Assembly (NCBI GenBank): GCA_013792055.1
Contig: VMSQ01000189.1
Location: forward strand, 1 to 39,471
Direction: 5' to 3'
From: Desulfobacteraceae bacterium
GTDB lineage: Bacteria > Desulfobacterota > Desulfobacteria > Desulfobacterales > ETH-SRB1
DNA: 39,471 nucleotides
The first letter of the stretch is position 1; every line of letters starts with the position of its first letter. Below, in pieces: positions 1 through 39,471 of this stretch. Position numbers and translations under genes: made by a program. Under the pieces are notes generated by a model. The model was not told the DNA's origin. It saw nothing but the letters and a program-made list of their open reading frames with translations, and ran no database searches.

Positions 1-2
1 CA

Positions 3-1409
3 TCCCAGCAAAAAGTTGTAGAACGTAACTGGAACGGGCCGGTACGGGTTCTTGGCGGCGCAGGAACAGGGAAAACCGTTGCAGCTATACATAGAGCAAA
101 ATGGCTTGTTCAAAATGTCTTTATAAATGGAAAAGATCGAATTTTGTTTACAACTTTCACTCGTAATCTATCGGCGGACATTCAAGAGAACTTGAGTAAA
201 ATCTGCTCAAGAGAAATGATGCGCAGAATCGAGGTTGTGAATCTTGACAGATGGGTTGCAGGATTTTTGAAAAAGAATGGCTATGATTATAAAATTGACT
301 ATGGTTATCGAACAGAGCCTTTATGGAATAAAGCACTGGATTTGGTGCCGAGCGAGCTTGATTTTGATTTGTCTTTCTATAGGGAAGAATGGGAACGGGT
401 CATCCAACCTCAAGCTATTACTTCTGCTGAAGACTATATGAAAGCATCTCGTGTGGGCAGAGGTGTTCGGCTAAATCGTAAAACTCGCAAAGCGGTCTGG
501 ACAGTATTTGAAGAATATCGAGCTTTATTAAATGAGCATGGTTTAAGGGAAGGCAATGACGCTATGCGGGATGCGAGACTTTTATTGGAGAGAAAAAAAG
601 AAATACTTCCTTATAAAGCAATAATTGTTGATGAGGCTCAGGATATGGGCATACAGGCATTCAAACTGATAAGGCAAATGATACCTGAAGAAAAGAAAAA
701 TGACCTTTTCATTGTCGGAGATGCGCATCAAAGAATTTATCGGCATAAGGTCGTTCTGGGTCAATGTGGTATAAACATTCGTGGCCGTGGCAGAAAACTC
801 AGGATTAACTATCGGACTACTGACGAAACCCGGAAATGGGCCGTAGGTTTGCTTAAAGGCATTAAGGTTGATGATCTTGATGGAGGAACTGATGACCAGA
901 AAGGCTATAAAGCATTATTACATGGTACCATGCCCGATGTCAGATATTTCAATAATTTTCAGGAGGAAGTTAGTTTTATTGCTGAATATATCGAGAAGAT
1001 AAAAAATGAAACCGGTTCAATCAAGGAAGTGTGCTTGGTAGCACGGACAAACAATCTTCTAAAACAATATGAAAGCGCTATATCTGCCAAAGGTTTTGAA
1101 ATCTACCTTGTCCGCCGCAGCGAGGCTGAAGACCGGTCATCACCTGGCCTGCGTCTGGCAACAATGCATCGTGTAAAGGGACTTGAGTTTGACAGAGTTA
1201 TAATTGCCGGTGTCAATGAAGGCGTTGTACCATTTGAAGGCACTGGGACTAATTCCTCTGATCCAATTATTAAAAGAGAATCTGAAGTCCATGAAAGAGC
1301 ATTATTATATGTCTCGGCAACAAGAGCGAAGAAAGAGGTTGTCGTAACTAGTTTCGGAAAAGCGAGCAGATTTTTAAATCAATGGAACTACCAACTTAAG
1401 GCTGTCTGA
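3..1409 (+). CDS. UvrD/REP-like SF1A DNA helicase, 5'-truncated by the window edge
   Basis: Frame is open from nt 3 (SQQKVVERNWNGPVRVLGGAGTGKT, Walker A), upstream of the track's 144 start; also IIVDEAQD, VGDAHQRIY, NYRTT, TMHRVKGLEF, YVSATRA motifs. Confidence 0.9.
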   Translation, partial: SQQKVVERNWNGPVRVLGGAGTGKTVAAIHRAKWLVQNVFINGKDRILFTTFTRNLSADIQENLSKICSREMMRRIEVVNLDRWVAGFLKKNGYDYKIDYGYRTEPLWNKALDLVPSELDFDLSFYREEWERVIQPQAITSAEDYMKASRVGRGVRLNRKTRKAVWTVFEEYRALLNEHGLREGNDAMRDARLLLERKKEILPYKAIIVDEAQDMGIQAFKLIRQMIPEEKKNDLFIVGDAHQRIYRHKVVLGQCGINIRGRGRKLRINYRTTDETRKWAVGLLKGIKVDDLDGGTDDQKGYKALLHGTMPDVRYFNNFQEEVSFIAEYIEKIKNETGSIKEVCLVARTNNLLKQYESAISAKGFEIYLVRRSEAEDRSSPGLRLATMHRVKGLEFDRVIIAGVNEGVVPFEGTGTNSSDPIIKRESEVHERALLYVSATRAKKEVVVTSFGKASRFLNQWNYQLKAV

Positions 1410-1459
1410 AGCTTACGCACAGCCGGTTTGGTTTATAAAATATTACAACTGATTTTATT

Positions 1460-3334
1460 ATGAACAAAGATAACTTGGTAAGGTTACATCAGGCAGGAAT
1501 ACTAACTGATATAGACGTTCATTTCGCAGGGTTTATGGCGAATCTTGCGGACAGCAAATATCAGGAAATTTTTCTGGGAGCAGCTCTTGCAAGTAATGTT
1601 ACAGGCAAGGGAGATGTGTGTCTTGACCTTGCATCATTTGCCGGGAAAACGCTGCTCGAAAAAGATGATGGAATGGATGCCGTTATATGTCCTGAGCTTT
1701 CCGTATGGAAGGAAAATTTGATTTCAACAAGGATTGTCGGAAGACCGGAAGATCTTTGCCCCCTTATACTTGATGAAAGAAACAGACTTTATCTTTATCG
1801 CTACTGGGAATATGAAAAAAAACTTTCTGATTCTATAAAAAAGCGTACCAAAGAAGATATCGGCGGTATAAATTTATTGCTTATAAAAGACAGCATAAAG
1901 AGACTTTTCCCTGAAATAATAGATGGCGATATTAACCGGCAGAAGGTCGCGGCCATAACTTCGGCTTTTAAAAAGTTTTGTGTTATTTCCGGCGGCCCTG
2001 GAACAGGTAAAACAACAATTATTGCAAAGATACTTGCCATGTTAATTGAACAGACAGGCAAAGAAAAAAGCCTTAGGATATTTCTTACAGCTCCAACAGG
2101 AAAGGCAACAGCAAGATTAAGTGAATCCATCGGAAACATTAAAAAAAAGCTAAATTGCAAAGATTATATCAAAGCAGCCATACCCACAGAAGCTTTTACA
2201 ATTCACAGGCTGCTGAAAACTATTATCAGATCTCCTTTTTTTCGTCATAATTCTGAAAACCCCCTCCCTGCCGATATCGTTGTGGTAGATGAAGCCTCTA
2301 TGGTTGACCTGCCCTTAATGTCAAAGCTCATACAGGCTGTTCCGGTTGATGCAAGGCTCATACTGATAGGGGACAGCGATCAGCTTGCATCCGTGGATCC
2401 GGGTTCAGTGCTTGGCGACATTTGCGGCAACAAAAGTCTTCGCGGATTTACGACAAATTTTGTTAATAAGGTTGAAGAATTAACAGATGAAAAAATTACT
2501 GATTCTATCAAACAACATAAAGGCATAAAGGCTTTACATGACTGCATTGTTGTTTTGAAAAAAAATTACAGGTTCGCTGATAGCAGTGGAATTGGAGGGT
2601 TAAGCCATGCTGTGAAGCTCGGAGACATTGATAAAACATTAGACCTGCTTAAAAATAAGAATGACAGAAGTATAATATTTGAGGAAATACTGTCGGCTGA
2701 TAATTTCAAACAAATCCTTACGGATAAGGTTGTTGAGTTTTATTCAGAATATCTTAGAACCGATGACCCGGGCAGAGCCCTTAAACTCTTTAATCGCTTT
2801 AAAATACTATGCGCTGTAAAGATGGGGCAATTCGGAGTATATGCAGTAAATAAAATTATTGAACAGATATTGAGACGTGAAAACCTGATACAGACTGAAA
2901 ATTTGTGGTATAAAGGGAGACCGATTCTCATAACCAGCAACGACTATAAACTCAGCCTTTTTAACGGGGATATCGGCATAACCATGCCAATTCAAGGCTC
3001 TGCCAGTAATGATATGCATGTATTTTTTCGCGGCACTTCCGGAGAATTAAAACAGTTTTTGCCTTACAGATTGCCACAGCATGAAACGGTTTATGCGATG
3101 ACAGTTCACAAGAGTCAGGGGTCTGAGTTTGAAAATGTTTTTCTCGTTTTGCCGGATAAAGACTATCCTGTACTTTCAAGAGAGCTTATTTATACAGGTA
3201 TTACAAGGGCCAGCCAGAGTGTAACAATATTGGGTAAAGAAGAAGTTTTAAGAACTTCGATATCAAGGGTAATTGAGCGTAAGTCCGGTCTTCATGATTC
3301 TCTTTGGGGAGGAAAGTCATCTCAAATTTTCTAA
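1460..3334 (+). CDS. recD: Exodeoxyribonuclease V alpha subunit (RecD)
   Basis: N-terminal 'DIDVHFA...LYLYRYWEYE' RecD region, SGGPGTGKTT, APTGKA, TIHRLL, VVDEASMVD, YAMTVHKSQGSEF, YTGITRA. Confidence 0.93.
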   Translation: MNKDNLVRLHQAGILTDIDVHFAGFMANLADSKYQEIFLGAALASNVTGKGDVCLDLASFAGKTLLEKDDGMDAVICPELSVWKENLISTRIVGRPEDLCPLILDERNRLYLYRYWEYEKKLSDSIKKRTKEDIGGINLLLIKDSIKRLFPEIIDGDINRQKVAAITSAFKKFCVISGGPGTGKTTIIAKILAMLIEQTGKEKSLRIFLTAPTGKATARLSESIGNIKKKLNCKDYIKAAIPTEAFTIHRLLKTIIRSPFFRHNSENPLPADIVVVDEASMVDLPLMSKLIQAVPVDARLILIGDSDQLASVDPGSVLGDICGNKSLRGFTTNFVNKVEELTDEKITDSIKQHKGIKALHDCIVVLKKNYRFADSSGIGGLSHAVKLGDIDKTLDLLKNKNDRSIIFEEILSADNFKQILTDKVVEFYSEYLRTDDPGRALKLFNRFKILCAVKMGQFGVYAVNKIIEQILRRENLIQTENLWYKGRPILITSNDYKLSLFNGDIGITMPIQGSASNDMHVFFRGTSGELKQFLPYRLPQHETVYAMTVHKSQGSEFENVFLVLPDKDYPVLSRELIYTGITRASQSVTILGKEEVLRTSISRVIERKSGLHDSLWGGKSSQIF

Positions 3335-3754
3335 ATCTGCCAAATCTTGAGATCGGCCTGTAGCTCGCTTGTTCTTTTTTAAGTTCTCAATATCAATGAA
3401 ATCAATCTGAATTCCATGTATATATTCACTAACTTTAGATTTATAACACTCCCCAAAATCCAAACCACCGGCTGTTGTTAACAAATCAATTCTATTGGGA
3501 GGGTAGCCAAGCTGTATGATCTGATTTGTAGCAATGAAATCTTCCAATTCAAGACCTAATGAACCAAATCCAAATTGATCTAATGCACTTAATAGCCTCT
3601 GCGCATTTTTCTGGGACGACTCTATCCAAATGTCGAGGTCTTTTGTGTAGCGAGGATGCCCGTGGAAAGCGACAGCATACCCACCGACAACCAGATATTT
3701 TACATTATTTTCGTTTAATAATTTTATAAACTCTTTGAAATCTTTGCTCAGCAT
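3317..3754 (-). CDS. Nucleotidyltransferase-fold protein (Pol-beta superfamily)
   Basis: YLVVGGYAVAFHGHPRYTKDLD (GG...DxD) and C-terminal KRATGRSQDLADLE. Confidence 0.8.
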   Translation of the reverse strand: MLSKDFKEFIKLLNENNVKYLVVGGYAVAFHGHPRYTKDLDIWIESSQKNAQRLLSALDQFGFGSLGLELEDFIATNQIIQLGYPPNRIDLLTTAGGLDFGECYKSKVSEYIHGIQIDFIDIENLKKNKRATGRSQDLADLENLR

Positions 3755-3893
3755 TGTATTTCCAATTATTGAATTCTTGACGAATTTGTTCTAACGCATC
3801 GATTCGTTCCTCATATGATTTCAATTGCCAGAAAGAAAAATCATTAGGTTGTTCATCAATCTTATATTTATTTACTACTTTAATTATACTCAT
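3705..3893 (-). CDS. Small 62-aa hypothetical partner of the nucleotidyltransferase
   Basis: ATG at 3893 (MSIIKVV...FWQLKSYEERIDALEQIR...RFQRVYKIIKRK); overlaps the nucleotidyltransferase start by 50 nt. Confidence 0.65.
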   Translation of the reverse strand: MSIIKVVNKYKIDEQPNDFSFWQLKSYEERIDALEQIRQEFNNWKYNAEQRFQRVYKIIKRK

Positions 3894-3941
3894 GATATTT
3901 TCTGTTGTTCGACACCCTATCTTTTCCAAAATTTAAATTTA

Positions 3942-5564
3942 TTATAACTTGCCTGAAAACAATGTATCAAGATAGAATTTTGTTATGTTATCCATGTTTT
4001 CAAATCTGTGATCTTTTTGTTCATTTTTTAATGCCAGCTCATTTCTAATATCAGATGCTAATTTTTTTCCCAGCTCCACACCAAACTGGTCAAAGGGATT
4101 TATTCCCCATATAAAAGCCTCAAAAACAGTTTTTGCCTCATAAAATGACAAGAGATGGCCAACACTTTCAGGCGAAAGATCGTTTATAAGTATGGTGGAA
4201 GAGGGCCTGTTGCCCGGAAAGTATTTTGCTTTATTCTTATCTTCTTTTCCCAAAGCAAGTGCTGCCGGCTGTGAGATCAGATTTGCCCACAATTCCTGAT
4301 GATTTGTAACGCCCTTTGATTTGTAATTATACTGATTATACTGAGGTTTGATCACTCCTATAAACTCAATGGGAAAGGGACGTCCCTGATGCGCCAGTTG
4401 AAAAAAAGAATGCTGCGCATTTGTGCCCGGCTCTCCAAAAACAACAGCGCCTGCGGGTTCATCCAGGGAATGGCCTTCCTGCGTTACTGATTTGCCGTTA
4501 CTTTCCATGCTGAGCTGCTGAATATGGGGCGCCAGCTTTTGCAGCGGAGATGCATAGGGAATTATTGCCTGAGTTTGATATCCCAGAAAATTATTGTTCC
4601 ATATTGAAATAAGAGCAGCGACCAGAGGGATATTTTTTTCAAATGGAGCATTTTTTGCGTGAATATCCATTTCTTCTGCGCCTTTTAAAAAACGCTCAAA
4701 CTTATCATATCCCAGATACAGACTAAGAGGTACACCGCCAACCGCAGAGGTTACACTGTATCTGCCTCCTATAAAATCGAACATGTGAAATGAAGCCAGA
4801 ACAGGATTTGCAGGATCGTCTCCGGGGCTTCCTTTGCTGGTAACGGTTACAAGGTGCTTAGAAGGATCAAGTCCTTTTTCTTTCATAAATGAAACAGCAA
4901 GATTTGTATTAGCTGTAGTTTCGGCTGTTGTATAGCTTTTTGAAATAACTATCCACAAGGTAGTTTCAGGATCTATGGTGGGTACTAAGTTCCCAAAATT
5001 ATGGATATCTACATTCGACAAAAAATGTATTTTAATATCTTTATTCGCAAAGGCTTCCAAGGCACGTGAAACAAACTCTGTGCCCAGATAAGATCCCCCG
5101 ATTCCTATTACAACAACATGTTTAAAAGGTCTGCCGCTTGATCCGGCTATCTTCCCATTATGAACTTCTGAAGCAAATTCCCGGATATTCTCTCTTGTTT
5201 TGATTATCTCGGGCATTACATCTTTTTCATCTATAAAAATAGAATTGCCTGAGAAATTTCTTGAAGCAGTATGAAGAGCAGCTCTGTTTTCAGAAACATT
5301 TATTTTTTCACCATTCATCATTGCAATAAACCGCTCTTTTAGTTTTCTTGCTTCTGCCAGTTTAAAAAGTAGAGACATGGCCTTTTCATCTACTCTCTGA
5401 CGGGAAAAATCATAGAAGATATGCTTGTGTTTTAAGGAGAATTTTTCGAGCCGGTCATTTTCTTTGATGAGATATTTTAAGTGCTTCTCGGGGCGGCTGA
5501 AGTTTTCAGCATGTTTCTTCAGGCTGTTCCATGCGGGAATGGTGCTTAGATTTTGAGGTGTCAT
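3942..5564 (-). CDS. pgi: Glucose-6-phosphate isomerase
   Basis: INVSENRAALH, GIGGSYLG, SKSYTTAET, GGRYSV, QQLSMESNGK, GTNAQHSF, NPFDQFGVELGK. Start moved to ATG 5564 because the track's 5603 start lies inside tandem repeats. Confidence 0.96.
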   Translation of the reverse strand: MTPQNLSTIPAWNSLKKHAENFSRPEKHLKYLIKENDRLEKFSLKHKHIFYDFSRQRVDEKAMSLLFKLAEARKLKERFIAMMNGEKINVSENRAALHTASRNFSGNSIFIDEKDVMPEIIKTRENIREFASEVHNGKIAGSSGRPFKHVVVIGIGGSYLGTEFVSRALEAFANKDIKIHFLSNVDIHNFGNLVPTIDPETTLWIVISKSYTTAETTANTNLAVSFMKEKGLDPSKHLVTVTSKGSPGDDPANPVLASFHMFDFIGGRYSVTSAVGGVPLSLYLGYDKFERFLKGAEEMDIHAKNAPFEKNIPLVAALISIWNNNFLGYQTQAIIPYASPLQKLAPHIQQLSMESNGKSVTQEGHSLDEPAGAVVFGEPGTNAQHSFFQLAHQGRPFPIEFIGVIKPQYNQYNYKSKGVTNHQELWANLISQPAALALGKEDKNKAKYFPGNRPSSTILINDLSPESVGHLLSFYEAKTVFEAFIWGINPFDQFGVELGKKLASDIRNELALKNEQKDHRFENMDNITKFYLDTLFSGKL

Positions 5565-5580
5565 AATGTAAGCCTTTAAA

Positions 5581-5620
5581 TAGTCGAGTAGTCGAGTAGT
5601 CAAGTGGTCGAGTAGTCAAC
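5581..5620. repeat. Five tandem octamers, consensus TAGTCGAG
   Basis: TAGTCGAG TAGTCGAG TAGTCAAG TGGTCGAG TAGTCAAC read directly. Confidence 0.9.
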
Positions 5621-5625
5621 CACTC

Positions 5626-5703
5626 AGGTTCATGGTTCAGAGTTACTTTTCTTTCGTTAACCTTCAATCAACCCTGAACATCTGAACCGCTGAACCTCTG
5701 AAC
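5626..5703. repeat. Four tandem NNCTGAAC octamers (5672-5703) with inverted GGTTCA copies (5626-5642)
   Basis: CCCTGAAC ATCTGAAC CGCTGAAC CTCTGAAC; upstream AGGTTCATGGTTCAGAG is complementary to them. Confidence 0.85.
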
Positions 5704-5705
5704 GG

Positions 5706-6338
5706 TTACTTTTTATCTTCTATGCATTTATATACATCCCTTATAATTCTGCCGGAGATATTTGCCATTGCTTTGCTCATAGCTTCTGCAAGAGACTGTG
5801 GATTTTTACTGCTGCAAGGTTCTATGGCGCTGTATTGTTTTTGCATGAGCACGCTTTTGCTGATATCCGGTTCATTTTTTGACATAAGCGTGATGTTTAT
5901 GGAAAGAACTGCTTTCCAAATATCATTGTCGTCTTGTTCAAAAAACTCATCAACTGTTCCGTTAATTATATATGTTGATGAACAACTGCTGTTTGAACTG
6001 AATGCCGTTCTGAAGAGTGAAGAGCACTTTATATCCCTTGTCAGATAATAAGTGACAAAATCGCCTGGGTTTGCCATCCACTTATGATAAATATAAGCAT
6101 CTCTTATAAACTTTTTTTGACTGTATATTATCCTGGTTGAGTCGTATAAAGGAGCTACATTAAAGCGTTCAATATAAATAACAAATGGAAGGGATTTTAG
6201 ACTTGCGGCTTTAGGAGGATCATATTCCAATGTGTAGTAATTAATTTTTTTGTTTGGTTTCTGTGTTAAATTCAGACAACCACATACAAGCAGGGCTGAA
6301 AGGATAATCAAATAAATAATTTTTTTTGAATAATTCAT
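5706..6338 (-). CDS. ABC-type transport auxiliary lipoprotein (PqiC-like)
   Basis: Lipobox-like LLVCGC after a hydrophobic signal; 'YYTLEY', 'YHKWMANP'; last gene of the MlaE/F/D operon. Confidence 0.8.
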   Translation of the reverse strand: MNYSKKIIYLIILSALLVCGCLNLTQKPNKKINYYTLEYDPPKAASLKSLPFVIYIERFNVAPLYDSTRIIYSQKKFIRDAYIYHKWMANPGDFVTYYLTRDIKCSSLFRTAFSSNSSCSSTYIINGTVDEFFEQDDNDIWKAVLSINITLMSKNEPDISKSVLMQKQYSAIEPCSSKNPQSLAEAMSKAMANISGRIIRDVYKCIEDKK

Positions 6339-6339
6339 T

Positions 6340-7335
6340 TTATTTAATTGGTTCCACGTTTTTTTCAGCGAGCGGCTCTCCGAAGATAATTTGCGAAGGC
6401 TGATCAGATATAAGATCTAAGAGCCTGTTCATATTATAACTTGCCTTTTCTAAATTTTGCAGAGTTATAAAAAGCTGGCGCTGCAGAATTGAAAATTTTA
6501 CATCTGCATTTTTAATAAGTTCCGAACCATTCCCCATTAAAATATCTGCATCTTTCATGGTATGTTTAAAATTGGAGATAGCTTCTGTAAATTCTTTTTT
6601 GTTTTCTTCAACAATACTATCAATCTTGCCGACTGTTTTATCAGCGTTCACTGAAAAATTATTAAATGATGAGCTGGCATGAATAAAGGATTCCATTACG
6701 TTATTCCATTTTTTTACGTCCAGCATTAATTCCACCTTATCAAGAGATGCTTTGATATCAGATGATATTTTTTCGATTTGTGCATCCGCGACAGTTTTGT
6801 TTATCGTGTCGAGCGTGTTTTTAAACTCAGCAGTTATTCCTTGCAAGTCCAGTGCATTGATTTGATTCAGCACATTATCTATACCTTTTATAATCTGACT
6901 TATGTTAGATGGTTTTGTGGCAATAACAGGATATTCTGAAGGAAAAGTTGTTTCAGGTGAAAGGTCAGGCTCGTCATCCTTTTTTCGTTCAAGCTCAATA
7001 AACATTATACCGGTAATACCTACTGACTTTAACTCGGCAACCATGTCTTCAAGATGATCTTCCAGCTTTAAGCTGGATTCAATTTTTAATATTACCTTAA
7101 TCAGGGCTGCGTCAGGCGCGACGACTATATTCTCAACCCGTCCTATGGATACACCCCTGTATTTAACAGGGGAATCCTTGTCAAGCCCTTGGACAGATTC
7201 ATCAAAATAAACGATATAATACTGACTTTCTTCAAGATAATGGAATTTCCCAAGCCACATTATTGTAACCATGGCTATGACAAATCCTATCATTACAAAA
7301 AGACCTACAGTAAATTTGGTTTTAATAGAAGCCAT
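6340..7335 (-). CDS. mlaD: MlaD/MCE family protein
   Basis: N-terminal TM helix (VGLFV), FDESVQGLDKDSPVKYRGVSIGRV MCE motif, long helical C-terminus. Confidence 0.88.
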   Translation of the reverse strand: MASIKTKFTVGLFVMIGFVIAMVTIMWLGKFHYLEESQYYIVYFDESVQGLDKDSPVKYRGVSIGRVENIVVAPDAALIKVILKIESSLKLEDHLEDMVAELKSVGITGIMFIELERKKDDEPDLSPETTFPSEYPVIATKPSNISQIIKGIDNVLNQINALDLQGITAEFKNTLDTINKTVADAQIEKISSDIKASLDKVELMLDVKKWNNVMESFIHASSSFNNFSVNADKTVGKIDSIVEENKKEFTEAISNFKHTMKDADILMGNGSELIKNADVKFSILQRQLFITLQNLEKASYNMNRLLDLISDQPSQIIFGEPLAEKNVEPIK

Positions 7336-7337
7336 TT

Positions 7338-8096
7338 TTATATCCTGCTTTTTGCTTTGCGATTGAAGAACTGCCTGACGGATACATTTTGACTATTATC
7401 TTTCAAATATCTGGGATCTCCTTCAGCAATTATACTTTTTGTTTTTTTATCAAGCATAATTATGCGTTGCGCAATGTTTAATATGCTGTCAAGTGCATGA
7501 GTAACAATAACAATTGTAGCTCCGATGCTTTTATTGATTAATAAAATCAATTCATCGATTTCTGCAGAGCTGACAGGATCAAGGCCGGCTGTTGGTTCAT
7601 CGAGAAAAAGAATTTTTGGATTAAGCGCCAGAGCCCTTGCTAATCCAGCCCTTTTTTTCATTCCTCCACTAATTTCTGAGGGCAGGTAATTTTCATACCC
7701 GTCAAGATTAACCATACAAAGTTTCATCCTGACTAAATTTGCTATAGAACTTTTTGAAAGACCAGAATATTCCTGAATAGGAAGAGCTATATTTTCAGCT
7801 ACGGTCATTGATCCGAACAGAGCGCTGCTTTGAAACAAAACCCCTATTTTTTTTAGCGCGTTAAAGTGTGAATCATCACTTGATGTAATATCTTCGCCCT
7901 CTATCATTATATTTCCCGAGAAAGGCCTATCGAGTCCGATCATATGTCTTAGCAGGGTTGATTTGCCACATCCACTGCTGCCAAGGACTACCAGTATTTC
8001 TCCTTCAAAGACATCAAAGCTTATATCCTTAAGGATTAAATCATCTCCGTACCGGGCAACAAGATTTTTTACATTTATGATGGCTTGTTTTTTCAT
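7338..8096 (-). CDS. mlaF: ABC transporter ATP-binding protein (MlaF/Mkl family)
   Basis: GSSGCGKS, ISGGMKKRAGLARA, LFLDEPTAGLDP; ATG 8096 avoids overlap with mlaE. Confidence 0.9.
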   Translation of the reverse strand: MKKQAIINVKNLVARYGDDLILKDISFDVFEGEILVVLGSSGCGKSTLLRHMIGLDRPFSGNIMIEGEDITSSDDSHFNALKKIGVLFQSSALFGSMTVAENIALPIQEYSGLSKSSIANLVRMKLCMVNLDGYENYLPSEISGGMKKRAGLARALALNPKILFLDEPTAGLDPVSSAEIDELILLINKSIGATIVIVTHALDSILNIAQRIIMLDKKTKSIIAEGDPRYLKDNSQNVSVRQFFNRKAKSRI

Positions 8097-8109
8097 TGGC
8101 TGAGAATTA

Positions 8110-9252
8110 TTACCAGAAACTGCGAAGCACGGCAAAAATTGAATCAAAAAGTATTATCAGAAAAATACTGCTGACAACAGCCGATGTCGCGGCGTTGCCG
8201 ACAGAATCAGCGCCACCTCTTGTCTGAAAACCTCTCAAACATCCTATCCATGCTACAATTGCTGCAAATACGAAGCTTTTACCCATGCCCCACATTACTT
8301 CAAACAGCGTAAGTGTTTTTATTGTTTGATTTATATAGGATGTTGTGCTCAGATCAAGCATAAATACTCCCACCAGGAGTCCTCCTGAAATTGCGAATAC
8401 ATCTGAAAAAAGAGTTAATAGCGGAACAACAATAATGCAGGCTATGATTCTGGGAACGGCCAGAAATATTGTTGGGTTAAATCCCATAGTAAAAAGAGCA
8501 TCAATTTCTTCTGAAATCTTCATGGAACCAATTTCTGCAGCAAAAGCAGAGCCGGATCTTCCAGCCACGACAATTGCTGTCATAATCGGTCCAAGTTCCG
8601 ATACCATAGCAATAGATACCAGCGAGGCAACATATATGTTTGCGCCGAATTGCTGCAGTTGAAGGGATGACATGAATGCCATGACAAGTCCGAGCAGAAA
8701 GCTGATGAGTGCAACTATAGGCAGGGCATCCACACCGGTTTTTTTCATATATGTTATAGTGTCATTTATACGCAGGTCTTTAGGATGAATACAGACATGG
8801 ATAAAAGACAGAATAACAGAGCCCAGAAAGGAAATGAAAAACCTTATATTGTCAGTATGTTGTATGGCTGTTTCACCAAGATCTACAAGAATATTGGGGG
8901 GCTTATATTTTTTCAGAGGTACAAAATATTCATGAGATTCAAAATTAACTAATGAAAGAATTTCTTTTATATTGTCTTTGACATTAACAACATTAAACTT
9001 TGCCTTTTGTTCGGCCACGAGGTGTTTTATCTCAAGAAGAACAAGCGCTCCAAAATCATCAAGATAATCAACTTCGCCAAGGTCTATTACCAGTGAAGAA
9101 AGGGAATTGCCCTTTATGGCAGGAGTAAGTTTTTTAAGAATGTGGGCCGAGTTTTTAATATCAATTTTACCTTTTAAGAGGATTGAAATTTTTCCTTTTT
9201 CTTTTTCAGAAATTTCATAAAAGCGGGATGATAATTGCTCTGATTTCATCAT
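8110..9252 (-). CDS. mlaE: MlaE family permease with N-terminal STAS domain
   Basis: IDLGEVDYLDDFG STAS-like segment; ELGPIMTAIVVAGRSGSAFAAEIGSMKISEEIDAL MlaE signature. Confidence 0.9.
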   Translation of the reverse strand: MMKSEQLSSRFYEISEKEKGKISILLKGKIDIKNSAHILKKLTPAIKGNSLSSLVIDLGEVDYLDDFGALVLLEIKHLVAEQKAKFNVVNVKDNIKEILSLVNFESHEYFVPLKKYKPPNILVDLGETAIQHTDNIRFFISFLGSVILSFIHVCIHPKDLRINDTITYMKKTGVDALPIVALISFLLGLVMAFMSSLQLQQFGANIYVASLVSIAMVSELGPIMTAIVVAGRSGSAFAAEIGSMKISEEIDALFTMGFNPTIFLAVPRIIACIIVVPLLTLFSDVFAISGGLLVGVFMLDLSTTSYINQTIKTLTLFEVMWGMGKSFVFAAIVAWIGCLRGFQTRGGADSVGNAATSAVVSSIFLIILFDSIFAVLRSFW

Positions 9253-9262
9253 ATCTTTAATA

Positions 9263-9428
9263 TTGACAAACTCCTAAAAAGTCACGGATTTAACTTTAGA
9301 TGGCTAAGTAAAAAGGTTCATATACAAGGCGTAGGAGTTTTTCAGGGCCGAAGGCATACATATAGTATGTCGAGGGTCTGAAAAAATACTACAACGCAGT
9401 AGATGGGACTTTTTACGACGCCATTCAA
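9263..9428. mobile_element. Nested-palindrome miniature element (MITE/REP-like)
   Basis: Ends TTGA..TAAAAAGTC / GACTTTTTAC..TCAA; inner ATGGC..GTAAAAAG / CTTTTTAC..GCCAT; TTTTTCAG / CTGAAAAA; central GGCATAC-ATATA-GTATGTC hairpin. Confidence 0.7.
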
Positions 9429-9604
9429 ATGCTTCTTGAGCAAGACCTTGCTTCAGATAAAATTGTTTGTATCTTATCCAGGGCACTGCAATCGTCAGCG
9501 CATTCAGGGAAACTTTTCCTTCTGTTACACTCTTTACACGGGCTTTTTATTAAATAACCGACTTCAAAGTCGAACTTGTATATGTAGACAGTTTTGTTAG
9601 CCAT
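9425..9604 (-). CDS. Small Cys-rich hypothetical protein
   Basis: SPCKEC-x8-CADDC motif; ATG 9604 preferred because the track's 9631 start lies in a repeat end. Confidence 0.6.
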   Translation of the reverse strand: MANKTVYIYKFDFEVGYLIKSPCKECNRRKSFPECADDCSALDKIQTILSEARSCSRSI

Positions 9605-9620
9605 GTTCCATCTAATTCCC

Positions 9621-9638
9621 AAATCGCTCAATTTAGGT
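9621..9638. repeat. Solo terminal inverted repeat of the 36529-36689 MITE
   Basis: AAATCGCTCAATTTAGGT is the exact reverse complement of 36529-36546. Confidence 0.8.
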
Positions 9639-9680
9639 TTAATTCCCGAGCATGTTTTGGCCAGAGGTAAAATTGTAATA

Positions 9681-9700
9681 TTATGATGTATTTATCATAA
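9681..9700. promoter_or_regulatory. Candidate operator palindrome
   Basis: TTATGAT-N6-ATCATAA perfect 7-6-7 inverted repeat upstream of the Cys-rich ORF. Confidence 0.4.
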
Positions 9701-9786
9701 CATTTTAATTATAAAAAGGTAAAGCCATAATTGTTGTCATAATTGAAAATTTACAAAACAGGTGATCTTTTCCAGCTAACCCCTGA

Positions 9787-11619
9787 CTACTGCCCACTGT
9801 TAGCGGCAACTCTAAATTTTTTCAGTTGATTTTCGTAATATGAACGTTCTTTTTTAGCTATTCTAAGCGCATATAATTCAGCAGATACGGCTTCTTCCAG
9901 CAGGCCGTTTATATAGTAACATTCAGCAAGAGTGTCCAATATGTGTGGAGATTTTTCAAGATCCGCAGCATTCAAGGCAAGATGCAAGGCGCGTTCAGGG
10001 TTGCGCAGGCTTTTATCATCACATGCAGCATAAAGCCATGCAAGATTGTTTAAAACATGCTGGTTGTCCGGTTTAAGACCTATTGATTTTTCGTATGCTT
10101 TGATTGTTTCCGTATAATTATTGAGATTGTAATAAAGATCTCCCAGATTGCTGTAAAGGTACGGATTATCCGGTGTCTTGTTAATCTCTCTTAATAGTAT
10201 TTTTTCGATGAAATGATTGCTCAACCTCCTTCCGGTTTCACCATAATTTAAGTTATATCCAATACCTCCTATTATAACTATTGCTGCAAGATATGCGGCA
10301 ATACTTTTTTTTATTTTTCGGTCCTGTCTGGTTATATGGGTTTTGTCTTCTTCACATAAATTGAGATATTCAATTCGTTCTTTAATGCTGAAATGATGCC
10401 AGTTCGGCATGTCCGGTGACTGTCCGGTCGTTGCTACTATCTTTTTGAATGTAGATATCAGCGGTTTTGCGCTGGGGAAGAGAGCATATACATATGTGTC
10501 TGCCTGACGTTCAAAGTTGCGCATAAAATATCCGAAGACATAGCGGAAGTAGATAAAAAACATAATGATTATAATCAGGCTGAAAATGGCCGAGATTATT
10601 GTATCGTAGTTAATACCCGAACTGCTTATTAATCTGTATATTGGATCAGTATAGATAATGAAATAGATGAGAAGATCAAAGGTGGTATACGAAAGAAATA
10701 TGTATCCAATAAAAAATACCAGATAAAAATGTAGATGTTTTCTTTTGATATGGCCTATTTCATGCGCAATTACGGCATCCATTTCTTCCGGATCAAGGTA
10801 TTGAAGCAGGGCTTCTGTAATAAGAATATATCGAGATTTTTTAATTAGGCCCATGATACCTGCTGTAATCATTCTGCCGCCGAATATGGGCCAGTAAAGT
10901 ATATTGGCGTATTCTAATCCGGCCCTCCTGCAAAGTTTTTCGATTCTGCTTCTCAAATAACCTGATTCAAGTGGTTTGCATCTCCAAAACTTTTGAATCA
11001 TTACCGGGCCGATTATTACAACTGCGGAAAGAAAGACTATAAAATAGACCACCTGTCCTTCTGGAGTGGAAATAAAATGCTTTGGCGGTTCAAATGGAAG
11101 CGCATTGATAATGTCGGCAATTCCTGACAGCAGAAGCCATGGGAAAAGGACGGGGATGGAGAATGAAATATTAGACAAAACATAAGAACGCCTTGACAGG
11201 TCGGTCGTGTAAAGCCTTTTATATGGCCCGTAGGCATAAGTCCAGATAATAGCAAGATAAAACACAAAAAGACCAATAAAAACTAATGCCTGTAAGGTTG
11301 GAATAAGATTAAATAAAGGTATGTTTTCAAAAAATGAAGTAAGATTCAGTCCATAAATATCTATGGCAAAAAGGACTATTGCCATAACAGACTGCTGACT
11401 TATTATTGCATTTATTCTATGGTCAATACGTAAAACATTGTCTTTTGGGATTCGTTTTTCAAGTATATGAAACTGCATACGGGTAAAATATGCAAAGACA
11501 ATAATTAAGCCAAGAAACAGCAAAGAAGTTTCAAGGGGAGAGAAGTTCGGTTCTTCAGGGGGCTGGTATGTGGTATATATTAAAAGAACTATTATAAAAT
11601 GTATGAAATTAGCAAACAC
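9787..11619 (-). CDS. M48 family membrane zinc metalloprotease with C-terminal TPR repeats
   Basis: Multiple TM helices, AVIAHEIGH (HExxH), RNFERQAD, TPR-like YSNLGDLYY / LNNLAWLYA / LDTLAECYY. Confidence 0.9.
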   Translation of the reverse strand: MFANFIHFIIVLLIYTTYQPPEEPNFSPLETSLLFLGLIIVFAYFTRMQFHILEKRIPKDNVLRIDHRINAIISQQSVMAIVLFAIDIYGLNLTSFFENIPLFNLIPTLQALVFIGLFVFYLAIIWTYAYGPYKRLYTTDLSRRSYVLSNISFSIPVLFPWLLLSGIADIINALPFEPPKHFISTPEGQVVYFIVFLSAVVIIGPVMIQKFWRCKPLESGYLRSRIEKLCRRAGLEYANILYWPIFGGRMITAGIMGLIKKSRYILITEALLQYLDPEEMDAVIAHEIGHIKRKHLHFYLVFFIGYIFLSYTTFDLLIYFIIYTDPIYRLISSSGINYDTIISAIFSLIIIIMFFIYFRYVFGYFMRNFERQADTYVYALFPSAKPLISTFKKIVATTGQSPDMPNWHHFSIKERIEYLNLCEEDKTHITRQDRKIKKSIAAYLAAIVIIGGIGYNLNYGETGRRLSNHFIEKILLREINKTPDNPYLYSNLGDLYYNLNNYTETIKAYEKSIGLKPDNQHVLNNLAWLYAACDDKSLRNPERALHLALNAADLEKSPHILDTLAECYYINGLLEEAVSAELYALRIAKKERSYYENQLKKFRVAANSGQ

Positions 11620-11699
11620 TGGTTATTTTGCTCCCCTTTGTCGGACGTTTTGAGCGATTCCCAACATCCTGAGTATTTGTCAAACTTTTTATTATGCTT

Positions 11700-12170
11700 T
11701 GTCAATAGCATTTCAAGATGTCCGGTTTTCATAGCAAATGAATTATCCGGTTTGTGATTGCTTAACGGAAGGCCAGGGTGTTTTGCCATGCCCTTCCTTG
11801 TCCTGTCCGTATGGTATTTTACAAGGAGATACCTCGCGAGAGGATTGAAGGACTGAGTTCTTATTTAGACCTATCAGCTTACCTTCAGCGTTGTACCTGC
11901 CAAGTGCCCGTTTTTTTCCATATAATAGAATAAGTACTATCTAAATGCTCATATACATCAACTTTGCACCTGGCAAAGGAAATACGATAAGGAGATTGCT
12001 CAATCTGGAGCACCAGTCCATTTACTCTTACTGTATTATCAGCATATACAGAGCGCTCTTTATGAATAATAGAAAAATAAGATCCAGATCCGCATCTCCA
12101 AAGCCGACAAAAGCACTACCGCTTTCGGCGGCTTCTACCGAAAAACGACTGTTCATTGCCGCTCTGTAAT
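11700..12170 (-). mobile_element. IS1202/ISNCY-type insertion sequence remnant (3' part of a frameshifted transposase plus right end)
   Basis: Minus strand in three frames: MNSRFSVEAAESGSAFVGFGDADLDLIF / SIIHKERSVYADNTVRVNGLVLQIEQSPYRISFARCKVDVYEHLDSTYSIIWKK / RALGRYNAEGKL; end TGTCAATAGC at 11700 with two subterminal ATAGCA..TCCGGTTT repeats (11705-11728, 11731-11753). Left limit approximate. Confidence 0.8.
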
Positions 12171-12269
12171 CGGTTCTAAACTTGGCATGGGTGTAGTGTC
12201 TTAAATCGATTTTTTCTTTCTATCTCCTTGTTTTCAAAGAACTTATTTTTCAAACTGTCGAAAATCAGT

Positions 12270-12298
12270 TTGACATTCGCGCACATATAACCTATTGT
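12270..12298 (+). promoter_or_regulatory. Candidate sigma70 promoter overlapping an ATAAC-N5-GTTAT palindrome
   Basis: TTGACA (12270-12275), 17 bp, TATTGT (12293-12298). Confidence 0.45.
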
Positions 12299-12418
12299 TA
12301 TGTAAATGAATAAGTGGCCCATAGCTATCCATTATATAAAGGCATGGCGAAGTGTAGTTCTCGTATAATTTAAGCTCAAAAATCCGGTTCCGACAGAAAT
12401 AGGCTATAAAAATAATTA

Positions 12419-12670
12419 ATGGTACTCGTCGTTGGAGAAATGCTTTTTGATATCTTTCTTGAATACCGCCGTTTGGGCGGGGCACCATTTAACTTTGCTT
12501 ATTACCTGAAAAAGCTGGGAAGATATACGCGATTTATATCACGCATCGGCAGAAATGAACCGGGCAGGGAAATTTCAGATTATATTTGCTCCATTGAAGG
12601 AGCTGTCCCCGTTGATGACGACATCTACAAAAACAATTTAACCATGGAGGGCGGTTTGGATGCAGTCTAA
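12419..12670 (+). pseudogene. PfkB-family (fructokinase-like) carbohydrate kinase with large internal in-frame deletion
   Basis: VVGEMLFD, LGGAPFNFA, FISRIG N-terminus joined directly to a C-terminal-like ICSIEGAVP; only 83 aa against ~300 typical; catalytic GAGD absent. Confidence 0.8.
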
Positions 12671-12733
12671 AGGCCTTTAATTACAGTTGCCTTGCCCCAT
12701 CAATTGCAATCAGTTTGAGACGGAGGGGTCGAT

Positions 12734-14335
12734 ATGTTCAGAAAAAAAAAGCCGGGTTTTATTATCTCGAAATCATCATTTGACGCAGTCCTTTTTGACC
12801 TGGACGGCGTCGTCACCAAAACCGCTAAGGTTCATGCGGCATCCTGGAAGAAGCTGTTTGATGAATACCTTAAGAAAAGCGCGGCGCTCCAAGGCGGATC
12901 CTTTAAACCGTTTGACAGTAAGAACGATTACCGAAAATATGTGGACGGCAGACCGCGTTACGAAGGGATCAAGAACTTTCTCGCCTCCAGAGGGATAGCG
13001 CTTCCTTACGGCACACCGGATGATCCCTCCGATAAAGAGACTATTTGCGGGCTTGGCAATCGAAAGAACATCTTCCTGCATGAATATTTGGAAAAAAACG
13101 GTGTGGAGACTTATGAGCTTTCAATTAAGCTTATTTACAAGTTAAAAGCAGCGGGAATCAAAACAGCGATTGTATCTTCAAGCAAAAACTGTGCTGTAGT
13201 CTTGAAGGCAGCAAAGATTTATGATCTGTTTGATGTCAAGGTGGATGGTGTGGATTCGCTCAATCTGAACTTGAAGGGAAAACCTGCGCCGGATATTTTC
13301 CTCGAAGCCGCACAACGGCTGGGCGTTACCCCCGCACGCGCCATCGTTGTTGAAGATGCCATCGCCGGTGTGCAAGCAGGCAGGCAGGGAAATTTCGGTT
13401 GCGTTATCGGAGTGGATCGAATCGGTCAGTCCGCATCACTTAAAGCGAGTGGGGCCGAAATTGTGGTCGGCAATCTCTCGCAGATTTCAGTGGACAATCG
13501 TTTAAACGAGCGTAAAGAAAGCGGGGGAATTTTGCCTTCCGCTCTGGAAGCCATGGATGAAATCAGGCAATTGATGGCCGGCAAGCCCATATTCGTTTTT
13601 CTGGACTATGACGGCACCTTGACGCCGATTGTGGAACGTCCCGAACTGGCGGTTTTGTCTGATGATGCCCGCGAAACGGTAAGCGCTCTTGCAGCTTACT
13701 GCCAGGTAGCAGTGATAAGCGGAAGAGACCTGCAGGATGTGCAGAATCTGGTGGGAATTGACAATATATTCTATGCAGGCAGTCATGGCTTCGACATTGC
13801 GGGTCCGCGAGGACAACATATAAAATCTCAGCAGGGTCTCGATTTTCTGCCGGTGCTCAGCATCGCTGAACAGGCCCTCAGGAATCGGTTGCACGCCATC
13901 GCCGGCGTCCTTGTTGAACGCAAGAAATTTTCCATCGCTGTTCATTACCGCCGGGTAGCTGAGCAAGAAGCGGAAGCAGTCGAGACCGCTGTCGATCAGG
14001 TGCTGGCAGATCACAATCGGCTGCGCAAAGGGCACGGAAAGAAAGTCTATGAGCTTCAGCCTAAAATCGATTGGCACAAAGGCAAAGCCTTGCTCTGGCT
14101 GCTTGAACATCTGGGGTTGAGGCAGCCGGATGTGCTGCCCTTATATATCGGTGATGATACCACGGATGAAGATGCCTTCAACGTGCTCATAGACTGGGGC
14201 GTCGGAATCCTCGTGAGGCACGCCGGCGCCACGGATAATCTACCGCTTACGGCGGCCCGATATGTCCTGGAAGATCCCGGCGAAGTCATGGACTTTCTTA
14301 GATCGCTTATTTCGATACTTAAAGGAGGGACCTGA
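12734..14335 (+). CDS. otsB: Fused beta-phosphoglucomutase-family HAD + trehalose-6-phosphate phosphatase
   Basis: FDLDGV, GKPAPD, VEDA (betaPGM-like) then [20 protein letters not shown] (TPP); GGAGG RBS upstream. Confidence 0.88.
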
Positions 14336-16785
14336 TGAACGATTGGATATTCATTTATGACGGGTTCGACCCTGAAAAGGAAAGCCTGCGGGAGGCTTTG
14401 TGCACCCTTGGCAACGGCTACTTTGCCACCAGGGGCGCCGGGTCGGAAGCGCAAGCCGATGCGATCCACTACCCCGGAACCTACCTTGCCGGCGGCTATA
14501 ACCGGCTTTCCACTGAAATCGCCGGACGGGTGATTGAAAATGAAGACCTTGTAAACTTGCCCAACTGGCTGCCGCTTAATTTCCGCATAGACGACGGAAG
14601 CTGGTTTAGCCTGATGACGGTTGAAATTCTCTCCTATCGCCAGGAGCTGGATATACGAAAAGGCGTATTATCGCGCACAATCCGTTTCCGTGACAGGCAG
14701 GGAAGAGAAACCAGCATGACCTGCCGACGTCTGGTCCATATGGGTAACCCGCACCTTGCCGCGCAGGAGATCGTTTTGACCGCTGAAAACTGGTCGGGAG
14801 CAGTGACGATCCGATCCGCCTTGGACGGTCGCGTAGTCAATGCCGGTGTAAAACGTTATCAAAGTCTGAACAACCGGCATCTGGAACCCCTGAATGCAGG
14901 TTCGTTTAACAGCGACGTCATCTATCTGGAAGTTCGAACCAATCAGTCCAAGCTTCATTTGGTTCAGGCCGCAAGAACTCGCGTTCTCAAGAAAAAAGAT
15001 CCCCTCTTACTCGAGCGCCGTGTTATTGAAGAGCCCGGCTATATCGCCCAGGAACTCACCGTAGATGTTACAAAAGGCGAAATAATCGCTTTGGAAAAAG
15101 TGGTTTCACTCTTCACGTCCAGGGATCGGGGAATTTCCGAGTGGAATTTGGAAGCCGGAAAAGCAGTCGAAAGCGCCGGCTCCTTCAATGCCCTTTTAAA
15201 AACCCACTCCCTGGCCTGGGAACAACTGTGGCGCCGTTTTGAAATCGAGTTCCGGAAGCCGAAAAGTCAAAGAACCCGAGTGTACGACTCAAGATCCATA
15301 CCGCGCGATCCAGGTGCCGGCGGCAACGCCGGTCTGGTTTTGCACCTGTATATGTTCCATGTTTTACAGACAACATCGATGCATACCATAGATCTTGACG
15401 TCGGCGTGCCCTCGCGGGGCTGGCATGGTGAAGCCTATCGGGGACATATTTTCTGGGACGAGCTGTATATTTTTCCTTTCTTTAATTTCCGTGTTCCCGA
15501 AATCACGCGGGCACTGCTGATGTACCGTTATCGACGTCTGGGTGAGGCCCGCGCCGCCGCCAAAAAGGAGGGCTGGCGAGGTGCGATCTATCCGTGGCAA
15601 AGCGCAAGCAACGGGCGAGAGGAAACCCAGCGGATTCATCTCAATCCGCAGTCGGGACGCTGGCTTCCGGACAATTCACATCTGCAACGCCATGTAAACG
15701 CTGCGATCGCCTATAACATCTGGCAGTACTTCCAGGTTACGGGAGACATGGAATTTCTGTCGTTCTATGGGGCGGAAATGTTCTTGGAGATTGCCCGCTT
15801 CTGGGAAAGCATCTCGACTTACAATCCTGATCTTGACCGGTATGAGATCCTGGGTGTCATGGGCCCGGACGAATATCATGACCGCTATCCCGGTGCAGAA
15901 AAACCGGGCCTGAACAATAATGCCTACACCAATATAATGGCAGTCTGGATATTGAGTCGTGCGCTTGAACTTTTTGACCTCCTGGCGGAAGTTGAATCCA
16001 GGGATCTGTGCGAGCGATTGGGGGTGCTCGATGAAGAGAAAACGCGCTGGCGTGACATCAGCCGAAAGATGCGCATCGTGTTTCACGATGACGGCATCAT
16101 CAGCCAATTTGAAGGCTATGACCGTTTGGAGGAGTTCGATTGGAAGGGTTACCGAAAAAAATATAAGGATATTCAGCGCTTGGACCGGATCCTGGAGGCG
16201 GAAGGCGACACTCCCAATCGGTACAAAGCGTCCAAACAGGCCGATGTTCTCATGCTTTTTTATCTGTTTTCATCAGAGGAGATCAGCGGGCTTTTTCAAC
16301 AGCTTGGTTACCCGTTCGAATATGAGACCATCCCCAGAAACATTGACTATTATCTCAAGCGAACCTCGCATGGGTCGACTTTGAGCCATGTGGTGCACTC
16401 GTGGGTACTGGCACGTTCTGACAGGGTGCGCTCCTGGAAACAGTTCATCATGACCCTTCAAAGTGACGTGTCGGATATTCAGGGGGGGACAACCCCGGAA
16501 GGCATTCACCTCGGCGCCATGGCCGGCGTTGTGGATATCCTTCAAGAGGGCTACACGGGCTTAGAGGCCCGTGGTCAGGTCTTGTGGCTTAACCCGGTTC
16601 TGCCCAAGGAACTCAGAAGACTTCGCATGCACATGCGTTATCGCGGGCATTCCCTTTCGGTTGAAGTAACCCCCCAAAGGATCAAGGTGCATGCATTTCC
16701 TTGCGCTTCCGGGCCGATACAGGTCGGGTGCAAAGGCAAGCTTTTCAACTTGAAAACGGGTGATACCATAGAAATCCCCTTGTGA
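14335..16785 (+). CDS. GH65 glycoside phosphorylase/hydrolase (trehalose or trehalose-6-P phosphorylase-like)
   Basis: [39 protein letters not shown]; TGATG coupling to the upstream gene. Confidence 0.92.
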
Positions 16786-16871
16786 AGTGAAGAACAAACG
16801 CCAAGCGGCAGCGGCCTCCTGTTAAGGGCTTTCCCAAGAGGCGAAACGGATACCATCGCGCGATGTCGCCA

Positions 16872-18017
16872 TCAGCCCTTGGCCGGGTCGCAAGGAACTG
16901 TCGGTATTAAGCCTGCCGCTCCAAGGGCGTTATCATCCTTTGCTCCGGGACGGTTTTCGGAGGAACTTACTTCCGCACGCAGCTTGGGCAGGCTGTTGGG
17001 ATAGTTTTTCTGTATAAAGTCAAGTAATTTTTCTCTAACCTCGCAGCGCAGGTTCCAAGCGGTGGAGGCATCGGCGGCGCTCATCAGCGCCCGCAGAGCC
17101 ATGACCCGCTCGGTGGTATCGGTGACCTGCAGGCCCCAGACTTTACCGTCCCAGTGTGCCGAGGTTTTCAGTATCCGGTGCAGTTCATTGCGGATGGTCT
17201 CCACCGGCACGGTGTAGTCCACGTAGAGAAAAACGGTCCCCAGCAAATCCGCGCTAATCCGGGTCCAGTTCTGGAAGGGTTTTTCGATAAAATAAGTAAC
17301 CGGCACAATCAACCGTCTCTGATCCCAGATTCGGATCACCACATATGTCAGGGTGATTTCCTCAATTCGCCCCCATTCATTTTCTACGATGACAACGTCG
17401 TCCACCCGGACCGGCTGCGTGAAAGCAATCTGCAACCCGGCGATAAAGGTGGCAATGGTTCGTTGGGCCGCCATTCCGACGATAACCCCGATAATTCCGG
17501 CCGAGGCCAGAAGAGTGGTACCGAATTGACGGATTTTCTCAAAGGTCATGAGCATGGTAGAAAATGCCAGGATCAGGATCACAGCGGTGACGATACGGTT
17601 TAAGATCCTGATTTGGGTATGAATTTTTCGGGAGGCCAAGTTGTCTTGCACATCTAACCGGAAACGCCGGCCGAGCCAATCTTCCAGTACTTTGGTCAAC
17701 TGAATCAGCAGCCAGGCTATCGACCAGATCAGAAGGATCACCAGGATTTGTTTGGGCACACCCATAATCCGGTTGTCGGGAAAGGTCATTTCCAGGGTGG
17801 GCAGGAATATATGCACGCTGAGCAGGACCACCAGCCAGCGGGCGGGGCGCCGGCAATGCAGCATAAAAGATTCCCGCACGCTGCCGGCTTCGGGCCGGAA
17901 AAATTTAACCGCCAGCCTGAAGAGCAGGTAGTCAAGAAGAAATCCGGACAGGACTGCTCCGGCCAGGAGGGCGGCAGCCCACAAAAAAAAATCAAGATTT
18001 TGAATGTTCGCCGGCAT
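16872..18017 (-). CDS. Small-conductance mechanosensitive channel (MscS family)
   Basis: LLASAGIIGVIVGMAAQ, QPVRVDDVV, WGRIEEITLTY. Confidence 0.92.
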   Translation of the reverse strand: MPANIQNLDFFLWAAALLAGAVLSGFLLDYLLFRLAVKFFRPEAGSVRESFMLHCRRPARWLVVLLSVHIFLPTLEMTFPDNRIMGVPKQILVILLIWSIAWLLIQLTKVLEDWLGRRFRLDVQDNLASRKIHTQIRILNRIVTAVILILAFSTMLMTFEKIRQFGTTLLASAGIIGVIVGMAAQRTIATFIAGLQIAFTQPVRVDDVVIVENEWGRIEEITLTYVVIRIWDQRRLIVPVTYFIEKPFQNWTRISADLLGTVFLYVDYTVPVETIRNELHRILKTSAHWDGKVWGLQVTDTTERVMALRALMSAADASTAWNLRCEVREKLLDFIQKNYPNSLPKLRAEVSSSENRPGAKDDNALGAAGLIPTVPCDPAKG

Positions 18018-18058
18018 TTTTACATTCCTTCCTTATCCGAGTTTGGATAAATTGTTGG

Positions 18059-20236
18059 TTAGGCCTTATGGCGGGATATTTTTTTTAACGCTTTTTTTAA
18101 AAAGTCCCGAAATGTGGCTGGATCGATCACCGTAAAGTCAGCCCGGGTTTCTTCGCTGCCGACTTTGACGCTGATCAGGTTTTCGTGTTCCAGTTGAAAC
18201 ATACTTTCGTCGGTCTCATCATCCCCGGCGCAAAGTACGGCGTCATAATGATGCAACTTGATAAAGTGTTCCATAACCAGTCCCTTGCTAAGCTGCAGGG
18301 AGCTGACTTCCACGATCTTTTTCCCCCGGTAGATTGCCACCGGTTGGTTCGAAAGCATTTCATGCAGTTCACCCGCCAGTTCACCGGCTTTCCAGGCGCC
18401 GAATTCCGGGTCGGACTTGCGATAATGCCAGACCACCGACGTGGTTTTCACTTCCACGGCGCTGCCCGGCGTGGAAGCAGAAAAGTCCTTGAAAATATTA
18501 GTGACCGCGGGCATCCATGACAGGTCTGCCGTGGGGTTCATGGTCTTCCAGGCCGAATCCCCCGGGCCTTTATAAAAATAGCCGTGTTCGGCCACCAATA
18601 TAAAACGATAGCCGGAGAACCATTGATCCATATCTTCCCTTTTCCGGCCGGCGATAAGGTAAACATCCAAATTTTTCAGGGCACTGAGCATGGCAAATAG
18701 CTTCTTGATATCTTCGTGCGGATACGCGTCGGATGGTTTATCGTGGAGTTCACACAAGGTTCCGTCGTAATCCAGGAAAAAAGCGGTGCGCCGGGATCGC
18801 CAAAAGGGCTTAAACGCCGGCAGTGAGAGTTTGAGCGTAGCAATCAGGGTTAGATCTTTGCGGGTGATATGGGTCAAGCTGCTGAGAAAAGAGCGGGCCC
18901 AAAAAGCCGCGTCATTTTTCATCACCGATTCCCGCATGGGCGCCATCAGGTATCTTTTTTCATTTTCCGGCAAATCCAACGCCAACTGAAGCGCTTCAGC
19001 GACCTGGTTGACATCGTAAGGATTTACGACCAAGGCGTTGAACAACTCCTGCGCAGCGCCGGCAAATTCACTCAGGATCAGAACCCCGCTTTTCTCTTTC
19101 CGACAGGCGATATATTCCTTGGCAACCAGGTTCATGCCGTCCATCAACGGGGTCACCAGGGCCACATCAGCCAGCGCGTACAGAGCGCACAATTCGCTGA
19201 AATTTACAGACTTATGCATAAAATGAATCGGGATGTTGGTAATGGTGGAAAACTTGCCGTTAATTTTACTGATCTTCAACTCCACGGTTTTGGACAAGTC
19301 CCTATAGGTTTGCACCTCCCCCCGGGAAGGCACACTGATAAAGATAAACACCAGGTCGTCACAAGGGCCGTAGCGGTTCAAAAAAATCTCGATTGCGTCC
19401 AGGCGACGGGGAATACCCTTGGTATAATCCAGACGTTCCACACTCAGGATAATCTTTTTGTCCTTATATACTTTGCGGTAGCGGGCCAGGCGGTTGTGGA
19501 AATTTTGCGTTTGCAATTCCTGTTGAAATTTGGCGGCGTTGATGCCGATCGGATAGACCCCCAAAAAGGTTTTGCGGTTGCCGTGGATGATATGATCCAT
19601 CTGTGATTCCAGACCCAGCAGGCGCAGTGCCGTGCTGCGGAAGTGACGTAAATACCCATATGTATGAAATCCGATCAGGTCGGCGCCGAGTATTCCCCAC
19701 AGCAGTTCATCCCGGTTTGGATGGCAGCGAAATAATTCATAAGAGGGAAATGGCGTGTGCAGAAAAAATCCGATTTTCAGGCCCGGCCGCGCTTTCCGCA
19801 ACAGGGCCGGCAGCAGGAGCAAATGATAATCATGAATCCAGACCATGTCGTTCGGGCGGGCCAGTTCCAGTGTCTTTTCGGCAAAGCAAGAATTAACGTT
19901 GCAATAATCATCAAACCAGCTTTTGTCATAGCGCGAATAGGTGGCCATGTAATGCAGCAGCGGCCACAAGCTGGCGTTGGCAAAGCCGTTGTAATATCCG
20001 GCGATCTCCTTTTTGCTCAGGAAAATCGGATAGTAACGGTATTGTGCTTCTATTTTCCGTTCAATTTCCTGACGGCGCCGGCGGTCGGTAATCGCACCAC
20101 CGGCCCACCCCACCCATCGCAGATCAAAGTCGTGGCTTATCCCTTCCATGGCGGTTACCAGCCCGCCGGCGGATTTTCGGATGGTTTTGCCGATGGTTAT
20201 CGGCAGCCTGTTGGAAACATTTATCAGTCGTCTCAT
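18059..20236 (-). CDS. otsA: Bifunctional trehalose-6-phosphate synthase/phosphatase (OtsA-OtsB fusion)
   Basis: [34 protein letters not shown] (GT20) plus LDYDGTL / GDDETD; ATG 20236 preferred. Confidence 0.93.
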
Positions 20237-20268
20237 GTTACAATACTCCCGGTTCACTCCCTCTGAGA

Positions 20269-21762
20269 TCAAGTTCTACCATATAATTCGGTCATCTCCC
20301 GCAGCATATCTGACACGAGCGGGGTTAGCCGCCCCTCTTGCAGCCGCCACTGCCAGTTGCCCCCGGCTCTGGCTGGATGGTTCATCCGGGATTCTTGCCC
20401 GAGTCCAAGAAGGTCCTGCATGGAGATGACGGCAATGTTTGCAACGGACATCATGGCCAGGCGAATCATCTCCAGGTGAATTTCCGACGCATCAACGTTT
20501 CGACCCATGTAGTGCAACAGCCGCCTGCGATCCTGGGGGCTCGCTTCGTTGTCATACCACCCCCGGACCGTGTTGTTGTCATGGGTCCCGGGATAAACCA
20601 CGCAATTGCGTTCGAAGTTGTGCGGCGCATGGAGGTTTGTGGGAAGCGATTCATCGAACGCAAACAAAAGGACTTTCATGCCGGGAAATCCGAATGTGCG
20701 CATCACTTCCCTGACATCTGCGGTGATAATGCCAAGGTCTTCGGCAACAATCGGCAGGCAGGCCAACCTTTTGCGCAACTGTTTAAATAGGTCTTCAGCC
20801 GAAGCTTCAACCCACTTTCCGTTAAGGGCGGTTGTTTCGTCTGCCGGAACCTCCCAGCAGGCAACCAGCCCTCGAAAATGATCGATTCTGACCATATCGA
20901 ACCAATCCAGATTACGTGCCGTCCGCTCCACCCACCAGTCATATTTTCTTTCCTTGAGCACATCCCAGCGGTAAACCGGGGTTCCCCAGAGCTGCCCGCT
21001 GGAACTGAAGTAATCAGGGGGCACGCCGGACACCACCAGCGGCTTTTTGTTTGGGTCGAGTTTGAAAATGTCGGCGTGCGCCCAGACGTCCGCACTCTCA
21101 TATTTCATATAAATCGGAATATCTCCAAAAACCCGGATATTTTTTTGGTTGCAATAGGTTTTAAGCGCGCGCCACTGTTTCGCAAAGATATACTGAAGGA
21201 ATTTGTCCCGTTCAACGAGGTCGCCATGCTCTCTTTGAGCGGACGTCAAAGAGCGCGCATCCCGGTCCCGGATATCTTGCGGCCAGTTTGCCCAGGACGC
21301 CCCTTTAAAATGGGTCTTAAGCGCGCTGAACAGAGAAAAATCGTCGAGCCAAAAGGCATTTTTACGGCAGAACCTGTCAAATTCAACGGTCTTTCCGCAG
21401 GTTCTGAAGCGCTCATGGGCCAGGTTAAACAGGCTTTCTTTGTAAGTTCGTACGGCTTTAAAATCCACGCGGTCGTCTGAAAATGGCGGCCTGGAAGCCA
21501 GATCCTGCGGCAGGAGTAAACCCTCTTCCACCAGTAGCTCCGGGCTGATCACCAAGGGATTGCCTGCAAATGCCGAAATGCCGAAATAGGGTGAGCCAAA
21601 AACCGGATCCGCCGGGGTCAACGGTAAAATCTGCCAGATTTGCTGCCCGGATTCTGAGAGAAAATCCGCGAACCGGTAGGCTCGGGGCCCCATGTCCCCA
21701 ATGCCGAAGACGGATGGAAGGGACGTGAGGTGAAGAAGAATTCCGCTGGCTCTATTTATCAT
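20269..21762 (-). CDS. malQ: 4-alpha-glucanotransferase (amylomaltase, GH77)
   Basis: SGILLHLTSLP, GVPPDYFS, RIDHFRG, AEDLG, GTHDN. Confidence 0.95.
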   Translation of the reverse strand: MINRASGILLHLTSLPSVFGIGDMGPRAYRFADFLSESGQQIWQILPLTPADPVFGSPYFGISAFAGNPLVISPELLVEEGLLLPQDLASRPPFSDDRVDFKAVRTYKESLFNLAHERFRTCGKTVEFDRFCRKNAFWLDDFSLFSALKTHFKGASWANWPQDIRDRDARSLTSAQREHGDLVERDKFLQYIFAKQWRALKTYCNQKNIRVFGDIPIYMKYESADVWAHADIFKLDPNKKPLVVSGVPPDYFSSSGQLWGTPVYRWDVLKERKYDWWVERTARNLDWFDMVRIDHFRGLVACWEVPADETTALNGKWVEASAEDLFKQLRKRLACLPIVAEDLGIITADVREVMRTFGFPGMKVLLFAFDESLPTNLHAPHNFERNCVVYPGTHDNNTVRGWYDNEASPQDRRRLLHYMGRNVDASEIHLEMIRLAMMSVANIAVISMQDLLGLGQESRMNHPARAGGNWQWRLQEGRLTPLVSDMLREMTELYGRT

Positions 21763-24580
21763 GGGGGGACCTCCTTTTGCTGATCAACATGGCAACTGGA
21801 AAATACTTCAAGATCTCGGCGATTCGAAGTGAGGTCCTTGCAGAAAAGGACTCACGGGTAAAGACATCTTCCCAGTACGCCGAATGGCCTTCAGGCAGAA
21901 AGACTTCGGTATCCTGCCAGATCGGGATACCGAGCGGAAAATTTCCGATCCTTGCCAGGCCGGTAAAAAACCGGGGCGCTATGGTTACGCTTGTTGAACT
22001 TCCATCGGACCTGGCAAAGGCAAGCACATGCTCCCGATATTTGCCGCAGACGCTCAGAGGCAGATAGGTTCCGGAATCGAAAACAGCTCGGTATCGATTC
22101 CTCGCCCGCAGTGCCGTGCTGATCAAAAAGAGCTTTAGCTTGCCGTCTGCCGGATCCGACAATAGGTCGCCGATCAAGCCCAGTGGGTCGCAAGCGGTCT
22201 TTTTGTCGATCTTTTCAAGAAATGTTCTGCGGTGGTCAAAATCGACCGTCCTGCGATTGTCAGGATCCACCAGATTCAAATCCCACAGTTCGGCGCCCTG
22301 GTAAAAATCCGGAACCCCCGGGGCGGTTATTTTTATCAATACCTGTGAAAGGGAGTTTAAAATCCCATACCAGGCAACCTTCTGCTGGAACGGTAAAAAT
22401 TCGCTTAAAAAAAGATTTTCTTCGCCGGGAGATAAAACCGCTTCTGCAAAAGCAGCCAGGGCTTCCTCATATGCGCTGTTGGGCGTCAGCCATCCGGTAT
22501 TGACTTTAGCCTCCCTGGCCGCTTTAACCACATACGCTTTTATTCTTTCAATAAACAGAGGCAGTTCCCGGTCGTAAAACGGGAAGGTGCCAATCAGGGT
22601 CTGATATAAAAAATACTCTTCATTTTTATCCGGAGCAGGCGCCCCGTTGACCATTTTTTTGCGGTCCCGGTTGATAGCGTGCCAGCGGTCGATGGCCCTT
22701 TTCCATTCTCCGGGCAACTCGGAGAGAACATTGATCCGGGCGCGGACATCCTCCCCCCTCTTGCTGTCATGGGTCGCGGTGGTATTGAGCCCGTGGGGCC
22801 AGCATCTCGCCCGGGTTGTGTTGAATTCGTGAAACATCCGGCGGCGACAGCCGAAGCGTTCGGGGCTTGCCCCGACCTCATTGAGTGAAATCAGCCGGTT
22901 GTAGACATAAAAGAACGTATCTTCGTATCCCTTGGCCATCAGCGCGCTGCTGAGTTGCTGGAATTTCAGGGCCGTCCGGATCCACAACTTCTTGTTGATG
23001 TCGGCGGCGTTTTTGCCGGGGAGCGCTTTTTCGTAATCGAGCAGCAGCACGTGCTGGATCAAGGCCAGTTCAGGAGCCAGGTCCGGATTATCCCGGGATG
23101 CCCGTTGGATACAGGCCTGGATCAATTTCCGGTCCAGCGCACCGGCGCCCTCCGGGACGATGTAGGTGCGATAAACGGGAAGCCGGGTCAGGGTCTCGGC
23201 CAGGGCCCGTTTCAACCGGTTCGAGGTCATGTCTGCCCCCTGGCGAAGAGCGCCGGCGATCGGTTTCATCAGCCGGGCAAGATTATCAAGATCCCCGCTC
23301 ATCTGCCGGGTTAAAACCCGCTGTTTTATTTCCCGGAGGATATCGGGGCCGGTGGTATCCGGCCCGGTGAATTCCGCATATATTTTTTCAAACCGGTGTG
23401 CCTGCGCGCGGCGGCAGAACACCGCGTTTAACACGGCGCCAAATTCGTACCCGGTGGTACCCTGAACTGGCCAGTCTTGCGCAAGCGGTTCTTCGGGTCC
23501 CAGAATTTTTTCGACAACGATGTAAAGGTCTCCTGCCTTTTCTCTGAGTTTTCGCAGGTAGGCCGCCGGGTCATAAAGCCCGTCAATGTGGTCGATCCTC
23601 AGACCCGAAAACTGTTTTTTACGGCTAAGCCTGAAGATCAAATCATGGGTGTGATTAAACACCGCTTCGTTTTCGACCCGCAGGGCAATCAATTCATTGA
23701 TATCAAAAAACCGTCGATAGTTGATTTCCGTTGCAGCGACTTTCCAATAAGCGAGTCGATATATCTGTTGGCTAAGGAGCCGGTCGAGCGCATTGAAGCT
23801 TTCAGGAAAACCTTTTCTTCCATTGTACGCCCGAAGGGTCTTTTCGACAAGCTGCTGAAAAGGTTGCCGGGTGCAATAAAGATCCCATAAGGTGTTTTTT
23901 ATAAAATGCAATTGCTGCTTTTGCAAAGCGTCCATCTTATTGTTGCAAAGCGCATTGAGTTGGCGCCATAGATTCTGCAATACTGTGAAAATGGGGCGCT
24001 CTTTTTGCAGTCTTTTCTTAAATTCCGCCAGCAGATCGGCCAGGATTGCGACAAAGGTTTCTATCTTCACCGGAAAGCGCTGCCGGTAGTACTGAATCGA
24101 AAAACCGGCGGCGTCATACGCCAGCTTGATTTCTCCGTTTTCAAGGGATTCTCCGTAAGGACGACCCAAAAATGGCGCCAGCAGCCTGCCTTTCATATTC
24201 TCGGCCGGGTGGTCCCAGTCGATGTCAAAAAAATTATAATAGACTGATTGTGCGCCGTTTTCGAGGACATCCATAAGCATCAAGTTGCCGGGGTCAAAGG
24301 CCATGTGGTTGGGGACAATGTCCTGCAGCCACCCCAGGCGGTATGTTTTTACCGTTGCCATAAGCGTTTCAAATGCTGACAAACCGCCCAGTTCGGGATT
24401 CAGTTGGTTGGCGTCGGTGATGTCGTAGCCGTGAAGGCTCCCTTTTCCGGCTTTGAATATGGGAGCGGCGTAAACGTCGGAAATGCCGAGATCCGCAAGA
24501 TAGGAAATGACCTGGGCTGCGGTCTGAAAGCCGAAATCGGCATTAAACTGGAGCCGGTATGTCGCCATGGGAATCCGCAT
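21752..24580 (-). CDS. treY: Malto-oligosyltrehalose synthase
   Basis: [48 protein letters not shown]; ATG 24580 follows an AAGGA RBS. Confidence 0.95.
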
Positions 24581-24590
24581 GCAACCATCC

Positions 24591-27017
24591 TTACGAAATC
24601 GCCATGGAAAGCGCCTCTCCCAGAATTGTGAAGAGTTCCTTCCAGCGGATGGCATCCGCATCGCCTTCGGCGGACTTTTTCAGTACATCGAGATATAGGC
24701 TCTGGTGGATGCTGTGATAGTGGTTTTGAACCGTGCGGAGGTTCACCGTAAAGGATAAATTACGCGTCAGTGCGACCCCTGTTTCCAACTTTTCCAGCAA
24801 ACCGATGCCAAGCGGTTGGGCCATAAATTGTTCCATCATGGCTTCCAGGCGCTTTCTGAGCGCAAACTCCAGCGTTTTGTCGTCCAGGGACAGTCCCACC
24901 ATCCTGGCCTCCTCGAGCTGTGCGGCAATGTAAGCCGAGTCGAATGGCTCGCTTTCAAAAGCCTCTTGAAGCCTGGCATTAAGGACTATCTCGGCGGCCG
25001 TATACAGAACTTTCGGTTTGGGTATATTTAACTCCTGGATAAACCGCATCATCGGGGCGTTGTTTTGATATACCTGCCGGTAGACCGCCTCAGCTTCAGC
25101 CAGAGTCTGATCCAGGATCACGTCCATGATTTTGCGCTGTTCATCCCGGAAAATCGTTCTAAGGGAATACATGGCGGCAGCAAAGTGCTGGTCGAGCAGG
25201 CGCAGGGTTTCCGGAAAATCGGCCCGGTTGAACGGTTCGGAAACTTTCTCGATCAGCGCCAGGTAGGTCTCTTCTGACCCGTAGCCCCTTACGCCGCAGA
25301 CCAGGGTATGCTCCCCGAGGTGCAGGACTCCGAAGTAAAACCGGGCTGATTTTTGCGTTATCGTGGAGGTAATGTTTGCCCGTCCAAATACAAGCCTGGC
25401 CTTTCCGGTTTCGCTGATCCGGTAATCTTCCCGGGTGGCGGTATAACAATATACAGGGGCGGATGTGTCGTATTCATTGAACAGAGAACTCATTGCGTAA
25501 TGGGCGCACACCTTATCCAGATCGACCATGGCGGGTCTGACAAATTTTTCGTAAATCCGGCGCCCGTTGCCATGATCGGGTATATTGCTGTGTGCCTGCT
25601 CAAGAAGCTCCAGAAAACCGGATTCCATTTCGCGGCCGAACGTTTCCTGGAAAATCTGAAGAACCCGCCCCGCATACTGAATGATCTGGACGGTCTCGAT
25701 ACCGGACAGGTCGTCAAAAAACCATCCGCAACTGGTGTACATGAGCATGGCGTGGCGTTGAAGCTCAAGCAGCTTAAGCACAATGATCCGTTCCTCTGCG
25801 GTCAGTGTCCGGCTCGCGTGCCGGTCCAGAAAATGTTCCAGGTTTTGCGGGGATCGATTGAGAATGATCTCGATATAGTCATTTCGGGCTTCCCATGGAT
25901 CTTTAAGCAACGCTTGGGCCTTTTCTTTGTAGGCCGGGTTGACGGTGTCCCGCAGCCAGTCCAGGGCTGTCCGAAGCGGCTGCCGCCATTCCTGGCCCCA
26001 ATCTATATTTTGACCGGAGCAGCAGCCGCAGTCGGAGCGCCAGCGCTCAATGCCATGGACACAACTCCAGGATGTGTTCTCAAAGATTTCGACCTCATGT
26101 TCGGGTGGATATTTCTCCAGAAATTCCCCGTAATTGGTAATTTTTGCCGATCCTTGGGATTCAATGTAATGAAGGGCATAAGCCAGCGCCCTGTCCGCAA
26201 AGCGCCGGTGGTGGCCGTAAGTTTCTCCGTCCGTGGCGATATGTATCAGTTGCGGCCCTGAGCGGTCTTTTGAGAAAACATTTAAAAGCCGCTTGGCAAA
26301 GGCTTCGCCACTGACCAGAAGCCTTTCAAAAGCAATCGCTTTGGAAATGGGACCATCGTAGAAAAAAAGGGAAATGCTGCGCCCCGACGGAAGGTTCAAG
26401 CAATAGGCCCGGGAAGGATCGATATTTTCGCCGCTGACATCCTGCCAGGCTTCTTCACCTACAGGCCTGATTCGGTGCGCCTGGCGGGGCGCCAGAAGGG
26501 TAAAGCGGATCCCCAGCTCGGCGAGCACGTCCAGCGACTCCAGATCCACGGCGGTTTCCGGAAGCCACATTCCTTCGGGCTGTCGCCCGAACCGGTGCTC
26601 AAAGTCCCGGATGCCCCAGAGCACCTGGGTGTACTTGTCGCGGCGGTTGGCTAGTGGAAGAATCATGTGGTTATAGGCCTGGGCCATAGCCGAGCCGTGT
26701 CCTGAAAAGGTTTGCAGGCTTTCGCGATCCGCCTCCACTATGGCGGCATAAACATCCGGCGCCTTCTGCTCCAGCCATGCCAGCAGGGTCGGGCCGAAGT
26801 TGAAACTGATCCTGGCATAGTTGTTGACGATCTGGGCGATACGGGAGCGGTCATCGAGAATCCGCGAGGTGGCGTTGCTGGCATAGCATTCCGTTGTGAT
26901 CTTTTCGTTCCAGTCATGATAGGGATAGGCCGAATCCTGAAGCTCAATGGCTTCCAGCCAGGGATTATCCCGCGGCGGCTGGTAAAAGTGGCCGTGAATG
27001 CATATGTAATGATCCAT
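24591..27017 (-). CDS. GH57-family / DUF3536 domain protein
   Basis: HGHFYQPPR, GMWLPETAVD, ATDGETYGHH, MYTSCGWFFD. Confidence 0.9.
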   Translation of the reverse strand: MDHYICIHGHFYQPPRDNPWLEAIELQDSAYPYHDWNEKITTECYASNATSRILDDRSRIAQIVNNYARISFNFGPTLLAWLEQKAPDVYAAIVEADRESLQTFSGHGSAMAQAYNHMILPLANRRDKYTQVLWGIRDFEHRFGRQPEGMWLPETAVDLESLDVLAELGIRFTLLAPRQAHRIRPVGEEAWQDVSGENIDPSRAYCLNLPSGRSISLFFYDGPISKAIAFERLLVSGEAFAKRLLNVFSKDRSGPQLIHIATDGETYGHHRRFADRALAYALHYIESQGSAKITNYGEFLEKYPPEHEVEIFENTSWSCVHGIERWRSDCGCCSGQNIDWGQEWRQPLRTALDWLRDTVNPAYKEKAQALLKDPWEARNDYIEIILNRSPQNLEHFLDRHASRTLTAEERIIVLKLLELQRHAMLMYTSCGWFFDDLSGIETVQIIQYAGRVLQIFQETFGREMESGFLELLEQAHSNIPDHGNGRRIYEKFVRPAMVDLDKVCAHYAMSSLFNEYDTSAPVYCYTATREDYRISETGKARLVFGRANITSTITQKSARFYFGVLHLGEHTLVCGVRGYGSEETYLALIEKVSEPFNRADFPETLRLLDQHFAAAMYSLRTIFRDEQRKIMDVILDQTLAEAEAVYRQVYQNNAPMMRFIQELNIPKPKVLYTAAEIVLNARLQEAFESEPFDSAYIAAQLEEARMVGLSLDDKTLEFALRKRLEAMMEQFMAQPLGIGLLEKLETGVALTRNLSFTVNLRTVQNHYHSIHQSLYLDVLKKSAEGDADAIRWKELFTILGEALSMAIS

Positions 27018-27044
27018 AATAACTCCTGTTCTTCCGTTTTAAAT

Positions 27045-28937
27045 TTAAAATATATCGGGCCAAAGGCCCGGGTCCGTCTCCATTGGCGCTGAGGGATATT
27101 TTGCGGCCGGCTTCTTGACCAGCAATAACAGCGAGTGTGGCTTCCGGTCAAGGCTGATCGTCTCGCTGAAAAAAAGATCGCCAGGCGTGGCGCTTCCCGG
27201 TCCCCGCCAGCATGTATCGGCCGAATCCATCGCCTTTTTCCACCTGCCCGGGGAAACGCGGACAGCAACGGATCCGGAAACATCGCTGAAATTGAACACC
27301 GCCAAGGCCTCATCCCTATCACTCCAGCGCCGGATGAGAAGAATTTTCTTTTGATTCAGTCCCACCACTTCCATATTTTTTTTATTAAGGGATGATAGGG
27401 CCCGGATTTCTTTTCGCAGCCGCATCAGTTGCCGGTAATATTCATAAATCACCCGGTGGGGGTCCTGGTAGCGCAGATGATGGTTGAGCCGGGCATTTAA
27501 AAAAGTGGTTTCATCCTGTGGATCCGGGGGCTCTGCCTGCCAACTGAAACCGGCAAACTCCAGACGCCTTCCCTGCCGGACAGCCTTAACCAGATCCGGG
27601 TCCGAATGACTGATAAAATACGCAAATCGTGCCGTCTCACCGTATTCTTCACCCATAAAGAGCAAGGGTATAAAAGGAGAGAGTAGAAGCGTGGCGGCAG
27701 TCAGTTTTAACTGCTCCAGTGTGACCAGCTCGCTCAACCGTTCTCCTTGCATGCGGTTGCCCACCTGGTCGTGATTCTGAGCAAAGACAATTAGACGTCG
27801 GGCCGGGATATCCCGTGATGAACTGCCATGCCGGCGTTTTCTGTATTGCGAATATCGGCCGGCGTAAACAAAGCCCTCCCGCCAGGCTGTGACCAGATCC
27901 CGGAAATGACCGAAATCCTGATAGTACCCCTCCTGCTCACCGGTCAAAACGGTGTGGAGCGCGTGGTGAAAGTCGTCATTCCACTGGGCATCGAGACCGT
28001 ATCCGCCTAGGACCCCGGGCCGGATTAGCCGCGGGTCGTTGAGGGCGCTTTCGGCAATGACGTAAATCCTGCGGTTTAAACGGTCCCCCTGGCAGTGAAC
28101 AGCATGGGCAAGTGCTTCTAAAAAGGGCTTGGCGGAAAAATCAAAAATGGCGTGAACCGCATCCAGCCGAAGGGCATCCATGTGGAATTGACCGGTCCAG
28201 TAAAGGGCGTTTTCGATAAAAAAGCGCCGGACATCATCGCTGAATTCCCCATCGAAATTTATGGCCCATCCCCACGGGGTTTTATACCGGTCGGTAAAGT
28301 AGGACCCAAAATCACCCAGGTAGTTTCCTTCCGGGCCAAGGTGATTGTAAACAACATCCAGAACAACAGCGATCCCTTTTTGGTGGCAGGCATTCACCAA
28401 TCGTTTAAGGCCCGAAGGTCCACCATAGGAATTTTGAACGGCAAACGGGTAGGCGCCGTCATATCCCCAGTTTCGTGCACCGGGAAACTGGGCCACAGGC
28501 ATCAGTTCAATTGCTGTAATGCCAAGCGTTTTCAGATCATCTAAAAAAGGAATGACCGCATCAAAGGTGCCTTCCGTGGTGAATGTTCCCACATGCAGTT
28601 CATACAGGATATAGCGGGAAAGGGGCAGACCGGACCATGCAATGTCCTCCCAGGGGAAATTCGTCGCAACCACCTCCGATGGCCCGTGCACTCCCTGGGG
28701 CTGATAACGGGAGGCCGGATCAGGCCGTTTTTTCTGCTGATCCAGGCAGTACATATAAAGACTTCCAGGCTTGACCCCTTCTGCAAGAACATCATGATAT
28801 CCGCCGGGCCGTCTTTCCATCGCGATGACGCTCGGTTCCGGAGAAAGGATCTGGACTACGACCTCGTTTGCAAAGGGCGCCCACACCTCAAACCGGCAAA
28901 CGCCGTCTCCCATATAGGTGGCGCCAAGATTGTTCAT
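27045..28937 (-). CDS. treZ: Malto-oligosyltrehalose trehalohydrolase
   Basis: [34 protein letters not shown]. Confidence 0.95.
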
Positions 28938-30910
28938 AATTCTTCTTCTTCGTTTTTGAAAAATATGACCGCCAGAGGGGGAAGAGCCATTGTGATCGAA
29001 TAGGGTCTGCCGTGAAACGGAACAGGGGCGGCTGTCACGCCCCCCATGGTTCCCCAGCCGCTTCCGCCGTAGTCTTTGGCATCACTGTTGATCACCTCCC
29101 GCCAGACCCCGGCACGGGGAGCTCCGATCCGGTAATTGAGCCGTGGAACCGGCGTAAAATTGAACACCACGATCATCAAATCTCCGGCCGCGCACCCCCG
29201 GCGAATGAGGCTCAGGGTACTCTGCCGGGAATCGTTGCAATCGATCCATTCAAAGCCCCCGGCGGTAAAGTCAAGTTCATGCAGGGCCGGTTCACGCTGA
29301 TACATTCGATTTAGATCTTCGACCCATCGCTGCAGGCCTGAATGCAGTGGATTGTTGAGGAGGTGCCAGTCCAGGCTCTGATCGTGATTCCATTCAGCTT
29401 CCTGTCCAAACTCCGCGCCCATGAAAATCAGCTTTTTCCCGGGCTGGGCAAACATGTTACCGAAGAGCAGCCTGAGGTTGGCAAACTTTTGCCAAGGATC
29501 ACCGGGCATTTTCCCCAGCAGCGAGCCCTTTCCATGGACCACCTCATCGTGGGAAAGCGGAAGCACGTAATTTTCGTGAAAGGCATACAGCATCCGAAAA
29601 TTCAGCTTGCTATGATGATATGATCGATAGACAGGGGCTTGGGACATATATTCGAGCGTGTCATGCATCCAGCCCATATCCCATTTCATGTCAAAACCCA
29701 GCCCGCCGATATAGGTGTTTCTGGAAACCATCGGCCATGCCGTTGATTCTTCTGCGATTGTCATCGCCTGGGGATAATTCCGATTGATCTCCTCATTTAA
29801 GCGCCGTAAAAATGCGATGGCTTCTAAATTTTCCCTGCCGCCGTAACGATTGGGCACCCACTCTCCCTGCTTCCGGGAATAGTCCAGGTAAAGCATTGAG
29901 GCGACGGCATCCACCCGCAGGCCGTCAACGTGATATTTGTCCAGCCAGAACAGCGCGCTGCTGATCAAAAAACTGATCACTTCCTGGCGGCCGTAATTGA
30001 AAATATCGCTCTTCCAGTCGGGGTGGAATCCCTGCCGGGGATCGGCATGTTCAAAGAGGTGGGTTCCATCAAAATAGCCCAGGCCATGCTCGTCGCTGGG
30101 AAAATGAGAAGGAACCCAGTCCAGAATGACGCCGATCCCTTTTTGATGAAGATAGTCGATGAGATACATCAAGTCCTGAGGGGTTCCGTACCGCCTGGTG
30201 GGCGCGAAATATCCAACGGTTTGATAACCCCAGGACCCGTAAAAGGGATGCTCGGTTATCGGCAGAAATTCCACATGGGTAAAACCCATCCGGGTGATGT
30301 ATTCGGCCAGCACAGGGGCAAGCTCCCGATAGGTCAGCGGACGGTTGTCATCTTCAGGCACCCGCCGCCAGGATCCGATATGCACTTCATAAATGATCAT
30401 TGGCGCTTCAGGGGCGTTTCGCGGCCCCCTTTTATCCATCCACTCCTGATCCCGCCACTGATATTCCAGTTCCCATGCAACCGATGCGGTTAAAGGGGGC
30501 GCTTCATAACAGAGGGCAAAGGGGTCGGCCTTGTTCACACGGTAGTTTTGGACCCGTGAGATGATATGGTATTTGTAAACATCCCCGTTTTTGATCCCCG
30601 GGATGAAACCTTCCCAGAGTCCTGACTGCTCCCTGGGGCGCAGCGGATGGCTTTCTTTATCCCAGCCATTGAAATCCCCGATGACACAGACCCGGGCGGC
30701 ATTGGGGGCCCAAACGGAAAACACGGCGCCCTCAAGGCCTTTCTGCTTAACAAGGCGAGCGCCCATTTTTTCGTAGAGCTGAAAATGATTCCCCTGGTTG
30801 AAAAGATAAATATCCTCTTCGGACAGAAGATGACGATCATTTTGAATGGCTTTGTTTGCCTCCGAAGCGGGATGGCTCTGGTTTTCTCCTTTTTTGCCGT
30901 CCTGTGACAT
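28934..30910 (-). CDS. glgB: 1,4-alpha-glucan branching enzyme
   Basis: [41 protein letters not shown]; ATG 30910 follows GGAGG. Confidence 0.96.
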
Positions 30911-30948
30911 GATTACCTCCACCGCTGACTAAAATGAGCTGAAGTTTT

Positions 30949-30987
30949 GAGTGACTTCTCACGTCACTCCGCATTTCGCACTCCGAA
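30949..30987. repeat. Intergenic hairpin plus three heptamer repeats
   Basis: GAGTGAC-N7-GTCACTC followed by CTCCGCA TTTCGCA CTCCGAA. Confidence 0.55.
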
Positions 30988-31024
30988 TTCCCCCATATCC
31001 CGTTATTCCAATTGGGCGAAACCC

Positions 31025-34000
31025 CTAAGTTTTTTGCTCGGCCTCAAGCAATTGCTGTATGCCCTGCAGGGGGATTTGTATCCATCCCGGGCGGTTGTTC
31101 AACTCATAGCCCATCTCATAGATGGCTTTTTCCAGCAGATAAGCATCCAGTAAAACGTTAAGTTCTTGCCTTGTCTGTGGTAAAAAGTCACCTTGATCGC
31201 AAACCTTCAGGTAAAATTTTAAAAATATAGCCGACACCCATATTTGCCACAAGTCTCCCCATGAATCCAGGTATGGCAGGGTTTCCCGGTTGGCCGGCCA
31301 TAGGGCTTTATGTTTTAAAAGGGCCGTGTGGACCACATAGTGAAAAGAGCGCAGCATACCGGCAACATCCCGCAAGGGGGACCGCTTTATCCGACGTTCG
31401 GAAATGGTGCGGGCCGGTTCCCCCTCGAAATCGATGATCACAAAATCGTTTCCGGTATAAAGTACCTGCCCAAGGTGATAATCCCCGTGGCAGCGCATGC
31501 GCATGGCAGTGATTTTTATGTCGAGAAGGGCACGAAAACGGCCCAGGATTTCCTGCTTGCGTTCGAGTATGTTCCGGGCCATGGCAAGAGATTCCTGGGG
31601 AAGATCCTTCAGGCGCTTGCCAAGGAGCAGAAGGTTTTTTTCGGTCAGGGTGCGCATGGACTGGTAAAGCGATCGCTGGTAGATCTTGGAAAAAGGCTCC
31701 GGAACAAACTGCGGCGCATGTTCGCCTGCGGCGCAAAGCGCCAGATGGAGCTCTCCGGTGCGCTGACCTAAAAGCCGGGCTGATTCTACATAAGAACCCA
31801 TACAGTCAAATATTTCCGGCGGTGGCTCAGCATCCATCAGATCCAGTAAAGACCCGCAAAATATGGGTGGGGGCTGTTTGCCGGCCGGTTGCGTCAAAAC
31901 ATGTTCAAAAGAGTGGGCCAACATATCTAGCGTATACTGCCAGGCATCTCCCTGATTTTGAACAAAACCCTGAAGGATGGCCAACGTTGCCGGTTCCTGA
32001 CGGTCTTTGCGATATTCGATGGCCCCGGCTAACGGGGGAATGGATCTGAAACCCTTTTCGGTTAAAAACCTTCCAATTTCCAGGTCCGGATTTATTCCCG
32101 GCTGAAACCTTCTGAAAAGCTTTAATATATATTTGTTCCCATATACCAGCGAGGTATTGCTTTGTTCGGCTTTGAGTATCGATGGCTCCGGGGAGGCTTC
32201 GAGGGGTCCGACGATTTGTTTAAACATGCGGGTCGTAGAGATCGTTATTTTGCCATCTGCGCCTTTGCGATGATTCCATCGCGCCATGGTTTCCAGCAAC
32301 GCTTTGCCGAAAGCCTTGACGGTAAAGGGGTCAAAAAGAATTCCTTCTTCTTTTTTGTCGGTTATGAACAGGCGGGCAACCACCAGATGCGGCCATAACC
32401 GGAGAATCTCTTCGGCCTGCTTACCCGTGGCATAAGATAAAGGCAGGACATAGGTTTCAGGATCTCCTTCCAGATAATCCACCGCAACCAAGGCGATGGT
32501 TGCCGGAAAATCTTTATGCTGCGGCAGTGGGATGAGTTCCTGGATGCGCACAAATTTGATCTGGCGGGCTTTTCCTCCAAACCAGCGCTGCTTCCCGAGA
32601 TATGCACCGAGCAGGTTTTCCAGCCGGTGCTTTTTCCTGTCGCTGAAAATACGTTCCCATTTACCGTCAATCTCCAAAGTGGAAAGCAGGGTTTGCAGGG
32701 TAACGGCCTCTTCCGGTCCTCCCGACTCCGGTGGTTGCAGTAAAAACCAGTAAAAGGCGTGAGGACCCAATGTAAACGGATATGGATTTTCTCCCACGCC
32801 GGGAAATTTCGTGCGACCGAATATTTCGATGGGAGTCGCTCCCCGATAGGCGGAAAGATCGAGTTCCACATATTGGACAAAGCGTGAAAGATTGGCAACT
32901 ACCAGAATCCGCTCTTCGTCGTGGGCTCGAATAAAGGAAAATATTTTGGGATTGTCGGGATGCAAGAACTGCATGGTTCCACGGCTGAAAGCCTTGAACC
33001 GCTTTCGAAGCATAATAAGACGCTTCATCCACCACAACAGGGAATGCGGGTTATTCTGCTGGGTCTGCACATTGATGACTTCATAATGATATTCAGGATC
33101 AATGATAATGGGCAGATAGAGCTGCTGAGGATTGGCGCCTGAAAACCCGGCGTTTCTATCCGCACTCCAGTGCATGGGCGTGCGCACGCCGTTGCGGTCC
33201 CCCAGATAGACGTTGTCTCCCATGCCGATTTCGTCTCCGTAGTAAATCACCGGTGTCCCGGGAACGGAAAAAAGAATGCCGTTCATCAGTTCAATTCTTC
33301 GGCGGTGATTTCCCAGAAGAGGGGCAAGTCGGCGGCAGATGCCCTGGTTTAATCGCATCCGAGGATCATGGCCGTAGGCCCGATACATGTAATCGCGCTC
33401 TTCGTCCGTGACCATTTCCAGCGTTAGTTCATCGTGATTCCGCAAAAAAACCGCCCACTGGCAAGCGTCCGGTATCGCCGGGGTCTGTTCGAGAATATCG
33501 ACAAGGGGAAGCCGGTCTTCCATTTGCAGCGCCATAAAGAGGCGGGGCATCAGCGGAAAGTGGAAAGCCATATGAACCTCGTCCCCATCGCCAAAATAGG
33601 CCGCGGCATCCTCGGGCCATTGGTTGGCCTCTCCCAGCAGCATCCGATGTGGGTATCTGCTTTCCAGATGACCTCGCAGCCGTTTTAAAAATTCGTGGGT
33701 TTCGGGCAGGTTTTCACAATTGGTGCCCTCGCGCTCATACAGGTACGGTACCGCATCCAGTCGCATGCCATCCACCCCCATTGCCAGCCAGAAATCCAAA
33801 ACCTTGAAGATGGCCCGGTGCACTTTCGGGTTGTCGTAGTTTAAATCAGGTTGGTGGGAATAAAACCGGTGCCAGTAATAAGCGTTTGACACCGGGTCCC
33901 AGGCCCAGTTGGAGGATTCAAAATCCTGAAAAATAATCCTGGCCTCTTGAAACCGGTTCGGTGTATCATTCCACACGTAAAAATTTCGCCAGGCACTGCC

Positions 34001-34393
34001 GGGTTTGGCACGTCGGGCGTGCTGGAACCAGGAATGCTGGTCGGAAGTGTGGTTGATTACCAGTTCGGTGATCACCCGCAACTCGCGCCGATGGGCCTCG
34101 CGCATAAACTTCTTAAAATCCTGAAGTTTTCCATAAGAAGGATGGATGCTGGTATAATCGGAAATATCATACCCGTCGTCCTTTAAGGGAGAAGGGTAAA
34201 AAGGGAGCAGCCAGATGGCGGTCACGCCCAGGTCCTGCAGATAATCAAGCTTTTCACAAAGCCCTTTAAAATCGCCAATCCCATCGTTGTTGCGGTCAAA
34301 AAAGGTTTTTACATGAAGCTGGTAAATAATGGCATCTTTGTACCAGAGGGGATCGTCTCCTGAAACTGAATCTTTTTTTAAAACTTTGGTCAT
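31025..34393 (-). CDS. treS: Trehalose synthase fused to maltokinase (TreS-Pep2/Mak)
   Basis: WYKDAIIY, RLDAVPY, EANQWPED, RNHDELTLE; C-terminal QRWFGGK, EQSNTS, HGDYHLGQV, IDFEGEP. Confidence 0.95.
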   Translation of the reverse strand: MTKVLKKDSVSGDDPLWYKDAIIYQLHVKTFFDRNNDGIGDFKGLCEKLDYLQDLGVTAIWLLPFYPSPLKDDGYDISDYTSIHPSYGKLQDFKKFMREAHRRELRVITELVINHTSDQHSWFQHARRAKPGSAWRNFYVWNDTPNRFQEARIIFQDFESSNWAWDPVSNAYYWHRFYSHQPDLNYDNPKVHRAIFKVLDFWLAMGVDGMRLDAVPYLYEREGTNCENLPETHEFLKRLRGHLESRYPHRMLLGEANQWPEDAAAYFGDGDEVHMAFHFPLMPRLFMALQMEDRLPLVDILEQTPAIPDACQWAVFLRNHDELTLEMVTDEERDYMYRAYGHDPRMRLNQGICRRLAPLLGNHRRRIELMNGILFSVPGTPVIYYGDEIGMGDNVYLGDRNGVRTPMHWSADRNAGFSGANPQQLYLPIIIDPEYHYEVINVQTQQNNPHSLLWWMKRLIMLRKRFKAFSRGTMQFLHPDNPKIFSFIRAHDEERILVVANLSRFVQYVELDLSAYRGATPIEIFGRTKFPGVGENPYPFTLGPHAFYWFLLQPPESGGPEEAVTLQTLLSTLEIDGKWERIFSDRKKHRLENLLGAYLGKQRWFGGKARQIKFVRIQELIPLPQHKDFPATIALVAVDYLEGDPETYVLPLSYATGKQAEEILRLWPHLVVARLFITDKKEEGILFDPFTVKAFGKALLETMARWNHRKGADGKITISTTRMFKQIVGPLEASPEPSILKAEQSNTSLVYGNKYILKLFRRFQPGINPDLEIGRFLTEKGFRSIPPLAGAIEYRKDRQEPATLAILQGFVQNQGDAWQYTLDMLAHSFEHVLTQPAGKQPPPIFCGSLLDLMDAEPPPEIFDCMGSYVESARLLGQRTGELHLALCAAGEHAPQFVPEPFSKIYQRSLYQSMRTLTEKNLLLLGKRLKDLPQESLAMARNILERKQEILGRFRALLDIKITAMRMRCHGDYHLGQVLYTGNDFVIIDFEGEPARTISERRIKRSPLRDVAGMLRSFHYVVHTALLKHKALWPANRETLPYLDSWGDLWQIWVSAIFLKFYLKVCDQGDFLPQTRQELNVLLDAYLLEKAIYEMGYELNNRPGWIQIPLQGIQQLLEAEQKT

Positions 34394-34406
34394 GGCGGTT
34401 GCACCT

Positions 34407-36398
34407 TTAAATAAAGTAATCGAAATCCTGTTCGGTTCGCAAACGGCGTCTTACCCGGAAAATGTGCGCGGGGACGATCTGGGGGTTGATCTCCACATAG
34501 CCTCGGGGTCCATGCCACAGGTAGCGCGCATCGCTCAGCAGATCATGCATCTGGTATGAGTGCTGTAGATCAAGGCTCAATTCTGACAGGGGCAGTTCCA
34601 GCCAGCCGGTATGACTGTGGTGGGGGTCAAGATTAACCACCACAACAATGATGTTGGAAAAATCTTCGGTATGTTTGCTATAAGCGATCAGCTGGTCGCT
34701 GTCGACAGGAAGAAACTGGAGGCTCCAATCACTTTGAAGGGCCGGGTTCTCTCTGCGGAGCTGATTCACCCGGGAGATAAAGTCTTTGAGGTTCCGGGGA
34801 CTTTTAATGTCCCATAGTTTAATTTCATACTTTTCGGAATCCAGATATTCTTCGCTCCGTCGCTCCCGAGGCCTGTTCTCGCATAACTCAAAGGCCGGTC
34901 CGTAAATCCCGTAATTTGCCCCAAGGGTTGCTGCCAGAACCAGCCGGGACATGAAGGCAGCCCTTCCCCCGATCTGCAGATACTCGGTGAGAATATCCGG
35001 CGTATTGGGCCAGAGGCTGGGTCTGAAAAATTCCCGCACGCCTGTCTCCTTTAATTCCGTAAAGTACTTGGTGATCTCCCATTTGGTGTTGCGCCAGGCA
35101 AAATAAGTGTAAGACTGGGAAAATCCCAGCTTTGCCAGGTTGTACATGATCTTGGGCCGGGTAAAAGCTTCGGCCAGGAAAATAATATCGGGATAGTCCC
35201 TTTTAACCTCTGAGATGAGCCATTCCCAGAAGGAGAGGGGTTTGGTATGCGGGTTATCCATCCTGAATATTCGAACACCCTGATCAATCCAGAAATAGAC
35301 GATACTTTTGAGTTCTTCCCAGAGTTCCTGCCATTTTTCGGTTTCGAAGTCGAAAGGATAAATGTCTTCATATTTCTTGGGTGGGTTTTCGGCATACTGG
35401 ATGGTGCCATCCGGACGCAGGCGAAACCATTCGGGGTGTTCATGGACACAGGGATGGTCCGGCGAACATTGGAAGGCCAGATCTAAAGCCACTTCAATCC
35501 CCAGTTTTTGGGCCGCTAAGACCATGTTGCCGAACTCGCCAAGGGTCCCCAGCCGGTGGTGAATCGCTTTATGTCCTCCCTCGTGGGAGCCAATGGCCCA
35601 CGGGCTTCCCGGAGCATCCGGCTCAGCAACCGGCGAGTTGTTTTTCCCTTTCCGATGCGTGTGCCCGATGGGGTGGATCGGCGGCAAATACAGTACGTCA
35701 AAACCCATTTTAGCAATATACGAAAGTCTGGCCTCGCAGTCTTTGAATGTCGCGTGGCGCTTCATTCCATTGGCACAGGAACGCGGAAACATTTCATACC
35801 AGGTGCTATAACAGGCCTTCTTTCGATCTACGACGGCCATGAGTTCTTTGTCCCAGGTGACGGCGGACTGTCTAAAGGGGTGCTTGGCCATCAGGGCCGC
35901 AAGTTCATCATCTAAAGCCAGACGGATTTTATGTTCCAGGAGTTGATCGGATTTTAGCGTCTTTGCCCAATCCGCCAGCCTTTTGCCGGCGGTTTCAGGA
36001 TCTGCCGCACCGGCAGCGTTGATTATTTCGGCGCCTATTAACAGGGACATGGAAACATCCTGATCAGCCGCCAGTCTCTTTTGCAGATCCTTGCGCCAGG
36101 TTTTGAACGGATCGATCCATCCCCGGACAGTGTAGCAATATCGTCCGGTTTCCGATACCACAAAAACCCCCTGCCAGTGATCGTTGTTTATAAACATCAA
36201 GGAGACTGCACTCCATTGGGGTGTCGTTTCTTTTCGGTACAGCAGTTCGGCGCCCAAGACATCATGCCCGTCGGCAAAAATATCCGCTTCCACCACAATC
36301 GCTTCACCCGCAATCCGCTTGATAGGATAGCGGCCACCGTCGACTTGCGGTTTTACGCTTTCGATAAAAATCCGATTGAATGCTGGTTTGGCTTTCAT
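34407..36398 (-). CDS. glgE: Alpha-1,4-glucan:maltose-1-phosphate maltosyltransferase
   Basis: WYEMFPRS, YAENPPKKYEDI, RMDNPHTKP, AEAFTRP, PNTPDIL; AGGAG RBS. Confidence 0.95.
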   Translation of the reverse strand: MKAKPAFNRIFIESVKPQVDGGRYPIKRIAGEAIVVEADIFADGHDVLGAELLYRKETTPQWSAVSLMFINNDHWQGVFVVSETGRYCYTVRGWIDPFKTWRKDLQKRLAADQDVSMSLLIGAEIINAAGAADPETAGKRLADWAKTLKSDQLLEHKIRLALDDELAALMAKHPFRQSAVTWDKELMAVVDRKKACYSTWYEMFPRSCANGMKRHATFKDCEARLSYIAKMGFDVLYLPPIHPIGHTHRKGKNNSPVAEPDAPGSPWAIGSHEGGHKAIHHRLGTLGEFGNMVLAAQKLGIEVALDLAFQCSPDHPCVHEHPEWFRLRPDGTIQYAENPPKKYEDIYPFDFETEKWQELWEELKSIVYFWIDQGVRIFRMDNPHTKPLSFWEWLISEVKRDYPDIIFLAEAFTRPKIMYNLAKLGFSQSYTYFAWRNTKWEITKYFTELKETGVREFFRPSLWPNTPDILTEYLQIGGRAAFMSRLVLAATLGANYGIYGPAFELCENRPRERRSEEYLDSEKYEIKLWDIKSPRNLKDFISRVNQLRRENPALQSDWSLQFLPVDSDQLIAYSKHTEDFSNIIVVVVNLDPHHSHTGWLELPLSELSLDLQHSYQMHDLLSDARYLWHGPRGYVEINPQIVPAHIFRVRRRLRTEQDFDYFI

Positions 36399-36528
36399 GC
36401 GATGATTCTCCTGTTATGATCCAATTTTAAATGCAGCAAAATTAAATTTTTAAGTATTTTCGCGAACCATGTCAATATTTTATTATGCTTCGCTCTACTT
36501 AAACTTGACACCAACCCATCAGTATTAT

Positions 36529-36689
36529 ACCTAAATTGAGCGATTTTTTACTCGACCTGCACCAATCTTTTGCGCATCAAGGACTTACGAAAAGTCTCGA
36601 CATATCCATTGGTATGCCTACGCTTTTCGCAAACCTTGCTGCATCAATATCTTGGCACATTTCTTCGCAAAAAATCGCTCAACTTAGGT
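36529..36689. mobile_element. 161 bp MITE-like element with 21 bp terminal inverted repeats
   Basis: ACCTAAATTGAGCGATTTTTT / AAAAAATCGCTCAACTTAGGT (1 mismatch), TAT on both flanks, nested internal palindromes (CAAGG..CGAAAAG / CTTTTCG..CCTTG). Confidence 0.85.
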
Positions 36690-36724
36690 TATATTTTTTT
36701 GATGTTAACATAAGGAGGATCTAA

Positions 36725-37270
36725 ATGAAACAGAGAAAGAAAGCTTCAACTTTTTGTGTAATTTTCTTTGGTGTATTTGTTTTGTTCCTGTGTGGTAATG
36801 GCTCAGGCATCTGCCAGGGATGGACTGACCTGACAATACGCCGTCTTCCGGATTCTTCTTTTGCAATTGTTGAATCAGGCGAGGCGGGAAAGAAGCTGCG
36901 CCACTGTCCCCATCACGATCCGAACGGCAAGCTCGATGAAGAGCAATTGATATACGTGCTTGGGACCCTGGAGAGGGAAACGTGGCTTGATCTAACGAAC
37001 AGTAATGCTGCAAAAAAGCATCTGGAGAATCACTACGACAAGTTCATAACAAAGACCATGAAAAAAGGATTGCAGGGAACTGTTGACATCAACAGGGCAG
37101 GGCTCACCGAACTTGTAATTCTTCCAAATATCGGACCAGTAATTGCTGTAAAGATCATAGAATATAGAAATATGCACGGCCTGTTTGAATCCATTGAGGA
37201 TTTAAAAAAAGTGGAAGGGATCGGCAGCGGCACTTTTAACGCTGTTCGACATTATATAAGCACTCATTAG
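36725..37270 (+). CDS. ComEA-like helix-hairpin-helix DNA-binding protein with atypical middle domain
   Basis: AAGGAGG RBS; N-terminal hydrophobic segment; VDINRA..EL..LPNIGP..A.KII.YR...G.F.SIEDL..VEGIG. Confidence 0.82.
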   Translation: MKQRKKASTFCVIFFGVFVLFLCGNGSGICQGWTDLTIRRLPDSSFAIVESGEAGKKLRHCPHHDPNGKLDEEQLIYVLGTLERETWLDLTNSNAAKKHLENHYDKFITKTMKKGLQGTVDINRAGLTELVILPNIGPVIAVKIIEYRNMHGLFESIEDLKKVEGIGSGTFNAVRHYISTH

Positions 37271-37365
37271 CTTCCCCAGCCCCTGAATTATTTATGATAT
37301 TATTGAGATAAGGGATATCGAATTACCCCTTATATACAACACGTTACAGGTTAGGAGAAATAACC

Positions 37366-38133
37366 ATGTACGAACGAGATATAGTACGTCTTAGAGAATT
37401 GCTCCTCAAACAGCGCAATGAGATCTTTGAAAGGCTTCGGCGGCTTGAATCTGATTGGAAGGTGCTGGAAGAACGCGATATTGAACTGGAAGAAGAATCT
37501 CAAAAGGCTGATATAACCAGTCTTTACGACCAGTTGGATGAACGTGAAAAGATACAAATCGAAGAAATCGATCTATCACTGTGTAGAATTGCCGCTGGTA
37601 GCTACGGGGTGTGTGAAAGCTGTCAGAAATTGATTTCTTTGAAACGGCTGGATGTGTTACCTTCAACTCGCCTATGTCGCAAGTGTGCACACAGGTATGA
37701 GGAAGAACAAAAGAGGTTGCCTCGGGCTGAAGAGGTAATTGTCTGTGAGGAACTACCCAGCGAGTATAAGGGCCTGTCCAGCGAACAACTGCGTCTGTTG
37801 ATTTTTGAACATCTACGCAATGACGGTCGGGTCGATGTTGAAGAACTCAAGATCTTCTGTAAAAATAAAATAATTTATCTTGAGGGCATTGTCCCGAGCG
37901 AGAAAGAGCACCAAATTCTACTAAGGATTCTAAGAGATATAATGGGCTTTACGTCCATTGTTGATCATCTTCAAACCACTGAACTGATATGGGAGAGGGA
38001 GGATCGCTCCCCTGGCAGAGCCGATTATACCCCCAGCGTTGATGTTGATGAAATCACAGACGATGTGTTTGAGTCACAGGAAAAGGAAATCCCTTATATG
38101 TTTCCCGATCAACCGCCGCCAGAAGAAGAATAA
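37366..38133 (+). CDS. TraR/DksA C4 zinc-finger protein fused to a BON-like domain
   Basis: Coiled coil, YGVCESC...RL..LP....CRKC; then LRNDGRVD...IIYLEGIVPS...IVDHL; AGGAG RBS. Confidence 0.82.
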   Translation: MYERDIVRLRELLLKQRNEIFERLRRLESDWKVLEERDIELEEESQKADITSLYDQLDEREKIQIEEIDLSLCRIAAGSYGVCESCQKLISLKRLDVLPSTRLCRKCAHRYEEEQKRLPRAEEVIVCEELPSEYKGLSSEQLRLLIFEHLRNDGRVDVEELKIFCKNKIIYLEGIVPSEKEHQILLRILRDIMGFTSIVDHLQTTELIWEREDRSPGRADYTPSVDVDEITDDVFESQEKEIPYMFPDQPPPEEE

Positions 38134-38176
38134 AGTAGCAACTTGCCGTTTCTATAGGAAATAAGGAGAGAATGAG

Positions 38177-38707
38177 ATGAAACTTCCATTGCAAATTACC
38201 GCTCGAAACTTTGAACTTACCGAGACAATCGAAGACTTAATTTACGAGAAAGCAGAAAAACTGGATCTTTGTTATGATCAAATTATGAGATGCAGTGTAC
38301 TGGTTGAAGCCCCTCATCGCCATCATCGCAAAGGAATTTTATACGATGTGCGGATAGATATTACGATACCGGGCAGAGAATTAGTTGTTACAAGAGAGGC
38401 ACATGAAGATCTTTATGTCGCTATAGGAAATGCCTTCCGTGTAGCCTGTCGTCAGCTTGAAAATTACACTGAGCGGCTGCGCGGGGATGTGAAACACCGC
38501 GAAGAAAAACCTCGTGCTTTTGTAAGCTCTCTGTTCCCGGAAAAGGGCTATGGATTTCTGACCACACCTGATGGCCGGGAGATATATTTCCATCGAAACA
38601 GCGTAATAGGGGATAAGTTTAAAAAGCTAAATATAGGAACCAGAGTATATTTTGTTGAAGAATTAGGAGAAAAAGGGCCTCAGGCCAGTACTGTAAAGCT
38701 ATCATAG
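38177..38707 (+). CDS. HPF/RaiA ribosome-associated protein with C-terminal cold-shock domain
   Basis: LQITARN..LT, EDLYVAI..AF (S30AE fold) plus GYGFL / IYFHRNS / KGPQAS (CSD). Confidence 0.9.
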   Translation: MKLPLQITARNFELTETIEDLIYEKAEKLDLCYDQIMRCSVLVEAPHRHHRKGILYDVRIDITIPGRELVVTREAHEDLYVAIGNAFRVACRQLENYTERLRGDVKHREEKPRAFVSSLFPEKGYGFLTTPDGREIYFHRNSVIGDKFKKLNIGTRVYFVEELGEKGPQASTVKLS

Positions 38708-38765
38708 GTTAGCGGATTAAAAATAAGGAGATACTCCACGAGAGGATTGAAAAGCTAAGTTCTTA

Positions 38766-39471
38766 GCTCCCGCATGGGGAGCGACTGAAAACTTTTTTGA
38801 AGATATGGGAGAAAGACCAGTTTCAATCCACGCTCCCGCATGGGGAGCGACAACAGTTTGTCTTAACTCCATACCACATTTACAAGGTTTCAATCCACGC
38901 TCCCGCATGGGGAGCGACATTTCCTGAGCTATCTCTCTTTTTTCTGCTTCTGTGTTTCAATCCACGCTCCCGCATGGGGAGCGACCAATATGCCTTGCTT
39001 TTTCATGCTCCGAATATATGTTTCAATCCACGCTCCCGCATGGGGAGCGACTCACCACTTAAAAGTGGTGATTATTTTTTGGGAGTTTCAATCCACGCTC
39101 CCGCATGGGGAGCGACTCACAGTTGCCCGTAACGCTATCTGGAGCAAAATGTTTCAATCCACGCTCCCGCATGGGGAGCGACTGCTAAAGACTACCTGGG
39201 GGTTGCACCAGGGCCTGTTTCAATCCACGCTCCCGCATGGGGAGCGACTACACGCAATACGCCCTATAGCCGCAAGAGATATGTTTCAATCCACGCTCCC
39301 GCATGGGGAGCGACGACAAACGATATGCCATCCCGCTTACCATTACCGAGTTTCAATCCACGCTCCCGCATGGGGAGCGACTTCATCTTTTAAATCTTCT
39401 TGATCTGTATCACCTGTTTCAATCCACGCTCCCGCATGGGGAGCGACTACACGCAATACGCCCTATAGCCG
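38766..39471 (-). CRISPR. CRISPR array with type I-C-like 32 bp repeat, running off the window end
   Basis: Ten identical GTTTCAATCCACGCTCCCGCATGGGGAGCGAC copies (starts 38820, 38887, 38954, 39020, 39085, 39151, 39217, 39283, 39350, 39416) plus a 20 bp partial at 38766; spacers 33-35 bp. Minus strand inferred from the ATTGAAAC 3' end and the degenerate trailer repeat. Confidence 0.98.

Follow-up and report, generated by a model that had tools for sequence, protein, structure and literature searches.

A probable scar of an IS1202-family element at the eroded trailer end of a type I-C CRISPR array

Results

Organization of the array end

The window (the whole stretch of DNA analysed, 39,471 nt of a Desulfobacteraceae assembly) ends within a type I-C CRISPR array, which is separated by a half repeat and a 41-bp segment from a host gene with HPF/S30AE and cold-shock domains (HPF-CSD; Table 1). 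The remaining parts of the array lie on other contigs of the genome, with 13 further repeats, the leader and cas2-cas1-cas4-cas7-cas8c-cas5 on C213 and cas3 on C28. The type I-C assignment agrees with the scores of cas3, cas5d, cas8c, cas7, cas4, cas1 and cas2, all above the NCBIfam cut-offs, and with the form of the 32-nt repeat, which folds with a 7-bp stem and an 11-nt overhang. As the array sense is the minus strand and the leader and cas genes are on C213, the side at 38725-38785 is the trailer end.

Table 1. Features of the array end and of the related insertion-sequence remnant, in positions of the window
Feature	Position	Strand	Remarks
IS1202-family remnant	11700..12156	minus	last 457 bp with right end, frameshifted
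Host gene, HPF/S30AE and cold-shock domain	38177..38707	plus	Pfam PF02482, PF00313
Host intergenic DNA	38708..38724	plus	sequence recurs behind the orthologous gene of G001, and on source contig C64
Scrap of IS1202-family element, 41 bp (43 with microhomology)	38725..38765	minus	nt 1271-1311 of 1434
9-nt handle match, antisense to pre-crRNA	38744..38752	plus	corresponds to tail codons F/L-Q-S
Perfect 7-bp inverted repeat across scrap/repeat junction	38753..38768		background 0.7% near a random point
Terminal half repeat	38766..38785	minus	nt 1-20 of 32
Last true spacer, 34 nt	38786..38819	minus	matched in contigs of run X13 and in phage records
Type I-C CRISPR array	38820..39471	minus	10 full repeats here, array runs past contig end

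All internal repeats within the window are intact. The terminal half repeat retains a 6-bp stem (pair probability about 0.9) and has lost G21 and the 11-nt handle. Spacer lengths, given as 33-35 nt in the initial annotation, came out close to that, at 33-36 nt in 22 of 22 type I-C spacers. The plus-strand translation of the last spacer, ENFFEDMGERP, recurs in phage genes annotated as HNH endonuclease or as hypothetical. One spacer is present twice, at 39248-39281 and at 39448-39471, where the second copy ends at the contig end; this is either a duplication or an assembly effect.

Several observations concern CRISPR loci elsewhere. The source genome carries a second array (C34:1889-3895) of 28 repeats of 37 nt, which adjoins a second cas3 and has a 41-nt direct duplication in its trailer. 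At L075:1320-1372 (G005:C43) a 20-nt half repeat stands in tandem before the leader-proximal I-C repeat, broken at nt 20 like the trailer studied here; the type I-C repeat may tend to break at this position. At L076:1600-1740 (G006:C3) about 10 nt separate an I-C leader with a single I-C repeat from a second repeat that we take to be of type I-E, forming a chimeric relic of two array types. Finally, the I-C operon at L125:3087-4109 holds a 341-aa frame between cas7 and cas4, which has no NCBIfam match at 1e-10 and in which we presume, by eye, a Fic-like motif.

Copy number and junction support of the 41-mer

Three sequence claims had been made for the 41-mer, and each was reproduced: it matches 11823-11863 at 34/41 positions with all seven differences being transitions, it directly adjoins the half repeat, and it contains GGATTGAAA, antisense to the array. 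In an ungapped scan of the 3.17-Mb assembly, the best sites gave 41, 34 and 33 matches (two in the window, the third, 33/41, on contig C149) and the next best at most 26; with a background that reaches only 26, the 34/41 match is not due to chance. The all-transition pattern is unremarkable, as copies of the insertion sequence (IS) differ by 21:5 and 29:12 transitions to transversions, for which seven of seven is expected with a probability of about 0.09-0.22.

The junction is spanned, from 38300 to 38847-38849 and without a difference, by contigs from 3/3 DNA runs of three studies, one of which may be the source sample. The junction thus has independent contig support, against the caveat of the initial annotation that it might lack read support, and an assembly artefact was rejected. 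RNA run X18 contributes one contig of 197 nt (depth 2.1), which has its end at 38728, and none of its contigs covers the junction.

Also rejected was a common dispersed repeat unlinked to IS ends or arrays, the other caveat of the initial annotation: the genome has three copies, the 41-mer pattern occurs in 2/401 genomes of the order (a sample that does not include G011) and in no viral contig. Wider collections gave two metagenome and three genome-collection matches, three of them being again the G020 IS or the G011 solo contigs and two chance-like. The junction has no plasmid match, and its phage matches are restricted to the spacer region among the matches listed (10 of 20). A repeat of another CRISPR type was rejected as well, the repeat of the C34 array being a different 37-nt sequence and Rfam giving no match over the 41-mer; the 25 extracted C34 spacers share only two 11-12-nt matches with the IS.

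The parent element

The copy at 11823-11863 lies within an IS remnant that is 93.9% identical to a full copy on C149, against which the match of the 41-mer grows to 43 nt. The C149 element is 1434 bp long, has TGT...ACA ends and encodes a 441-aa transposase with HTH matches, which scores 336.8 bits with NF033594, the ISNCY model (cut-off 250), and 95.3 with the IS481 model, below its cut-off of 224. The two full copies, of 1434 and 1425 bp, both have TGT/ACA ends; in the imperfect terminal repeats the outer 26 nt agree at only 11/26 positions ungapped, the inner sites at 24/26. Transposase size, HTH and ISNCY-model score, together with element length, ends and a second internal site, agree with membership in the IS1202 family, which is characterized by a large DDE transposase of about 440-460 aa with HTH domains at its N-terminus and by a length of 1.3-1.75 kb; members of its ISAba32 subgroup insert 5-6 bp from an XerCD site. 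No target duplication is visible in the 30-nt flanks of either full copy, both on short contigs. In the accessible parts of the literature, the family, formerly ISNCY, is described with partial copies and with target duplications of 5-6, 15-17 or 27-28 bp (PMC10132070; bioRxiv 10.1101/2022.12.17.520857), and members without target duplication are reported (bioRxiv 10.1101/2022.12.17.520857).

The 41-mer lies 123 bp inside the right end of the IS, within the transposase frame. The match to an IS pointed out initially therefore stands, but the segment is the coding C-terminal tail of the transposase rather than a non-coding 3' region. On the minus strand the array-end copy reads KNLAFQSSRGVSPY (...QSSRGVSPY), the relative P0001 KNSALQSSRGVSPY and the resident copies KNSVLQSSREVSP (REVSP). 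Since the array-end tail is like that of P0001 and unlike those of the resident copies, the scrap comes from a sister IS variant and not from the copy at 11823, and a part of the seven differences is thus IS variation. Contig C319 of the source genome carries a lone IS end of 45-47 bp. Of 16 loci re-aligned to the IS, 15 gave matches of 25-96 bp, which beyond G010 and G011 may be either scraps or ends of diverged relatives. Relatives of P0003 were absent from viral contigs, and plasmid matches were all less than 60% identical.

The host side of the junction

The stop codon of the HPF-CSD gene, whose orthologues in G001, G003 and G004 are about 90% identical, lies 17 nt ahead of the scrap. Homology to host DNA stops at 38723-38725, exactly where the 41-mer begins, and the ATA common to host and IS amounts to a 3-nt microhomology; the join of IS and repeat has none. 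In G001 a small inserted element comes after the HPF-CSD gene; beyond it the intergenic sequence is shared as far as ATA, past which the sequence continues as host DNA. G003 and G004 diverge just after the stop codon. In the stretches compared beyond the gene in G001 (400 nt), G003 and G004, neither the 41-mer nor an array was found.

The DksA-BON and HPF-CSD genes form a pair (window 37280-38724; L127, C64:64105-64183; L002-L004) whose neighbours vary among close relatives, and the site that this pair occupies in G004 is empty on source contig C64, where the same 16-17-nt downstream sequence is kept. At 36524-36689 the window holds a miniature element of about 165 bp with inverted ends, of which near-full copies lie on 16 other contigs and a lone end at 9621-9643.

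The perfect inverted repeat across the scrap/repeat junction may be the footprint of a fold-back. For RNA the prediction is that it does not form (pair probability 0.0), the half repeat keeping its own stem. An intrinsic terminator at the junction was rejected, with no sites called in 38500-38900 and a hairpin probability of 0.0.

The host DNA at 38712-38723 matches the lost 12-nt 3' part of the repeat at 9/12 positions, in the orientation opposite to the array. This handle mimic ends at most 1 nt from the host breakpoint, a coincidence of 0.14-0.29% by chance in a post hoc statistic. Together with the motif in the IS it makes two anti-handles within 58 nt, with duplex energies of -13.0 and -11.4 kcal/mol at backgrounds of 0.13% and 0.5% (also post hoc). 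For a 151-nt piece, the best fold includes a long-range pairing between the host mimic and the last full handle, but for a 218-nt piece the probability of this pairing drops to 0.00-0.07. Both the host mimic and the IS motif predate the junction, so neither evolved for this array; the pair may reflect chance, an aid to stem-loop-stimulated deletion or a mark of Cas1-Cas2 mis-integration. An inversion of handle and spacer was rejected, as the handle-like 12-mer is host DNA also present in G001 and C64.

The same insertion sequence at a site without CRISPR

A natural control is provided by two relatives. G011 carries, just upstream of a yefM-type antitoxin gene, an isolated 44-49-bp stretch of this IS tail that overlaps the 41-mer, and at the orthologous yefM-CHASE2 site of G010, which is not a CRISPR site, a 41-bp IS right end occupies the same position in the same orientation. 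The simplest reading of this alignment is that one insertion decayed to different scraps in the two lineages. A search of G011 (81% complete) with the array gave no match. At these and other loci (L107 and L021, G010:C31 and G011:C334; L108-L113), the antitoxin gene and its promoter form a unit with a sharp common boundary next to varied DNA; the boundary is common to seven other family genomes, and G011 has no downstream toxin gene.

Among seven related I-C arrays with multiple repeats, no two trailers end alike. That of G003 ends in a degenerate repeat without the handle, three others adjoin other genes, and those of G021, G013 and G018 adjoin apparent mobile-element remnants, as judged by eye; in G021 and G013 we take these, by their motifs, to be transposase remnants. 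Pfam gave no match for two G021 trailer fragments.

A GC-rich cassette behind transposase genes

A two-part GC-rich cassette of about 130-150 bp, consisting of a hairpin, a variable stem and a conserved second motif, was observed at L059:1258-1400, L078:1001-1135, L082:1501-1640 and L083-L105. It lies downstream of IS21, IS3, IS110, Mu-C2-type and IS1202 transposase genes and near toxin-antitoxin genes. Its second half occurs in 15/151 genomes of the class with no control matches and, under a strict pattern, is accompanied by the first half in 13/25 matches. The 14 upstream frames that were scanned comprise four IstB, two IS3-type integrase cores, two Mu-C2-type, one IS110, three HepT/HTH/HipA and two without a match; cassette copies in viral contigs sit after an IS3-type gene. 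Rfam gave no match for the cassette in L059, and a text search of the literature with six cassette motifs found nothing related.

The tails of the transposases form a graded series, KNSVLQSSREVSP to GGPAPQSPRGLSL to GGQPPDPRSLSL, and the DNA of one such relative has a GC-rich hairpin at this place. From this protein-tail series and one DNA alignment, the 41-mer is likely an AT-decayed descendant of the first half of the cassette; against this descent, an nhmmer profile built from 20 GC-rich copies failed to detect it. Could the 41-mer then be a self-mobile mini-element, a decayed form of a shared IS-end cassette that inserts alone at array ends and toxin-antitoxin promoters? The cassette does stand beside IS21, IS3, IS110, Mu-C2-type and IS1202 transposases and near HepT, HTH and HipA genes, its second-half motif is found in 15/151 genomes of the class, and the two solo copies cover the same segment. 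However, these solos differ in their ends and bear the AT-decayed sequence peculiar to this lineage of the IS, the hairpin is lost, G010 has an IS end at the very site of the G011 solo, and the 41-mer goes undetected by the cassette profile, so that we consider independent mobility the least probable of all the readings discussed here.

Discussion

What can be made of a 41-bp piece of a transposase gene joined to half a CRISPR repeat? We consider it probable that the 41-mer is a non-functional scar of an IS1202-family transposase tail, left when an IS copy between the host gene and the old array end decayed by deletions. This reading is backed by the identity of the IS and the position of the piece within it, the sister-variant origin, the exact host boundary, the half repeat and the parallel scar in G010 and G011; it is favoured because the latter two keep scraps of the same IS at a site without CRISPR. 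The 41-mer is therefore likely to be common genomic debris rather than an RNA with a regulatory role. Among the three options put forward in the initial annotation, the IS-mediated truncation of the array is supported, but neither the old spacer against the IS nor the repeat-like or anti-repeat RNA module is.

In the proposed sequence of events, an IS copy would have inserted between the HPF-CSD gene and what was then the terminus of the type I-C array. One deletion would then have dropped the right end of the IS with about 120 bp of the tail, fusing host to IS at ATA, and a second would have dropped the left 1.27 kb or so of the IS along with the 3' 12 nt of the repeat and any older spacers. 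Alternatively, one template switch in which the IS served as a patch would yield the same product. Among the strains compared, an intermediate with a longer IS at the HPF-CSD site was not found, and a target duplication is not readable at the array-end scrap. The scar reading leaves the host handle mimic at the breakpoint and the two anti-handles unaccounted for.

The position of the piece invites explanations by spacer acquisition, for which the type I-C PAM, TTC, is of relevance. In one of them, the 41-mer would be an old spacer against the IS, in the array's own orientation, silenced as self-targeting by the loss of the upstream handle. It does follow directly on a repeat, is near spacer size and matches a resident mobile element, and the handle loss would indeed stop a self-targeting crRNA. 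However, at 41-43 nt it exceeds the 33-36 nt of all other spacers, TTC is absent from the upstream 45 nt of 3/3 IS copies, it has a half repeat on one side and host DNA on the other with no relic of a downstream repeat, and none of the 22 type I-C spacers matches the IS or another site in the source genome. A spacer of this kind is thus very unlikely, though it comes first among the alternatives.

In the other explanation, which we rank next and regard as similarly improbable, Cas1-Cas2 would have joined an untrimmed IS prespacer to the host handle mimic and to the base of the repeat stem, bridging host and array after a rearrangement. The plus-strand order of a 9/12 handle-like 12-mer, 41-43 nt of foreign DNA and the GCTCCC of the palindromic stem fits such a product, as do the closeness of the mimic's end to the breakpoint (at most 1 nt), the T-rich IS sequence on the 5' side of the piece, which in that orientation is TTT or TTA and thus near TTC, and the complete cas1-cas2-cas4 set. 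Against it, the piece is again longer than every one of the 22 spacers, the mimic covers the handle and no stem, the join on the repeat side is displaced by about 3 nt from where a flipped repeat would place it, and no repeat is duplicated; moreover, such a mimic occurs in 0/7 related trailers (best duplex -5.6 to -8.5), and in G011 a piece of similar size from this IS segment occurs without CRISPR. Were mis-integration nevertheless true, the spacer acquisition machinery would be a cause of genome rearrangement that leaves spacer-sized patches at array ends; the junction would gain in importance only if such an event is what the handle mimic at the breakpoint reflects.

If the scar reading holds, any effect on crRNA processing would be a by-product. 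Poor cutting by Cas5d of the half repeat is predicted, and the last crRNA would likely have a 6-bp 3' hairpin and a ragged 3' end. An extraneous crRNA with a proper handle is predicted not to arise from the half repeat.

As the scar of an IS in an eroded trailer, the finding would be a tidy case of known biology, in which trailers erode via mobile-element insertion and deletion. The G010/G011 pair shows one IS decaying to scraps of 40-50 bp. Of wider interest than the junction itself is the GC-rich cassette, which stands beside at least four IS families and, at L059, has no Rfam match. In searches of titles and abstract openings, no literature on IS1202 with CRISPR described such a junction, and nothing was found on truncated CRISPR trailers with an IS.

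With the IS1202 family the parent element shares its length of about 1.4 kb, the 441-aa transposase, the TGT...ACA ends and a second internal binding site at each end, as far as the family is described in the accessible parts of PMC10132070 and bioRxiv 10.1101/2022.12.17.520857. It differs in that its tail carries what is likely a decayed GC-rich cassette, a feature that term searches did not bring up in those parts of either source; the array-end piece has neither an end nor a function.

A further comparison is with the solitary repeat units Racr and RacrIC1, which, in the portions of the description at hand, are likewise short mobile-element stretches resembling part of the host repeat and were sought in intergenic DNA (PMC10651486). 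By analogy, an RNA module borne by the IS, repeat-like or anti-repeat, could bind or inhibit the I-C Cascade, or an anti-handle could be kept at the trailer for processing control. An 8- or 9-nt handle match is found in 0.66% or 0.15% of 100,000 random 41-nt windows. On the plus strand of the IS copy, a 4-bp stem with a GCGA loop immediately precedes the motif, and the duplex of the minus strand and the repeat, at about -23.5 kcal/mol, ranks among the top 2.4-2.8% of the background. However, the L/F-Q-S codons needed for the motif are present in only 2/120 transposase relatives, and the motif in that orientation is in 0/20 GC-rich cassette copies (1/20 on the other strand). The fold z-scores of the 41-mers (+0.62, -1.06, +0.02, -0.72) are not significant, the segment has neither the 7-bp stem of type I-C nor an Rfam match, and handle and IS anti-handle pair in cis with a probability of 0.00-0.02. 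Its rarity, in 2/401 genomes and no viral contig, and the same piece stranded in G011, where no such array was found, also argue against such an RNA function, which we hold to be extremely unlikely. In contrast to the Racr units of PMC10651486, as seen in those portions, the likeness here extends over 8-9 nt without a repeat stem, lies within a coding tail, is not conserved and comes with no promoter or acr context shown. The case also cautions that brief resemblances to a repeat handle within an IS tail can look like anti-CRISPR RNAs.

Changes in terminal repeats that block extraneous crRNAs are described for type V-A (PMC6610086) and type II-C (PMC12080349) in the accessible parts of these studies, and the handle loss seen here would likewise block a downstream crRNA; those systems are, however, of types V-A and II, not I-C, and at this trailer there is no evidence of selection. 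Closest in form are the terminal repeats that are known, from the accessible parts of three further sources, to be mutated or 3'-truncated (PMC8047081, PMC12839519, PMC4869251). The leader-distal repeat of our array resembles them in being without its 3' part, and differs from the degenerate ones in that it ends not in point mutations but in a clean cut to foreign DNA of nameable source.
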